Part shown: positions 1 to 64,000 of the stretch, one piece after another
Position numbering within the stretch: position 1 is the first letter of the stretch
Layout: the number at the start of each line of letters is the position of its first letter
DNA from: an uncultured bacterium
GTDB lineage: Bacteria; Fidelibacterota; Marinisomatia; Marinisomatales; UBA1611
Reading direction: 5' to 3'
Assembly (NCBI GenBank): GCA_963933175.1
Contig: CAWVTW010000001.1
Span: forward strand, 143 to 64,142
Length of the DNA: 64,000 nucleotides
Made by a program: the position numbers and the translations under genes
Notes under the pieces: model-generated
The model's database searches: none
What the model was told of the DNA's origin: nothing
Seen by the model: only the letters and a program-made list of their open reading frames with translations

Positions 1-657
1 GGGATCCATTGGCCCATCACCCGATGTGGCTTCCCGACTAAATAATTCAATAAAGTTTGTATCACTGTTATTCAATTGGATAGCGAAATTCCTAATAAGG
101 TTTGAATCAACTGTATCAGTTAACATTGAATCAATACTCATAATATCCCAGACCAATTCTGTATATGTAAATATGCCGCTGGTATCTGTGTTAACAATAA
201 CGTTTGGCTGACCTATGCTTTCCCAATCGGCTATAGAATATCCTACAAAATCAAGGTAGGTACTTTTAGATTCATTAAACTGAGAATCAGGGTTAAAATA
301 TAGATTTGGAGTGGATGTCTGTGTCAACAAACTATCACTGGAATATAATATAAAATGAAGACTGTCAACGGTAACTGTTGAATCTAAAGAATTGCTCCAA
401 TAATAATGGTCTTTAATCCCAATAAAAGCTAAAGGCACATCCAAGGAATTCTTTGTGCCTAAATACAACCTATCATTAGAGCCAAGATTTGGTGCAACCC
501 TATAAGAACTGAAAGAAATTAAATCAATTGAGACTGTATCCATTGATAAGAGCAGATGGGACAGATCAGCTTCAATTCGATTATCCTCGCATTGCCAAGA
601 CGAAATGCTGAGAATAAAAACCCCTAGGAGGTTCATATTAAAAAATAGTGATTTCAT
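1..657 (-). CDS. hypothetical secreted protein or lipoprotein, partial (C-terminus lies beyond the left window edge)
   Basis: The minus-strand frame is open from ATG (complement of 655-657) to base 1. It is absent from the ORF track because no stop lies inside the window. My translation starts MKSLFFNMNLLGVFILSISSWQCEDN, a signal peptide with Cys after the hydrophobic core. No family recognised. Confidence 0.5.
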   Translation of the reverse strand, partial: MKSLFFNMNLLGVFILSISSWQCEDNRIEADLSHLLLSMDTVSIDLISFSSYRVAPNLGSNDRLYLGTKNSLDVPLAFIGIKDHYYWSNSLDSTVTVDSLHFILYSSDSLLTQTSTPNLYFNPDSQFNESKSTYLDFVGYSIADWESIGQPNVIVNTDTSGIFTYTELVWDIMSIDSMLTDTVDSNLIRNFAIQLNNSDTNFIELFSREATSGDGPMDP

Positions 658-679
658 TTAAGACTACTTATATGATAAA

Positions 680-1510
680 TCAGTGGGAAAGTTTCTCTAA
701 AACTTTATCCATTTTCTTTGCAATCGCACCATAGTCAGGCATTTCATCATCAGACCACTGGATTACAGAGATTTTTTTCTTATTAGCTTTTAAACCTGGT
801 TGTTTTAATAATTTTTTAGAAATTATTGATGATGGTTTATCAAAAATAATGATTGCATCAGCTTCAAAGGATGCTACATCATATACATTAAGCATTTTAC
901 CTTTTAGAGATGAATCAATTGGCACTTCTGCTTTTTTAAAGTCAGCACGAGATACCTTAGAGTATTCATTAAGATCGTGGATCACCATGACTGTTTTAAT
1001 ATTTTCATAAAATTCATTAATTCCTTCAAAATGTTTCTTATACATTCCCGGAACCATCGCACTTTGCCATCCATTACAAATAAATATATCCGGCGCCCAA
1101 AAAAGATGAGGCAGAGTACTTAGGACAGCTTTTGCAAAAAAACCATATCGTTCCCCATTATCTGCTAATACACGGCCATTTTTTGATTTATAAACCAGAT
1201 TTGTAAGAGGTTTAAACCAAAAATCATCTTCTAGAAAATAAACTTGCACTCTGGTTTTAGGAATGAAAGCACTCTTTGCACTAACACTAATTTCTTCACC
1301 ATCAAATTGAAAAGGGATATCTCTCAGCCGTATCACTTCTCTTAAAATATATTTTCTTTCACTTACATAACCATATTTTGGAATAATGGTTCGAATATCA
1401 TGCCCCTTTTCTTGAAGAGCAAGTGGCACTTTTGTTGAAAATTCTCCTAAGTCGGAGACGTTGGCAAACGGAGTAATCTCCGTTGTCAAAAAATAAAGTT
1501 TTTTTGGCAT
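680..1510 (-). CDS. glycogen/starch synthase-like protein, GT5 N-terminal domain only (276 aa)
   Basis: The N-terminus KKLYFLTTEITPFANVSDLGEF..ALQEKGHDIRTIIPKYG follows the GlgA/Glyco_transf_5 pattern. The ORF ends where the GT1 C-terminal half of a normal GlgA would begin. Confidence 0.6.
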   Translation of the reverse strand: MPKKLYFLTTEITPFANVSDLGEFSTKVPLALQEKGHDIRTIIPKYGYVSERKYILREVIRLRDIPFQFDGEEISVSAKSAFIPKTRVQVYFLEDDFWFKPLTNLVYKSKNGRVLADNGERYGFFAKAVLSTLPHLFWAPDIFICNGWQSAMVPGMYKKHFEGINEFYENIKTVMVIHDLNEYSKVSRADFKKAEVPIDSSLKGKMLNVYDVASFEADAIIIFDKPSSIISKKLLKQPGLKANKKKISVIQWSDDEMPDYGAIAKKMDKVLEKLSH

Positions 1511-1528
1511 TAGGTATTAATTAAGATT

Positions 1529-2347
1529 TTAATTTATAGATAACTGTTTTAGTGCGTCTTTGGCTTTTGGATAATATTCACTTCCAGGAAAATAATCTAT
1601 CATACGCTGAAACTCTTCACGAGCTTTATTTACATTCCCCATACTCTGGTAGGACAAACCAATCTTTAATTGTGCATCATCGTCCTTATCTGTCCCAGAA
1701 TAAGTAAAAACCTTTTCAAACTCAGCAATTGCTCTTTTGAATTCTTTTTGTGAATAATAACATTCAGCCAACCAATATTGACTATTATCTGCTAAATCAT
1801 TTGTTGCATCAGAAGACACTAATTCTTTAAATCCGACAATGGCATCATCAAATTCTTGGTTTTGGAAATGCCCCAGACTTGTCATATAGGTCTGTTTGTA
1901 TTGTGCAGAATTGAATTTTGGCTCATCCGATAAAGGGGCCCCAGATTTTAGTTGAGCCATTTCACTATAACTATTCGTTAATGTTACGATCTTATTTTCT
2001 ATAAGAACTAATTTATTAAATATTTCTAGTGCAGTACTATCCATATAACGTGATTGATTTTCGAGATTGGATATTTTATTGCTCAAGGTATTGATTCTCT
2101 TCAAAATTACCAATGTAATAGAATCTTGTTGTGCCTTACTTTTAACTGCCTGCTTAAAAGCAGACATCAGTTCAGGTAGCAGAATCTGATTATCCAATTG
2201 TAAAGAATCTACTTGAACACGAACTCGGTCAATCTTCGCATTTAATCGTCGAAGTTCTCTGCCTGAATCGCTTTGCCCAAGGGCAAAGGATGTTAGTGAT
2301 ATGAATGAGAAAAGTATTATATGTTCGTATGTGGAACGAATTGTCAT
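1529..2347 (-). CDS. cpoB: CpoB/YbgF-like Tol-Pal associated periplasmic protein (coiled coil plus TPR)
   Basis: Signal peptide, long coiled-coil-like N-terminal half, and a C-terminal TPR block (QYWLAECYYSQKEFKRAIAEFEKV ... FPGSEYYPKAKDAL) typical of the YbgF C-terminal domain. Confidence 0.6.
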   Translation of the reverse strand: MTIRSTYEHIILFSFISLTSFALGQSDSGRELRRLNAKIDRVRVQVDSLQLDNQILLPELMSAFKQAVKSKAQQDSITLVILKRINTLSNKISNLENQSRYMDSTALEIFNKLVLIENKIVTLTNSYSEMAQLKSGAPLSDEPKFNSAQYKQTYMTSLGHFQNQEFDDAIVGFKELVSSDATNDLADNSQYWLAECYYSQKEFKRAIAEFEKVFTYSGTDKDDDAQLKIGLSYQSMGNVNKAREEFQRMIDYFPGSEYYPKAKDALKQLSIN

Positions 2348-2418
2348 ATTTTAGCCCTTTTTGTTCGCCAAACTGACGACCAATTTACCATTTGTTAATC
2401 ATCCTTCAAATAAGTTTA

Positions 2419-3648
2419 TCAGTCTGAATAGTTCACACTAAGTTTTAAAATCAAACCAAACATTAGGTAGCATGCTATCAAAAAAGATCCCCCAGCAGAA
2501 ATAAATGGAAAAGGCAACCCCTTCACTGGAATCAGCCCAACTGTCATGGCTGTATTCACGAAAACATGTGATAAAAAAATTGTTGCGAAACCAATCAACG
2601 CAAGGCTGGAAAATCGATCCTTTGATAAGAAAGACTGTTTCATAACCTGTACTATTAAATATCCAAATACTATAAGTATGACAGATATAGTTACAAACCC
2701 CAACTCTTCCCCTATAACAGATAATATAAAATCGGACTCCTGCACAGGTAAAAATTTTAAATGGGTCTGGGTGCCATCTCCCCAGCCTTTGCCAAATAAT
2801 CCTCCAGAACCGATAGCTGTTTTACTTTGAATGATCTGATAAGCGGCACCCAGCGGATCCTTTTCCGGGTTTATAAAGGTCAAAATTCGATTTTGTTGAT
2901 AATTCGTTAATGAATTCCATAAAAAAGGTGATAGAAGTCCGATGAAAATATTTCCAAAAAAGAGTCCAAATGACATAATTGGTTTGGGTCTTGCTATAAA
3001 AATGGTGACACCCAAAACAATAGCCCAAATTGTAAATGCCATATTGTGAAAAGCCATCAACATACTCAATAAGGGGGCCAACAAAAGAAAAAGATAAAAA
3101 GGACGTGCGCCGGACCAATATAACATAGGCAAAACAGGCGCCAATATCACAATGGCAGTTCCTAAATCAGGTTGATTCATTACAATAGAGGTGGGAATCA
3201 AAACTAAAATAATAGGAATAATAATGGATATAAAATATTTCATTTCGAGATTATGATCGGATAAATAACGTGCCAAGGCAATTGCTGTGAAAATTTTCGC
3301 AAATTCACTGGGTTGAATGGCAAATGGCAACCCAATATTCAACCAGCGATATGTTCCTGCATGGGGACTACCAAAAAATGGTAAGATCACAAAAACAATA
3401 CTAATGGCGTAAAGCGCATAAGCATATTTATGAATAGTATACCGGGGAATAAATAAAATGGTTATAGCACCTATGACCGATGGAACCATAAATAATAATT
3501 GTTTTGAGAATGGATTTTGAAAAACACCACCGATATGATGCTGGGAAATACTCTTTAAAACTATGAGACCAATCGTTGACAGGAATACAACAGCCCAAAT
3601 GATCTTGATGGGAAGATCTTTCAATTCAAATGATTGAGACCGTATCAT
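2419..3648 (-). CDS. rodA: rod shape-determining SEDS protein RodA
   Basis: 409-aa polytopic membrane protein with SEDS motifs (QPSEFAKI, NQPDLGTAIV, GSGGLFGKGWGDGTQ, ESDFILSVIGEELG). It overlaps mrdA by 4 nt and sits in the mre cluster. Confidence 0.9.
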   Translation of the reverse strand: MIRSQSFELKDLPIKIIWAVVFLSTIGLIVLKSISQHHIGGVFQNPFSKQLLFMVPSVIGAITILFIPRYTIHKYAYALYAISIVFVILPFFGSPHAGTYRWLNIGLPFAIQPSEFAKIFTAIALARYLSDHNLEMKYFISIIIPIILVLIPTSIVMNQPDLGTAIVILAPVLPMLYWSGARPFYLFLLLAPLLSMLMAFHNMAFTIWAIVLGVTIFIARPKPIMSFGLFFGNIFIGLLSPFLWNSLTNYQQNRILTFINPEKDPLGAAYQIIQSKTAIGSGGLFGKGWGDGTQTHLKFLPVQESDFILSVIGEELGFVTISVILIVFGYLIVQVMKQSFLSKDRFSSLALIGFATIFLSHVFVNTAMTVGLIPVKGLPFPFISAGGSFLIACYLMFGLILKLSVNYSD

Positions 3649-5408
3649 CTTGTAGCCATATCATTATAATTGATTATTTGTGAGAATACTTGGTGCGCTA
3701 TAGGAGCAGCGATAGTTCCTCCAGACCCACCATTTTCCACAAGCACAACAATTGAATATTTTTTATCGTAATACTCGGCCCAACCTAAAAACCATGCATG
3801 ATTTTCACCATGTGAATTTTCCGCGGTGCCGGTTTTTCCAAAAACTTTAAAACCGGGCACATTAGGCTGAGCGTTTTTACCAGTGCCTTTTTCATCTGCT
3901 ATTACAGCCCTCATATCTGAAACAATTCTGTCCCATATGTTTGATTCAAAATTTGGATGAATATTTTCAGGTAATTGATCAACTCTCACAAAATGTGGAG
4001 TTTGTGCTAACCCTCTTGTTGCAAGCAAATTCACATAATTAAAAACTTGAATAGGCGTCACCAATAATTCACCTTGCCCAATAGAAATATTTAAAAGTGC
4101 ACCTTTACTCCAGCCGTATCTTCCATAACGTTTATTCATAAAACTGGCGGTGGGAACAAGGCCTCTAGATTCACCGGAAATATCAATTTGGGTTGGCTGT
4201 CCAAACCCAAATTTACGAAACGAATTAGAAAGCATATCGAGATCAAAATAATGGGTAGATTTATAAAAATACACATCACAAGAATTTAACATAGCAGATG
4301 TCAAATTCATTCCACCGTGCCCCAAATCTAACCAACATCCAAAAATTCTATCTCCAAACTGATAAGATCCTTCGCACATTTGTTCGACTTCCGGGTCAAA
4401 TTTTTGATTGTTTAATAAAGTTACTGCTGTAATCATTTTTACAATGGATCCTGGAGGATACAATCCCTGGTTAAACCGGTTGATTAAAGGTTTATCAGGG
4501 TGTTTAAGGATATTTTGCCAATCTTGTTCTAACATAAGCCCGGTAAACAGATCTGGTTTAAAATCCGGTGCACTCACCGCACCTAATATTTCACCTGTTT
4601 CAGGGATTCCCACCAAAATAACACCTCGGCTTCCTTCCATGATATTTTCAAGTTTTTTTTGGATATTGATATCAAGTGTCGTTATAATATTCTGTCCTGG
4701 TTCCGGCCTTTTGGGCGGTAAATCTTCAACATAACCCACTTCCCTACCCAATGCATCCACTTCATAAAAATAGACACCTCGCTCCCCTTTTAAATAGGAT
4801 TCATATTTTTTTTCCAATCCATTCCATCCAATCATGTCCCCTAATTCATATTCACTTTTATTTTTAATAGCTGCCCGGACGGACTTATCCACTTCCTTGA
4901 CATACCCCAAAATATGAGAAGCTCGAACTGCTGATGGAAAATACCTTTCAGGAAACTGCTGATAATAGATCCCTTCAAGATTGAGTTTGTTTTCTTCTAA
5001 TTTTGAAATCTGATGAAATGTCAAGTCTTTTGCTAATCGAGTCGAGATAAATCTCCCCCGGTAATATTTTTTATAATTTCTCGATACTATTGTTGAATCC
5101 AATCCAATAGTTTTTGAAATTAGTCCAAATTTTTCTCCTTTTTGTGAGAGTTCGCCAGGGATTGCAGTTAAGACATATGTTGGAAGATTATCTACCAAAA
5201 TTTGCCCATTCCTATCAAGAATAAGACCACGTGGTGCGGTGGTCGTAATTTTCCTGATACGATTCGTATTTGCTTTTTTTCGATACCGATCATGACCAAG
5301 AATCTGTATCTGGAAAAATCGAGCTAAAAGAACAATTATTAGAAACCAAGTTATTCCAATAGCAATCAAATATTGATGGAAGGAGACAATATTTTCAGCC
5401 TTTAACAT
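3645..5408 (-). CDS. mrdA: penicillin-binding protein 2 (elongasome transpeptidase)
   Basis: 587 aa with an N-terminal TM helix, a PBP dimerisation region, and transpeptidase motifs PGSIVKM (SxxK) and FGKTGTAE (KTG). Located between mreD and rodA. Confidence 0.9.
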   Translation of the reverse strand: MLKAENIVSFHQYLIAIGITWFLIIVLLARFFQIQILGHDRYRKKANTNRIRKITTTAPRGLILDRNGQILVDNLPTYVLTAIPGELSQKGEKFGLISKTIGLDSTIVSRNYKKYYRGRFISTRLAKDLTFHQISKLEENKLNLEGIYYQQFPERYFPSAVRASHILGYVKEVDKSVRAAIKNKSEYELGDMIGWNGLEKKYESYLKGERGVYFYEVDALGREVGYVEDLPPKRPEPGQNIITTLDINIQKKLENIMEGSRGVILVGIPETGEILGAVSAPDFKPDLFTGLMLEQDWQNILKHPDKPLINRFNQGLYPPGSIVKMITAVTLLNNQKFDPEVEQMCEGSYQFGDRIFGCWLDLGHGGMNLTSAMLNSCDVYFYKSTHYFDLDMLSNSFRKFGFGQPTQIDISGESRGLVPTASFMNKRYGRYGWSKGALLNISIGQGELLVTPIQVFNYVNLLATRGLAQTPHFVRVDQLPENIHPNFESNIWDRIVSDMRAVIADEKGTGKNAQPNVPGFKVFGKTGTAENSHGENHAWFLGWAEYYDKKYSIVVLVENGGSGGTIAAPIAHQVFSQIINYNDMATR

Positions 5409-5884
5409 CAGTTGATTTTATGTAAAGGGTATATCACTTGGAGGATACCCGCAAAACTTAAAGTATAGATTGTAGTACCGAGCCATTTTTCCCAAAACAG
5501 TTGCGGATTGATCATCCAAATATCTTGATATTGAACTACACAAAAGATCAGAAATTGAAATACAAGAATTGCAACCCAGGATATCGAAAAGTAAATCGGA
5601 TTTAATCGTGAATATGTACCCATGAGATACCCACCAAGATATCCAGTAACAGAATAAATCAACGGTGATAATCCGAAATATGAAGCTGCCCCTGAGAGAT
5701 CAATTAATAATCCTATCAAAAAACCTGAAATTGTTCCGATAGTTCGACCATATTTAATAGACCAATACAATATTAGGATAACAAGGAAATCTGGTCTAAC
5801 TGTCCCTATAGATAAAAAATCCGCAAGCAATAATTGAGCGATCCAAATTAATAAACCCGAGAAAACAAAATCAGTCCATTTCAT
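5408..5884 (-). CDS. mreD: rod shape-determining protein MreD
   Basis: 158-aa multi-TM protein immediately downstream of mreC (14-nt overlap). Size, hydrophobicity and position fit MreD. Confidence 0.7.
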   Translation of the reverse strand: MKWTDFVFSGLLIWIAQLLLADFLSIGTVRPDFLVILILYWSIKYGRTIGTISGFLIGLLIDLSGAASYFGLSPLIYSVTGYLGGYLMGTYSRLNPIYFSISWVAILVFQFLIFCVVQYQDIWMINPQLFWEKWLGTTIYTLSFAGILQVIYPLHKIN

Positions 5885-6671
5885 ATGAATCCTCGATAAT
5901 CACAAAAACAAATTGAAAGGCACTCAAATCATTGGGTGAATTGACATTGATAACTTTTTGAAAACTACCTCGTTCATCATTGACACCTACAACTTTACCA
6001 ACGGGGAGCCCTGCCGGATATATGTCACTGAATCCTGATGTGATAACCTTATCGCCAATATTAATCTCTACATTTTTTTGTACTTCCCGAATCTGACCTC
6101 CAGATTTTCCAAGCCATCTTAAAATGCCTGTTGCTCCACTAGGTAAGATTCTAACACTTAAGCGGTAGTTCACGTCTGTTATTAATTGAACAATAGAAGC
6201 AGTTTCTCCTGCCAGAATTGTTTTTCCAACCACACCTTTTGGTGTAAGGACAGCCTGGTTTGGTTTAATACCATCCCTTTCACCAGCATCGATCACAATG
6301 GAAAGTAAATTAGATTGAACTCCCTTATTTATGACTCGCGCAGGTTTAAGAATGATTTTAGTCTGACGTTTAAAATCCAACATGTCCAATAATTGGTCAT
6401 TCTCTCTTTGAAGATTAAGCATTGATTCAACTTGAAGAGACAAGGCTAGATTTTTTTCCCTGAGAAGTTGGTTTTTTTCTTCTAGGAACATAAGGGATTT
6501 CACCCAGGTCATAGGTGAAGAGATGAATGCAACTGTATCGATCGCTTTCCCTCGAATCACATGCATTCGGGGATCATCGCTATTTAATAGGAGGAAGCTG
6601 GAAAAGACTAGAGCAAGGGCAAAAAGAAGATGATCTTTGTTACGAACAATTGCAAGATAGAGCCCTCGCAT
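5871..6671 (-). CDS. mreC: rod shape-determining protein MreC
   Basis: 266 aa with an N-terminal anchor, coiled coil (LREKNLALSLQVESMLNLQRENDQL) and beta-rich C-terminal domains (GDKVITSGFSDIYPAGLPVGKV). Located downstream of mreB. Confidence 0.85.
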   Translation of the reverse strand: MRGLYLAIVRNKDHLLFALALVFSSFLLLNSDDPRMHVIRGKAIDTVAFISSPMTWVKSLMFLEEKNQLLREKNLALSLQVESMLNLQRENDQLLDMLDFKRQTKIILKPARVINKGVQSNLLSIVIDAGERDGIKPNQAVLTPKGVVGKTILAGETASIVQLITDVNYRLSVRILPSGATGILRWLGKSGGQIREVQKNVEINIGDKVITSGFSDIYPAGLPVGKVVGVNDERGSFQKVINVNSPNDLSAFQFVFVIIEDSYEMD

Positions 6672-6677
6672 ACACCC

Positions 6678-7703
6678 TTACAAAAGTACAGCTTCGTATT
6701 TTTTTAGGTTTTCCAAAACCATACCTGTTCCCCTAACTACTGAGAGCAACGGATCCTCAGAAACATTTACTGGAATATTTGTCCGTTCTCGTATAATTTG
6801 ATCTATACCTTTCAATAAACTGCCACCTCCTGCAAGAATAATTCCCCTTTCAAGAATATCTGCTGCTAGTTCGGGTGGTGTTTGTTCAAGGCACCGTTTT
6901 ACCGCTTCAACTATTTGATTCACTGGATCTTTCAAAGCCTGGCGAATTTCATCTGATGATACTTCAATTGTTTTGGGAATTCCAGAAACGAGATCACGTC
7001 CTTTCACTGCTATATCGGAAGAATTCATCTTCATGGCTGACCCAACAGATTTTTTAATATTTTCACTCATACCAAGACCAATTTCGAGTTTATGCTCACT
7101 CCTAAACCATTGCAAAACTGCTTCATCCATTTCGTCTCCAGCAATTCGAATTGTTTCTTTCGTAACAACGCCATTCAATGAAATAACAGCGATCTCAGTC
7201 GTTCCACCTCCAATATCAACAATGATGTTTCCCACAGGTTTACTTATGTCCAATCCAATTCCGATGGCGGCAGCTACTGGTTCTTCTATCAAATAAACTT
7301 CTCTTGCATTGGCGCGTTCACCAGAATCTTTTACAGCACGGCGCTCCACTTCTGTTACACCAGATGGAACGCAAATAACCATTCTTGGTCGAGCAAGACG
7401 GTTCAAGTTAATCTTTCGAATAAACCCTTGGAGCATACCATCTGTCATTTTAAAATCAGCAATTACACCATCTTGCAGCGGGCGAATTGTTTCCAGTTCA
7501 CGGTGGGTTCTCCCTAGCATTGCCTTGGCTTCATCCCCTACTGCGACAATGGTATCAGTATGAACATTACGCGTAACAATCGATGGCTCATTCACTACAA
7601 TACCACGACCCTTTAGCCAGATTAAGGTATTTGCGGTACCTAGATCAATGGCAATATCACCGGAAATCCAGTTGATTAAATTTGGGAATTTAATGTTTGT
7701 CAT
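6678..7703 (-). CDS. mreB: actin-like rod shape-determining protein MreB
   Basis: 341 aa with diagnostic MreB/actin-fold motifs: IAIDLGTANTLIW, VICVPSGVTEVERRAV, EPVAAAIGIGLD, IVDIGGGTTEIAVISL, GIILAGGGSLLKGID. Confidence 0.97.
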   Translation of the reverse strand: MTNIKFPNLINWISGDIAIDLGTANTLIWLKGRGIVVNEPSIVTRNVHTDTIVAVGDEAKAMLGRTHRELETIRPLQDGVIADFKMTDGMLQGFIRKINLNRLARPRMVICVPSGVTEVERRAVKDSGERANAREVYLIEEPVAAAIGIGLDISKPVGNIIVDIGGGTTEIAVISLNGVVTKETIRIAGDEMDEAVLQWFRSEHKLEIGLGMSENIKKSVGSAMKMNSSDIAVKGRDLVSGIPKTIEVSSDEIRQALKDPVNQIVEAVKRCLEQTPPELAADILERGIILAGGGSLLKGIDQIIRERTNIPVNVSEDPLLSVVRGTGMVLENLKKYEAVLL

Positions 7704-7785
7704 GGCTTGTAATTTCTAATAGAAGAATCAAAGAAGAACGTCTAATTTACAGTGAAAATCTCGTCGAGATAAATGGACAATTATA

Positions 7786-8075
7786 CTATTTACTCTCCCG
7801 TTCCTTTTGCATTCCATTTTTGCTAAGAGCATCAGCACGAGTATTTTTTCCGTCTCATATGAACTACGGGCCAATGATCCATTTAATTTAGTTCAAACAC
7901 AACACTTGATTGCAATTGCTTCATCCGGTCGTTTTTTACTTTATACTTACCATTTATTTGGTTGACAATCAATTCACTATCTCAATATATATCAAGATTT
8001 GCAATATTTAATTCTATAGATACATGAATTCATTTAGTCATGGCCAGGTATTCATCTTCAGTAAATGATTCCATT
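7786..8075 (-). pseudogene. decayed RNase HI-family gene remnant (N-terminal third missing, two in-frame TGA, one TAA, one frameshift)
   Basis: My minus-strand translation gives MESFTEDEYLAMTK*IHVSIELNIANLDIY*DSELIVNQINGKYKVKNDRMKQLQSSVVFELN*. After a +1 shift it continues ..DGKNTRADALSKNGMQKE. This matches the conserved RNase H core pattern (AEY.AL..GL..A......L.IY.DS.LVVNQ..G.YKVK...L ... N..AD.LAN.A) from memory. No intact ORF exists. Confidence 0.6.
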
Positions 8076-8879
8076 TTAGGGTTGGGATTGGATATAGGGA
8101 TTTGAGCCATATTGGGCGGGACATTCTTCCCAGTAATAGCACCAATTACATAAAATAGATTTTTTAGGAGGGAATTCGCTGCCATTACTTAATTTTTCCC
8201 GTATTTCATCTATAGAATTTTTAGTTTCATTGATGACTTTTCTTATGTCTTCATCAGTTCTTTTTGATTCCACTTTTATCCCATGCTGAATAAAATGCCA
8301 AACCAATGTCACGGATTTTATATTTTCAACCTCTGCCATAAGGCCAATTTGGTATAATGCTAATTGATGGTCTTTGTCTGCAGCCTTTTGAGATAAAGCA
8401 CGTTTTCCTGTTTTATAATCATGAATCTCCCAATTGCCTTTACCATCATGATCAACCCGATCAACAATACCTTTTATTTTATAATTTTTATCATCGTCCA
8501 AAAAAAATACCATTTCGTGCTCATTTGCCAGCACTGGTTCACCAAAAGGATGATTAAGCCTGTAAAAACGTGCGATGCATTCTTCTCCCAGATAAAAATA
8601 ATCCCGGGCAGTTTTATTCTGATAAACGATGGCAACGCGCTTATGCCACTTTTCTTTCCAAAGGGATTTATGAACTTTTAGTATTTCATCCACCACTGGA
8701 ATCACACCTGATTTGACCAGCTCGTACAGGTATTCGATAGATTCATGGACTCGTTTTCCTAGAAATGCTTCAATTCCTTCATCCTTTTTATATATTTGAT
8801 CAATATACCTGAATTTGAACTGTGCTGGACATTTCTTAAATGACTGAATACCGCTATGGGAAAAGCGTTCAAGAATCAT
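8076..8879 (-). CDS. PD-(D/E)XK nuclease, Cas4/AddB-like with Cys cluster
   Basis: 267 aa. The catalytic core is GIVDRVDHDGKGNWEIHDYKTGK (D..D/ExK) with QLALYQ downstream. One N-terminal Cys (KKCPAQF) and three C-terminal Cys (CNWCYYWEECP) are arranged as in Fe-S RecB-family exonucleases. Confidence 0.75.
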   Translation of the reverse strand: MILERFSHSGIQSFKKCPAQFKFRYIDQIYKKDEGIEAFLGKRVHESIEYLYELVKSGVIPVVDEILKVHKSLWKEKWHKRVAIVYQNKTARDYFYLGEECIARFYRLNHPFGEPVLANEHEMVFFLDDDKNYKIKGIVDRVDHDGKGNWEIHDYKTGKRALSQKAADKDHQLALYQIGLMAEVENIKSVTLVWHFIQHGIKVESKRTDEDIRKVINETKNSIDEIREKLSNGSEFPPKKSILCNWCYYWEECPAQYGSNPYIQSQP

Positions 8880-10183
8880 AGCCCTGCTCCCAAAAATGGA
8901 GTTTCCAATCGAAAATCCCCAAAACCATTCATATCCTTAAATATGAATTGTTTACTGATTTTATAATAGCTCCACGTTTGATATAATGCAGACGTGGACG
9001 TTGATGAATGTGTTCGCTGGATTTCATCTGGTGGACCAAATAGGACGTAGATCATTCCACGATCCGTTTCCCATCCAGGTTGCCAAGCATCAAAGTGTTC
9101 GTTTGCATACCAAACACGGCCATAATATTCTTCCATCAGTTCATTATATTCTGTTTCAGGTGTTGGATCTCTACTCTTCCAAAACAAATAAAATAGCTGT
9201 TCCTTATCCTTTTTTGATTTCTTTTTTAATTGAAGTCGTTCATCATTAGTCATCACATACTTCATTTGCCTTAGTGCCAGATCAATATTATAAACATAAT
9301 TAGATATGCCTGGTTTATAGGTTGAAAATGCGGTCTTTTTTATATCAGTTGAGCCATTTTGAGTCAGCACGATTTTAAAATCATTTTTCAAAGACTTTAA
9401 CTGATTGGCTGGGATAAATATATTTTCGTTGAAATATCCTAAGTCCCCGTATCCTGAAAATTGCATCATAAGTGAATCTATGGTAGTTCCATTTGATAAA
9501 TAAATATCCACATCAAATTCACCAGAATCAACAAACCCGGATACCTTTAAGTCTATACCATCCCCTATTTCTCGGACTCTAAATCCGTTTGTGGGAATTT
9601 TCCCTGTTTCAAACCCCCAATCTCCTTCCAGGTTTAATAAAAATATCGGAGGCATAAGTACGGGTAACTTAGAATATGCTTTAAAATTTAGTTTCTTTAC
9701 TCGGATACCCTTTTTCCGCGTGTCATTATCCTGTAACTCTCCAATGACTTCATACTTTCCACCGATAGGAATAGTAATAGTCGAATAATGTTTTCGATTT
9801 TTTTTACCAGATTTTGTAAAGGAATAATTACTGACCTTGATGGTATCTGTCCAAACTTGATGCCCTAAATCTTCACTGCTTTCCCCTCTCATTCCAATGG
9901 ATGCCTGATATCCACTTTTGAACTCATCTTTATCTTTCACAAACTGAAGTGAATAAAAGGGAATTTCGATAAAAGTGACAACTTTAATTGAATCTGAATG
10001 AATCGCCTCCGCAAATGGGACCAAAGCAAATTTTTCAACATTTGAATTCTTCTTTTTTGATCGCCCAATACTTTGGCCATTCAAGTTGCTACTTAACACA
10101 ACTAAAATGAATATAATAATATTTTTAATCACAGATCCCTCTTCCATTTGAATTTTACCAAACCTTGAGATGAGCCAAGCCAA
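8876..10183 (-). CDS. GWxTD domain-containing secreted protein
   Basis: The C-terminus FWKSRDPTPETEYNELMEEYYGRVWYANEHF..GWETDRGMIYVLFGPPDEI is the GWxTD-domain signature. The signal peptide begins at an internal Met (MEEGSVIKNIIIFILVVLSS), so the true start is probably 10147. Confidence 0.8.
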   Translation of the reverse strand: MAWLISRFGKIQMEEGSVIKNIIIFILVVLSSNLNGQSIGRSKKKNSNVEKFALVPFAEAIHSDSIKVVTFIEIPFYSLQFVKDKDEFKSGYQASIGMRGESSEDLGHQVWTDTIKVSNYSFTKSGKKNRKHYSTITIPIGGKYEVIGELQDNDTRKKGIRVKKLNFKAYSKLPVLMPPIFLLNLEGDWGFETGKIPTNGFRVREIGDGIDLKVSGFVDSGEFDVDIYLSNGTTIDSLMMQFSGYGDLGYFNENIFIPANQLKSLKNDFKIVLTQNGSTDIKKTAFSTYKPGISNYVYNIDLALRQMKYVMTNDERLQLKKKSKKDKEQLFYLFWKSRDPTPETEYNELMEEYYGRVWYANEHFDAWQPGWETDRGMIYVLFGPPDEIQRTHSSTSTSALYQTWSYYKISKQFIFKDMNGFGDFRLETPFLGAGL

Positions 10184-11757
10184 AGCGTTTTTCCATTTAA
10201 ATTCATTGCATTAACCTGCCCAATAAAAGGGAATGAATATTCCCGTGTAAACCCTGTTTTTTTATTGATCCGAACTAACCCGTTTTCGGTGCCAAGAAAA
10301 ATATGTTTTTGATTAACAGTAAGAGAATAGACAGTCTTTGCATGATATATAGTGGACGGGAAAATAAGTTCCCAAATACGTTCTTTCAAGTCAAATTTAG
10401 CAATACCCATCTCACACACCACATATACTACACGTTCAAATTCTTTTATTGCTGTAATTCGATTCATTAATTCCGGGAAATCTTTTCTACCAATATCCTT
10501 TGCCTGCCTAATCTGGGGGTTCTGTTGGTTAAATACAAATACACCGGATCTGGAACCTATCCAAATATCATCATCTACACCTTCGATATCATAAACAGGG
10601 ATATTAAAAAAAAGATTTTCAATCCCAATGGGAGATTCTCGCCGAGTTGCTCGTTCAATTCGTCGAAGACCAACAGATGAAGCGATCCAGATATAACTGG
10701 AATCACCATGTACATCCCAAATTACTCCAGATGGTACGCCACGCTCCTCTCCTAAAGTGCGCCAGTAATCATCTTTCATATCATAAACCAATATTATTCC
10801 CTTTCCACCAGCCCAAAGTTCACCATCGGAGACATGTATCGAATATACAGGAGTTGGGCTCATATTGATCGTCCCTTCAAATTCATAAACAAAGGATTCA
10901 TTAGATTGTGGGTTTAGCCATGAAACACCCTTGGATGAAACGAAATCAGAACTCCCAATCCATAAGGCATTTCCATCATCAAATAAGCCAACGACATCCG
11001 TATTAGAGATATCCAGTTTCATGGGGAAAAATGTTTCCATGGTTGTTGTACCATGGAAAAAGGTTCCATCTCCACCGCCAGCAAATACATTACCATGACG
11101 TGCTATCAAGCCAGTGGTGATTTCTACCCTACGGCCTAAATGGTCAATAAACTCATCTCCGTTAAGAATCCAACCATCCATAGCAGAATAATTCATGAAT
11201 ATTTCATGAAGATTGGATTGCCCAACATATTGTCCACTGCTCCAATGAATATCTAATTCGTCCGGCGTTGGATAAATCCCTACTAAAATACCGGAAGAGT
11301 GATCCAGCTTTACATAAGACGATCTTGCCTGAAGCCAAATATAATTGGCGCTGGATCCAATGCGATTAATCCTATCATTTCGTGAAAGTCCTAAATTTTG
11401 AAGTTCTTTGGCATACCAATCACCTTCTCTAGAAAATGAATATTGCACATAGTGCGGTGATGCAACCCAGATCAGTCCTGTTCCCAAATCAAAATGGGTG
11501 GCTGTCACTTGATTATCTTTAAGTCCTTGAGCAGTAGTAATGGGCTCTTCAAAATTATTACTATATAAATTGAACCGTTTTAACCCGCCCATCTCAGTGC
11601 CAATATACGCAAAAGTGAATCCTTCCGTGATAGATGATATAGAACCAGCGCCCCGGTACAAAACCCAATCAAATGGGCGAAACCGCGAATCGGGTTGGCC
11701 GTTCAGTTGAGAAAGTTGAGTAAAGAATAGAAAAAAGATTAGGGAACGAAATATCAT
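10129..11757 (-). CDS. secreted beta-propeller protein (two-component-regulator-propeller-like repeats)
   Basis: 542 aa with a signal peptide and many repeats of the pattern ..IW(I/V)(G/A)(S/T)..G(L/V).. (IWVAS, LWIGSS, LWAGGKG, IWIASSVGL, IWIGSRSGV, LWLGSSQGL). Confidence 0.55.
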   Translation of the reverse strand: MIFRSLIFFLFFTQLSQLNGQPDSRFRPFDWVLYRGAGSISSITEGFTFAYIGTEMGGLKRFNLYSNNFEEPITTAQGLKDNQVTATHFDLGTGLIWVASPHYVQYSFSREGDWYAKELQNLGLSRNDRINRIGSSANYIWLQARSSYVKLDHSSGILVGIYPTPDELDIHWSSGQYVGQSNLHEIFMNYSAMDGWILNGDEFIDHLGRRVEITTGLIARHGNVFAGGGDGTFFHGTTTMETFFPMKLDISNTDVVGLFDDGNALWIGSSDFVSSKGVSWLNPQSNESFVYEFEGTINMSPTPVYSIHVSDGELWAGGKGIILVYDMKDDYWRTLGEERGVPSGVIWDVHGDSSYIWIASSVGLRRIERATRRESPIGIENLFFNIPVYDIEGVDDDIWIGSRSGVFVFNQQNPQIRQAKDIGRKDFPELMNRITAIKEFERVVYVVCEMGIAKFDLKERIWELIFPSTIYHAKTVYSLTVNQKHIFLGTENGLVRINKKTGFTREYSFPFIGQVNAMNLNGKTLWLGSSQGLVKFKWKRDL

Positions 11758-11768
11758 TCAATTGAAAC

Positions 11769-12737
11769 TCAATCATGATGATGATTAACAATTTCCATCA
11801 AAGAATTCGTATCAATTGGAACCACACCAACTTCCTCACAAACTCTTCCAGCAGCTAAATTGGCAAGCCAGGCAGAATCATTTGGAGGAGAACCGCATAC
11901 ATCGCTCAAAGCAAAAGTAGCAATGACCGTATCTCCTGCACCAGACACATCATGAATAGCCCTGGCTTTCGTATCAATCTGGTAAAACTTATCTTTCGAA
12001 AAAAGAGACATCCCTTTTTCTCCTTGCGTCACCATGAGCAAGTCAAATGCATGTTGCGAACGAAAAGATTCGCCTGCTTTTTCTAAATCGGTTTCATCAT
12101 CTATTTCGGTAAAAAATTCTGATAAATTTGGCTTAAACAAGCGAGCACCAGAATAAAATGAAAAATGCTGCTTCTTTGGATCAACATAAACTGGTAAAGA
12201 TTTCTCACGAGTTTGGTCCATGATCCATTGAATAAGACCTTTTGTAAAAACACCCTTATTGTAATCTTGTAGGATTACACCATCTATATCATCAAGTGAA
12301 TTTGAGATAGCCTGTTTGAGCGATTCTATTGTCTCATGAGAAGGTGCAGTAATATTTTCCCTATCTAATCTCACCACCTGTTGCCCTTGTGCAATAATCC
12401 GGGTTTTTACAATGGTTTTCCGTTGAACTTCGGCCAATAAATGACAGGAGATTCCATCATCCTCCGACAGGATAGATTTAAGCTGTTTCCCGCTGTCGTC
12501 CATCCCGACCAATCCAATGAGAGTTACCTTTCCTCCCAGTCCATGAATATTACGAGCCACATTAGCAGCACCGCCAGAATGGTGATCGGTCTTTTCAATA
12601 TGTACAACCGGAACCGGCGCTTCCGGCGAAATTCGATCGACACTTCCCAAAATATACTTATCTAACATCACATCTCCGATAACGAGAATATGCTTATCAG
12701 TAAATGAATTTAGGAGTGAAGTGACATTTATGTTCAT
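11769..12737 (-). CDS. rfaE: D-glycero-beta-D-manno-heptose-7-phosphate kinase (RfaE/HldE domain I, PfkB family)
   Basis: ILVIGDVMLDKYILGSVDRISPEAPVPVV...GGAANVARNI..LGG at the N-terminus and VSGAGDTVIATF near the C-terminus. 322 aa, so kinase domain only. Confidence 0.85.
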   Translation of the reverse strand: MNINVTSLLNSFTDKHILVIGDVMLDKYILGSVDRISPEAPVPVVHIEKTDHHSGGAANVARNIHGLGGKVTLIGLVGMDDSGKQLKSILSEDDGISCHLLAEVQRKTIVKTRIIAQGQQVVRLDRENITAPSHETIESLKQAISNSLDDIDGVILQDYNKGVFTKGLIQWIMDQTREKSLPVYVDPKKQHFSFYSGARLFKPNLSEFFTEIDDETDLEKAGESFRSQHAFDLLMVTQGEKGMSLFSKDKFYQIDTKARAIHDVSGAGDTVIATFALSDVCGSPPNDSAWLANLAAGRVCEEVGVVPIDTNSLMEIVNHHHD

Positions 12738-12798
12738 TATTAGTATCTGATAAATGATTTAATCTTGAAAGGTTAGTAAAAATCATTGAACGATAAAA

Positions 12799-13557
12799 CT
12801 ATTTTTCCTCTCTCTTTCTATTTTTGCTCCTACTACGATTCCGGGTGTTTCTGTTACTTCGATTACCTTGATTCCGTTGCGGTTTCCTGGAAATTCCTGG
12901 TCTAATCTTAGAAATATGTCCATTGTCTAAATAGATCAAAACGGAAGCAAAATTTTTCAAATGGACATCAGTCGGTGAAGACAAAACAAGTGTCGTACCA
13001 AGATTTCGATTCATTTTAGTAAGTTGATTTCGGAATTCCTTTTCCATATTCGTGTTGAAAAATATTCCATAGTCATCAATCAATAAAATTCGTGGGTCTG
13101 TTTCACAGGCAAAAACCATCCCCAGCCAATGGTGTTCACCCTGAGAAATTTTTCCAATCTTCCGGTTCCATAGATTACTAAAACTTCCTCCATTAAAGTA
13201 TCTATTTTCTATCACATTTTTTTTCTTTCCGAATTTTTGTGCTACATAGTTTGAAACAGTTTGGTTGGATGCACCCAATTCAGAATTATTGGAATAGAAA
13301 ACTTCATCGTGAACAATGATCTTTCCTAACCAGTTTGTCTGGTAGGGTTCATCATCATAGAGGACAGTACCGGCTGACTGTTTTTCAACACCGGCAAGAA
13401 TATTTAATAGTGATGATTTTCCACTGCCTACAGTACCAACAATACCATAGATTGTTCCGGGGTGAATTTCGAGCTTTCCAATCTTTAATGCCTGGTATGA
13501 ACCATAGGATTTCTCCAGGTTATTGACATTAAATATCAATCTTTTTGTTTGTGCCAT
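12799..13557 (-). CDS. stand-alone ABC-type ATPase with degenerate catalytic motifs and an Arg/Asn/Ser-rich basic tail
   Basis: Walker A (GTVGSGKSS) is intact. The signature is ISQGEHHW instead of LSGGQ. Walker B is ILLIDDYG with no catalytic Glu, and I see no obvious H-loop His. The C-terminus is RKPQRNQGNRSNRNTRNRSRSKNRKREEK. Confidence 0.6.
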   Translation of the reverse strand: MAQTKRLIFNVNNLEKSYGSYQALKIGKLEIHPGTIYGIVGTVGSGKSSLLNILAGVEKQSAGTVLYDDEPYQTNWLGKIIVHDEVFYSNNSELGASNQTVSNYVAQKFGKKKNVIENRYFNGGSFSNLWNRKIGKISQGEHHWLGMVFACETDPRILLIDDYGIFFNTNMEKEFRNQLTKMNRNLGTTLVLSSPTDVHLKNFASVLIYLDNGHISKIRPGISRKPQRNQGNRSNRNTRNRSRSKNRKREEK

Positions 13558-13613
13558 TATCTTTTCCTTTTTAGGCTATTGCCAATGAGGAAAAGGGAAA
13601 ATATTTTAAGCGA

Positions 13614-14543
13614 TTACTCAGTTTCCTGTTCGAGCCAACGTTCTGCATCAATTGCAGCCATACATCCCGTGCCTGCTGCAGTTACTGCTTGTCGATAAAC
13701 ATGGTCTTGTACATCACCACAAGCGAATACCCCTTCTAAATTAGTATAAGTAGTATCTGAGTTTGTAATGATATAACCTGCATTATCCAAATCAATGGAT
13801 CCATTAAACAATTTCGTGTTAGGTATATGGCCAATTGCCATAAAGATTCCATCGCATACGACATCTCGTTTTGCACCTGAAATTGTATCTATTAACCTGA
13901 CTGCCGTAACACCTGTTTCTTTCGTACCGATGATATCATCCACGTTTGAATTGTACTCAACTGATATCTTCGGATTTGCCAAGGCTCTATCAATCATGAT
14001 CTTGGATGCACGAAATTCATCTCTTCGATGAATTAAAACAACTTCGGATGCAAATTTGGTTAAAAATGTGGCTTCTTCCATGGCTGAATCACCGCCACCC
14101 ACTACGAGCACTTTTTTATCTCGAAAGAAAAAACCATCGCAAGTTGCACAGGCTGACACACCATGCCCCATCAATTCGGACTCAGATTCGAGCCCAAGAA
14201 GACGAGCAGTGGCGCCGGTTGAAATTATGATCGCTTCTGCGGAATATTCATTGCCATCAGCCCAAACTTTATATGGACGTTCAGAAAAATCCACTTTATC
14301 AACTGTTTTAAATAAGCATTCAGCACCAAAACGTTGTGCTTGTTTTCTGAATTCATCCATCATATCCGGTCCCATGATTCCATTAGGGAATCCTGGATAA
14401 TTTTCAACATCCGTTGTAATGGTGAGCTGGCCGCCAGGTTGGGTACCTTCGAAGACTAGGGGCTCTAAGTTTGCCCTCGCCGCATAAATAGCTGCAGTGA
14501 GTCCTGCAGGCCCAGAGCCAATAATAATGACCTTCCGCTTCAT
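13614..14543 (-). CDS. trxB: thioredoxin-disulfide reductase
   Basis: 309 aa with [15 protein letters not shown] (FAD), the redox-active CATCDG, and [10 protein letters not shown] (NADPH). Confidence 0.95.
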
Positions 14544-14562
14544 TTCCCTTTTCGTTTCCTAA

Positions 14563-14889
14563 TTAAATAATTTCGTCTAACATTGTAGTGATATTCCCCT
14601 TAGGGACAGCACCAACAATTTGATTTACAACTTTCCCATCTTTCATTATAAGAAGCGTGGGAATACTTCTTATACCATATTTCATGGCAGTATCTTGGTT
14701 TTGATCCACATCAACCTTTCCAACTTTGACTTTTCCATTATATTCTCCTGCAATTTCCTCAATCACAGGTGCAATAGCTTTACAGGGTCCACACCAAGTG
14801 GCCCAAAAGTCAATTAAAACTGGAATATCTGATTGAGAGACATCTGAATCAAAATTTTGATCGGTAAATTTGTGTACGTTTTCCGACAT
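14563..14889 (-). CDS. trxA: thioredoxin
   Basis: WCGPC active site (DFWATWCGPCK). I place the start at ATG 14889 (MSENVHKF), preceded by GGAGA. The track's 14910 start is a TTG. Confidence 0.93.
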   Translation of the reverse strand: MSENVHKFTDQNFDSDVSQSDIPVLIDFWATWCGPCKAIAPVIEEIAGEYNGKVKVGKVDVDQNQDTAMKYGIRSIPTLLIMKDGKVVNQIVGAVPKGNITTMLDEII

Positions 14890-14977
14890 AAGTTCTCCAA
14901 TAATTAACAAAAATAAGCCTAATAACTTAGGACAACTCTTTAATTCCTTGGAATAAAAATATTCAATTATTCTTTGA

Positions 14978-15850
14978 TTAATTGATTTGAAGTGTATCCG
15001 GTAAAATATCTAATGGCAAATCCAAAAAATATGCCGATAAAGTAAACGCTGAGTCTCCTCCAAGCGCTTCAATGAGCCCATTGGGAATTTGATCCTGTCT
15101 AACTAATAGATAAGGCAATACTTCATAATCACCCGATGATAAATTTAGGCTATCACTCAGAAGGTAGTATGTCCATGTAATAGATTCATTCTCTACATAA
15201 GTCAAATTTCTTAATTTGTCTTCTACACTATTCCCAGATTGATCAGTTCCATTGAAACGATAAATAGTAATAGTCTCATTATCTGTTAGCGACCTGAAAA
15301 ACAACCCCGAATGGAAATCAGAACCGTCCTCTTGTAAAATGTATTTGTAGGTATCTATTGACACAGCTGAATGGGTTTCAAGATTAAAAGATACCCGTAA
15401 GGTATCTCGGGTTTGAATTGAATTTTTATTAAAGTGAAGTATAACATCTCCTGATAGAATTTTTTTCATTTCCACCGGGTTTAGCAATTCTCCATCTTCT
15501 GAAAAATTGGTCTGCTCTTTTGAAAACATGCCATTGGTAAAATAAGCAGTGACCGAATCCAACTCGTAATTATGAATAAAGAAATATAGATTTACAGGCC
15601 CATTCATACTTCCGTTTGGTGTTTGAGAATTTGTGATGGAAAATGAAAAATAGCCGACGGAATCCGTAGTAGTATATAGATCAAATGTTTCCAACCAGAC
15701 TGAGACGGGAACATTGGTTTGGTTATTCTCGGTTAGCACTTCCCCAGTTATTTTCATTTCTATTGTAGGGGAGTCTTCCCAAAACGGATTGGATGTGCAG
15801 GAAAAGAACGAGATTAACAGGAGAATGATTGTTTTGTTCTTTATTTCCAT
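14978..15850 (-). CDS. hypothetical lipoprotein, last gene of the 1057-aa / TonB-receptor operon
   Basis: Signal peptide with a lipobox-like LISFFSCTS. It overlaps the upstream receptor gene by 10 nt. No family recognised. Confidence 0.5.
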   Translation of the reverse strand: MEIKNKTIILLLISFFSCTSNPFWEDSPTIEMKITGEVLTENNQTNVPVSVWLETFDLYTTTDSVGYFSFSITNSQTPNGSMNGPVNLYFFIHNYELDSVTAYFTNGMFSKEQTNFSEDGELLNPVEMKKILSGDVILHFNKNSIQTRDTLRVSFNLETHSAVSIDTYKYILQEDGSDFHSGLFFRSLTDNETITIYRFNGTDQSGNSVEDKLRNLTYVENESITWTYYLLSDSLNLSSGDYEVLPYLLVRQDQIPNGLIEALGGDSAFTLSAYFLDLPLDILPDTLQIN

Positions 15851-17955
15851 GAAAGTCCAAAATTCAGATTGTATCTTCGGTCATAAAGGGAAATCCCGTT
15901 CAATTCCTGTGATACATTATTCAAGTTTTTTCCCGAAAAACTGATTGCCCCTTTGTAATCTCGAAACTTTAATTTTAAAGACAAATTGGCATCATAGGTG
16001 TTGATCGCATCTAGTCTATTATGAAGAAATGTCCCTGTTGAATTAATGGATGTGAATTGGCGGGCGCTTTCTGAACGATAGATAAGGTTTAGTTGAAACC
16101 ATCGTATTTTTAAAGTTATTTTATTTCGGACCATCTTGTCGGGTTGTAATTGGAATGCCATTGGATCCGAAAAATAATAAGAGGCGTAGGATGATGAAAA
16201 ATTAAATAATTCTGTTTTGGAACTAAATGACAAATTTGAGTCAAAACCCGACAGACTTGCTTCACCGAAATTTATTGGAAACTGAATGGGGACACCAGTC
16301 AACTGGACTTGTTTTATCTTATTTGAATAGTGGTAATTAAATCCTGATATGTTTATTGCATAGTTTGGTTTTTCAAGGTCATTTTGATTCTCAATCTTGA
16401 TCCCCATTTCAAATAGCTTTTTATATTCCGGTATCAGCCCTATAGTACTCTGGTTAGTGGAACGAATATGATTTGAAAATCTTTCATTTAAACTTGGTAG
16501 GCGAAATACGTTCCCTAGATTTGTATAAAGCATGATTCGCTTTTGAGACATGCTACTAACGATTGACCCCGTGAACATTGAGCTTGACTCATCCCAGGTC
16601 TCCGTATCCATTATTTCATCAACGGATGAATCAGGTATATCAGAAATGAGATGCTTACTTAAAACTATCTTTACATCCCTCAATTGGATACCTTGGTTCA
16701 TGTCCGGTTGAACCAATTCAAAAGATCCGGTGAAAATGGAATTAACTCTTTCTGTAATAAAAGTTAAACTATCGATAACCCAGTTTGATGTTAAATAATT
16801 AGTTTCTCCATTAAATTTAGCCACTGCGCTCCGAATGGGTTTCTCAAAAGAAAAACCAAAACCATTATTTGAATCTTCCTTATTAATTGTATAAAAGTTT
16901 GTTAACTCACTGCCTAAATTATTTTGAAATAATCCAAAAAAAATGATCTCTCCACCTATTGGACTTAAATGAATTATTTTCCCGATAACGTTTTCCATAT
17001 CAATCGAAACGGAATTGCCAGTTCGATAATTTTGGAATTGTTTTCCATTCTTGAATCCCATGAATCGGAATTCAAGGTTATGACCATTCTTAATGCCAAG
17101 ATGTCCAAACTGTCGCTGGTGACTCGTTGTTATTTCCGGTTTCTTAGTATCAACATAAATTTGTGAGAATCGCCCTTCACCTATGCCTCCATTTAATGAG
17201 ACAAGTGAAGACCCTATCGATCCAAACCCATCAAATCCACCGTAGTTGTAAGTTCCGAATTGTTGGGTGAATGATGCACTAGAACCATAAGTCAACTTTG
17301 GTATAAAATTAATAGTACCGGATGATGACAGTCCTTTTTCATGTCCACCTTTCACCAATTCTATCCCGGATAACCCCGATGCTGAAAAAATAGATAAATC
17401 CAATAATGGATCGCCTAAGGTATTTATGCGAATTCCGTCATAAAGATAAATCATTTCTTCAGATGCTGATGCGCGAATTGAAATTGACTTTTGTCCATTC
17501 ATCGTTTCATTCATGGAGATAGATTGCTCGGAGAATAGTGCATCTCCAATATCAACAAATCCTCTAACAACTAATTCTTCTGCATCTAAGGTAATGACGC
17601 TATTCTTCGTTTCAAATGGACTAAACTGTTCTCGCCCTGCCCCTGTCACATCTAACGGTTTCAATTCTAGGACTTTTGGCGTTAAAGTCACGCTCGTACC
17701 ATTTTTAAAAAGAATGGCATCTAATGTTTCCTGTTCATATCCAATATGATCTAGAATTATTTGTAGGTCACCAATAGGAATTTTAAAAATAAATTCACCT
17801 TTATCATCTGATTGAGTACCAGTGTTAGATGGTTTTGACACAACATTCACATTGAATAGAGGGTCTCCTTTCTCGTCAAGAACACTCCCTTGGATAGGTT
17901 TAGTTTGGGAAATCAAAATAGATGAGAAAAAAAGTATAAATAAAAGATATTTCAT
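15841..17955 (-). CDS. TonB-dependent receptor-like outer-membrane protein with N-terminal CarboxypepD_reg domain
   Basis: The N-terminus is IQGSVLDEKGDPLFNVNVV...TQSDDKGEF (carboxypeptidase-regulatory-like fold). A plug-like region follows (ITLDAEELVVRGFVDIGDAL...ISIRASASEEMIYLYDGIRIN...SGIELVKGG). The remainder is long and beta-rich. Confidence 0.7.
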   Translation of the reverse strand: MKYLLFILFFSSILISQTKPIQGSVLDEKGDPLFNVNVVSKPSNTGTQSDDKGEFIFKIPIGDLQIILDHIGYEQETLDAILFKNGTSVTLTPKVLELKPLDVTGAGREQFSPFETKNSVITLDAEELVVRGFVDIGDALFSEQSISMNETMNGQKSISIRASASEEMIYLYDGIRINTLGDPLLDLSIFSASGLSGIELVKGGHEKGLSSSGTINFIPKLTYGSSASFTQQFGTYNYGGFDGFGSIGSSLVSLNGGIGEGRFSQIYVDTKKPEITTSHQRQFGHLGIKNGHNLEFRFMGFKNGKQFQNYRTGNSVSIDMENVIGKIIHLSPIGGEIIFFGLFQNNLGSELTNFYTINKEDSNNGFGFSFEKPIRSAVAKFNGETNYLTSNWVIDSLTFITERVNSIFTGSFELVQPDMNQGIQLRDVKIVLSKHLISDIPDSSVDEIMDTETWDESSSMFTGSIVSSMSQKRIMLYTNLGNVFRLPSLNERFSNHIRSTNQSTIGLIPEYKKLFEMGIKIENQNDLEKPNYAINISGFNYHYSNKIKQVQLTGVPIQFPINFGEASLSGFDSNLSFSSKTELFNFSSSYASYYFSDPMAFQLQPDKMVRNKITLKIRWFQLNLIYRSESARQFTSINSTGTFLHNRLDAINTYDANLSLKLKFRDYKGAISFSGKNLNNVSQELNGISLYDRRYNLNFGLSWK

Positions 17956-20900
17956 CGAATAACGGCAAATTTCCCTATAAATGGATCTTGGCTTATACCA
18001 TCCTTTTTCATCACATGAAAAATATAGAGTCCCGGTGCCACTTCCTGATTATTCACAGTTCTCATATCCCACCATGCATTTCCGGAACTTTCACTTTCAT
18101 GTTCAATGGTATTTACATGCTCGCCAGTAATGGTGAATATTTTGATAGTACAACTTTTTGTCAAATTAGTAAAGCGGATCTGTCTTAAATATTTTGTTTC
18201 TTTGAATTTTGATCTTACAAAATACGGATTTGGTACAACACCTACATGCTTCAAATTGGTTTCAGGTATAACACCAGGATAAATCTGGACAAAATTCCGA
18301 TCTAAAATGGTTGTCCCTTTTGAATTTTGGATAGAACCATAACCATCCGGATCTGCCCATTTATCGGGATTTGAATAATTTGTATCGATCACAGTTTCAT
18401 ACTGACCAACCCCGACTTGATGATAAGTTATTTTATAAGGTGGCTCCACACCCATATCATAGGCCACAACAGAATAGGTATACTCTACACCGTTAGTAAC
18501 AGCATCGTCTTCGTACTTATACCAAAATGTATCACTTTCAACCACATATGGCTCGTCCAGGCGTATCATATCAAAACCAGTGTCTTCTCCTAAGTTGAAC
18601 CACGGAAAATATGGATCTTCTCCTTTTATGGAATGCCCTCGAATCCCTTCTGATTCACAGTTTTCATCTAATTGATAGATACAATATAAAGAATCCATTT
18701 CGGCAGAAAGATCAAATTGTTTAAAAGGACGCCAGCCAACAAAAATACCATCCCTATCAAAGATCATATCATTTGCTGAGCCCCAAGTTTCTCCACCGTC
18801 CAAACTCCTATATATTTTGTACCCTTCAAAATCGGCATAACTAGTCACAACATCTACCGAAGATTCTGCAACATTATTCCAATATAATTTAACTTTCTCG
18901 GATTCGGGTACTGCATGGACTGTGGGGCGAGTTGGTGGTGTGAATCCCTGGTATCGTGAATTATACATGACTTGGGCAAATTTGGCATTGTTAATCAAAT
19001 CATTTTCATCCTGGCCAAAGATAATGCAAAAAGAAAAGGGAACTTCACGACCTACTGGTAGATCAAAAGGACCGCAGTTCATAAGAATGAGTGGATCAAC
19101 GCCGTCTGGTGGTCTTTGAAATAAAGGTTCTTCCTCTATCCCTTCCAAGGAATCAAAGTGCGGATTTAGTTCAGAACCCAAATCTGTCCCAGGATGATCC
19201 GTGTGGAAATGCCAAGCGTTTTCATTATCACTCAAATTCGCTGTATCTCCCACCATGAGTTTATAGAATAGCTCTTCCTTATTTCTGGCTTGGGGACATC
19301 CTGGTGTTCCCGCATAGCAATCTCCGGAGGGACTTTCAGGATGAGTCACACCAGGGCGGGCATACCAATCCAGCCAGTGCCAATCCGTCATTTTTAATGG
19401 TTCACCTGGGAAAATGTCAATTGTACCATCATTATCCAAATCTACAGGCACTGTTGCCTTCGGTGAATCCAATAATTGTGTAGCAACTAATCCAAATTCA
19501 TTTCCCGGATTTGGTGAGTTTGGATCCATAGCATACCCATAGGCACCGGAAGAGACGCCATCATAATCCCCAATCATGGCCATACTGATCAACAAGCGTT
19601 CATGATTGATCTCGAAGATCTCCCAATAATATTTCATGAAATCATCTGCGCTACTCCAATAGCCATAATCACCATATTTATCACCGGTCAAAATGACTCC
19701 ATCCATCCAAAAGCCTAGAGTGAGTCCTTTATAATTAAACCCTTTGCCTCGATTCAGTTTTGTTCCATCAGGCATGATCATACCTTCCCCACACTTCTGG
19801 TTTCCCTGGTCATCCAAAATCGGTTCACCATATTCGTCTTCAGCACACCAATCCCCACTTTCGTTACGCACCTTCACAGTGACAAACAATATATCTTCCG
19901 CATAGGAGACACCATAAGAATGTGCTGCGGACATGACCCGTAATCCCATGGGATACCCAGTTTGATTATATTCATTATTGGTATTCACCTGGTTGCCACG
20001 ATGAGCCCAACGATCATCAAATTCCATATAGACATCCATATCAGATACAAAACGACCCGGCACATCCTCCCAACAATTTGGATCTTTCCGAGAATTCGAG
20101 CATCCAGCAAGATTGATATTATAATCCTGTGCCCACCATCCCGGCCAATAAGATTCATAATCGCCCGTAGCGGTGTTTAACTTTTTCGGCCAGGTTTGTG
20201 AATATCCAGAATGAGCTAGCAATGGGTATGTATCTCCCGGGTCGGTCACATATGTGTCTCCAAATAAATCACCAGCATTTACATCCGTGTTATGAGAATT
20301 AATCCTTGCCATGGATACGGGCTGCCAATCTGTGTTATAAGAAGGAGTATAATAAGTTAAACAGGATTCCGCAGTATTGGCGCCATAATAAAAATAACGA
20401 TCATCTTTTGTCCATTCTTCCTGATCTGGACCATAATCGTAATGATCAAATTGTTCTTCACGGCTGATAAGATCAGGTCTTAATGCCCAAGGATAGATCA
20501 ACCCGATCCTGGAACTTGATCTATTTGGATCTAATTCTCCAAAAGTGCTTAAGTGTATTTTTTTTTGTTCATGATCCAGACACCATTGATACGCATCCGT
20601 AATTAGATCCGTGGACAATTTCCTTGAAATACTGTCTGGCTCCCACCGTCCAAAGTCATTTTCAGCATCAAATAATATCCCGACAAAATTTGTATCTCCT
20701 TCAGAGTACCAAGCATCATAAGCATCTTGGGATTCCCAAATGCTGTATTTAGGAAATCCTTCATCATCTACAATAGATTCTGTAAATCCCCAAGAATAGT
20801 TTGATGTGTAGGATTGCCCAGGAACCCCGGCCAGAAATGTAACTTCATATAGGTACGAAAAATCTCCCCAGGCACCGTTGGGATTGACTTCAATATCAAT

Positions 20901-21125
20901 ATAATTCCCATAGTTGGCCAGAGCAGTCTGGGCCTTACCTTGGAGCAGGTAGCCCTTTGCTCGGTCGTTCATGGGGTTCGTGGGAAAAGGATAATCTCCG
21001 ATTCTGGCAGAATAGTTTTGGTTGAACGGATCTGTTAAAGACTCAATAGATGGGCGACCACGATGGTTGGCTTGTGCAATTGTTAGCCAAGAAAGGAGAG
21101 AATAAAAAAGTAATGGGCGATACAT
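17952..21125 (-). CDS. large secreted protein of unknown function with T9SS/FlgD-Ig-like C-terminal sorting domain
   Basis: 1057 aa with a signal peptide (LSWLTIAQA). The C-terminal roughly 80 aa (CTIKIFTITGEHVNTI...VAPGLYIFHV...GKFAVIR) resemble a T9SS type-A sorting domain. It overlaps the receptor gene by 4 nt. Confidence 0.6.
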   Translation of the reverse strand: MYRPLLFYSLLSWLTIAQANHRGRPSIESLTDPFNQNYSARIGDYPFPTNPMNDRAKGYLLQGKAQTALANYGNYIDIEVNPNGAWGDFSYLYEVTFLAGVPGQSYTSNYSWGFTESIVDDEGFPKYSIWESQDAYDAWYSEGDTNFVGILFDAENDFGRWEPDSISRKLSTDLITDAYQWCLDHEQKKIHLSTFGELDPNRSSSRIGLIYPWALRPDLISREEQFDHYDYGPDQEEWTKDDRYFYYGANTAESCLTYYTPSYNTDWQPVSMARINSHNTDVNAGDLFGDTYVTDPGDTYPLLAHSGYSQTWPKKLNTATGDYESYWPGWWAQDYNINLAGCSNSRKDPNCWEDVPGRFVSDMDVYMEFDDRWAHRGNQVNTNNEYNQTGYPMGLRVMSAAHSYGVSYAEDILFVTVKVRNESGDWCAEDEYGEPILDDQGNQKCGEGMIMPDGTKLNRGKGFNYKGLTLGFWMDGVILTGDKYGDYGYWSSADDFMKYYWEIFEINHERLLISMAMIGDYDGVSSGAYGYAMDPNSPNPGNEFGLVATQLLDSPKATVPVDLDNDGTIDIFPGEPLKMTDWHWLDWYARPGVTHPESPSGDCYAGTPGCPQARNKEELFYKLMVGDTANLSDNENAWHFHTDHPGTDLGSELNPHFDSLEGIEEEPLFQRPPDGVDPLILMNCGPFDLPVGREVPFSFCIIFGQDENDLINNAKFAQVMYNSRYQGFTPPTRPTVHAVPESEKVKLYWNNVAESSVDVVTSYADFEGYKIYRSLDGGETWGSANDMIFDRDGIFVGWRPFKQFDLSAEMDSLYCIYQLDENCESEGIRGHSIKGEDPYFPWFNLGEDTGFDMIRLDEPYVVESDTFWYKYEDDAVTNGVEYTYSVVAYDMGVEPPYKITYHQVGVGQYETVIDTNYSNPDKWADPDGYGSIQNSKGTTILDRNFVQIYPGVIPETNLKHVGVVPNPYFVRSKFKETKYLRQIRFTNLTKSCTIKIFTITGEHVNTIEHESESSGNAWWDMRTVNNQEVAPGLYIFHVMKKDGISQDPFIGKFAVIR

Positions 21126-21161
21126 CCGCCAAGTTTACATAGAGATAAGGATTTTTTTGGA

Positions 21162-23771
21162 CTATTTCCCGACAATAAAAACTGCATTCCCCAAAAGCAG
21201 TTTTCCATTATACCAAAAAGACCTAAATAGCAAATTGTCTGCTATATAAATAATACTTCCCTTTTTAGCTTCGTGAACACCAAACATCAAATTATTCTGG
21301 ATCTTTTTCTTAATACGATGACCCATAAATCCAGCAATGTGAGAATCAGGATCCTTTAAGGTACCCACGTTCCACCCTTTCGGTAATAAAGGATAAAGTG
21401 TTTTCTCCAATTTGAGCGCAAAATATTGGTCATTATATCCAAAAGCTAGTGGATGGGATTTATCCATTTCAACTTTCACAATAGAACCGTAGATATTATC
21501 AATGAGCTTTTTTCTCTTGCGGTCACTATACTTTTTTCCTCGCTCAGCTAGTTGTTGCTTTTCATCATTTTTCTTAGCTTCTTTTTTTGCAACTTCTGAT
21601 TCGTACTTCACTAAGCCATATCCTTTTTGGTCAACAAATTTTTTCATGGCAGATCCAATCACAACCAAGCGACCACCTCTATTTACCCAATTCAGTAATA
21701 CTGGAGGAGGCGATTGTTTGATTAACATGGAAGCAGATGTCTCCTTTTTAACTTGGGCGCTAGGCGAAACTTCAGTTTTTAAAAATCCGTAACTACCGTT
21801 AGGAAGGATTAATACGTCAAGATCATCAAAAGGAATCGATTTAAAATCAGATGAGTTAAAAACAGATATAGGATATTCAATTTGTTGTTCAAAATAGTGC
21901 CATATTTCACCAAAGTTACCACCAGACACACCATCACCATTAAGGACTGCTATTCGTGGTGATTTTACCACACGAAAATTGAAAGACCCGAGATCAATCC
22001 CTTTTGAAGATTTTCCAGTACTTATTGATACAAGATCGGGATTATGTTTCATGGCAGCAGTACGAATTATTTTGTACAGAGTTTTCCCTAGATGCTCATT
22101 CCCTTGTGGTGAAATAAATAGTGCACCAGGGTTATAATTAATATCATTATGGGTGAATGATTTTTCTGCTACACGAACTACAACTTTATTTTTTAATAAA
22201 TCAGCGAGAAATTTTAACGCATTTAAAGATCCCCATTTCGCAAGAATACCATAGTCGCCACTTTCCAGGAATTCTAAATGGGTAGGTGCAATTAGCGAGA
22301 CGTACTCTTGTATAAGTAATTCTTTTTCAGTTGCAAAAGCCTTTAGTCCATAAGCATATGGAAGCGACCAAGCAGTAATATCGTATGTTAATGTATCAGA
22401 TACTGCTGTCTGAGGTTCAAATAGCACTTGAGTCAATACGGACATGTTTTGTTTGGTTGAAATCAAAATATCTTCACCCATAACTTTAATACTTTCCTTT
22501 TCACCTGACTCATAAGCAAATGCATTGTTAACCAATTGTGTTTTTTTAATAAGGCGACCATATTTGATACCATTAAGATCAAGGAGATCTGTAAAATCAT
22601 TTAATTTATTTTTATGATTATCATTAGAAATAATATACGTTTTATACTTTTCAGATTGGATCGAATTTGCTGTTTTAAAAAAAGTTTGAAACTCTTTAAC
22701 CACTCTTTCAGAATTTTGATATGTGGCTTCCACGGTAGCTAACCCTGTCAAATAATGATGATCAAGTCTTTCCTGCAGAGTAAGAGTATCTGAAGAAGAT
22801 GTTTTTATAGCCACACCAGCAGAGCTACCACCCCCTTTTTCATAAGTCATCCCAATAGCGCCATTATAAGTCGGATATGTATCACCATAACCGGGGTAAA
22901 GAAGATCAAAGTCTTCATTCGTAAAATAGAGCAGTTGCTGCTCATCGAAATATTTTGCATTATTGTTACCTATGGTCTTCTGAAACTCTCTTTGCCATGG
23001 TGTAATTAATTCATGGTACGGCTCCACTGCAGGGGCAAAATAATAGGGATTGTTGTAAGATTGTTCATGGTAATCTACATGGATATGAGGCATCCATTTT
23101 TTGTACAATTTTAATCGATGTTGAGATTCTTTTTGGGTTTGCCAACTCCAATCACGATTCAAATCATGATAATAATGGTTTGTTCTACCGTCAGGCCAGG
23201 GTTCCCGATGCTCCCAAGTTTTTACGTCAACGTCCGGGATAACATTAGCTGTCGTACGATGAAAATTGGCATAGCGGTCTCGTCCATCAGGATTAATACA
23301 AGGATCAATCATCAATACGACTTTCTCGAGCCATTTCATTTGTTCAGCATTGTTAATGTCAGCAAATGTATGCAGCGTTTTTATGGCTGCTTCCATAGAA
23401 CTGGATTCATTCCCATGCACCGAATAGCTCAACCAAACAACGGATAAAGGATTTTTCGTTTTTTCACCTTCCATTAATCCTGATGCAATTAAATGATTTT
23501 TCCTGATAGATTCCACAGATTCCTTATTATTTGGGTGCGTGATAACGGAAACAATAAGTGGACGACCTTCATAGGTTTCACCGTAAGTAATCAATTCAAC
23601 ATGCTTTGAAACTGTTGATACATGTTCAAAATAATCCACAGCATCATGATGAAAGGTGAATTTATCTCCTAATTCATAACCTAGGAATTGAGATGGTGAT
23701 TGTAGTGGAGTATCGCCAAATATTATTGTCAAATAAATTAAGGGTAATAAAAACAGTTTTAAATTTTTCAT
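21162..23771 (-). CDS. M14-family zinc carboxypeptidase with large C-terminal extension
   Basis: YSVHGNESSS (HxxE zinc site), DPCINPDGRD, HVDYHE and YEKGG motifs. The signal peptide starts at the internal Met MKNLKLFLLPLIY, so I chose start 23771 rather than 23801. Confidence 0.8.
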   Translation of the reverse strand: MKNLKLFLLPLIYLTIIFGDTPLQSPSQFLGYELGDKFTFHHDAVDYFEHVSTVSKHVELITYGETYEGRPLIVSVITHPNNKESVESIRKNHLIASGLMEGEKTKNPLSVVWLSYSVHGNESSSMEAAIKTLHTFADINNAEQMKWLEKVVLMIDPCINPDGRDRYANFHRTTANVIPDVDVKTWEHREPWPDGRTNHYYHDLNRDWSWQTQKESQHRLKLYKKWMPHIHVDYHEQSYNNPYYFAPAVEPYHELITPWQREFQKTIGNNNAKYFDEQQLLYFTNEDFDLLYPGYGDTYPTYNGAIGMTYEKGGGSSAGVAIKTSSSDTLTLQERLDHHYLTGLATVEATYQNSERVVKEFQTFFKTANSIQSEKYKTYIISNDNHKNKLNDFTDLLDLNGIKYGRLIKKTQLVNNAFAYESGEKESIKVMGEDILISTKQNMSVLTQVLFEPQTAVSDTLTYDITAWSLPYAYGLKAFATEKELLIQEYVSLIAPTHLEFLESGDYGILAKWGSLNALKFLADLLKNKVVVRVAEKSFTHNDINYNPGALFISPQGNEHLGKTLYKIIRTAAMKHNPDLVSISTGKSSKGIDLGSFNFRVVKSPRIAVLNGDGVSGGNFGEIWHYFEQQIEYPISVFNSSDFKSIPFDDLDVLILPNGSYGFLKTEVSPSAQVKKETSASMLIKQSPPPVLLNWVNRGGRLVVIGSAMKKFVDQKGYGLVKYESEVAKKEAKKNDEKQQLAERGKKYSDRKRKKLIDNIYGSIVKVEMDKSHPLAFGYNDQYFALKLEKTLYPLLPKGWNVGTLKDPDSHIAGFMGHRIKKKIQNNLMFGVHEAKKGSIIYIADNLLFRSFWYNGKLLLGNAVFIVGK

Positions 23772-23859
23772 ATTTATTATTAAGATATTAGAGTTAGTCA
23801 TTAAAACTTAAGAAGAAATGTGACATCTTTTTCGTAAGAGAAACTTAAAAAATATTTTA

Positions 23860-25197
23860 TTATGCAGGAGGTGGAATCCGATTGAAAGAGAACTCGACTT
23901 TGGCCTTTACGATCTCTCCACCAATCTCTAATACAGGATATGCGAGAAAATTGATTGGACCTGAAATCGGGCCAGGTTCAACCACAAGATCACGTCCATG
24001 ACTAAACTCTATGCGGTTGGCTGGATTATGCCCAAAGTAATATGTAGACAGTGCTGAACACTTGTCTCCCTCACTGATATCAATAGGCCACCAATTTCCA
24101 TCAGTATAAAATTCTGCCCAACAATGATATCCATCAACACCACCATCGTTTCGTGATGAAGGAATAGATGCACCGATTGCAAAACGTGCAGGGATATCAA
24201 CTGAACGAGCTAATGCAATAAAATAGGAATGAAAATCTGTACAATTTCCGGACTTTACATCACAAGCATAAACGGCATCGCCCTTGCCCCATCCTTCACC
24301 ATATTTTATATATTTCATGCGGTCAATTGTATGATCATACAAAGCTCGAGCTTTAGCAAGGTTACCTAGTTTACCTTCTACAACATTTTTTGCAATTTGG
24401 CTAAATTCATTATTGGATGGAACCATACGATTGGGACGTAAATATTTTTTTGGGTCAAGGGATTTATCTTCGTAAACACCTTTTTCTCGACGATTCACTA
24501 AATAGCATATTTCAATAATCTCTCCTCCATTTTCAGGATTTAATTCCATGAAATACATTTTATTACCATATTCATTGTCTTCGAGAATTTCGTACGATAC
24601 TGGAGATTTAAAATATTTCAATTCTACCGATTGATATTCATCAGAAGCTGGTAATGGAATCCACAGGCGGCTCGTTTTGTTAATCTCCGGTAAAGTAGCT
24701 CGATAAGTAAATTCGAATCGGTCATTATCTTTAATGACTCCTAAAAGTTCTGGTGAAGCATTATCCGAAGGAACACGATGCCAAGTTTTATCCTGTTTCT
24801 GTTCCCACAAATATATAGGCTGACCATTGGTCTTATGAACAGTGGTTTCTGTAATAGTCATATCACCAGGATTACCAGAAAGGAAAAAATCTACATCGTA
24901 AACAAAACCATCTGTACTTGCAAGATCAACGCAGGCAAAGTGTCGTTGCGGTCCTAGATTGGCAAGATATTCTGTGTGAACACGCACCAGTTTGAGATTG
25001 AGTTCATTATTATCGAATAACAACTTGAAATAACCGTCACCCAGTTTCGTCTGTTCCTCGATATGTTTCTCAATGCCCACCTGGATGTCTGCGGTAACAA
25101 CGTTCGGTACATTATTAGATGCACTCTTTGCTTTTTGACAGGCAGTAAAAACAGTACAACTTATAAGAGCTGCCAGGATTATTTTACGCCAATTCAT
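23860..25197 (-). CDS. transglutaminase-like cysteine protease-fold lipoprotein
   Basis: The core is SGNCTDFHSYFIALARSVDIPARF ... GYHCWAEFY ... WWPIDIS (Cys-His-Asp triad pattern). The lipoprotein signal MNWRKIILAALISCTVFTAC begins at 25197. Confidence 0.75.
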   Translation of the reverse strand: MNWRKIILAALISCTVFTACQKAKSASNNVPNVVTADIQVGIEKHIEEQTKLGDGYFKLLFDNNELNLKLVRVHTEYLANLGPQRHFACVDLASTDGFVYDVDFFLSGNPGDMTITETTVHKTNGQPIYLWEQKQDKTWHRVPSDNASPELLGVIKDNDRFEFTYRATLPEINKTSRLWIPLPASDEYQSVELKYFKSPVSYEILEDNEYGNKMYFMELNPENGGEIIEICYLVNRREKGVYEDKSLDPKKYLRPNRMVPSNNEFSQIAKNVVEGKLGNLAKARALYDHTIDRMKYIKYGEGWGKGDAVYACDVKSGNCTDFHSYFIALARSVDIPARFAIGASIPSSRNDGGVDGYHCWAEFYTDGNWWPIDISEGDKCSALSTYYFGHNPANRIEFSHGRDLVVEPGPISGPINFLAYPVLEIGGEIVKAKVEFSFNRIPPPA

Positions 25198-25271
25198 TGC
25201 AAACGGTCTAACCTGGTCTCTAACCACAATCGAAACGGTGTGTTATTATATTGATGGTGGAAAATTATTAT

Positions 25272-25526
25272 TTAATTGTCATCAGATGGATGTTCACTGG
25301 ATGACTTTTTATCCGTAGGATGTTCAGGGTGCTCACTAGATGTTTTTTTATCCGTAGGATGTTCAGGATGCTCACTTGATGATTTTTTATCTGTAGGGTG
25401 TTCGTTAGATGTCTGCTCTGTGGTCTGTTTTTCAGACTTTTTACCTTTCGTTCCACAACCAACCAGATTTAGTAAGACAACGGCACAAATCGCAACCGGT
25501 AAAAGTATTTTTTTCAATATATTCAT
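25272..25526 (-). CDS. small lipoprotein with tandem His/Pro/Lys-rich repeats
   Basis: Signal peptide plus lipobox (LNLVGCG), followed by EHPTDKKSSS-EHPEHPTDKKTSS-EHPEHPTDKKSSS-EHP. Two other frames over the same DNA also give ORFs, but only this one has a signal peptide. Confidence 0.6.
   Translation of the reverse strand: MNILKKILLPVAICAVVLLNLVGCGTKGKKSEKQTTEQTSNEHPTDKKSSSEHPEHPTDKKTSSEHPEHPTDKKSSSEHPSDDN
25288..25395. repeat. tandem 39-bp coding repeat (two full units 25318-25356 and 25357-25395, plus a 30-bp partial unit 25288-25317)
   Basis: Direct reading gives ggatgttcagggtgctcactagatgtttttttatccgta followed by ggatgttcaggatgctcacttgatgattttttatctgta. Confidence 0.85.
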
Positions 25527-25557
25527 GTTTCTTTCCTTCTTTTATTTAAAACTATAG

Positions 25558-25612
25558 TATCCGATGCCGGACTGGAACCGGAGAGTCCTTACGAACAATG
25601 GATTTTAAGTCC
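25558..25612 (-). pseudogene. diverged copy of the 3' half of tRNA-Leu(UAA), anticodon loop to 3' end; candidate att-type repeat
   Basis: Hand alignment with 29067-29121: tatccgatgccggactggaaccggagagtccttacgaacaatggattttaagtcc versus tacccggggccggactcgaaccggcacgtccttacggacaatggattttaagtcc. There are about 8 mismatches in 55 nt. The 5' half of the tRNA is absent. Confidence 0.75.
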
Positions 25613-25620
25613 TTAATGAA

Positions 25621-25661
25621 ATTACGGATAATTACTCATAAATACTGATTATTACGGATAA
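25621..25661. repeat. two 11-bp direct repeats attacggataa (25621-25631 and 25651-25661), 30 bp apart, next to the tRNA fragment
   Basis: Read directly from the sequence. Function unknown. Confidence 0.5.
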
Positions 25662-25678
25662 ATACAAGCCTTCTTAAC

Positions 25679-25708
25679 AAAAAGGCCCCGCTATTGCGAG
25701 GCCTTTTC
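25679..25708 (-). terminator. rho-independent terminator downstream of the GH53 gene
   Basis: Hairpin ggccccgc-tatt-gcgaggcc (one mismatch), followed on the minus strand by a run of 5 U. Confidence 0.6.
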
Positions 25709-25728
25709 ATTATAAATCTAAAAGCATT

Positions 25729-27093
25729 TTACTTTAATAATACCATCTTTTTAGTCTGTCTAAACTCACCCGCTTGGATGGTATAGATGTATAATCCAGC
25801 TGAGACAGGATCACCAAGGTTATTGGTGGCATCCCATTGGATTGATTTGTAACCTGCTGTTTGTGAGCCATTTACAAGAGTATTAACAACTCGTCCCATC
25901 ATATCATAGATGGTGATGTTTACCACTGCATCTTCTGGTAAGTCATATTCTAAAGTTGTAATTGGATTAAATGGATTAGGATAATTATAAATATTGTTTA
26001 AACTAAAATTATCAATTCTTTTAATTGCTACACTTGAATTATCAAATACTGATATCGCATCTAGTAATTCTCCATCAAAATCAAATAGAGCCTGATTTTC
26101 CCATGGGCTTCCAAATTGGTTCGTTGATATCCAATCAGGAGCCCAATAACAAATACCCAATCCATAATCATTCTCATCCACAAGTATAATTAAATCATGA
26201 AGGAATGTAAACTGCCCATCCTCACTTGCTTCATAGTCTTCAAGTAATTGAGTCTCAAGACCCAAGATATTATTAGTGTTATCGTTCCATTGTAATGTAA
26301 ATGGATATGCAGTTTCAACTATCAATACTGGCTTTTGAAACTCATTGCCAAGTTCATCCATATTCTGGTTTAAATCAGATAATGTTCCATGCCACATTGG
26401 GTAGTATGATATACTCAAAATGTCAATATCGACACCCTGACCAATTAGATTATTAAAAAACCAATTTCCTCCACTACTGACATGCGAAATGATTTTCAAT
26501 GTATCTTGAGTATCTAATGCGCTATTTATTCCTTCAATAGCATGCATAAATAACTCTCGTAGTTTATTCCATTGAGAATCATTATTAGATTCATCACAAA
26601 CATATCCATCCGGCCATAAAAAGCCACAATCTGTTTCGTTACCAATTTGTACATATTTTGGCAAAGTGTTTTGATTTTTTAATTTAGTTATGACATGGTG
26701 ACTATATTGCTCCAGACTATCGCATAGAGTTTCAAAATTTAAATCTACCCAAGCAGAGGGCTTAGTTTGGCTTGATGGGTCTGCCCAAGTATCAGAATAA
26801 TGGAAATCTAGGAACAAATCCAACCCTACACTACTTGCTCTATCTGCTATTTCAAGAACACTTTCTAAATTGTTATAATTCAGCGATGGTGTGTGCCAAA
26901 TTTTAATTCGGGCAGTATTAATACCTTTATCCTTGAATATTTGAATTGGGTCAATTTGATTTCCATTTTCATAAAAAAGTCCTCCATTTTCTTCTACCTG
27001 CTTTAGCATAGATATATCAACCCCATTGATAAATTGATTACTTTTAGTGAATGATGACAAAATAAGAAGTCCGATAAGAATATACCTAATCAT
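25729..27093 (-). CDS. GH53 arabinogalactan endo-beta-1,4-galactanase with T9SS C-terminal sorting domain
   Basis: GVDISMLKQVEENGG.FYENG...GINTARIKIW, VQIGNETDCGFLWP and LIVETAYPF (GH53 catalytic Glu contexts). The C-terminal PNPFNPITTLEYDLPEDAVVNITIYDMMGRVV...AGLYIYTIQAGEFRQTKKMVLLK is a T9SS type-A domain. The start is set at the signal-peptide Met (MIRYILIGLLILSS). Confidence 0.85.
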   Translation of the reverse strand: MIRYILIGLLILSSFTKSNQFINGVDISMLKQVEENGGLFYENGNQIDPIQIFKDKGINTARIKIWHTPSLNYNNLESVLEIADRASSVGLDLFLDFHYSDTWADPSSQTKPSAWVDLNFETLCDSLEQYSHHVITKLKNQNTLPKYVQIGNETDCGFLWPDGYVCDESNNDSQWNKLRELFMHAIEGINSALDTQDTLKIISHVSSGGNWFFNNLIGQGVDIDILSISYYPMWHGTLSDLNQNMDELGNEFQKPVLIVETAYPFTLQWNDNTNNILGLETQLLEDYEASEDGQFTFLHDLIILVDENDYGLGICYWAPDWISTNQFGSPWENQALFDFDGELLDAISVFDNSSVAIKRIDNFSLNNIYNYPNPFNPITTLEYDLPEDAVVNITIYDMMGRVVNTLVNGSQTAGYKSIQWDATNNLGDPVSAGLYIYTIQAGEFRQTKKMVLLK

Positions 27094-27570
27094 ATCCAAA
27101 TCTACCCAACATCCCACAAACAATAAACCCCACTAACCTTATTAATTGTTTACTATTCCTTCCACATTATCCTGTATGGTATTCAATTTTTTAAATACAA
27201 ATCCAAATGTCATACTGGTACAGAATAGGATTACCCAAAGCATAGCAGTCATCGATTTTAATTTCTTTTCGAGACCATCTAAGCGCTCCTCCATTATTAA
27301 CTCCTTGTTAAATAATAACCCATATTACAAAATTTTGTTCAAGAATGTGTGTCAGCCTTTTTCTTTTGCACTACCCCACCTTACTTGCATCCTACCCTAA
27401 CACTTTTTAGTTAAACTAAATGGCCAGTGAATCTTGTTTGTTTTTGATAACCTATTCGTTAGCGCTAAAAATAAATATTGTTTTAACCTATTTAGTAAGA
27501 AATCTTTTTTAACTAATTTAAATTCAATAAACCAAATCATTCAATTAGATGAAAATCATGTTCAAACAAT

Positions 27571-28836
27571 ATGAATAAAATCATAAAAAGAGACACAAAA
27601 GATATTAGAACATCTCTAAAAACTTCTACAATAGAAGGATCTTGGTGGGCAGTTATGTACGGATCTGTTGAAACATACTTTGGCGCTTTTTTTGAATTTC
27701 TAAAATACTCAAGCTTTGAAATTTCTATACTAACAACTCTACCCATTTTTATCGGATCTATATTTCAAAATTATACATCCTTTTTTTTTCACATATTAAA
27801 ATCACGAAAAACACTTCTAGTCATCTTAAAGATAATTCAGACCCTTCTTCTACCAACGATATACTATGTTGGGATTAAAACTGATAATTTTTATTTATTT
27901 TTACTTGTTATATGCTTTTATTTTATGATTGCCATTTCACAGCTATCGCCGTGGACATCATGGATGGGATACCTAGTTCCGGGTAGGATAAGAGGACGTT
28001 ATTTTGCGAATAGGTCTCAAATAGTAAAAATATCCATGCTTATATCATCACTACTTGCAGGGACACTGCTTAATGAATATAGCGAAACAGATGCTTTATT
28101 AGGCTTTGGTATAATTTTCTGTATTGGTATAGTCGCAAACATAGGCTCGATGTTCTTTATAACAAAAAAGTATGAACCTCCGTATCAATTAATTAGCAGT
28201 AAAAGTCAATTTAATAATTATGGAGATGAAAAATCCAATATTATTAAAACATTCATTTCCTTTGATGCTATTTCACAATTTTCAGTTTCAATATCAGGGC
28301 CACTTATGATGGTATTCTGGATAAGGCATCAGGAGTTTAATTATTTAGAACTAGCAATTCTTATTAATGCTAGCCAAATACTTAGCTTATTTAGCTTAAG
28401 ATATTGGGGGAAAAAGATTGATGAGTTAGGTACTCATATTACCATAAGATGGACTAGCTTAATAATAATATTCTTTCCAATAATGTGGATTGGAACTTCT
28501 TATTTACCAACTCAACTGAAGCTTCCAATGTCAATAATGATTGCATCTTTTGGTGCACTTACTTTTAGCGGAAGAAGCCTTGCAATGGATAATCGTTTGT
28601 TTGAGCTTATGACTGGAAAAGATATGATTAGTTTAACATCAAAAAGAATATTTTACAGAGGCCTTTTTATATTCCTAGGAGGCGTTTTGGGTGGCTTTAT
28701 AAGTAAACAAGAATCTATATTGCATCAATTATTAACACCGGCTATTAATCCTATCCACCTAGTATTCCTTTCTTCTTCATTGATTAGATTATCCGTATGG
28801 ATAGTTTATTTAAGACATGGGAAAAAAGCAGTATAA
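27571..28836 (+). CDS. MFS-type transporter, substrate unknown
   Basis: 421 aa with about 12 predicted hydrophobic helices and very AT-rich codon usage. It is the only plus-strand gene in the first 38 kb. Confidence 0.6.
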   Translation: MNKIIKRDTKDIRTSLKTSTIEGSWWAVMYGSVETYFGAFFEFLKYSSFEISILTTLPIFIGSIFQNYTSFFFHILKSRKTLLVILKIIQTLLLPTIYYVGIKTDNFYLFLLVICFYFMIAISQLSPWTSWMGYLVPGRIRGRYFANRSQIVKISMLISSLLAGTLLNEYSETDALLGFGIIFCIGIVANIGSMFFITKKYEPPYQLISSKSQFNNYGDEKSNIIKTFISFDAISQFSVSISGPLMMVFWIRHQEFNYLELAILINASQILSLFSLRYWGKKIDELGTHITIRWTSLIIIFFPIMWIGTSYLPTQLKLPMSIMIASFGALTFSGRSLAMDNRLFELMTGKDMISLTSKRIFYRGLFIFLGGVLGGFISKQESILHQLLTPAINPIHLVFLSSSLIRLSVWIVYLRHGKKAV

Positions 28837-29032
28837 AATCAAAATAGTTATTTAATAGTTCTAAAAGTTGATACCTACATATAGTTCATTAAATAATGAT
28901 ACCAAGACAAGAAATTATATAATTTGTGGGCTTTTTTGTTATACGTTATTTTTTACTAAATGTGCAATAGAATCCAAGGAAATGAATACGATTTAGCCCA
29001 TATTGTCCCGGGACGTATTTTGGTACTAAAAG

Positions 29033-29057
29033 AAAAAGGCTCCATTGGAGCCTTTTT
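29033..29057. terminator. bidirectional-looking hairpin terminator just 3' of tRNA-Leu
   Basis: aaaaaGGCTCC-att-GGAGCCttttt, a 6-bp GC-rich stem flanked by A5 and T5. Confidence 0.6.
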
Positions 29058-29066
29058 CTTAACGAG

Positions 29067-29150
29067 TACCCGGGGCCGGACTCGAACCGGCACGTCCTTA
29101 CGGACAATGGATTTTAAGTCCATAGTGTCTACCAATTCCACCACCCGGGC
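29067..29150 (-). tRNA. tRNA-Leu (anticodon UAA), type II with long variable arm
   Basis: The reverse complement is gcccgggtggtggaattggtagacactATGGActtaaaaTCCATtgtccgtaaggacgtgccggttcgagtccggccccgggta. Acceptor, D, anticodon (loop CTTAAAA) and T arms (GTTCGAGTC) all fold. CCA is not encoded. Confidence 0.93.
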
Positions 29151-29162
29151 TTAAATAAAATG

Positions 29163-29236
29163 AGGCGTCGGCCGGATTCGAACCGGCGAATAACGGTTTT
29201 GCAAACCGGCCCCTTAGACCGCTTGGGTACGACGCC
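29163..29236 (-). tRNA. tRNA-Cys (anticodon GCA)
   Basis: The reverse complement is ggcgtcgtacccaagcggtctaaggggccggtttgcaaaaccgttattcgccggttcgaatccggccgacgcct. Acceptor is GGCGTCG/CGACGCC, anticodon loop TTGCAAA, T arm GCCGG-TTCGAAT-CCGGC. The U73 discriminator matches known tRNA-Cys. Confidence 0.9.
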
Positions 29237-29315
29237 ATAATATTTCTTAAATTTTCAAAATACGCGGCGGAATTTACTTTACGAATTCTGCCATTCAATT
29301 CACCTTTTTAGGTTT

Positions 29316-29576
29316 TTGGAACAGATTTTACAGGTAGTTTTGATCATGAATATAACCCGATTAAATATCTATAAACGGCTCAGGGATTTTAAAGTGCCAT
29401 CATCTATTCTAGATGAAATTTTTTCAAATGATAAAGATTTGAAAATTCTGGAAGATTCTTTCTCAGCTTTAGTAGACGATGGCTTTACCGAAGATGAATC
29501 TGCCGAAAATATTTCAAAAATGATCTTTAAAGAATTAGATATTGATCCAGATCAATCCTTGACCGAAGAAAAATAA
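29316..29576 (+). CDS. hypothetical small acidic protein
   Basis: ORF track only (86 aa). No recognisable motif. It overlaps the convergent 118-aa ORF by 25 nt. An internal Met (MNITRLNIY) is an alternative start. Confidence 0.3.
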   Translation: MEQILQVVLIMNITRLNIYKRLRDFKVPSSILDEIFSNDKDLKILEDSFSALVDDGFTEDESAENISKMIFKELDIDPDQSLTEEK

Positions 29577-29908
29577 TTCACATTCGCATTAGATGGTGAT
29601 ATTTTCTCAATATTATAATTAAAACCCTTCCCTTCCCGTACCTGTTCCCTTAATCGATTAATTTTTGGTAAATGTGTTTTTGCCACATAGTACGATGTTA
29701 ATCCATCTGCTAAACTGTCTAGTACTATTTCACTAAAAATAATGGCTTCGTTTCTCAGGTAGCCTTCTCTCAAATCCTGCCATACAGTTGGGCTGTCAAC
29801 CATCTTACTTTGCGTGAGCAATAAATAATCAACCACAAATTGATCCAAAGCTTTTGGTTCTTTACCCACAAGCAGGGAAACAATTGCTATATACCCGATT
29901 ATTTTCAT
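29552..29908 (-). CDS. hypothetical exported protein
   Basis: 118 aa with a hydrophobic N-terminus (MKIIGYIAIVSLLVG). It lies 7 nt downstream of pepF on the same strand. Confidence 0.4.
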   Translation of the reverse strand: MKIIGYIAIVSLLVGKEPKALDQFVVDYLLLTQSKMVDSPTVWQDLREGYLRNEAIIFSEIVLDSLADGLTSYYVAKTHLPKINRLREQVREGKGFNYNIEKISPSNANVNYFSSVKD

Positions 29909-29915
29909 GGATCAA

Positions 29916-31616
29916 TTATAATGAAGAAACATCTACGCTATCCAACCAATTTGAAACTTTTTCTACCACCGATTCCAAACACCCATCGTCAAATGGGAGT
30001 TTTAAACCGGCTAATTCAACCAAACCCGTAAAAGGAAGGCTCCCGCCTGCTTTACATAACCGATTATAATCTGACCATGCTTGCTCTCTATTTTCTTCAC
30101 TTTTAATCCAAAACTGGAATGCGCAAATTTGCGCTAAAGTATAGTCAATATAGTAAAACGGCATTTGATATATATGGAGCTGCCCCTGCCAAATACCACC
30201 GGATTTTGGGAATTCAATATCATCATAATCTCGATTTGGCAGATAAATGGATTCCAGTTCCAGCCACTTATTTTTTCTGTCTTTGGGCGTTGCTTCAGGA
30301 TTCTCATAGACCCAGTGCTGAAAATGATCTACACAGGCACCATAAGGCAGGAAGGATAAACTGCCTGCAATATGCTTGTATTTGAAGCGCTCTGTTTCTT
30401 CCTTAAAAAATCGCTCCATCCAGGGCCAGGTAAAAAATTCCATACTCATGGAATGTATTTCCGCTGCTTCCATGGTTGGCCATAGATAACTCACGAGAGG
30501 TTGGTGCCGACTGGAATAACTCTGAAAGGCATGCCCAGCTTCATGGGTTAAGACCGTTATATCGTGATCTGTACCATTGAAATTTGAAAAAATGTAGGGT
30601 CGATCATATTTGGGAAATGATGTACAGAATCCTCCGGGACGTTTTCCTTCGCGATTCACCAGATCCATCAACTCTTCATTCACCATAATGTCAAAAAATT
30701 CACCCGTCTCTGGAGATAATTCATGATACATGTCCTGGGCACCAGAGACCAACTCTTCCGGAGTCCCTTTAGGCTTTGGGTCACCTTCCTTAAAATTGAT
30801 GCCATCATAAAAATATAAGTGATCCAGTCCTAAAATAGCCTTTTTCTGTTCTAGTAGTTGGGTCACAATTGGGACAACATGATCCACGATCTGCTTCCTG
30901 AAATTTGCAACTTCATCCGGACCATAGTCGGACCTCCCCATACGCAAATAGCCCAGTTCAACAAAGTTATTATACCCCAGAGTTGTAGCAATTTTATGGC
31001 GGAGTTTGACAAGTTTATCATACAAATCATCAAATTCATCAGCATTCTCTTCAAACCATTGAAACCGAGCTGCATAAGATCGTTTGCGAAGGTCTCGGTC
31101 TTCATGAGTATGGAAGGGGCCTAATCCGGCCAGATTATAACTTTTTCCATCAAACTCTATCTTAGCCCCGGCTGTGAGTTTTGTGTACTCATTTCTAAGG
31201 TCTGTTTCCTTGCGAAGCATATTCATAATTTTTGGATCGAACGTTTTTAATTCCATTTCAATTTTTTCCAAGAATGTAGCACCCCATTCCTCAGTTAAAT
31301 CAGCTTTGAATCGAGATGCGTCCACGGCCTGATCAAGTTTATTGTATACTTCTTGGATATCAGGACCTATAGAATCATAATAATCTCTCTCAGATTTCGC
31401 AGCTTCATCATTAATATTTCGGCTGAAATTCAAACTAGCGATGGACTGGTAGGACGAATATTCCCTGCTTGACTCATCCACTTCTTTTAAGACAGTAATC
31501 TGTTCAGATGCAGTTTCAGCATTTTCAAAACGTATCAGCCAACCAGCCATCAATTCTTTTTGGGTTTCTATATCAACTCGTTTGTATGGAAAATCTTTGT
31601 ATTTCATATTCTTCAC
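29916..31616 (-). CDS. pepF: M3B-family oligoendopeptidase F
   Basis: 566 aa with the zinc site TVLTHEAGHAFQ (HExxH). Length and overall pattern fit PepF/M3B oligoendopeptidases. Confidence 0.85.
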   Translation of the reverse strand: MKNMKYKDFPYKRVDIETQKELMAGWLIRFENAETASEQITVLKEVDESSREYSSYQSIASLNFSRNINDEAAKSERDYYDSIGPDIQEVYNKLDQAVDASRFKADLTEEWGATFLEKIEMELKTFDPKIMNMLRKETDLRNEYTKLTAGAKIEFDGKSYNLAGLGPFHTHEDRDLRKRSYAARFQWFEENADEFDDLYDKLVKLRHKIATTLGYNNFVELGYLRMGRSDYGPDEVANFRKQIVDHVVPIVTQLLEQKKAILGLDHLYFYDGINFKEGDPKPKGTPEELVSGAQDMYHELSPETGEFFDIMVNEELMDLVNREGKRPGGFCTSFPKYDRPYIFSNFNGTDHDITVLTHEAGHAFQSYSSRHQPLVSYLWPTMEAAEIHSMSMEFFTWPWMERFFKEETERFKYKHIAGSLSFLPYGACVDHFQHWVYENPEATPKDRKNKWLELESIYLPNRDYDDIEFPKSGGIWQGQLHIYQMPFYYIDYTLAQICAFQFWIKSEENREQAWSDYNRLCKAGGSLPFTGLVELAGLKLPFDDGCLESVVEKVSNWLDSVDVSSL

Positions 31617-31646
31617 CTTGTATTATAAATTTTAAATAAAACTGGT

Positions 31647-32519
31647 TTAAACTATACCTAAACGGCTTTTCTTCCTCTCGTCTCTTCCAAACGGATCAGG
31701 TTGAGGAATTGCCCTTAGCAATTCTTTTGTATAATCATGTTCGGGGCTATCAAATATATCACCTGTGTCTTTAATCTCTACTAATTCGCCGGAATACATG
31801 ACACCTACTCTGCTAGATATATGTTTTACTACAGAAAGATCATGTGCAATGAAAATAATAGACAGATTTAATTCTTCTTGCAAATCCATCATAAGGTTAA
31901 TTATCTGTGCCTGAATAGAAACGTCTAATGCTGAAACTGGCTCATCTGCAATAATGATCTCTGGATCTGTGGCTAAGGCGCGGGCTATACCAATACGCTG
32001 TCGTTGGCCACCTGAGAATTCATGGGGATATCTATTCGATTGTTCAATTGTAAGACCCACTTTATTAAGTAGCCAGTCTACTTTTTCATTTTTTTCAGAC
32101 AAAGTAAGATTCGTATTTATGTCTAGAGGTTCCTTAATTATATCCTTTACAAGCATTCGAGGATTCAGAGATGAATAGGGATCCTGAAATATCATTTGAA
32201 TATATTGCCTGTATGGTTTTATTTCTTTTCGTGTTAATCTACTCAATTCAATTTCCTCATCATTAAGGACAATCTTTATATCTCCCTGAATTTTAACATC
32301 AGGAGCAGTTAATTGAATTACATTGAGAATAGCATTGCCCAAAGTAGATTTACCAGAGCCAGATTCACCTACTATTCCTAAAGTTTCACCTCTAATAAGA
32401 TCAAGACTAACATTCCTAACAGCATGTACAGAGCCTATTTGCTTTTGTAGAATGCCTCCAAAGATTGGAAAATCTACGGAGAGATCTTTGATCTTTAATA
32501 TTGGATTTTCTTTATTCAT
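31647..32519 (-). CDS. peptide ABC transporter ATP-binding protein (OppF/DppF-like)
   Basis: GESGSGKST (Walker A), FSGGQRQRIGIARAL, IIIADEPVSALD and FIAHDL. Confidence 0.88.
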   Translation of the reverse strand: MNKENPILKIKDLSVDFPIFGGILQKQIGSVHAVRNVSLDLIRGETLGIVGESGSGKSTLGNAILNVIQLTAPDVKIQGDIKIVLNDEEIELSRLTRKEIKPYRQYIQMIFQDPYSSLNPRMLVKDIIKEPLDINTNLTLSEKNEKVDWLLNKVGLTIEQSNRYPHEFSGGQRQRIGIARALATDPEIIIADEPVSALDVSIQAQIINLMMDLQEELNLSIIFIAHDLSVVKHISSRVGVMYSGELVEIKDTGDIFDSPEHDYTKELLRAIPQPDPFGRDERKKSRLGIV

Positions 32520-33505
32520 TTTTTCAAAATTTCTAGATTTATTCTTGCAAAATGATCCGTTTCAATTTCAGAAAGATCAGGTTCTATAGTTGTACCTCCG
32601 CAGGCACATTCTGTAGGGTCAAATCTTGAGCAAAGTTTACATTCATCCCCAAGTTCAAGCATTGATGGCACCATTCCTTTCAAAGCCTTTAATCGTTTGG
32701 TCTGTGTATTCATTTTAGGGATTGAATCCATCAAGGCTTTTGTGTAGGGGTGTATTGGGTTACTAAATAAGTCATGCACGTTAGCTATCTCTTGTATTAC
32801 ACCACCATACATCACAATTACTCTATCACACGTTTCTGCAATTACAGCAAGATCGTGCGTAATCAATAAAATAGCTGCATCTTTTCTCTTATCCTTAAGA
32901 TCCATCATTAGATCTAATATTTGTGCCTGTATCGTTACATCCAAAGCAGTGGTAGGTTCATCAGCAATTAATAGTGATGGGGTACATTGAAGTGCCATAG
33001 CGATCATTATTCTCTGCCTCATACCACCCGAGAATTGGTGAGCATAATCATATATTCTTCTTTCGGGATCTGGTATCCCTACTGCTTTAAGCATTTCAAT
33101 ACTTCGGGGAGTTGCTTCATCGAAACTTATACCATCATGTTCGACTAGCACTTCATTCATTTGTGGTAATATTCTTAGAACAGGGTTAAGCGAAGTCATA
33201 GGCTCTTGAAATATCATTGAAATATGTTTTCCCCTATATTTTCTCATTTCTTCGTAGCTTAGATCTAACAGGTTTACACCATTATATAGAATCTTACCCG
33301 CAACTATTTCACCTGGCGGATTTGGTATCAACCTATTGATAGATAATGATGTTACTGATTTTCCTGATCCAGATTCTCCAACTATTCCTAATACTTCCCC
33401 CTTGTAGATATCAAATGAAACATCATTTACTGCCTTTACAGTACCAGCTTCAGTATGGAAAAATGTCTTGAGACCCTTTATTTCAAATAGCTTATGTTCG
33501 CTCAT
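32516..33505 (-). CDS. peptide ABC transporter ATP-binding protein (OppD/DppD-like) with C-terminal Cys cluster
   Basis: GESGSGKSV, FSGGMRQRIMIAMAL, LLIADEPTTALD and LITHDL. The C-terminal tail is ECKLCSRFDPTECACGG (four Cys). Confidence 0.88.
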   Translation of the reverse strand: MSEHKLFEIKGLKTFFHTEAGTVKAVNDVSFDIYKGEVLGIVGESGSGKSVTSLSINRLIPNPPGEIVAGKILYNGVNLLDLSYEEMRKYRGKHISMIFQEPMTSLNPVLRILPQMNEVLVEHDGISFDEATPRSIEMLKAVGIPDPERRIYDYAHQFSGGMRQRIMIAMALQCTPSLLIADEPTTALDVTIQAQILDLMMDLKDKRKDAAILLITHDLAVIAETCDRVIVMYGGVIQEIANVHDLFSNPIHPYTKALMDSIPKMNTQTKRLKALKGMVPSMLELGDECKLCSRFDPTECACGGTTIEPDLSEIETDHFARINLEILKK

Positions 33506-34566
33506 CGTAACCTAGAATAGACTTTTGGATCAAAGGCTTCTCGAGCACCTTCGCCTATAAAGACAACAGATAAAAGGGTTAAAAACTGTGCTGAAACAGG
33601 AGCAAATACCATCCACCATTTTCTTATATTTTGCAGACCGACATCAAGCATCTGTCCCCATGAAGGAGTTGGAGGTGAAAGACCAAATCCAAGATAATCA
33701 AGACCAACTAGTGCAGATATTCCAGCGACCACTGAGAATGGGAAATATGTAATGATTGGGACTAATGAGTTTGGCAAAATATGCTTGAACATTACTTTGA
33801 AATCAGACTGCCCCATGCTAAGTGCTGCTGCGACATAAGCTCTTGTTTTTTCTCTATAAAATTCTGCTCTCATGAAATATGTCATACTAATCCAGTTCAC
33901 AAGAGTATAGATACTAATAAGAAGCATGAATGACGGTTTAAGTATGGACGATAGGATTATTATTACAAAAAGCATAGGCAAGCTAGACCATATTTCAATG
34001 AGTCGTTGAAAAAAGAGATCAAACTTCCCCCCAAAATATCCCATGGCACCACCAATCAATACACCAATAATGTAATTAATGATTGTTAATAGTAATGCGA
34101 AAGATATTGATATATTAAAAGCATAGCACAATCTTGCAAACACATCCCGGCCAGTATTATCTGTCCCCAGCCAATGCTTTCGCGATGGTGGTTCATACAT
34201 TTTATTACCTTCAAATGTAATATCTTCATAAGGTGAATATGGATAAGGAGGCATCCAAACCCAGTTTCCCTGCACATTGTTTTTTTCGAATTTATCTTTG
34301 AGCTTTCTATATCTGGTCTCACCAGGGACTTCTTGGTTAAAAACTTTTCCTGAAATATATCCTGATACCGCCGGGAAATATAAACTACCTTCATATTTTA
34401 CTATAATTGCACGGTTATTGATCAGGAATGGTAAGAAAAAGGATATTCCATACAAAGAAGAAAGGATAATTAACGAATAATATCCCCTTTTTAGAGTTTT
34501 AAATTTTTCCCACCTTTTTTTGAAAATAGAATCATTGATCGGAATGGCATTATCTAGGCTATTCAT
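33502..34566 (-). CDS. peptide ABC transporter permease (YejE/OppC-like)
   Basis: 354 aa. Contains HWLGTDNTGRDVFARL (typical OppC-family motif) and the binding-protein-dependent transport signature region AALSMGQSDFKVMFKHILPN. Confidence 0.85.
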   Translation of the reverse strand: MNSLDNAIPINDSIFKKRWEKFKTLKRGYYSLIILSSLYGISFFLPFLINNRAIIVKYEGSLYFPAVSGYISGKVFNQEVPGETRYRKLKDKFEKNNVQGNWVWMPPYPYSPYEDITFEGNKMYEPPSRKHWLGTDNTGRDVFARLCYAFNISISFALLLTIINYIIGVLIGGAMGYFGGKFDLFFQRLIEIWSSLPMLFVIIILSSILKPSFMLLISIYTLVNWISMTYFMRAEFYREKTRAYVAAALSMGQSDFKVMFKHILPNSLVPIITYFPFSVVAGISALVGLDYLGFGLSPPTPSWGQMLDVGLQNIRKWWMVFAPVSAQFLTLLSVVFIGEGAREAFDPKVYSRLR

Positions 34567-35840
34567 TATTTGAACCTTATTCTTGGATCAACGAGCGCTA
34601 AAATAAAATCAGAAATAATGTTACCAAGTAGCCTAAGAATTACAACAATGACCAAAAAACCCAGTGTGACAGGATAATCTCGCTGGAGAACTGCCTCAAA
34701 TGCCAATTTACCGAACCCTTCGATATTGAATACTCTTTCTATAAAATAAGAACCAGCTATAACAACACCAATAATCTGTCCAAAGTTTGCAGCTATGGGA
34801 ATCACACTATTTCTTATAGCATGAGACCAGATTACTCTCTTTTCACTAATACCTTTTGCAAATGCAGTTCGTATGTAATCTTGACTTAAATTTTCTAAGA
34901 GACCATTTTTCATTAGAACTGTCAGGGTAGCAAAACTACCAATCGACCACGCTATTATGGGAAGGATCATATGATGTGTCTGGTCAATTATTTTTTGGAA
35001 TAAAGTCATTTGTTCCCAGATTTCTCTAGGACTATGTAAGCCACCTAGCGGAAAAACATCCAAAAAGCTTCCTCCGCCTAGTAAAACAAGTAAAACGCCC
35101 CCTAAGGCCCATCCCGGAATTGAATAAGTAATGAAGATCATTACACTCGAACCAAAGTCAAATAAAGAGCCGTGATTAATTGCCTTTTTTATACCTAGAG
35201 GTATACAGACTAAATAGGATAATAAAATACCCGTCAATCCTAGAAGAAGAGAAATTCGAAACCTTGGTGCCATTACCTCTGTTACTGGCCTAGCATAAAT
35301 ATATGATCTACCTAAATTACCTGTTAGAATTCCTGATAATTCTTTTTGAAATACAACTGCATCTACAGACCCATCTACTTGAAGACTGTCAACAGAAGCA
35401 TGCCATTTTTTACTTATACTACCATCTTTTTCATGTACTAATAATTTACCATTATCCAAATATTCAACATCCACTAACCATAACTTCCCATCACGCTTCC
35501 CAACTCTCTTCTCTTTAATCGTTTGCCCTAATGGAAAAATAACTTCACGGTGTTTTATTTCTCTAGGCATTACACCCAACCATATTAGATATCTCTGGAG
35601 TATAGGTTTATCGAACCCGTAAAAACGTCTGAGTTCTCTTAATGCACTCTCAGGTAATACACTTCCTCCCAAAACACCAGATGTAGCTGCACCTGGTTCT
35701 GAACCACCCATCTGTAGTTCCATAATTGCTCTATCAATTGGTCCGCCAGGTGCTATTTGCAAAATGATAAATACAAGGATCGTAGATCCTAAAAATGTAG
35801 GTACCATTAATAATAACCGCCTTAAGAAGTAAGTGGTCAT
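34566..35840 (-). CDS. peptide ABC transporter permease (YejB/OppB-like) with enlarged periplasmic loop
   Basis: 424 aa. The N-terminus is YFLRRLLLMVPTFLGSTILVFIILQIAPGGP and the signature region is RTAFAKGISEKRVIWSHAIRN. About 150 residues lie between TM1 and TM2, longer than I expect for OppB. Confidence 0.85.
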   Translation of the reverse strand: MTTYFLRRLLLMVPTFLGSTILVFIILQIAPGGPIDRAIMELQMGGSEPGAATSGVLGGSVLPESALRELRRFYGFDKPILQRYLIWLGVMPREIKHREVIFPLGQTIKEKRVGKRDGKLWLVDVEYLDNGKLLVHEKDGSISKKWHASVDSLQVDGSVDAVVFQKELSGILTGNLGRSYIYARPVTEVMAPRFRISLLLGLTGILLSYLVCIPLGIKKAINHGSLFDFGSSVMIFITYSIPGWALGGVLLVLLGGGSFLDVFPLGGLHSPREIWEQMTLFQKIIDQTHHMILPIIAWSIGSFATLTVLMKNGLLENLSQDYIRTAFAKGISEKRVIWSHAIRNSVIPIAANFGQIIGVVIAGSYFIERVFNIEGFGKLAFEAVLQRDYPVTLGFLVIVVILRLLGNIISDFILALVDPRIRFK

Positions 35841-35870
35841 ATTTTTGTCAGTCTATCTGAATATTCTATT

Positions 35871-37766
35871 TTAAAGATCTTTCCAGAAGGTATGCTCAAT
35901 ATTACCTACTGGTAAAACTTTATCGTCTTTTATTGCTTCCTGCAATAAGATATCCTTTTCTTCAGTGAACCACCAGTGTTGAAGAACATCATATAACCTA
36001 CCACCATATTTAGTCAACATATAATCGGGATATCCAAACTTATTCCAAAAAAGCAACCTAACAGGCGGCTCTCGTGAAAGACCCCAAGCTACCGGGTGTT
36101 CTTCGGAATAAAGACCATCTATTTCTTGAATGATCTTCACGCGCTTATTATGATCGAATTCTGTGTCATACAATGGTAATAACTCATCAACACGCTCGCT
36201 CTTGAAGCCTGTGATATTATTGTTATTTTTCATATCAGCTAAACTTGATTTCAATGATGTCTCTGGATTTGGATAGACCAGCCCACCCCAAGCCTGGAAA
36301 TCAACGGTAAAATTTCTATCCATTAAATTTTTCCAACGAGTCGTAGAATCAACAAATTTTATCTGCATGTCTATACCATACTCTTTAAGTATCTGCTGCA
36401 TTGGTGTTATTCGATATTCTGTTGATTTATTCACATCAATTGTAAAACTTAATTCTTTTCCTGTTTTTTGATGTATCCGAATCCCTCTTTTATTCCTCTC
36501 TACATACCCTGCTTCTTCTAAAAGTTTGATAGCTTGGGCTGGATTAAACTCAAACTTATTATTGTTGGGATTCTCATACTCGCTACCGGAATAAAGTGAA
36601 TTTTGAAGGTTGTACTCATTATATAATATTTCTTGGTTAAATTTTATTCGATCATATAGATAAGAGAATGCATACCTTACGCGTTTATCATCAAAAGGCC
36701 ATTTTCGCATATTAAATGCATATCCCCATGTGCCTGCCGGTTTATTTGAGTGTATCCGTCGTTTTTGTATCCAACCTTTATTGACTGCTTCAAAATTTGT
36801 TTCATCGACCCACATAGATGGCTTTCTTATTTCGAATATATCCGATTCACCTTTTTTCATTTTCTCGAACTGCAGAGCTGGGTTATCCTTTACTACATAT
36901 ATAGCAATTCTGTCAAAGTTATACCTATCCCTATTTTCTCTATCATCACTACCCCACCAATCATTCCTCCTCGTTAATGTATATGATTCTTGGTTGAAAA
37001 TATCTTCATCTTTAATAGTGTAAGGTCCAGTTCCAGGAAGCAATTTGAAATTATATTCTTCAAGATAAGCTGTTCCATCAAGATCTTTTAGGTAATGTTC
37101 TGGTAGAATCGCCATGCCACCAAAATAGAGCATATTGCGCCAGTTCAGCGTTTTGGACTTTACTTTGAGTAGGTACTTACTGATTTTCTCAGGACGCTCT
37201 ATCTTTCCATATGTAACTTGGGTAGATGGCATCAGTATGGTCTCATCCATTCTTAAATCGTATGAAGCAACTATATCATCTGCAGTAACTTCTTGACCAT
37301 CTGACCAACGAGCATCTGGATTTATCCTAAACCAAAATTCCATTTTATCTTCTGATAATTTCCAATGAGATGCAAGACCTGGAATAAACTCAAGCGTTAC
37401 TGGATGTGTGCCGAGCAAACTTTCATAACAGAGATCCATAATAATATAGTAATTCTCTGTGTAATTATGGTGTTGCCCAAGTACTCTGAATGTTGCAGGA
37501 AATCGACTAGATGTAAATTTTAAATTCCCTCCTTTTTTTGCTTCAGGACTTCCAAAATATTCATAATCACTCTCCTTAAAAGTATATGTTTCAAATCCCA
37601 TACTTTGAGCAATCTGATCGAATCCATACCCACCATCTTCGGCAGTAGTCGTAGTATCCTTTGGTATAAGATCATATTTGACCTTTGTCGAAGACGATGA
37701 TGAATTATTTCCGCCCCCACATCCAAACAAAATAAGTGTAAGTAGTATTAAAGTTATTTTTTTCAT
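35871..37766 (-). CDS. family-5 solute-binding lipoprotein (YejA/OppA-like)
   Basis: 631 aa with lipobox LILFGCGG. Its size and its position as first gene of the ABC operon fit a peptide-binding protein. Confidence 0.8.
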   Translation of the reverse strand: MKKITLILLTLILFGCGGGNNSSSSSTKVKYDLIPKDTTTTAEDGGYGFDQIAQSMGFETYTFKESDYEYFGSPEAKKGGNLKFTSSRFPATFRVLGQHHNYTENYYIIMDLCYESLLGTHPVTLEFIPGLASHWKLSEDKMEFWFRINPDARWSDGQEVTADDIVASYDLRMDETILMPSTQVTYGKIERPEKISKYLLKVKSKTLNWRNMLYFGGMAILPEHYLKDLDGTAYLEEYNFKLLPGTGPYTIKDEDIFNQESYTLTRRNDWWGSDDRENRDRYNFDRIAIYVVKDNPALQFEKMKKGESDIFEIRKPSMWVDETNFEAVNKGWIQKRRIHSNKPAGTWGYAFNMRKWPFDDKRVRYAFSYLYDRIKFNQEILYNEYNLQNSLYSGSEYENPNNNKFEFNPAQAIKLLEEAGYVERNKRGIRIHQKTGKELSFTIDVNKSTEYRITPMQQILKEYGIDMQIKFVDSTTRWKNLMDRNFTVDFQAWGGLVYPNPETSLKSSLADMKNNNNITGFKSERVDELLPLYDTEFDHNKRVKIIQEIDGLYSEEHPVAWGLSREPPVRLLFWNKFGYPDYMLTKYGGRLYDVLQHWWFTEEKDILLQEAIKDDKVLPVGNIEHTFWKDL

Positions 37767-37904
37767 TATAGTATTTTTAGGACCAAAACCCTGTTATTGA
37801 TGTTTAAAAAAGGGTGAAAATATAGGGAGTGGGTCATTGAAATAATATCTTAATTCTAAAATGGAGTCTGACCCTATAAAGAACTTTCAAAAAGGGCTCT
37901 TCCT

Positions 37905-38243
37905 TTATTTCGTGGCTAGCCCTAATCCAATGAAATAATAAATCATAACTAGAAAAACGAGAACTGAGAAAGTAGGTGTGAAAGAAGCCATGGTTTTGGC
38001 TTTTTTGTAGTCGCGTTGCCAATCCTTATAAACAATCTGTTCTATGAACTTTTCGCCTCCATCATGTTCGCAAGCTTTCATTAATTTTCGAAATCTTGGA
38101 ATATCTTTTATTGGAATAGCTTTAATCCCTTTTTTTTCTGCGAGATTGAGTAATGGATCTTCACAAGGACTAGGCCTATCGACCATTGATTCTTGCCCAA
38201 ATAAAAACACGAACAAAAGTATGATGGAAATGAATTGCTTCAT
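37905..38243 (-). CDS. hypothetical protein with signal peptide and C-terminal TM helix
   Basis: 112 aa with a 4-nt overlap with the upstream 237-aa gene. No family recognised. Confidence 0.45.
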   Translation of the reverse strand: MKQFISIILLFVFLFGQESMVDRPSPCEDPLLNLAEKKGIKAIPIKDIPRFRKLMKACEHDGGEKFIEQIVYKDWQRDYKKAKTMASFTPTFSVLVFLVMIYYFIGLGLATK

Positions 38244-38953
38244 TTAAAACCATAAAACACTTTAAAAGAGAATATGGGTAATTCGTCAATTTTCATTATT
38301 GGACCTGTTACTTCTTTCTTTTGGAGACGCCATTTATCATTTTTGTAAGAATTGTCCATAAAACCCATTTTCATATCCAATCCGATGCGTGTTGATAAAT
38401 AGTAACGAATACCAATCATCCCGGAAAATCCAATCCAATCATTGATCATAGCATCTGTTGCACCCAAATCTGATACAGGTTTCGAAACACCAAAACTATT
38501 TATGAGCTGATTCCAATCTTCAGATTTATCCCCGGGTGTTGTATCCACATAAATTCTGCCGCGTCCCCAAATCGGAGTTAAGGTAAAATTAAGTTCTATT
38601 CTTGGTTTCCAACGAAAATAAGTTTCTAAGGGAAACATCCTATAAATAATCGTTCGACGATATACAGCTTTAGAATTAATCAAATCCAATTTCCCTGCTT
38701 CAAAAGATGAATAGGAATTATACCCCAATCGGGCATTACTGAAAAATTCGTAATATACAGCCCAATTAAGAAGAAAATTTCGATTCAACATAGTCCCCGT
38801 AGGAAAACGGACATCAATATTTTCATCGAAACCAGATAGAGTTGGTTCATATAAACCAAGCCCCAAGCCGACACTAATTTTAGGTTGTGCCAACGAAAAA
38901 GATCCCAAAAAAAGAAAAAGAGAAAGAAAGAAACGTAGGATTTGACTCTTCAT
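38240..38953 (-). CDS. hypothetical outer-membrane beta-barrel-like protein
   Basis: Signal peptide (FLFLGSFSLAQP), alternating aromatic/hydrophilic beta-strand pattern, and a C-terminal ..FSFKVFYGFK ending in an aromatic-rich strand. Confidence 0.5.
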   Translation of the reverse strand: MKSQILRFFLSLFLFLGSFSLAQPKISVGLGLGLYEPTLSGFDENIDVRFPTGTMLNRNFLLNWAVYYEFFSNARLGYNSYSSFEAGKLDLINSKAVYRRTIIYRMFPLETYFRWKPRIELNFTLTPIWGRGRIYVDTTPGDKSEDWNQLINSFGVSKPVSDLGATDAMINDWIGFSGMIGIRYYLSTRIGLDMKMGFMDNSYKNDKWRLQKKEVTGPIMKIDELPIFSFKVFYGFK

Positions 38954-38976
38954 ACAAGGTTCTTAATTTAAGCCCC

Positions 38977-39840
38977 ATGAAACAGATGATGAGCATATTC
39001 CTTTTTATTATTTCAGTATTGTGGCCGAATTCCCAGAATACTGATGTCCAACACGTAATTGTGAAATACAATGGCGAGTCAATCGTTGCATCCGTTGACT
39101 CCATTGGAAAGGAGTTTGTACACTTTTTCTCTAAAGATATAGGCGACTCAGATTCACTTTACTTGAGAGATGTTTATTACATCTACAATGATTTTAATCG
39201 GGTTTTTCACAGTAGTTGGAGTTTTGAACAGAATCTACAAAAAATGAATCATCGAACTGGAACCATCTATACCTTGAGTGGCGATACTATTAATTTTTTG
39301 GATATACAATTCAATAACGATATGATAAATCCGGAATTATTTATAAAAACTGGTATCAATCAGTCTGAATTTATTCCCCTCCTTCATATCGAAAAAATAA
39401 AAACAGATTATTCAATACTTGAATATTCTATTGAACGGGGATTCTTCTACTCTTTTTATACGTTCCTTATTGGTGCTACCCTAGATATAAGAATCAAATG
39501 GGATAAAGACCGAAGATTGATACCGCAAGTTTGGGATCAATATAATGATCTACTTCCAAAAGCAAGTTTTATAGGGCTGTATGAAAAAGGTGTGACCTAT
39601 GAATCTATTTCATATATCATTCCTATATCTGTTTTAACATCTATGATTTATGACCTTTGGAAACAGAAACAATCATTTTATTTCACACCGGTTTATGAAG
39701 AAGGAATATTTGGAAGGAATATGTATGTTTTTTCATTGAAACACATAGCTTCCACCTACGCACAACGGATGTTATTTCGAATTGAAAAAACTAAATTCGG
39801 TAATAATGTCTTTAGGTGGATTCGCAAAAATAGTTTGTAA
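38977..39840 (+). CDS. hypothetical membrane protein, first gene of the Big_7 lipoprotein operon
   Basis: The track ORF starts at 38887 but would overlap the divergent gene by 67 nt. The in-frame ATG at 38977 gives MKQMMSIFLFIISVLWPNSQ (signal-like). Internal hydrophobic helices are present. Confidence 0.5.
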   Translation: MKQMMSIFLFIISVLWPNSQNTDVQHVIVKYNGESIVASVDSIGKEFVHFFSKDIGDSDSLYLRDVYYIYNDFNRVFHSSWSFEQNLQKMNHRTGTIYTLSGDTINFLDIQFNNDMINPELFIKTGINQSEFIPLLHIEKIKTDYSILEYSIERGFFYSFYTFLIGATLDIRIKWDKDRRLIPQVWDQYNDLLPKASFIGLYEKGVTYESISYIIPISVLTSMIYDLWKQKQSFYFTPVYEEGIFGRNMYVFSLKHIASTYAQRMLFRIEKTKFGNNVFRWIRKNSL

Positions 39841-39849
39841 ATTTCAGTC

Positions 39850-41682
39850 ATGATTCCAAGTTCTAAATTCTTATCAAATTTTGGGATAATCATTATTGCC
39901 CTTTTCACCCTATCTTGTGAAACTGTGGAATTGCCCATCGCTGATACAACCCCACCGCAAGCCGTCTTAATATATCCTGTTGATGGCATATCCGTGGCAG
40001 GTGATATTACTGTTCTTGCACGTGCGACAGACAATGAAGAAGTTGATTCCGTACAGTTCTATATAAACCAAATAAAGGTTGGTACAGATAATTCTGGAGT
40101 AGATGATATTTTTGATTTTGAATGGAAAACTGGAGATTATACAGAGGATGAGTTTCATTTTGTATCTATCATTGCATATGATAAGGTACAAAATGCATAT
40201 GCATCTTTTCCAATCCGAATTAAAGCAGATAATCATGATAATGAACCCCCAACTGCATTTTTATTAAATCCATTCTCTGGACAATATGTGAGTGGAATCG
40301 TTAATATTACTGTTGAAGCATCCGATAATGACAGTATACAATATGTGAGTTATTATGTGAATAATGTTCTTCAGGGTTATGTTTTAGAGCCACCCTACAT
40401 TTTTCCATGGAATACTCTTTTGTATTTGGATGACCATTATTCTATTTATGCTCTCGTACGCGATATGAGCAACAATTTAACCACTGTTCCTCCTGTCAAC
40501 GTGATTATTGATAATAATCAACAAAATGATATAACTCCACCAACCGGTTCTATTGTCAGTCCACCCGCCGGATTAACCGTAAGCGGAAGCGTTGATATCA
40601 TTGTTAGTGCAAGTGATAATAGAGCTATGGATGAAGTCGCTTTTTCCATTGATGGTACTTACATCATATCGGATGGTGAAGCACCATACCATTATTCATG
40701 GGATACCACATTGGAAGAAGAAGATATAGAACATACTATCAGTGTTGTTTTGATAGATCTGGCTGGCAATGAATCTCCTTTAAACCCCATTTCTGTTTTT
40801 GTAGATAATGATCCAGCGGGAGATATAACACCGCCAATCGTATTGATCACGAATCCGGTGGCGGGTCAGGATTTAACTGGAACAGTTTCAATCGAAGTAT
40901 TAGCTGAAGATGATTTTGGCATGGATCGAGTTGAATTTTTTATCAATGGTGATTCTGTCCATACGGATACTTCTGATGCATTTAATTATATTTGGGACAC
41001 CGAGACAGTTACCGATGATATGGACCATATTATTGCAGTGGTTGGCTTTGATTTGGATGGGAATGCAACCCTTGCCCCGCCAATCGCAGTCTATGTAGAT
41101 AATTTTGATAATATTCATCCTACTGGTCAAATCCAAAACCCGGTTGCAGGACAAACAGTCACAGGGACAATCACGGTCGAAATTTCAGCCACAGATAATA
41201 TTGGTGTAGAACAAGTCAACTTGTCTATTGACGGTATTCCAAGAGACACTTTAACCACTTCCCCTTACACTTATGAATGGGATACAACAAGTGAGACCGA
41301 CGATGAAGATCATGTCATTAGTATCATTGTTTCTGATTCATCTGATAATATAAGCTATGTGCCTCCAGTGAGTGTTTTTGTAAATAATATCATTGATGAC
41401 ATCACACCGCCTGTTGTGTCTATCTCGAATCCTCTTTCCGGACAAACTGTGAGTGATACTGTTTCCTTTACAGTACAGGCAGTAGATGACTTTGGTGTGA
41501 ATAATGTTGAATTCTTTATCGATGGAGAATCAATTGGTACTGATTACACGGAACCTTATCAAATTGATTGGGACACAACGCCTTTGGAAAATGAAAGCCA
41601 GCATACTTTATCTGCGTACGTAACGGATGATGCAGGGCATACCACAATTGCTCAACCAATTCTCGTAACAATATCCAATTGA
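39850..41682 (+). CDS. surface lipoprotein with six Big_7-type bacterial Ig-like repeats
   Basis: Lipobox LFTLSCE. Six repeats of about 95 aa follow the pattern D(I/T)TPP...I..P..GQ.VSG.V.I.V.A.D..G...VEF.IDG.....D...PY.Y.WDT.......H.I......D..GN. Confidence 0.75.
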   Translation: MIPSSKFLSNFGIIIIALFTLSCETVELPIADTTPPQAVLIYPVDGISVAGDITVLARATDNEEVDSVQFYINQIKVGTDNSGVDDIFDFEWKTGDYTEDEFHFVSIIAYDKVQNAYASFPIRIKADNHDNEPPTAFLLNPFSGQYVSGIVNITVEASDNDSIQYVSYYVNNVLQGYVLEPPYIFPWNTLLYLDDHYSIYALVRDMSNNLTTVPPVNVIIDNNQQNDITPPTGSIVSPPAGLTVSGSVDIIVSASDNRAMDEVAFSIDGTYIISDGEAPYHYSWDTTLEEEDIEHTISVVLIDLAGNESPLNPISVFVDNDPAGDITPPIVLITNPVAGQDLTGTVSIEVLAEDDFGMDRVEFFINGDSVHTDTSDAFNYIWDTETVTDDMDHIIAVVGFDLDGNATLAPPIAVYVDNFDNIHPTGQIQNPVAGQTVTGTITVEISATDNIGVEQVNLSIDGIPRDTLTTSPYTYEWDTTSETDDEDHVISIIVSDSSDNISYVPPVSVFVNNIIDDITPPVVSISNPLSGQTVSDTVSFTVQAVDDFGVNNVEFFIDGESIGTDYTEPYQIDWDTTPLENESQHTLSAYVTDDAGHTTIAQPILVTISN

Positions 41683-44507
41683 TGAAATCTTTTAACCTAA
41701 ATATCATTTTAATTGCCATTCTGTCATTGAGTTGTGAAGGCCCCATGTTCAAAGTCCAAAAGGAACCCGATTCCATTCCTCCTACATTAACCATCACATT
41801 CCCACCTGATCAAGCAATCTTGTCTGATACAGTGCTTGTGTCGGCATATGCGTTTGATAATGTTGAATTAGGCATGGTGACTATGTATTTGAATGATTCT
41901 GTTATCATTTCAAGTAAAGACGCCCCCTACGAATACACATGGATCACGACCGATTATGCAGAAGATGAACAACATACTATTTGGGCCAAAGCAGAAGATG
42001 CTGCAGGTAATTTGACTCAAACCAATCCTATCCGCATATTAATCGATAATTTAGATAATATCAATCCAACCGGCACATTGATCTTCCCTTATACCGGTCA
42101 GACACTTTCTGGAGAAATCACTATTATTGTCGAAGCAAATGATAATGAAGAAGTTGCATTTGTGAATGTCTATATTGATGGTGATACCGTTGCCACGCTT
42201 ACTGAGTCTCCCTATACTTATAATTGGGATACATCGGTTGAAGTTGATGATATTACTTATACCATACACGTTCATATCCAGGATATAACAGGAAACCAGA
42301 TTACCCTCGGTCCAATCAGTGTATTAATTGATAATTATGAAGCTGATGATAATATCCCTCCAACAGGCACAATTATTCACCCACCTTCAGCAGCAACTGT
42401 TTCAGAAACTATTCTTATACAAGTTTCCGCATATGATAACGTTGAAATGGGCTTTGTAGATTTTATCATTGATGGATCCTTCGCAGGACAGGATTCAGTC
42501 TTACCTTATGAATATCTATGGAATACAACGGTAGAAGCTGAAGACGCAGAACATATTATTAATGTAAATCTTACCGATGCAGTCGGGAATACTACCGCTC
42601 TTTTCCCTGTTACGGTTCGTGTTAATAATATTGATGAACCAGATGTGATACCACCAAATGTGGTTATTTACGAACCAGCAGCCAATCAAACAGTTTCCGG
42701 TATGGTGAATATCACAGCAATCGCTTCTGATAATGTAAGCATCAACCGAATCGAGTTTTACCATAATTATGAATTAGAATTCTTAGTGACCTCTTACCCA
42801 TATCAATATGAATGGAATTCAACAACCGCTGAAGATGATTCTGAGCATATCTGGTATGTTAAAGCTTTTGATACCAGTGAGAATAATACACAAACACAAC
42901 CTATTGCCGTTTTTGTGGATAATGAAGATGATATTCCACCTACCGGTTTCATTCTTTATCCCTACGCCGGTCAAACGGTGAGCGGCGTTGTACAGATTCA
43001 GGTCTCAGTATCAGATAATTTAGGAATAGATCAAGTAGAATTTTTTATTGATGGTAATACGGTAGAAATTGATTCTGAATATCCTTATACCCACGATTGG
43101 AATACAGAATTAGCTGCAGAAGATGATGACCACGTCATTTCCATTACGATAACAGATTTAGGAGAAAACTCAACAGATGTCTCCCCTATTGCTGTTTTGG
43201 TTAATAATGTTGTCACACCAGAAGATGACACAACACCACCAGTGCTGGCAATACTTACACCCATTTCAAGTCAAACAGTTGGTGATACCGTTTTAATCTC
43301 TGGTTTTGCCATAGACAACATGGGAATTGCGGATGTGAAATTTTATGTGGATGATGAATTAGTAGCAACAGTAAGCGACTCTCCTTATACGCATAATTGG
43401 GTAACGTATGAACTATCTAACGGATCAGAACATGTGATACAAATGACTGCAAGTGATCTATCAGACAACTTAACAACCGCTCAACCGGTCGTTGTAACTG
43501 TTCAAAATGAATATTATGGAGCAATAGAGAACTTTTCATTATCTGTTTCAGAGGGAAATATCTCCTTGAGCTGGGATTCTCCATACAATGCTGAAACATT
43601 CAAAGTATATAGGGATAGCGTTTTCTTGGCTGAAATATCAGACCAAAGCTATGATGATACTATTGAGAGTGGGGTTGAGTATTGTTATCAAATTTCTGCA
43701 GTAAATAGTGTTGGGATCGAAGGTCCTGTATCCGAAGAAGAATGTGGTGTCCCGCAATTACCGGCTCCGGATTCTTTTAGTGCTACCATTAACGATACAA
43801 ATTTAACTCTGGTTTGGGCTGCAGTGAATAATGCATCCGGGTATATTTTATACCGTGATAATACAGAAATTTGGAATGGCACAGCCTTGACCTTGACAGA
43901 TTTGGGTTTGACTTATAATACCACATATATCTATAACGTGGTTGCCTTTGATTTTGATGGAACCAATGGTACAGAATCAGATCCTTTAAGTGTAACTATG
44001 CCTGAAGAACTCATCGCGCCTATTCTTTCAATTTATGTTTTAGGAACAGATGGATCTTTAAGTTGGACATCATTATCATCTGCAACAGCTTATCGAGTTC
44101 ATCAAGACAGCGTTTTTATTGTAGAAGTCACAACAACTAATTATGAGACTGAGTTAATCCACGGCGTTGAGACTTGCTTTACAGTCACTGCAATTAATGA
44201 TGTTGGTTCAGAGAGTGATTCATCCAATGTAGTATGCGGAACCGGAGATTTTACACCACCTGTTCTGTCTCTTTCAATCACTGAATCAACAATCACTGAA
44301 TCAACGGCTTCTCTTAGCTGGAATTCTGTGGTATCAGCAGAAACTTACAGAGTGTATCAGGATACTAATTTCCTGATCGAAGTTTCTGAAATAACATTAG
44401 ATCTTGAAATTCCTATTGATACAGAAACTTGTTTCGAGATCGAAGCTGTAAATAGTTATGGCACTACAAGCGATACTTCTAATGTAGAATGTGGGACTGG
44501 ATCTTAG
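41682..44507 (+). CDS. surface lipoprotein with six Big_7-type Ig-like repeats and four Fn3-like modules
   Basis: Lipobox LSLSCEG. Six Big_7-like repeats are followed by four modules of type ..SLSW......A..Y.VY(R/Q)D......(V/I)........D......CY/F.(V/I).A(V/I)N..G.(E/S)S. The ATG at 41682 overlaps the upstream TGA (TGATG). Confidence 0.75.
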   Translation: MKSFNLNIILIAILSLSCEGPMFKVQKEPDSIPPTLTITFPPDQAILSDTVLVSAYAFDNVELGMVTMYLNDSVIISSKDAPYEYTWITTDYAEDEQHTIWAKAEDAAGNLTQTNPIRILIDNLDNINPTGTLIFPYTGQTLSGEITIIVEANDNEEVAFVNVYIDGDTVATLTESPYTYNWDTSVEVDDITYTIHVHIQDITGNQITLGPISVLIDNYEADDNIPPTGTIIHPPSAATVSETILIQVSAYDNVEMGFVDFIIDGSFAGQDSVLPYEYLWNTTVEAEDAEHIINVNLTDAVGNTTALFPVTVRVNNIDEPDVIPPNVVIYEPAANQTVSGMVNITAIASDNVSINRIEFYHNYELEFLVTSYPYQYEWNSTTAEDDSEHIWYVKAFDTSENNTQTQPIAVFVDNEDDIPPTGFILYPYAGQTVSGVVQIQVSVSDNLGIDQVEFFIDGNTVEIDSEYPYTHDWNTELAAEDDDHVISITITDLGENSTDVSPIAVLVNNVVTPEDDTTPPVLAILTPISSQTVGDTVLISGFAIDNMGIADVKFYVDDELVATVSDSPYTHNWVTYELSNGSEHVIQMTASDLSDNLTTAQPVVVTVQNEYYGAIENFSLSVSEGNISLSWDSPYNAETFKVYRDSVFLAEISDQSYDDTIESGVEYCYQISAVNSVGIEGPVSEEECGVPQLPAPDSFSATINDTNLTLVWAAVNNASGYILYRDNTEIWNGTALTLTDLGLTYNTTYIYNVVAFDFDGTNGTESDPLSVTMPEELIAPILSIYVLGTDGSLSWTSLSSATAYRVHQDSVFIVEVTTTNYETELIHGVETCFTVTAINDVGSESDSSNVVCGTGDFTPPVLSLSITESTITESTASLSWNSVVSAETYRVYQDTNFLIEVSEITLDLEIPIDTETCFEIEAVNSYGTTSDTSNVECGTGS

Positions 44508-45259
44508 GGGAAAAACTTATCACCATCACAATCATTTAAAGAATGAACCAAATGAATTGTGTCATAATTACCAGAACTAAATGAGATTGTTCCCGAATCG
44601 GGATTAGAAAGGTTTATCGAATAATATTCAGGTAATCTATTATAATTGACAGTCTCAAGCCCTGAACTATCTTCATTAAATTCAAATACTGTATAATTAT
44701 AAATCATCCAGCCATTTCCTATCCAGTTTATGGAATCCAAATACGACTCCGAAGATAATGTCATTTCCGCAATCGTGTCAAACATTGATGACAATGTATC
44801 ATTACCCATATTCAGGTAGATTGTAGAAGGTATGCTATAATTGACCGGTTGGACACAAATTGTTATCGAATCATAATTTGAGAAAGTCCAATTCCCAGAT
44901 GGTTTATAACATTCAATGAAAATAGAGTCCGAAAATTCACCAGTATTTGTGGATTGATCTTTCGCTCTTATCTTATATCCAAATGATTCCTGCCAAATGA
45001 TTGTCGTATCTGAGAAAGATAAAACAGATGCACCTACTTTTGATAATGAGTCAAAAGACTGGCCCAAATCAGTAGTCCTGAATATATGGTATTCGCTTAC
45101 ATCATCTGATGCGGATTCATACCAGGTGATTTGAATTCTAGGGTTACCATTATTAAGCGTAAAAAAGCCTCGAAGTCCAGTCGGGTAATCTGGAGCATCT
45201 TCATCAATATCACAGCCTACAAATAATAAGAAAACAATTAAAAATATTTTACGGGTCAT
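44504..45259 (-). CDS. hypothetical lipoprotein with one Fn3-like module
   Basis: Lipobox LLFVGCD. The segment IQITWYESASDDVSEYHIFRT...FGYKIRAKDQSTNTGEFS is Fn3-like. It is convergent with the 942-aa gene. Confidence 0.5.
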   Translation of the reverse strand: MTRKIFLIVFLLFVGCDIDEDAPDYPTGLRGFFTLNNGNPRIQITWYESASDDVSEYHIFRTTDLGQSFDSLSKVGASVLSFSDTTIIWQESFGYKIRAKDQSTNTGEFSDSIFIECYKPSGNWTFSNYDSITICVQPVNYSIPSTIYLNMGNDTLSSMFDTIAEMTLSSESYLDSINWIGNGWMIYNYTVFEFNEDSSGLETVNYNRLPEYYSINLSNPDSGTISFSSGNYDTIHLVHSLNDCDGDKFFP

Positions 45260-45288
45260 GATAGAGATTATAGGAATTATTTGAAATT

Positions 45289-45318
45289 AAAAAGCCCCGA
45301 TTTCTCGGGGCTTTTTTT
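45289..45318. terminator. strong bidirectional rho-independent terminator downstream of tRNA-Gly
   Basis: aaaaAGCCCCGA-tttc-TCGGGGCTtttttt, a perfect 8-bp stem flanked by A and T runs. Confidence 0.85.
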
Positions 45319-45321
45319 ATG

Positions 45322-45394
45322 AGCGAGAGACGAGATTCGAACTCGCGACCCCCACGTTGGCAACGTGATGCTCTACCAGCTGAGCTACTCTCGC
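45322..45394 (-). tRNA. tRNA-Gly (anticodon GCC)
   Basis: The reverse complement is gcgagagtagctcagctggtagagcatcacgttgccaacgtgggggtcgcgagttcgaatctcgtctctcgct. It forms a cloverleaf with anticodon loop TTGCCAA and T loop TTCGAAT. Confidence 0.93.
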
Positions 45395-45448
45395 ATTGTA
45401 AATGATCATAAATCTTAAAATAGAGCCCGAAAAATTACTTTTTGGATA

Positions 45449-45898
45449 TTAGTCTGACAACGGAGTTTTTGGGAATAATTCGAAAAGTTTTTGCTGCCGC
45501 TGCCAAACCAAATAGGATGCACCAAGAAAAACTAAGTTTTCTAAAATTTTATTCCATCCTACCATTTCGCCTTCTTTTAACCCACAACCACATTCTATAT
45601 TAAATCCTCGAAGCGTGGCTTGAAAAATGAATAAAATGAATAGTGCCATCAAACCACCACTGATCATTGATGCACCATCTACCATCAAACCGGCAACCAA
45701 TCCAATGCCTATAAATAATTCTAACCATGGAATTATCAGGGCTATTAAATTTTCAAACCCCATGGGTATTAAATGATAATTGGCTATATCACGTGCAAAT
45801 TTCCCAGGATCAAGAATCTTATCATAACTTGCATAAATAAAAATAATCCCAAGTAGGATCCTTATTATAACGATTAGCCAAGGATGAAGTTTATTCAT
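45449..45898 (-). CDS. MauE/DoxX-family redox-associated membrane protein
   Basis: Four hydrophobic helices and the loop motif FNIECGCG, as in the MauE/DoxX family (recognised from memory). The ATG at 45898 overlaps the rhodanese stop by 8 nt. Confidence 0.65.
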   Translation of the reverse strand: MNKLHPWLIVIIRILLGIIFIYASYDKILDPGKFARDIANYHLIPMGFENLIALIIPWLELFIGIGLVAGLMVDGASMISGGLMALFILFIFQATLRGFNIECGCGLKEGEMVGWNKILENLVFLGASYLVWQRQQKLFELFPKTPLSD

Positions 45899-46373
45899 GT
45901 GTTTCAATTTCCAAGCCAGCATCCGTCCAGGATTTCCATCCTCCTTTGAAAACGAATATGTTCATAAATCCAAAATCTTGTAAATCATAGGCCAATTCTT
46001 TACTGGAACCACAATCATCATCGCTGCAATAGACCACGAACCCTTTTTCATATCCGATTAAATGCTCAATCTGTTCTGATAACAGTTCCACATCATCATT
46101 GGCTATGGCTCCTGGAATCATACCAGCCGGTAAGTATTCTTCTGCTCTGGCATCTACAAACAATAATCCTGTTCCGTGCAGTGATTTTGCCATTTCGAGA
46201 TCAATTTCTCGTATTTCCGGTTCTGATAAAGTTAATAATACATCATTGACATTCTTAACAACTTCTATTGGTTCAGCCATCCAGGATATGGCATCAGATC
46301 GAACCAAATTGGATATTAAGCCAACCAGAATAGAAACTGTTATAATGAATGTTACCTGTTGTTTTAAACTCAC
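45891..46373 (-). CDS. membrane-anchored single-domain rhodanese-like protein
   Basis: N-terminal TM helix (VTFIITVSILVGLISNLV). Rhodanese fold pattern LFVDARAEEEY..G.IPGA ... FVVYCSDDDCGSSKELA...GF.N..VF.GGW..W. Confidence 0.7.
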   Translation of the reverse strand: MSLKQQVTFIITVSILVGLISNLVRSDAISWMAEPIEVVKNVNDVLLTLSEPEIREIDLEMAKSLHGTGLLFVDARAEEYLPAGMIPGAIANDDVELLSEQIEHLIGYEKGFVVYCSDDDCGSSKELAYDLQDFGFMNIFVFKGGWKSWTDAGLEIETHE

Positions 46374-46397
46374 AATAAAGGTGAATCTGGATTTGGG

Positions 46398-47603
46398 TTA
46401 ATGATCGTGGCCACTGTGATTTTGATTTTTCTTAGATATTGGTTTACCTTTTTTATTTGATTTGGATTTTGGTTTTGCGGTCTTAGGTTTCAATGAACTA
46501 CATGTAGCTAGAGATTCATCAACGAATGCCAATAGTTCCGGATTATCCTGAATTTTATTATTCAATGCAATTGTTTCAAATTTTAATGTATTCTGAGCTG
46601 ATTTTATCGCAGCTTCAGACTCTTTCAATTTGTTTCGATTTTGTTCAATAATTTTCAAAACGTTGGCCTGACCAGCATACAATTCGTCTAATGATTTATT
46701 TGGATCTTTCTTTTGCAGACGTTCAAATCTTTTTCGAATTGAAGAAATATTTTTTTCGTGGGAAGAGATATCAACGATTGGAGCTTTTTTATCCTCCATT
46801 TCGACACTTAATACAGACATATATTTACCTTGTTTACCACAGGAGTATAAGAAAGGTCCTCCCTCTTTTTGTCTCGTATTTTCCCGGGTCATATTTGTAC
46901 TTCCACTGGTCACAATGAAATCGGCATTTGCAAATAACGTTGGTAATTCACTATATGTTTTTCTATTACTGTTCACCATGATCACAATGATATCTGCTTG
47001 TTTGGACGCTTCATCTATATAATAATTCCCTGCTTCAATATAGTTATCAGCGATCATACTCTTGGTTGAATCGGGTAATTTATCTGTGACGCCCACAATT
47101 CCAATTTTCAGTAATCCCTTTTCAATAATTCGGAAAGGTTTAAATAATAGCTTATTAGTTTGTGGATCACGAAGATTGGCTGAGAGAAAAGGTATTTCAG
47201 TTTTTTCTTCCATACTTTTCAAAAATGGGAGTCCATTCAGCACTTCATAATGCCCTACATTGATAGCATCACAGCCAACTCTGTTATACCCTTCTAAGAT
47301 GGCAGCAGCACGATATAACTCTGATTTTTTATTGGTAGAATTTAAATTTGCAGTGCTGAAAAATAAATCTCCAGCATCAATAATCAGTGGATCGACCCCC
47401 GAATCACGGAGTTCATTCATTTTAACAAAACGTCTGGACAGACCGCCCAGAGGATTCTTTTTTCAGCCACACGGGTCTAGTTGACCATGAACACTGCCGG
47501 ACAACACAATTGTAACGGATCCGTATCCAGACACCTTTGAGCAAGATGAGAGAAACAGGAAAAACATGAGCGTAGTGATTGAATATTTTACCATAGATTT
47601 CAT
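46398..47603 (-). CDS. candidate selenocysteine-containing lipoprotein, degenerate metallophosphoesterase/5'-nucleotidase-like (read-through of TGA at complement 47463-47465)
   Basis: The track ORF 46398..47420 extends in the same frame to ATG 47603 or 47594 with a single TGA. The upstream part encodes the lipoprotein signal MFFLFLSSC and VTIVLSGSVHGQLDPCG-U-KKNPLGGLSRRFVK. A SECIS-like hairpin lies 11 nt after the TGA. GD motif IIDAGDLF is present, but motifs I and III are degenerate. Confidence 0.6.
47433..47451 (-). promoter_or_regulatory. putative bacterial SECIS stem-loop
   Basis: The mRNA reads UGA-AAAAAGAAUCC-UCUGGGC-GGUCU-GUCCAGA, a 7-bp stem (one G.U pair) with a 5-nt loop. The loop G and U fall at +23 and +24 from the U of UGA, as in E. 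coli fdhF. Confidence 0.55.
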
Positions 47604-47609
47604 TTATTT

Positions 47610-47933
47610 TTATCCGCCACTGAGTTTGACAGAATATCCTTTTTTTATTAATAATTTTTGAATTTTTTCACGTTTATTCCCCTGGATCAAAATTTCTCCA
47701 TTCTTAACCGATCCACCAACACCACATCCACTTTTTAACTCTTTTGCTATAACCATTAGAACATCAATTGTTTCTTGTAAACCTCTCACGATAGAAACAA
47801 CTTTACCTCCTCCTTTCCTATCCAAATGAAGACGAATTTGTTGCTGAGATGGGTCTAGAATAGGACTGATTTCTGTTTCATTTTTCAATGAAACTCCTTG
47901 ATCTGTGGAGTAGATAAGTTTTGAATTAGTCAT
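47610..47933 (-). CDS. yciH: SUI1/YciH-family translation initiation factor
   Basis: IRLHLDRKGGGKVVSIVRGL...LKSGCGVGGSVKNGEILIQGNKREKI...G..VKLSGG is the SUI1 domain pattern. The start is placed at MTNSKLIY. Confidence 0.85.
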   Translation of the reverse strand: MTNSKLIYSTDQGVSLKNETEISPILDPSQQQIRLHLDRKGGGKVVSIVRGLQETIDVLMVIAKELKSGCGVGGSVKNGEILIQGNKREKIQKLLIKKGYSVKLSGG

Positions 47934-48039
47934 AATTGTTCTTTCAGAACAAATAAAGAACAAAATTGTTCCCTTTTACAAGGTGAAAACATACTAATTT
48001 TTTGAAGTAATTAAACAACTACAATTCAGTGGAAATGAA

Positions 48040-49389
48040 ATGAACTGTTTACATATTGTAATGAGAAAATTTATCCAAATCATACTTATTATTATTTCCT
48101 GCCTTCAAGGACAAGATTCCAGCTCAGCAAATGGATCTCTTGCAGAAACCGGAATCTTTTTAAAAGACCTTCATTTTGATTGGAAACCACCACATAAAGA
48201 TAATGGAACATTTTATTCTATTGATCTCCATGAATTCAAATTTGGATTTTCTGATCTAAGTTTCTCCCAAGAACAAAAAGACAGTAAACATAAGATCAAA
48301 ACCCGGATCTCTGGCCCAAATTTAAAAATAGATCAGCTCGTCCTAAATGTAAAGATCACTTCGGAAAATTGGTTAACCCGTGAAAGGATTCGCCGATTGG
48401 AAGAAAGACAAGAAAACCCTAAATCTGCTTTAAGCCTGATTGCAAATGCAATAGACCTTTACAAAGTAGATCTGGAAGAAAACCCTAAATCATTGAATGA
48501 CCTTTATGTTAAACAATACCTGAACCTTGATGCCTATCCTTTTGACGACCATACATGGTCCTATTCATTCACGTTACCAGAACAAATTATAGCTCAACCA
48601 ACGCAAATAAACCCTGTCATTGAAACCAAACCCTTAATTCTTGATTGGAATACCCGGGAATTTCAATTTGATCCTATCCAGGATTCTCTTTATAAAGTGC
48701 CCTTTGTTCAATGGGATTACATATTGGATATTCAATCAATTTCTCAATTATTTTCGTCAAAATTGGAAATCGATATTTCACCTGATAAGACCGCCTTTGA
48801 TCTCCTGCTTAAACGAGGACAATTTAAATTAGATGATATTTCTTTTACTGCAACACCCGGAGATCAGCTTACTAATCGGTCTCAAGTATTTCTCCCATCT
48901 CTTAATCTAGAAACAAATAATTTTGCTCTATCTGGTGATTTAAAATCCAAACCCATCTTTCATCAAGGACAAGGGAAATTCTCCCTTCGTAATTTTGAAA
49001 TCAAGATTCCAGATGATTTGAGAGAAGAGCCCGAAATTCAAGCCATGATAGAATCATTAGGTATCTGGAACAATTCTCTCAAGATCAGGTTAGTTGAATT
49101 GGAATTGAATTTGCTCAATGAGCATACAGGAGAAATTAGTTTTATTTTTCAAACACCTTTTATAAAAATCAGTGTCAATGGGGATTTTTCAATTCGTCAA
49201 GATGAGATTCATCCTGAAATATTGCTTCATCAAATGGAGATTAAAATTCATCCTATTGCACTGGGTGTTAGAAAATGGATACGGGAGTGGGAAAGAACGA
49301 ATGGAAGATCACTCAAAAGAAAGGGTGCTACCGTCGTATTAAAAGTGGAAGGGTCTTTAGAAAATCCAGTGATTCATGGAATGGATTAA
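48040..49389 (+). CDS. hypothetical exported protein
   Basis: 449 aa. Signal peptide MRKFIQIILIIISCLQG (alternative start 48061). No family recognised. Confidence 0.5.
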   Translation: MNCLHIVMRKFIQIILIIISCLQGQDSSSANGSLAETGIFLKDLHFDWKPPHKDNGTFYSIDLHEFKFGFSDLSFSQEQKDSKHKIKTRISGPNLKIDQLVLNVKITSENWLTRERIRRLEERQENPKSALSLIANAIDLYKVDLEENPKSLNDLYVKQYLNLDAYPFDDHTWSYSFTLPEQIIAQPTQINPVIETKPLILDWNTREFQFDPIQDSLYKVPFVQWDYILDIQSISQLFSSKLEIDISPDKTAFDLLLKRGQFKLDDISFTATPGDQLTNRSQVFLPSLNLETNNFALSGDLKSKPIFHQGQGKFSLRNFEIKIPDDLREEPEIQAMIESLGIWNNSLKIRLVELELNLLNEHTGEISFIFQTPFIKISVNGDFSIRQDEIHPEILLHQMEIKIHPIALGVRKWIREWERTNGRSLKRKGATVVLKVEGSLENPVIHGMD

Positions 49390-50315
49390 CTCTGCTTTTG
49401 ATGTCCTAAGATATAGAGAAATTCCAAAACAATACTAGCACCTGCTAAAGATGTAATATCTGCATGATCGTAGGCTGGGGCTACTTCAACCAAATCAAAT
49501 CCAACAATATTTAGATCTTTTACCCCTCTTAAGATTTTCAAGACCTTATCTGTGGACATCCCGCCAACAACTGGTGTCCCTGTTCCCGGCGCATATGCCG
49601 GATCCAAACAATCAATATCAAATGTCAAATAAACAGGCATTTCCCCTACACGTGACTGAATCGATTCAATAATCTCCATTGCAGAAATATCATTTGCCTT
49701 AGCTGCATCGATTACTTGAAATTCATGCGAATCCTTTTCGTACTCTGTCCGAATTCCAATTTGGATTGAATGTGCAGGATCGATCAATCCTTCATTGGGA
49801 GCGTGATAAAACATACAACCGTGGTCAATTTCATGATCATTGGGATAGGTATCTGTATGGGCATCAAAATGAACCAGAGCCATTTTGCCGTGGTGCTTAT
49901 AATGAGCTCTAAGCAAGGGTAAGGTCACAAAATGGTCACCGCCTATCGATATAAGCGTTTTTCCTGCTTCAATGATGATACCAGCATGTTTTACAATTTC
50001 TGATAACCCATCATACGGCTTTCCTGGCGTATAATCCACATCGCCATAATCCACAACATTTAACCTATCGAATACATCAAAATCCCAGGGCCAGCGTTTA
50101 TCTTCCCATCCGAGATTGCTACTGGCATTTCGTACAGCGGAGGGGCCAAACCGTGTTCCGGATCGTCCTGTTGTGGCCAAATCAAATGGAATTCCCATTA
50201 TCACTGCATCAACATTGCTGGATAAATCTCGAGTTAATGGACGCGCCAGATAACTGAATTGATTCGCGTACATGGATATATCTGTAGGATTACCTATGAG
50301 CCTATTTTTTGCCAT
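49386..50315 (-). CDS. speB: agmatinase (ureohydrolase family)
   Basis: GGDHFVTLP, FDAHTDTY, TFDIDCLDPAYAPGTGTP and GFDLVEVAP are arginase/agmatinase Mn-site motifs. 309 aa. Confidence 0.88.
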   Translation of the reverse strand: MAKNRLIGNPTDISMYANQFSYLARPLTRDLSSNVDAVIMGIPFDLATTGRSGTRFGPSAVRNASSNLGWEDKRWPWDFDVFDRLNVVDYGDVDYTPGKPYDGLSEIVKHAGIIIEAGKTLISIGGDHFVTLPLLRAHYKHHGKMALVHFDAHTDTYPNDHEIDHGCMFYHAPNEGLIDPAHSIQIGIRTEYEKDSHEFQVIDAAKANDISAMEIIESIQSRVGEMPVYLTFDIDCLDPAYAPGTGTPVVGGMSTDKVLKILRGVKDLNIVGFDLVEVAPAYDHADITSLAGASIVLEFLYILGHQKQS

Positions 50316-50381
50316 TAGATTTCTTTTCCATATGTTTTAATTACGGGAGTGTAAAGTAAGATTATACCACCATGCAACGTT

Positions 50382-51086
50382 TTATCTGTGGTTTTGTTGA
50401 GATAACATCCAATCCAGCACATCAGGGTTTTGATATGTTTCAGTCCATGAATCATGTCCGATACCTTCATAAATAGTCAAATGTACATTTGGATTGATTT
50501 GGTCAAGAATTCCAAACGCATCCAACGAGTTTTTCACTAGAATAACTTGGTCTTGATCTCCATGGAAAATCCAAGTGGGAATATCTTTCATTTTGTGGAT
50601 TGTTTTTAAATCTGCTACACCACAGACTGGGAGAGCAGCAGCTATTTTATGTGGGATTTTTGATGCCAAAGCGTAAGTGCCATAACCACCCATACTCAAG
50701 CCAGTCACATAAAAACGTTCTGTATCCACATTAAATTTTTGAAAACAAGATTTTTGGATTGCAATGAGCCCATCCACCAATTCCGAGTCACTCCAGTAGC
50801 GATCAAGAGGACATTGTGGAGCAACCAAAATAAAAGGGAAATCTGTTCCTGCTTTTGCCTGTTTTGGAAAACCATGAATGTCCACCAAATCAATATTTCT
50901 CCCCCGTTCTCCTGCGCCGTGGAGAGATAAGACCAAAGGCAATTTACCTGAAAGTCCATCTGGCATATACACAACATACTCCAAATTCATACCTGATTGC
51001 GTGTGGATTGAGTGAAAAGATTTTATCATAGGCGCTGCCATAGTAAATTGAAAAAATATAATTAAGTTTATGAGTGTTCGAACCAA
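50382..51086 (-). CDS. secreted alpha/beta-hydrolase (carboxylesterase/phospholipase-type)
   Basis: GLSMGGYG (GxSxG nucleophile elbow), FHGDQDQVI (Asp) and GIGHDSW (His). Confidence 0.7.
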   Translation of the reverse strand: MVRTLINLIIFFQFTMAAPMIKSFHSIHTQSGMNLEYVVYMPDGLSGKLPLVLSLHGAGERGRNIDLVDIHGFPKQAKAGTDFPFILVAPQCPLDRYWSDSELVDGLIAIQKSCFQKFNVDTERFYVTGLSMGGYGTYALASKIPHKIAAALPVCGVADLKTIHKMKDIPTWIFHGDQDQVILVKNSLDAFGILDQINPNVHLTIYEGIGHDSWTETYQNPDVLDWMLSQQNHR

Positions 51087-51319
51087 TTTCAGAAGTTCAA
51101 GTAATATTATAGGATTGAAAATGTGGCGTTAGATATTGCAGAAAGGGGGATTCTACTCTATCAAGACCATTTTTTTGGTCTGCGTGAACTCCCATGCTTG
51201 TATCACATAAAAATGTAATTCTGAGAATACTGACTCATTTCCACCGTTTAAATTGATAAAGATTACCTTCAATGTTGTGGATTACTGATATGCGGGCACG
51301 GGGAGAGAGAAATCATAGC

Positions 51320-52906
51320 TTATTTCTCTTCTGATAAAATAATGGGTTTGTATCCACCATTTTTTTTAAACCATAACATCATCAAAGCAAAACCGATTAC
51401 CATAGATATGGGTAACCATGTCGCTACTCGAAGTGTACTACGTCCTGTTTGAGATAAGGTAGCTTTTAAAGTTTCTTTACCTTCTTCAGGAAACTCAGGT
51501 TGAGCCATAATGGCATCATGTTTAATTGTGCTATACCCTACACCAAACAAGTTAGTTTCTGCAACAATAAGAGCACCATCAACCATTCGATTTTCAGATT
51601 GAATTTTTTGCACTAGCGCTGGTTGAGCCTCTAAAACTGCTACAGCATTATAGTGATCCTGTACGGCACCTAAAAATGGAAAGCCAAAGATACCTACAGT
51701 AAGAAGCCCAATTGCTGAAACAGTATTCAATGTAAGTGCGCCACCTTTGGGGAATCTTTCCGCAACAAAACCTAAAACTGAAGGCCAATAAAATGTCTGC
51801 CCCACTGCATAAAATACGAAGGCTAAAAGAACAGCTACACCGCTTACATATGAAAGGGTAAATAAACCAATAATGGAAAATATTGAGCTAATTAGCAATA
51901 GTCCTAATGGCCCGGTATATTTAAGAGGAATACCCGCAAAAAAACGAAGAACCATCATAATACCTGCAGAAAACACCAACGCCCAACCAGCATAATCGCC
52001 CATAGTAGGTCTCATAAGATTTTGAATCCAGCCATCTGTAGCAATTTCAGCAGTAGCCAAAGGAATCATTAGTAAACATATAAAGAAGAACATCAACTTC
52101 CCTTTCGATTTGACAATTGATCCAAATATAATACCACCAGCAATTCCCAATAATAAAGAAATAAACAGACGAGTATATGATTCCGCAAAACCATTACTAA
52201 ACATACTCAATTGAGAAAAAAATTCGTACCCCATAAATGTAATGGCAAGAAAAGCACCTAATCCACCAAATTCTTCAAGCATTCCTGACATGGGTATCTC
52301 ATTTTCAACACGCTCGTCTATAGGGAATTTTTTGCAAAGAGCAAACATTACACCATAAGCAAGGATAGGCATTAGCATAAAAATCCAAGCAGATTTAGCA
52401 CCAGCCCAAATACGCTCATCAGCAGGGGTTCCCATGTAAAACAATAAAAAAATAGCGCCACCAAAAACAATACCTGCAGGCCAGGAAGCATGAAGAATGT
52501 TCAATGCCTTAGTTTTCTCTTCACGAAATACAGATACACATAAAGGGTTGATAACGGCTTCAACTACGCCATGCCCAATACCTGCAGTAATACAGGCCCA
52601 CCACATTGAATTATAATTTTCTGCTGTAAAAGTTAAAAAAACTGAGAGACTTTGGAATATAAAAGCAATAACCATAGATTTTTGATAGCCAATTTTATCC
52701 ACGACAAAACTAAAAAGGATCATCATAATGGCAACGGGCCAGAGCCCTGCTCCCAAAAGAACACCCACTTGGCTGTCAGAAATGCCAAATTCAGCTCCCC
52801 ATAATGCAGGCACCATAGCTCGGAACACAAATCCCACACCTGCGGCCATGAGTGCTAAAAAACTAGCCCACAAAAGCATTTGTTTTTCTTTATTTCTAAG
52901 TTCCAT
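51320..52906 (-). CDS. MFS-type transporter (528 aa), substrate unknown
   Basis: Multiple hydrophobic helices throughout. It lies 134 nt downstream of the organophosphate operon on the same strand. Confidence 0.65.
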   Translation of the reverse strand: MELRNKEKQMLLWASFLALMAAGVGFVFRAMVPALWGAEFGISDSQVGVLLGAGLWPVAIMMILFSFVVDKIGYQKSMVIAFIFQSLSVFLTFTAENYNSMWWACITAGIGHGVVEAVINPLCVSVFREEKTKALNILHASWPAGIVFGGAIFLLFYMGTPADERIWAGAKSAWIFMLMPILAYGVMFALCKKFPIDERVENEIPMSGMLEEFGGLGAFLAITFMGYEFFSQLSMFSNGFAESYTRLFISLLLGIAGGIIFGSIVKSKGKLMFFFICLLMIPLATAEIATDGWIQNLMRPTMGDYAGWALVFSAGIMMVLRFFAGIPLKYTGPLGLLLISSIFSIIGLFTLSYVSGVAVLLAFVFYAVGQTFYWPSVLGFVAERFPKGGALTLNTVSAIGLLTVGIFGFPFLGAVQDHYNAVAVLEAQPALVQKIQSENRMVDGALIVAETNLFGVGYSTIKHDAIMAQPEFPEEGKETLKATLSQTGRSTLRVATWLPISMVIGFALMMLWFKKNGGYKPIILSEEK

Positions 52907-53040
52907 TTAATTCATCTTTTTTTTTAAGAAACCTTGTCTCGTTCAAATATTCTGAACAGAGTTTTGAATTAATTAATCTTTTCTTGGGATAATCACTTTT
53001 AAAATATAACTAAAGATATTTTACCCATGTTTAGTTATAA

Positions 53041-53838
53041 TTATTTTTTAAAATCTATATAATCATAAACCTTGTCAGTGTTTATTAAATCAACACCAGC
53101 GGAAGTCATAATCTCCCAGCTAATCTTATTATCTGGTGATCCCCAAAACCTTATCTCTTTATTCTCTGAGTGAACTTTTTGAATAAAACTTTTTAATAAA
53201 AGAAGTTCATTTTCAGGAAAATAACCCACCCCATCCCACTTGAAATTTTCTTTCCAATTTGAACTAATTAGAGGAATTAATTTGTTAGATATATGTTGAC
53301 CAATATCACTAAAGCGACCGTCAATGAATACATTTCTTTTCTTGATAGTTTTTAAGTCAATTATTCCTGGTCTATTTCCGGAGATGATAATTGTTACAGC
53401 CCTAGAAATTAAAGAGTCAGATTCAACATAGCTTAGCATAGGTTCGTAATTATCTAATACTTTCTGTAAAGTTGAATATGTTTCTATTGCCGATGTTTTT
53501 ATATCCACTAGAAGATATAGTGAAATATTATTTTCATATATGTGACCATTGTTACTTAAAAACAACTCCCATAGAGGATCCAAGTATAAGGTCTCTATAG
53601 TTCTACCTTTTTTTAATTGTAAACGATTATGACCAACATACAATTTAGTTTTTGATAAGAATACATCTACCTCGATACTTTTAAAGTTGTTTTTTAAAGC
53701 AGCTACTAATGGTTCTTTATTGAGATAATCATTATGAGAATGAGCATTATTTACATATCCTTGTCCAAATGCAATATTAAATAAGCTAATCTGAAATATT
53801 GAAACGTATAAAAAGAGAACTATAATATTTGAAGCCAT
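53041..53838 (-). CDS. secreted PLC-like/GDPD-superfamily phosphodiesterase (AIM6-like)
   Basis: Signal peptide, then NNAHSHNDYLNKEPL..AL...FKSIEVDVF, the HSHNDY ... E.D motif I associate with the AIM6/PI-PLC-X-like phosphodiesterase family. Confidence 0.6.
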   Translation of the reverse strand: MASNIIVLFLYVSIFQISLFNIAFGQGYVNNAHSHNDYLNKEPLVAALKNNFKSIEVDVFLSKTKLYVGHNRLQLKKGRTIETLYLDPLWELFLSNNGHIYENNISLYLLVDIKTSAIETYSTLQKVLDNYEPMLSYVESDSLISRAVTIIISGNRPGIIDLKTIKKRNVFIDGRFSDIGQHISNKLIPLISSNWKENFKWDGVGYFPENELLLLKSFIQKVHSENKEIRFWGSPDNKISWEIMTSAGVDLINTDKVYDYIDFKK

Positions 53839-53840
53839 AA

Positions 53841-55187
53841 TTAATCTTCAGTTTTTTTATTCCATAGAGCAAGTGAAAGTATAAATGAAACAATAGAAGC
53901 AAAAACCCAGAATATTATTGCATCATCAAAATTATATAATAATGCAGACGTATCGTTTACTGTAGATGTTTTTATTAGTAAGCTACTTATTTTTTCCTGT
54001 AATCCAGCTCCTATGTAACTAAACAGCCCTATAAAACCCATTGCTGCACCAGAAATATTTTTTGGGGCAATATCAATAGCAAATAATCCACCTAGAACAG
54101 CCAACAAACCACTCAAGGTAAATCCATAGATTAAAAATGCGATTGTAAGCACAACCGTTGAGTCTGGTCCAAAAAATATAAGAAAAAGTGATGCAATTTC
54201 AACTATACCGAACATAAGAGTGACGGGCGGTCTTCGCGCATCAAAATATTTATCAGAAATAAATCCATAAGCAACACAGCCAAGAATCCCCGTGAATGTA
54301 TTTAATCCAATTAAACTTCCCGCCTCAATTAATGAGTAACCTCTTGCCTCTTGTAAATAAAGAATTCCCCAACTGTTTATGGCGTATCTAGTAACGTACA
54401 TTGTTGAGCTTGCCAATCCCAAGATCCAAATCGACGGATACTTAACTATCTTTAACTGATTGTTTAGCACTTCTTTGAAATTCTTTGAAACTAGTTTTAA
54501 ATCTGTTTCTTTTTTCCAGGAGCTAATGCTTGGTAGGCCTAAACTTTTTGGACTATCCTGTAAAAATCTATAACCAATAGCCGTTACGATAATTAGCAAT
54601 ATACCAGGGACAATAAACCCGGACCTCCAAGAAAAATAATCTACAAGTGCAGCTGTACCAATAAATGTAAGCCCTTCTCCAATTGAGTGTGCCGTGCTCC
54701 AGATGCCATAATAACGGCCGCGTTCTTTTGGGCTAAACCAATTAGTTAGTGCTATGGCGCACGATGGAGCACCAATACCCTGCACCCAACCATTTATAAA
54801 CCAAAAAATCACCCATAAGATTAGCGACTGATTTAACCCCATAGAGATATTGATTAAGCCAGAAGCAATTAGCCCAAAAGTAAAAAACCTTTTTATATTA
54901 GCATAATCGGCTAAAAAACCATTAAAAAATTTACCAAGCGCATACCCGTAAAAGTATGCAGACCCCACTAAGCCAAGTTCACTAATCGAAAATATACCGT
55001 TATCAATTAGAGGTTTTTTTACGATAGAAAGAGCTAATCTGCAGGTATATCCAAACCCATATAAAACAATAATTGAAGCAAGAACTTCTTTTCGATACTT
55101 CGAATATTGAGAAGCTATTTGATTTTGATCAACTAACGGAGCTCGATATTCATCCGCTTTGAAAAAATTTAGAATCTTAGTGGACAT
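53841..55187 (-). CDS. organophosphate:phosphate antiporter, GlpT/UhpC family (MFS)
   Basis: 448 aa. The N-terminus (..YSKYRKEVLASIIVLYGFGYTCRLALSIVKKPL...S..ELGLVGSAYFYGYALGKFFNGFLADY) fits the GlpT/UhpC pattern. Confidence 0.75.
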   Translation of the reverse strand: MSTKILNFFKADEYRAPLVDQNQIASQYSKYRKEVLASIIVLYGFGYTCRLALSIVKKPLIDNGIFSISELGLVGSAYFYGYALGKFFNGFLADYANIKRFFTFGLIASGLINISMGLNQSLILWVIFWFINGWVQGIGAPSCAIALTNWFSPKERGRYYGIWSTAHSIGEGLTFIGTAALVDYFSWRSGFIVPGILLIIVTAIGYRFLQDSPKSLGLPSISSWKKETDLKLVSKNFKEVLNNQLKIVKYPSIWILGLASSTMYVTRYAINSWGILYLQEARGYSLIEAGSLIGLNTFTGILGCVAYGFISDKYFDARRPPVTLMFGIVEIASLFLIFFGPDSTVVLTIAFLIYGFTLSGLLAVLGGLFAIDIAPKNISGAAMGFIGLFSYIGAGLQEKISSLLIKTSTVNDTSALLYNFDDAIIFWVFASIVSFILSLALWNKKTED

Positions 55188-56611
55188 TAATTGTCTAACT
55201 GAAAACAGAAAGAATGCTGAAGCGGATCACCAACAGTGTTTAATACAAATTCACCTTTATAATTTTTTATTTTCCATGTCACACATAATTCATCACCACC
55301 ATCATCATCAACTTCCATAATACCATATTGACCTCTTACTCCACTTACACCATTTGAATATGGTCCACCTTTAATACTAGGTCTACGATCCAGAGGACCT
55401 GCGTGTAGTATAGGAATAGGTGCGCCTCCTCCTTTAGCATAATCACTATTTGTGCCATCATCAATTGCACTCATGTGTGCATCCCCACTGACAATGCAAA
55501 TAGGGATATCATTTTGCTTAATAAAATTTGCAATATCTTCCCTCTCCTCAGGGTACCATCCCCAATTATCATGATCATCACACTCAAAGCCTTTATTTGT
55601 CTTAATAGTATTTTCATCATCACAATTAAACCACCCTAGATCTGGAGTACTCAAGTATGGAAAACTAGAATGCCATACAACAGCTAGATTTTCATTTTTT
55701 GCATCTAGCAGCTCTTGTTTAAACCAATCCAAATGCTCTTTTGTACCGAAATTTGTGCCTTGTTTAACTTTATTACAATTAGAAGGATTATCACTGTCAC
55801 AGTCACCCTGAAATAAAGGCCTACTTTTTTCTGACCTTAAATCAGTAAGAATATATTTCACTCTACCCACTTTAAATGTTTGCGAGATAACCGCATCTTC
55901 CCCTTGGAAAGCTAAAGGATAATGAGGAACATAATTTCTATAGGATTCTTTCGCAACAGAGCGGCACGCAACTTTTCCATCTTGATTTGGAGATAGCCCA
56001 GAACTATTATTCGGACCATAGTCATGATCGTCCCACATATAAGCTACAGGAGTACTCTTATATAATTTAGATTGTTTTGTTGAACCCAAAGCTGCATTAT
56101 AGTGTGCTAAAAACTCATCATCACAATCTTTATAAATATTTCCATAGTGAAAATCACCAAGCATTAAATAAAACAAAGACTCTTCCTCTCTAATACGATC
56201 ATAGACAGGGTGGTTAGACCCTGTATTAGCACATGTTGCAAGGGTGATTTTATAAGAAAATGGAGAGCTGGAAGGAGTGCTGAATTCTCCTAACATATTA
56301 GACTCTTTATCAACGACACCATTAACAATAAACCTATAATAATACTCAGTTGCCGGTTCAAGATCTGAGAGAGTTATCTTAGAAAAATAATTTAATTCTT
56401 CCAGAGTCTGTACACTCTCAGACAAAAACCTATCCTTTCTAAAGTTTTTTTTATCACTATACTCTATTTTAATATCGGCCTCAGAACTACTTGATAGAGA
56501 TATTACCGCACTATTTTCTAATAATGACCCCGACCAAAAATTAACAATATCAGACGCCCAAACTCGGCTAGTTATAAAAAAGAATGAAAAAACAATAATC
56601 CGAACGTTCAT
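55187..56611 (-). CDS. PhoD-like secreted phosphatase/phosphodiesterase
   Basis: Signal peptide and Fn3-like PhoD_N region. Metallophosphatase motifs are MLGDFHYGN, WDDHDYGPNN and VSGDAHMSAIDDG. Confidence 0.8.
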   Translation of the reverse strand: MNVRIIVFSFFFITSRVWASDIVNFWSGSLLENSAVISLSSSSEADIKIEYSDKKNFRKDRFLSESVQTLEELNYFSKITLSDLEPATEYYYRFIVNGVVDKESNMLGEFSTPSSSPFSYKITLATCANTGSNHPVYDRIREEESLFYLMLGDFHYGNIYKDCDDEFLAHYNAALGSTKQSKLYKSTPVAYMWDDHDYGPNNSSGLSPNQDGKVACRSVAKESYRNYVPHYPLAFQGEDAVISQTFKVGRVKYILTDLRSEKSRPLFQGDCDSDNPSNCNKVKQGTNFGTKEHLDWFKQELLDAKNENLAVVWHSSFPYLSTPDLGWFNCDDENTIKTNKGFECDDHDNWGWYPEEREDIANFIKQNDIPICIVSGDAHMSAIDDGTNSDYAKGGGAPIPILHAGPLDRRPSIKGGPYSNGVSGVRGQYGIMEVDDDGGDELCVTWKIKNYKGEFVLNTVGDPLQHSFCFQLDN

Positions 56612-56614
56612 TTG

Positions 56615-57379
56615 TTACTCCAACATGTTTTCAAAAGGTTTTTTATATGTAAAGCCATCATATCTGTTATTATCATCATGCTTTATTGCCCAGAGATAAT
56701 ACATATAAAATCCAGGTGCAGATGTCTGGCTATGGACCCTCCCACCTGTGATAGATAAGATATCACCATTTTTTATTTTATATACGTCTTCGCCAAGTTC
56801 ACCATGACCATACCCCCATTTAGGAGACAATTCATAATAATATAATTCTGATTGAGAATGATGATGAGGCGGGTAGCTACTCCACTTTCCGGGAAAATTG
56901 AGTACTTCTCCAATTACAAGTTTAGATTCTGGCGGAGTGATAGTTCCATCAAAAGCTAATCGAACTAATCTGTAGCAAGTATCATCTAACTGATCTTTTC
57001 CTCTATGCTCCGTATCTATATTATCTGGGAAATAAATTTTCCCTTTAAATTGATTGCTGTTAATAGTTTTAACAATTGCGACTCGAGTCTTTAATGTTGC
57101 ACTTATTGTAGTCGTTTCACTTGGAGCCATGTGAACAACGGTTGGGTCATAATCAACCCAATTAGGTCTATTAAAAGACAATTGGCTATCTTCAAATGTA
57201 ATAGTTCCAGCACCTTCAATAATTACCAGAGCTATTTCTTTATCTTTATCAGAGATTTCAAAGGTATCTCCATCATCCATTATTAGAATATCAAAATCCA
57301 TACCTGTTTCATCTTGTGTCTCTTGGTATGGATTTATCCCTTTAGTAAATCCAGACCTATAAAGTTTAATTAAGCCCAT
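56615..57379 (-). CDS. iolB: 5-deoxy-glucuronate isomerase
   Basis: Cupin core GKWSSYPPHHHS...ELYYY matches B. subtilis IolB GNWSSYPPHKHD...ETYYH (from memory). 254 aa, in iol context. Confidence 0.8.
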   Translation of the reverse strand: MGLIKLYRSGFTKGINPYQETQDETGMDFDILIMDDGDTFEISDKDKEIALVIIEGAGTITFEDSQLSFNRPNWVDYDPTVVHMAPSETTTISATLKTRVAIVKTINSNQFKGKIYFPDNIDTEHRGKDQLDDTCYRLVRLAFDGTITPPESKLVIGEVLNFPGKWSSYPPHHHSQSELYYYELSPKWGYGHGELGEDVYKIKNGDILSITGGRVHSQTSAPGFYMYYLWAIKHDDNNRYDGFTYKKPFENMLE

Positions 57380-57386
57380 AAATCCC

Positions 57387-58451
57387 CTATTTGTTAATCA
57401 TTCTATCTCGAACAATATTAGCAAACTCATCATAACCCAATAAAAAATTTCTCATTGTATGTTTCGTTGGCCCAAACGATTCAAAATCATTAATTCCCAT
57501 ACCATTCTCATGGTATGCCTTATTAAAATCTTCAAAATTTTCTTTTAGAGTACCAATAATTTCCTCATCAACAGGGATGTTTATTTTATTTTCAACATTG
57601 ATTTCTGAGTTGTTAAATTTATTCCACCAATCATAAGGCATGCTAATAATAACATCCCCACCAACGATTTCAGACCAATGTAAATCACACCGAAAAGCGG
57701 CAGCTAATAACTTAGAATTGTATCCTCTTTCTTGAAATATATTATAAGCATTCTTGAAGATAGCAATAGAAGCCCAATCTATCATTTCAGAACTAACATC
57801 AATATTATTTTCTTCTTTTTTACGCTTCAAATGATCGTCGATACGTCCAACCATAATAGTAACATATGGAGTTAGATTTGTTATATCAATACCTTTATCA
57901 TTTGCGAGAGCAATGCCTCGCTCTACCGCCTCAGCTACTTGAATGGTTTGAGAAACTGAAAAACTTACAGTAGCATTAATTGATATACCATGAGATGTTA
58001 ATTTTTCCATCGCTTCAATGCCAGCAGGAAGAGCAGGACATTTAATAGCAATATTTGGTGCTAGAGATGCTAGATACTTACCCTGCTCAAACATAGCATC
58101 GGCATTCCTATAATATTTAGGGTTGACCTGAAGTGAAAGTTTACCTTTTTCCCCTTTTGTATCATGATAAACTGGTAATAAAATATTGGCTGCTCTTTTT
58201 CCAACCTGGTCCATTAGAAGCCATAAAATTTCATCCTCAGAGGCAGTATGATTACTAGCAATCAGCTTATCAATCACAGGCAACCATGTTTTTGGATGAT
58301 TTTTAACAGTATTCAGTGTTATTACGGGATTAGATGTGGCACCTACTGCCCCCTCTTCATATGCATGTTGTAATTCAACATGATCATTGGAGTCATTCCA
58401 CCAGTCTGATCCTAATTCAGTGGCTTGTTGCATTTTAGTTTTTTCTTTCAT
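57387..58451 (-). CDS. transaldolase-family protein embedded in the iol operon
   Basis: GATSNPVI, LSLQVNP, the Schiff-base lysine context NIAIKCPA, and INATVSFS are transaldolase/FSA class-I aldolase motifs. 354 aa. Confidence 0.75.
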   Translation of the reverse strand: MKEKTKMQQATELGSDWWNDSNDHVELQHAYEEGAVGATSNPVITLNTVKNHPKTWLPVIDKLIASNHTASEDEILWLLMDQVGKRAANILLPVYHDTKGEKGKLSLQVNPKYYRNADAMFEQGKYLASLAPNIAIKCPALPAGIEAMEKLTSHGISINATVSFSVSQTIQVAEAVERGIALANDKGIDITNLTPYVTIMVGRIDDHLKRKKEENNIDVSSEMIDWASIAIFKNAYNIFQERGYNSKLLAAAFRCDLHWSEIVGGDVIISMPYDWWNKFNNSEINVENKINIPVDEEIIGTLKENFEDFNKAYHENGMGINDFESFGPTKHTMRNFLLGYDEFANIVRDRMINK

Positions 58452-58452
58452 T

Positions 58453-59343
58453 CTAGTTATTCCAAATAGTATTTAAATAATTTCTTGAGCGTATTGCATA
58501 TTCAAGTGGGTTTGCAATTTCCGGATCCTGTTCTGCTTCAATAATAACCCAACCAGTATAATTTGATTTAATAATTATTTTACTAATCTCAGAAAAATCT
58601 ATACAACCATCACCAGGCACGGTAAATGCTCCTTTGAGAACAGACTTTAAAAATGAATCTGTTTCAGATTTAATATCCTTGAATACATCATGCCTCACAT
58701 CTTTGAAATGGATATGTTTAATGCGATTCATATTTTTTTTAAAAAATTCAATTGGATTTATTCCTGCAAAATATAAATGACCAGTATCAGCACACAGGTT
58801 TACGCGGTCTGGGAGAGTATCAGATAGTAGTCTGTTGATTTCATCTTCTGTCTGAACATAGGTTCCCATATGATGGTGATAAGCGAGATCTAAATCAAAA
58901 GAGTTACATAATTCTCCAGCTTTGTTTAAGGAACTTGTGAGCCTGTCCCAATCTTGATCATTACAAACTAGCTTATTTGATAAAGGGCTATTTAATTCGC
59001 TGTGAACTGAACCAGAGCATTCTGCTATATTAATTACTTTGGCTCCCGCATCACGAAGAAGCAAAACCTTTTTTTTAATATTTTCTAATTCAATATCAAG
59101 ATCATTTGATAGGAAAAAAGTGGAATGCCATGAAGAAGCAAGTTCTAAATCGAATTTTTTTAATGCTTCTTTTATTAGAACAGCTTCTTTCGGGAATTTA
59201 TTCCCTATTTCAGTACCACTGTATCCTGCTTGCGACATTTCTGAAAGTATAGTTTGTAGAGTATAGCTACCACCTAGCTCATGCATATCATCATTACTCC
59301 AATTAATTGGAGCGATTCCAAATTGAACTCTATTATTAGCCAT
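58453..59343 (-). CDS. iolE: inosose dehydratase
   Basis: N-terminal VQFGIAPINWSNDDMHELGG matches the IolE hallmark (GIAPI.W.NDD). Xylose-isomerase-like TIM barrel. The ATG at 59343 leaves 1 nt after the iolD stop. Confidence 0.85.
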   Translation of the reverse strand: MANNRVQFGIAPINWSNDDMHELGGSYTLQTILSEMSQAGYSGTEIGNKFPKEAVLIKEALKKFDLELASSWHSTFFLSNDLDIELENIKKKVLLLRDAGAKVINIAECSGSVHSELNSPLSNKLVCNDQDWDRLTSSLNKAGELCNSFDLDLAYHHHMGTYVQTEDEINRLLSDTLPDRVNLCADTGHLYFAGINPIEFFKKNMNRIKHIHFKDVRHDVFKDIKSETDSFLKSVLKGAFTVPGDGCIDFSEISKIIIKSNYTGWVIIEAEQDPEIANPLEYAIRSRNYLNTIWNN

Positions 59344-59344
59344 A

Positions 59345-61201
59345 CTAGAAATTTCTCTCATCTTTTATTTTTTCATCATAATCTGATCTTACTTTAGATA
59401 CCTTTTCTGATGAAGAGACCTCAGCAACGGGGACATCCCACCAAGATTCGTAACCAGGTACTTTAATACTAGGATCTACTAGAATCTCTATTAACGTTGA
59501 TAATTCACTCTCCCTGGCATTTTTTAGAGCATCATTAAATTCCTGTTTGGTATTAACTGTTTGAGCATTAATTCCCATAGACCTAGCATGAGCTGCATAA
59601 TCGACAGGAAGCTCACCCCCCGTATAGCTATCTGTTTCACTATCTCTGTATCGATATTGATTCCCGAAACCATTACTACCCAAACTCATAGACAAGCTAT
59701 TAATACTACCAAAACCATTATTATTAACTAATATAATAATAAGCTTTTGATCTTCTTGCACAGCAGTAACAATTTCAGAATTCATCATCAAATATGACCC
59801 ATCTCCAACCAAAACCAGAACTTCTCCAGATTTTTTTGCAAAACGTATACCAAGCCCTCCGGCAATTTCATACCCCATACATGAGTATCCATACTCCATA
59901 TGGTATTGATCACCATTTATTGTTCGCCATAGTTTATGCATATCTCCAGGCAAACTACCCGCAGCACCAATAACAGTATCATCGCTATTCATAGAATCAG
60001 ATAATAAACCAATAACCTCTCCCTGGCTTATATCTGGCTTATTATTAAAATTAAATATTCTATCAACCTCTTTATCCCAACTACCTTTTAAGTTTTGGAT
60101 TTCATTTTGATACTCTTCTGAAACACTAAAGTTAATTTCTTTCAACATACTAGCTAATTGTTCTAAACATACCTTTGAATCCCCAACAATTGGAAGAGCA
60201 GAGTGCTTATATGCATCAAAAGAAGATACATTTATACCAATAAAGGTAACATCCGGATTTTTAAAAAGTGTTTTAGATGCTGTTGTAAAGTCAGATAACC
60301 GTGTCCCTATACAGATAACGAGGTCAGCATCACGAGCAATTATATTTGCAGCACTAGTTCCTGTAACCCCTATTGCACCTAAACAATGACTATTGTTCCA
60401 AGCGATTGCCCCTTTCCCTGCTTGTGTCTCGCCCACAGGTATGCAGGTGTGCCTGCAAAATAAATCAAGGGCTTTCTCAGCTGAAGAATATATTACACCT
60501 CCACCAGCAATAATAACTGGACGAGATGAGTTTTTAATAATATTCACCGACCTTTCTAAAGAATCTTTTATCGGAAGATTCCTGGGAATATTCCAGACCT
60601 TTTTATTAAAAAAGTTTTCTGGATATTCATATGATTCCACTTGGACATCTTGTGGAAGAGATAATGTAACCGCACCAGTGGTAGCAGGATCCGTAAGTAT
60701 TCTCATTGCCTCCGGTAAAGAAGTTAAAATCTGTTCTGGCCTGTTGATTCTATCCCAATAAACACTCACTGGTTTAAAGCTATCATTAACTGAAATATCT
60801 TGAGAACTAGTATATTCCAATTGTTGCAAGACTGGCCCAACATTACGTCTACTAAATACATCTCCAGGCAATAGTAATACAGGAAGTCTATTTATTGTCG
60901 CTCCCGCAGCGGCCGTAACCATATTTGTTGCTCCAGGACCTATGGAACTGGTACATGCAAAAGTCTTCAATCTCCTGTTCTGCTTTGCATACGCAACTGA
61001 TGTATGAACCATCGCTTGCTCATTGCGTGGTAGGAAATGTTTTAATTTTTTATTTTGCTCTAAAGCTTCTCCAATTCCTGCAACGTTTCCATGACCAAAG
61101 ATACCCCACATACCAGAAATGAATTTATTTTCAATACCATCTCTCTCAACAAACTGATTTGCCAAATAATGTACTAATGCTTGGGCCATTGTCATTCTCA
61201 T
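59345..61201 (-). CDS. iolD: 3D-(3,5/4)-trihydroxycyclohexane-1,2-dione acylhydrolase (TPP enzyme)
   Basis: 618 aa. MTMAQALVHYLANQFVERDG....FISGMWGIFGHGNVAGIGEAL is the typical IolD N-terminus. The TPP motif is GDGSYLMMNSEIVTAV....LIIILVNNNGFGSI. Confidence 0.88.
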   Translation of the reverse strand: MRMTMAQALVHYLANQFVERDGIENKFISGMWGIFGHGNVAGIGEALEQNKKLKHFLPRNEQAMVHTSVAYAKQNRRLKTFACTSSIGPGATNMVTAAAGATINRLPVLLLPGDVFSRRNVGPVLQQLEYTSSQDISVNDSFKPVSVYWDRINRPEQILTSLPEAMRILTDPATTGAVTLSLPQDVQVESYEYPENFFNKKVWNIPRNLPIKDSLERSVNIIKNSSRPVIIAGGGVIYSSAEKALDLFCRHTCIPVGETQAGKGAIAWNNSHCLGAIGVTGTSAANIIARDADLVICIGTRLSDFTTASKTLFKNPDVTFIGINVSSFDAYKHSALPIVGDSKVCLEQLASMLKEINFSVSEEYQNEIQNLKGSWDKEVDRIFNFNNKPDISQGEVIGLLSDSMNSDDTVIGAAGSLPGDMHKLWRTINGDQYHMEYGYSCMGYEIAGGLGIRFAKKSGEVLVLVGDGSYLMMNSEIVTAVQEDQKLIIILVNNNGFGSINSLSMSLGSNGFGNQYRYRDSETDSYTGGELPVDYAAHARSMGINAQTVNTKQEFNDALKNARESELSTLIEILVDPSIKVPGYESWWDVPVAEVSSSEKVSKVRSDYDEKIKDERNF

Positions 61202-61220
61202 TCTAGGAGCTTCCGTAATT

Positions 61221-62342
61221 TTATTTACGAATATTGTAAGTATTATTCACTTCAAGTCGTGGTGTAAAAATAGAAGTGATATCCCCCCAAGGAACAGCTT
61301 TATAATTTGTATTATCTTTAGTTCCAGAATTAACATTCGTGTTAACACCATCCTGGACAACAAATATTCCACTGCTAAATTTTCCACCTAAGTTCATATT
61401 GCAAACATCAATACCATCCGTTTCACTTGAACCATCGATAGACATATTATCGGCAATAGAGAATCGTCCAATAAAATCGTTATTCCCTTCACGTTTGTAG
61501 ATAGCATAGGTGTTATCTCCCTGACTAGAAGCAATTAGGTAACCCGTAGAATCTCCGCTATAATATATAGTTAACCCCTCTACATCAGCATAGAGGTTTG
61601 GCCCAATAGTATCTACCAATACGCCAGTAGTTGAACCTTTAGGATCGGCATCAAATTTCCAAATGCCATGATCCTCTTCTCCAATATAAAGCAGGCCTAA
61701 AATATCATCAGCTACACAACCTTCTAATTGCCCTGGGAGCTGTAACGTTCTCACTAATTTTGCATCTACTTTACCATGCCCACCTTCAAAGAGCTCGTAC
61801 TGCTCAACTTTTCCTTCTTTATCATTCACAATTGCATAAAAAACATTACTTGGACTTTTATACATACAAGAACCATACACATCTAACCCTAAAGTTATTT
61901 TTCTTGCTGAAATATTTTCAAGAGAACGCGTCTTAGAATTCATTTTATAGATACCTAGCGAATTGGAGTTTCTTAGTCCGGTGGTTACAACATCTACTAA
62001 AACCCCATCTACTTTCATACCATACCTAAGATCAACATTATTGGCTTTCTCTACTTCTGTTTCAAAAATCTGATGACCTTCTAGATCATACACTCTGAGG
62101 CCAGCTGACTCTTCATCTTTATCTGTTCCAATAATTACAGATAATGACGGATTTGTTGGATGCACCCAGACACAAGGGTCATCTGCAGTATCATCACTAG
62201 CTGGAGTTGGATCAGTTTCTATCGCTGCTGATACTTCACCATTTATTATTCTAATAATTATTTTTTCCGAAGAACAAGCATTCAAAAATAATAGACTAAG
62301 AAGAAAGGTTAATAATTTGAAAGGATTAATAATTGAATACAT
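61221..62342 (-). CDS. beta-propeller phytase (3-phytase, BPP family) lipoprotein
   Basis: Lipobox LFLNACSS. BPP motifs are ADDPCVWVHP, NNVDLRYG, EGCVADDILGLLYIGEEDHGIWKF, VEGLTIYY...GYLIASSQGDNTYAIYKR and SETDGIDV...LG..F..GIFVVQDG.N. Confidence 0.88.
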   Translation of the reverse strand: MYSIINPFKLLTFLLSLLFLNACSSEKIIIRIINGEVSAAIETDPTPASDDTADDPCVWVHPTNPSLSVIIGTDKDEESAGLRVYDLEGHQIFETEVEKANNVDLRYGMKVDGVLVDVVTTGLRNSNSLGIYKMNSKTRSLENISARKITLGLDVYGSCMYKSPSNVFYAIVNDKEGKVEQYELFEGGHGKVDAKLVRTLQLPGQLEGCVADDILGLLYIGEEDHGIWKFDADPKGSTTGVLVDTIGPNLYADVEGLTIYYSGDSTGYLIASSQGDNTYAIYKREGNNDFIGRFSIADNMSIDGSSETDGIDVCNMNLGGKFSSGIFVVQDGVNTNVNSGTKDNTNYKAVPWGDITSIFTPRLEVNNTYNIRK

Positions 62343-62366
62343 TCGAACCTCTTTAAATTGTTATTT

Positions 62367-62382
62367 AATTGTACGTACAATT
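62367..62382. promoter_or_regulatory. perfect 16-bp palindrome AATTGTACGTACAATT, putative operator O1 abutting a TATAAT-like -10 box
   Basis: Read directly. It lies 25 nt upstream of the phytase ATG. The minus strand reads ..TTGGAT-N18-TATAAT followed immediately by the palindrome. Confidence 0.6.
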
Positions 62383-62442
62383 ATAATATAGAAACAAGAT
62401 CACATCCAAACATTAATAAAGGTGAGAAGACGAATTTCAATT

Positions 62443-62458
62443 AATTGTACGTACAATT
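62443..62458. promoter_or_regulatory. second identical 16-bp palindrome AATTGTACGTACAATT, putative operator O2
   Basis: Read directly. It is an exact copy, 76 bp centre-to-centre from O1. Confidence 0.6.
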
Positions 62459-62482
62459 TCATTCAAAAAATAAATGTGTATC

Positions 62483-62516
62483 AAAAAAAAAAGGCATCAA
62501 TTGACACCTTTTTTTT
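62483..62516 (-). terminator. probable rho-independent terminator of the TonB-receptor gene
   Basis: The minus strand reads aaaaaaaaGGTGT-caattg-ATGCCtttttttttt, a 5-bp stem (two G.U pairs) followed by a 10-U run. Confidence 0.5.
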
Positions 62517-62536
62517 AATCAACTTTTGTCTAAAAA

Positions 62537-64000
62537 TTAGAATCTATAGTTTGTTCCAATTTTCACAGTTGGGCCATAGACTTCTTTCTCAACTGGTCTA
62601 CTTACATCTCCCATAAAATAAACATGAGGTACATCTGTAATGTTTAGTACGTCTGCAAAGAAAGTAAGTTTATTGTTAAAGTTGTAACTCAGCGAGAAAT
62701 CTAACCGATTAGCCGGATCATAATAAATATCTTCATCTTTATCTTCACCAACTTCTGTTATGTACTTGTCAGCAATAGATTGTGAAAATCTTGCCGTTAG
62801 TTTACTAGTTTCATAAGCAAAACTAAGGTTTCCTGTATTCGCAGCTTGCCCAGGAAAGGTCGTTTTCTCACGCTCAGGACCATAGTCGGCTTCCGAGGAT
62901 GTAGATGTATAGTTTAAATAAAGTAAAAGATTACTCAATGGTCCAGGTAAAAAATCTAGATTCTTTTGAAAATTCATTTCCCAACCACTTAGAGTAGCAG
63001 CTTCTCCATTAACAGGCATAACTACCTCATCATATACTTTAGCACCATCACGTATTGTTTCATCTTTAAGAACTGCTGTATAGATATAGTTATCAATCGC
63101 CTTACTAAAATAGCCAAAAGAAAAGATTCCTAAGCCTTTTGGATAATACTCTAGCATAAGGTCAATATTTTTTGAATGGGCCGATTCAAGCTCTGGGTTT
63201 CCTGCTTCAGCATCATCACCATCAGTAGCAACAAATGGCACCAATGCAGCAAAGTCTGCTCTTGCGATAGTTTCAGTATAGGCTGCGCGGACCAGGGTTC
63301 TATCATTAACAGCATAGCGAACGTGTGCCATCGGAAGCACATCTGTATAATCCTTAGATACATTTTGTGCTGTAAAAAATGAATCAATACTTGTCGGTAT
63401 ATCATACCCACCATCTTCAGCATCTTCCACATTTCCTAACCAAGATTTATACGTGCTAGATGTATTTTCCATTCTAGCCCCGCCGATAAAGTTCAACTTA
63501 CCCATCTTCATGTCAGCCATGCCATAGAACGCAATAATATCTTCAGTAGCGTCCCACGTTTCAAGGATAGCATCTTCATATAGCGGTAAGATCTCATACG
63601 ATCCAATATTTGCACTCATGTGGTCACGTATTTTCTTAACGTCTATACCATGTGTGTGCACATAGTTACCTTCCATATACTTTTCACCATCAATCTCCAT
63701 GCTGAAATCTTTCATCAAAAGGTCGTCATCACCATCCCACCCCCAGACTTCACCGCCTTTTTTATCTGATTTTTTTTCCTTAGAAGATAGTTTTGCACCC
63801 ATCTTTATTTTTCCATTGGCACTTCCAAGAGCAAGCGGCACAGAAAGGTTAAAGGCCAGAACCTGATCATCGCCTGATACTAAGTTTCCGTTTGGATTTT
63901 TAGCGTCAGGTATATAGTCGCCCTCAATCTCAATCTCATCTAGCTCATAGCTTGAGAGATCATGCTGGTCGAACGCTGCTCCATCTTCATCAGTAAAGTT
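62537..64000 (-). CDS. TonB-dependent receptor, C-terminal barrel portion (N-terminus beyond the right window edge)
   Basis: The track ORF starts at a GTG (63841), but the frame stays open to base 64000. The beta-barrel pattern ends in the terminal ..TVKIGTNYRF (aromatic C-terminus). Confidence 0.8.
   Translation of the reverse strand, partial: NFTDEDGAAFDQHDLSSYELDEIEIEGDYIPDAKNPNGNLVSGDDQVLAFNLSVPLALGSANGKIKMGAKLSSKEKKSDKKGGEVWGWDGDDDLLMKDFSMEIDGEKYMEGNYVHTHGIDVKKIRDHMSANIGSYEILPLYEDAILETWDATEDIIAFYGMADMKMGKLNFIGGARMENTSSTYKSWLGNVEDAEDGGYDIPTSIDSFFTAQNVSKDYTDVLPMAHVRYAVNDRTLVRAAYTETIARADFAALVPFVATDGDDAEAGNPELESAHSKNIDLMLEYYPKGLGIFSFGYFSKAIDNYIYTAVLKDETIRDGAKVYDEVVMPVNGEAATLSGWEMNFQKNLDFLPGPLSNLLLYLNYTSTSSEADYGPEREKTTFPGQAANTGNLSFAYETSKLTARFSQSIADKYITEVGEDKDEDIYYDPANRLDFSLSYNFNNKLTFFADVLNITDVPHVYFMGDVSRPVEKEVYGPTVKIGTNYRF

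Follow-up and report, generated by a model that had tools for sequence, protein, structure and literature searches.

A transaldolase-family protein encoded in a marine iol operon is a candidate class I aldolase of a variant myo-inositol pathway

Organization of the locus

The window analysed here (the whole stretch of DNA, 64,000 nucleotides, from an uncultured bacterium) carries a locus with genes for a TonB-dependent receptor, a phytase, iolD, iolE, a transaldolase-like (TAL-like) protein, iolB, a PhoD-like phosphatase and a UhpC-like transporter. The features are, in the order of transcription:

62537..64000, minus strand: TonB-dependent receptor, running off the window (from the list of open reading frames)
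61221..62342, minus strand: beta-propeller phytase (Pfam Phytase, 350 bits)
59345..61201, minus strand: iolD, trihydroxycyclohexane-1,2-dione acylhydrolase (TIGR04377, 918 bits, cut-off 715)
58453..59361, minus strand: iolE, myo-inosose-2 dehydratase (TIGR04379, 381.5 bits, cut-off 290)
57387..58451, minus strand: Q/M-type transaldolase-family (TAL-like) gene, predicted class I aldolase, 354 residues (Pfam TAL_FSA, 146.5 bits)
56615..57379, minus strand: iolB-like, divergent 5-deoxy-glucuronate isomerase of the KduI/IolB family (Pfam PF04962, 151 bits)
55187..56611, minus strand: PhoD-like phosphatase (Pfam PhoD and PhoD_N)
53841..55187, minus strand: UhpC/GlpT-like organophosphate MFS transporter (NF008661, 280 bits, below the cut-off; MFS_1, 167 bits)
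53041..53838, minus strand: GDPD_2-like putative phosphodiesterase (weak Pfam GDPD_2 match, 25.5 bits, below the cut-off)

The TAL-like gene is on the minus strand, which a preliminary description of this DNA had not named. As reported there, it lies 1 nt past the end of iolE and 7 nt ahead of the start of iolB, and the motifs quoted from it are found in the 354-residue protein: GATSNP at residues 37–42, LSLQVNP at 105–111, IAIKCPA with K137, and INATVSFS at 158–165. The iolB-like protein is divergent (90 bits against the TIGR04378 cut-off of 205), and its gene always adjoins the TAL-like gene in relatives. The contig stops inside the TonB-dependent receptor gene, shortly beyond the window edge; orthologues of this receptor in L007, L017 and L045 have Plug and TonB_dep_Rec domains. 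The position of the GDPD_2-like gene is kept in L007–L010.

Seawater metatranscriptome contigs from four studies, mostly at least 99% identical, span the iolB/TAL and TAL/iolE junctions. Part of iolE (about 58460–59200) has little or no contig cover in some runs, which is no evidence of its absence.

Conservation in related genomes

The order iolD-iolE-TAL-iolB is kept in every close or mid-distance relative inspected, at identities of 59–78%; the relatives with inspected synteny include L007–L011, L016–L020, G026, G041, G053, G205, G222, G257 and G260. A relative at 43% identity has the order iolG-iolB-iolD-iolE-TAL, with no kinase within 9 kb, and on one contig (L022) iolD is followed by a fused IolE-TAL ORF. 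Of the named homologues, the nearest is from a Neomarinimicrobiota MAG. A contig scan with the single TAL-like protein returned five close loci only and gives no cross-phylum statistics.

Of 301 genomes of the phylum, 13 have a true iolD and 13 a TAL-like gene (E ≤ 1e-150); 12 genomes have both. G222 at first looks like a TAL-only genome but carries a piece of iolD where its contig ends; when this is counted, both genes occur together in 13 genomes, iolD occurs alone in one and 287 have neither, and there is no TAL-like gene without iolD. The single iolD-only genome, G184, is also without any IolB, so that both proteins are missing together, while in G217 the TAL-like and IolB genes are still neighbours though apart from iolDE; they are the tightest pair of the cluster. 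In line with the earlier reading of the gene context, the TAL-like gene is an integral, conserved member of the iol operon and not a stray housekeeping transaldolase. In both G184 and G217 a 349-residue ORF follows iolE; it has no Pfam or NCBIfam match, and the atlas gave a vague TPR-like lead.

The TAL-like gene is the only TAL_FSA gene in its own MAG. Any TAL_FSA gene was found in none of the 24 family-level relatives searched, which indicates that the lineage lives without a transaldolase (Tal), and in 4 of 40 same-order relatives. The related clusters carry iolG and iolA; the latter, encoding MMSDH, lies in or beside them and is detected above the cut-off in 10 of the 14 iolD/TAL genomes. 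This adjacency agrees with malonate semialdehyde being the product.

Absence of the canonical kinase and aldolase

In the canonical route, IolC and IolJ (or an IolC-DUF2090 fusion) act after IolB and before IolA, converting 5-dehydro-2-deoxy-D-gluconate (DKG) to malonate semialdehyde and a C3 unit. The 6-phosphate is cleaved by IolJ, a class II aldolase (PF01116) that depends on a metal. iolC and iolJ had been noted as missing from the operon, and neither is present within the window. In the MAG as a whole (84.6% complete) there is no IolC above the cut-off and no DUF2090, and the one class II aldolase present is a housekeeping FbaA of class IIa adjoining PPi-PFK. Nor were iolG and iolA found in this MAG, at its 84.6% completeness and with the contig ending in the receptor gene. 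Two genes of the same genome were considered and rejected: the PfkB protein C25, as IolC, is a generic ribokinase-like protein beside a TPR gene, and the class II aldolase C4, as IolJ, is the class IIa FbaA beside PPi-PFK.

Searches of the 14 iolD/TAL genomes of the 301 did not find the canonical enzymes in nearly any that carries the TAL-like gene. DUF2090 is found in none of the 14, and neither is an IolJ-type aldolase; the PF01116 matches are housekeeping class IIa FBA or weak 55-bit matches, and eight genomes have none. IolC exceeds the cut-off in one genome (G260, TAL-positive), elsewhere in the genome and in a non-iol context. The iolD/TAL genomes yielded no further candidate for the cleavage of DKG.

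Fold and active-site residues

TAL_FSA (PF00923) is the sole Pfam match of the TAL-like protein, spanning residues 18–312 (146.5 bits against a cut-off of 27). The protein falls far below the cut-off of every NCBIfam Tal or fructose-6-phosphate aldolase (FSA) model: the best transaldolase model is NF002881 (119.8 bits against 367), and the scores are 80.6 bits for TIGR00876 (cut-off 233.75), 51 for TIGR00874 (396) and 46.7 for the FSA model TIGR00875 (245.95). The AF2 model (pLDDT 97.5) has a predicted Tal-type (α/β)8 fold; its top 50 Foldseek matches are all transaldolases, the best being long-type Tals with TM 0.80–0.84 and 20–21% identity.

Residues were mapped against E. coli TalB and FsaA. 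The predicted Schiff-base Lys137, together with D20, N41 and T161, aligns with residues of both enzymes (the lysine and the equivalents of TalB Asp17, Asn35 and Thr156), and these four are kept in at least 67 of 80 family representatives. Gln108 occupies the position of the Tal catalytic glutamate (TalB Glu96), where FSA likewise has Gln, and Met199 that of the Tal phenylalanine (TalB Phe178) or the FSA tyrosine. This is neither the Tal nor the FSA pair. In the Q/M family as a whole, Q is present in 75 and M in 57 of the 80 representatives; at these two positions the phylum's canonical Tals still have E and F. In FSA, Tyr131 acts as a proton shuttle (PMC13259622). With both the Tal Glu and the FSA Tyr131 missing from their usual places, homologues are no simple guide to the chemistry; no substitute acid/base Tyr, His or Glu was identified from conservation alone.

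Both Tal arginines are retained, as Arg203 and Arg254, and form a predicted anion site. The iol clade also retains the equivalents of TalB Asn154 and Ser176, as N159 and T198 (Thr for Ser). In TalB both make hydrogen bonds to the free C1-OH of the dihydroxyacetone (DHA) unit. Together with the two anion-binding arginines, their retention agrees with a donor of the DHA type that bears no phosphate and ends in an anionic group, as DKG does.

Taken by family, the protein departs from bona fide transaldolases in the Glu96/Phe178 pair and in the curated NCBIfam cut-offs. It differs from FSA in having Gln without Tyr131 (Met), in its length (354 against about 220 residues) and in scoring below the TIGR00875 cut-off, and it has no PF01116 or PF09863 domain. 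It would match IolJ and DUF2090 in function without belonging to either family.

Phylogeny and the wider family

The Q/M-type family is monophyletic (support 93/84), with support of 96/96 for the iol clade, and its sister group in the tree is the long-type canonical Tals. The phylum's canonical Tals lie apart from it, which places the protein outside canonical transaldolases. The combination that was to count against the earlier proposal, iolC and iolJ elsewhere in the genome together with clustering among housekeeping Tals, is found in neither half. Adjacency of TAL and MMSDH recurs in two further clades of the Q/M family. Members also occur in non-inositol settings, one a cluster with a Tct transporter, a split transketolase and an SDR, another with a glycyl-radical enzyme and a HAD protein. 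Some 50%-cluster representatives lie on contigs too short for context (P0157/L027).

Proposed function and alternatives

On balance, sequence and gene context favour the TAL-like enzyme as the C–C-cleaving step of a variant myo-inositol pathway, a class I aldolase standing in for IolJ and probably for IolC. The observations behind this are the family, the fold, the catalytic-residue pattern, the synteny, the co-occurrence with iolD and iolB, and the failure to find IolC, IolJ or DUF2090. From these we infer the substrate, the products and the choice between transfer and release; conversion of DKG (or DKG-6-P) to malonate semialdehyde, in particular, is suggested by the missing IolC and IolJ and by the neighbouring IolB and MMSDH.

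Inositol would be freed by the phytase and PhoD, and IolG, IolE, IolD and IolB would convert it to DKG. Unphosphorylated DKG would be held via its C5 keto group and cut by the TAL-like enzyme between C3 and C4; malonate semialdehyde would leave, passing in relatives to IolA/MMSDH, and the DHA unit would stay on Lys137. In a transaldolase mode, analogous to sulfofructose transaldolase, this unit would be moved to glyceraldehyde-3-P to give fructose-6-P; in an FSA mode it would be hydrolysed to free DHA.

The preliminary description had proposed an aldolase shortcut on DKG, with FSA-like release of free DHA and bypass of the kinase. The role in the operon, the missing iolC and iolJ and the non-canonical protein stand, and the residues fit DKG; the other two elements do not hold up as well. 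Against free release, the Tyr131 position is Met and no Dak-type DHA kinase was found, although the lack of Dak1 in G000 and G026 does not decide between release and transfer. A partial GlpK-like gene is present. By analogy with the sulfofructose transaldolase, free release is no more plausible than handing the DHA unit on to glyceraldehyde-3-P. Against a kinase bypass stands a very divergent PfkB-family kinase, which is found with many related clusters in an SSF-MBL-PfkB module.

This kinase keeps a DKG kinase step in play, and with it a reading, unlikely in our estimate, in which the TAL-like protein is a class I DKG-6-phosphate aldolase that replaces IolJ only and yields DHAP and malonate semialdehyde after a non-orthologous kinase (the divergent PfkB, another PfkB or FGGY) has acted. 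The divergent PfkB is conserved beside iolG in the SSF-type clusters of G026, G041, G053, G260, G184, G217 and L011, and scores about 30 bits to any NCBIfam model, with IolC_N among the weak matches; a 33%-identity relative lies near a phytase-type locus in G257, 15 kb from iolD. A 392-residue PfkB of the window's own genome reaches 88 bits to IolC_N. The IolC-like gene of the TAL-positive G260 is a point against the favoured reading. However, the companions of the divergent PfkB are an SSF transporter and a PhnP-like MBL rather than iolDE-TAL-B, it is on a separate contig in G205, tblastn found no homologue in the window's MAG, and there is no kinase within 9–10 kb in L007–L010 or L031. The kept C1-OH contacts, N159 and T198, also speak against DKG-6-P, as does the fact that we know of no Tal/FSA-family enzyme with a C1-phosphorylated donor.

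It is rather improbable that the enzyme acts away from the post-IolB step, on a ketose from another inositol isomer, an inositol-phosphate derivative or a sugar acid. The unrelated sugar and sugar-acid contexts of wider Q/M members and the divergence of IolB would agree with such a substrate, but the TAL-IolB pairing (joined in G217, both absent in G184), the MMSDH adjacency and the lack of an alternative DKG-cleaving candidate in the iolD/TAL genomes argue for DKG. An ordinary pentose-phosphate transaldolase, in the operon by chance or co-regulated with it, is very hard to credit: the gene is the sole TAL_FSA gene of its MAG and the protein keeps the transaldolase fold and most active-site residues, yet the catalytic Glu is replaced by Gln family-wide where same-phylum canonical Tals keep Glu and Phe, the best Tal model gives 120 bits against a 367-bit cut-off, none of the 24 searched family-level relatives has any Tal, and presence of the gene tracks iolD almost perfectly.

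For the favoured role in DKG cleavage, a fuller scheme is possible, if doubtful. There may be a marine iol variant, widespread and transcribed, that works without a DKG kinase and a class II aldolase. The Q/M enzyme would move the DHA moiety of DKG onto glyceraldehyde-3-P, giving fructose-6-P and malonate semialdehyde, by a catalysis that uses neither the Tal Glu nor the FSA Tyr, the acid/base residues taken to define the chemistry of the family; inositol would reach triose phosphate without ATP via PPi-PFK. In the literature covered, which excluded subscription journals, no paper was found on a transaldolase-type enzyme in an iol, DKG or malonate semialdehyde context or in that of Marinimicrobia and phytase.

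The iol pathway is regarded as fully worked out, and where iolC or iolJ is missing, genome annotation software reports it as incomplete. Should the TAL-like enzyme fill this gap, these genomes would count as users of inositol and phytate, and scavenging of organic phosphorus (TonB receptor, phytase, PhoD) would be tied to carbon gain in marine bacteria. Whether an enzyme of this kind acts as a transferase or an aldolase is believed to depend on its having the pair Glu/Phe or Gln/Tyr; the Q/M family would be a natural Tal-fold catalyst with Gln/Met instead, and could become a biocatalyst that moves DHA onto aldehydes bearing a carboxylate.

Comparison with known systems

IolC and IolJ (or the IolC-DUF2090 fusion) fill the same pathway slot by unrelated folds and mechanisms; the TAL-like protein is a class I enzyme with the Tal fold, and searches for an orthologous kinase and for IolJ found neither. 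The long-type Tals of Corynebacterium glutamicum (3R5E) and Neisseria gonorrhoeae (3CLM), the best PDB sequence matches (E about 1e-19 to 1e-17), have fold and length in common with the TAL-like protein (TM 0.80–0.84), as well as the active-site Asp, Asn, Lys, Thr and Arg. They differ at 20–21% identity, the TAL-like protein having Gln for Glu, Met for Phe and Ala for Ser226, and its gene is not a housekeeping one but is confined to iol-positive genomes. E. coli FsaA resembles it in Gln59 at the Tal Glu position, in the Schiff-base Lys and in the proposed retro-aldol cleavage of a ketose to a DHA unit. In contrast, the TAL-like protein has Met for Tyr131, is not of the 220-residue decameric type, and keeps the TalB-like Asn154, with Thr at the Ser176 position, where FsaA has Leu/Ala.

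By chemical reasoning, DKG and sulfofructose have the same ketose head, with a carboxylate in DKG where sulfofructose has its sulfonate. The 6-deoxy-6-sulfofructose transaldolase SftT, of the sulfoquinovose SFT pathway, cleaves this unphosphorylated anionic ketose and transfers the C3 unit to glyceraldehyde-3-P (GAP), giving fructose-6-P (PMC7491151). SftT is a short TalC/FSA-type protein of about 220 residues, in contrast to the 354-residue long-type window protein with Gln/Met; the two align weakly (about 75 residues, 41 bits), and substrate and pathway differ. In common with the role proposed here, it is a Tal/FSA-family enzyme of a catabolic operon that releases a C3 aldehyde and passes the DHA unit to GAP, a transfer by which a sugar kinase is not needed (PMC7491151).

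The TAL-like gene and its operon

The minus strand of the window contains, at 57387..58451, an ORF of 354 aa whose translation matches Pfam TAL_FSA with 146.5 bits over residues 18-312. The ORF list and the Pfam match bear out the preliminary description, which had placed a TAL/FSA gene between iolE and iolB with gaps of 1 nt (iolE/TAL) and 7 nt (TAL/iolB); every motif cited for the protein is found in the translation. The surrounding genes are listed below.

Genes around the TAL-like gene
Truncated where window and contig end, minus strand: TonB-dependent receptor (TBDR; ORF)
61221-62342, minus strand: beta-propeller phytase
59345-61201, minus strand: iolD (TIGR04377, 918 bits; cut-off 715)
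58453-59361, minus strand: iolE (TIGR04379, 381 bits; cut-off 290)
57387..58451, minus strand: TAL-like gene (TAL_FSA)
56615-57379, minus strand: divergent iolB (Pfam KduI/IolB, 151 bits; TIGR04378, only 90 bits, cut-off 205)
After iolB, minus strand: PhoD-like phosphatase
After the PhoD-like gene, minus strand: UhpC/GlpT-like MFS transporter
After the MFS transporter gene, minus strand: GDPD_2-like protein

The IolB of this cluster type scores 90-97 bits with TIGR04378 (cut-off 205; window and locus L011). As this divergent IolB is the constant companion of the TAL-like gene, its product or specificity might deviate from that of the classical enzyme.

Seawater metatranscriptome assemblies from four studies (runs X1-X4) yielded contigs that match the locus, most of them at >=99% identity. 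The iolB/TAL junction is bridged by contigs of X1, X2 and X3 and the TAL/iolE junction by contigs of X2 and X4, consistent with transcription of iolB, TAL and iolE as a unit; as assembly contigs, they do not prove a single transcript and may include DNA carry-over. The X1 contig has a 2-nt AA insertion after window position 57848, inside the TAL gene, which may reflect strain variation or faulty assembly.

The host MAG (1.74 Mb, 288 contigs, completeness 84.6%, GC 38.7%) has only this one TAL_FSA gene, and the nearest named homologue of its product comes from a "Candidatus Neomarinimicrobiota" MAG. Orthologues of iolG and iolA were not found in the MAG at this completeness; among loci that are complete, the closest ones have iolG and a regulator directly upstream of the TBDR, the point where the window's contig ends.

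Relationship to housekeeping transaldolases

The TAL-like protein falls far below the NCBIfam cut-offs for both transaldolase (best model 120 bits, cut-off 367) and fructose-6-phosphate aldolase, FSA (47 bits, cut-off 246). It was aligned, together with about 80 family representatives, with E. coli TalB and FsaA (NC_000913.3; TalB numbering). Asp17, Asn35, Lys132, Thr156, Arg181 and Arg228 are kept, while the position of the catalytic Glu96 is Gln in 75/80 representatives, as in FSA (Gln59), and that of Phe178 (FSA Tyr131) is Met in 57/80. All seven canonical Tals of the same phylum used for comparison (five of 319-378 aa, two of about 220 aa) read D-N-E-K-N-T-S-F-R at the first nine compared positions; all iol-linked proteins read D-N-Q-K-N-T-T-M-R-A-R.

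In a maximum-likelihood phylogeny, this Q/M-type family is monophyletic (93/84) and lies outside the canonical Tals, with the long ones as its sister group; the iol-linked clade within it has support of 96/96. The AF2 model of the protein is very confident (pLDDT 97.5), and its top PDB matches are the transaldolases of N. gonorrhoeae and C. glutamicum (TM 0.80-0.84), at an identity of only 20-21%. Judged from its sequence, the TAL-like protein is not a housekeeping transaldolase. Among 40 same-order relatives, the 24 of the same family (G001-G024), many of them >90% complete, have no TAL_FSA gene, which indicates that the lineage lives without transaldolase; its pentose-phosphate metabolism appears to run without this enzyme.

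Linkage to iol genes and absence of the canonical enzymes

The order iolD-iolE-TAL-iolB is kept in all close relatives inspected (loci L007-L010, 72% identity; L011, 61%; L016-L020; genomes G026, G041, G053, G205, G257, G260 and G222). On a contig of 158 kb, a relative with 43% identity shows the arrangement ABC transporter-iolG-iolB-iolD-iolE-TAL-TauE, and on one contig of one assembly IolE and TAL are fused in a single 655-aa ORF directly 3' of iolD. Related clusters also encode IolG (TIGR04380, 357 bits, barely above the cut-off of 355) and the CoA-acylating MMSDH, IolA (505 and 547 bits, above cut-off). In two other clades of the Q/M-type family the TAL-like gene adjoins an MMSDH-like gene, in addition to which there is an iolB-like gene (L025) or a second TAL paralogue (L026).

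Among 301 genomes of the phylum, with iolD and TAL profiles both scored at E<=1e-150, 13 have true iolD, 13 the TAL-like gene and 12 both, relatives in this count being non-independent samples; the module is patchy over seven families. The seemingly TAL-only genome, G222, has iolE and an iolD fragment at a contig end, so that each of the 13 genomes with TAL also has iol genes. Only G184 (95% complete) has iolD without TAL, and it has no KduI/IolB gene either; in G217 TAL and iolB lie together, 18 kb from iolDE; TAL and IolB thus behave as a pair.

G184 has iolG, iolD, iolE and MMSDH, with TAL and IolB absent. In G184 and G217 an ORF of 349-350 aa (L041:12744-13793 and L042:9109-10161), with no Pfam or NCBIfam match, occupies the usual TAL place directly after iolE; it might belong to another way of completing the pathway. 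The extended phytase-type locus of G257 (L045:17190-18973) encodes a HIBADH-like NAD_binding_2 dehydrogenase and no MMSDH, and malonate semialdehyde may be reduced there instead of oxidised; a second AP_endonuc_2 (IolI/IolH-like) gene follows its ABC transporter.

The claim that iolC and iolJ are missing holds for the window's MAG (84.6% complete), in which no IolC over cut-off, no DUF2090 and no IolJ was found. Its top IolC match, a 392-aa PfkB, was rejected as generic ribokinase-like and adjoins a TPR gene. The single class II aldolase was rejected as IolJ, since it scores 470 bits as a class IIa FbaA, lies beside a PPi-dependent PFK and is hence glycolytic. Across the 14 iolD- or TAL-positive genomes, IolC exceeds the cut-off in G260 only (on another contig, beside glyoxylate-shunt genes), DUF2090 occurs in none (0/14), and PF01116 is either absent (8/14) or represented by class IIa FbaA (G000, the window's own genome, and G257) or weak 55-bit matches. 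G026, 95% complete, has neither IolC nor a PF01116 gene, and its MMSDH lies at another place in the genome; MMSDH exceeds the cut-off in 10 of the 14. In the proposed comparison of tal-in-iol synteny with iolC/iolJ across genomes, TAL tracks iolD and the canonical enzymes are nearly all missing. What the preliminary description had named as contrary evidence, iolC and iolJ elsewhere in the genome and a protein clustering with housekeeping Tals, was in neither part found.

Proposed reaction and substrate

Context, phyletic pattern and residue analysis together support well the assignment of the TAL-like enzyme to the step after IolB, in place of IolJ, and it probably replaces IolC too. The proposed substrate, 5-dehydro-2-deoxy-D-gluconate (DKG), is built like a ketose, CH2OH-CO-CHOH-CHOH-CH2-COO-. 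By Fischer-projection reasoning, the carbons flanking its scissile bond have the D-threo configuration of fructose, which fits the homology of IolJ to FBP aldolase. If a Tal/FSA-type Schiff base formed at C5 of DKG, malonate semialdehyde would depart and a dihydroxyacetone (DHA) enamine would stay on Lys137.

In the TalB-DHA complex, the free C1-OH of the DHA unit is hydrogen-bonded by Asn154 and Ser176. Within the iol clade, 14/16 members retain the Asn154 equivalent and 15/16 have Thr for Ser176; in agreement, at the latter position the FSA substitution A129S improves DHA donor activation (PMC13259622). Both anion-site Arg are kept in the clade and lost in a Christensenellales branch of the family, whose gene lies beside that of a glycyl-radical enzyme. 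The retained positions and the two Arg speak for DKG being cleaved in its unphosphorylated form, its carboxylate lying in the anion site.

The preliminary description envisaged an aldolase shortcut with release of DHA. Its placement of the enzyme after IolB as a replacement of IolJ is well supported; the chemistry leading to free DHA is not established. The residues are FSA-like in the Gln, but Met occupies the position of FSA Tyr131, described as the dominant proton shuttle (PMC13259622). With the Gln of FSA and not its Tyr, free DHA release is not specifically predicted, and catalysis in the Q/M-type family would proceed without the Tal Glu or the FSA Tyr at their usual positions. A search of G000 and G026 for a Dak-type DHA kinase was negative; a partial GlpK-like gene is present. 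A direct precedent for transfer is the sulfofructose transaldolase pathway, in which GAP is the acceptor and F6P the product (PMC7491151). We lean slightly towards transfer of the DHA unit rather than its release.

The bypass of the kinase, also part of the preliminary description, applies to the visible phytase-type loci and to locus L031, where no kinase is present; it is not proven in general, as many related clusters contain a conserved three-gene module that combines an SSF (Na+/solute) transporter with a PhnP-like MBL-fold hydrolase and a highly divergent PfkB kinase (L011:2817-6133; L021:5594-8940; L049:1569-4922; L050:382-3733). This PfkB reaches only about 30 bits with any NCBIfam model and was rejected as an IolC orthologue on that ground. 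In G205 the module is on its own contig, separate from iolDE-TAL-B, which argues that it tracks the transporter and not the TAL gene; candidates for its substrate include a cyclic phosphate of inositol and other inositol derivatives. By tblastn no homologue of the divergent PfkB was found in the window's MAG. In G257, whose locus is of the window's phytase type, a 33%-identity relative lies 15 kb away from iolD and is flanked by TRAP and GntP transporter genes.

Other members of the family

A full-text literature search (subscription journals outside its scope) found no paper on a transaldolase-family enzyme in inositol catabolism. Elsewhere, a Spirochaetales/Sphaerochaeta-type contig (L029:1358-10871, P0275) carries a Q/M-type homologue in a cluster that also codes for a TctABC transporter, two SDRs, a split transketolase, a HIBADH-like dehydrogenase and an MBL hydrolase; the cluster probably serves a sugar-acid pathway that is yet to be described. 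In a Christensenellales MAG (L028:8309-13235, P0291), a Q-type homologue without both anion-site Arg is flanked by a HAD hydrolase and by a radical-SAM activase with a PFL-like glycyl radical enzyme, an arrangement that resembles E. coli fsaA beside ybiY-ybiW (L024).
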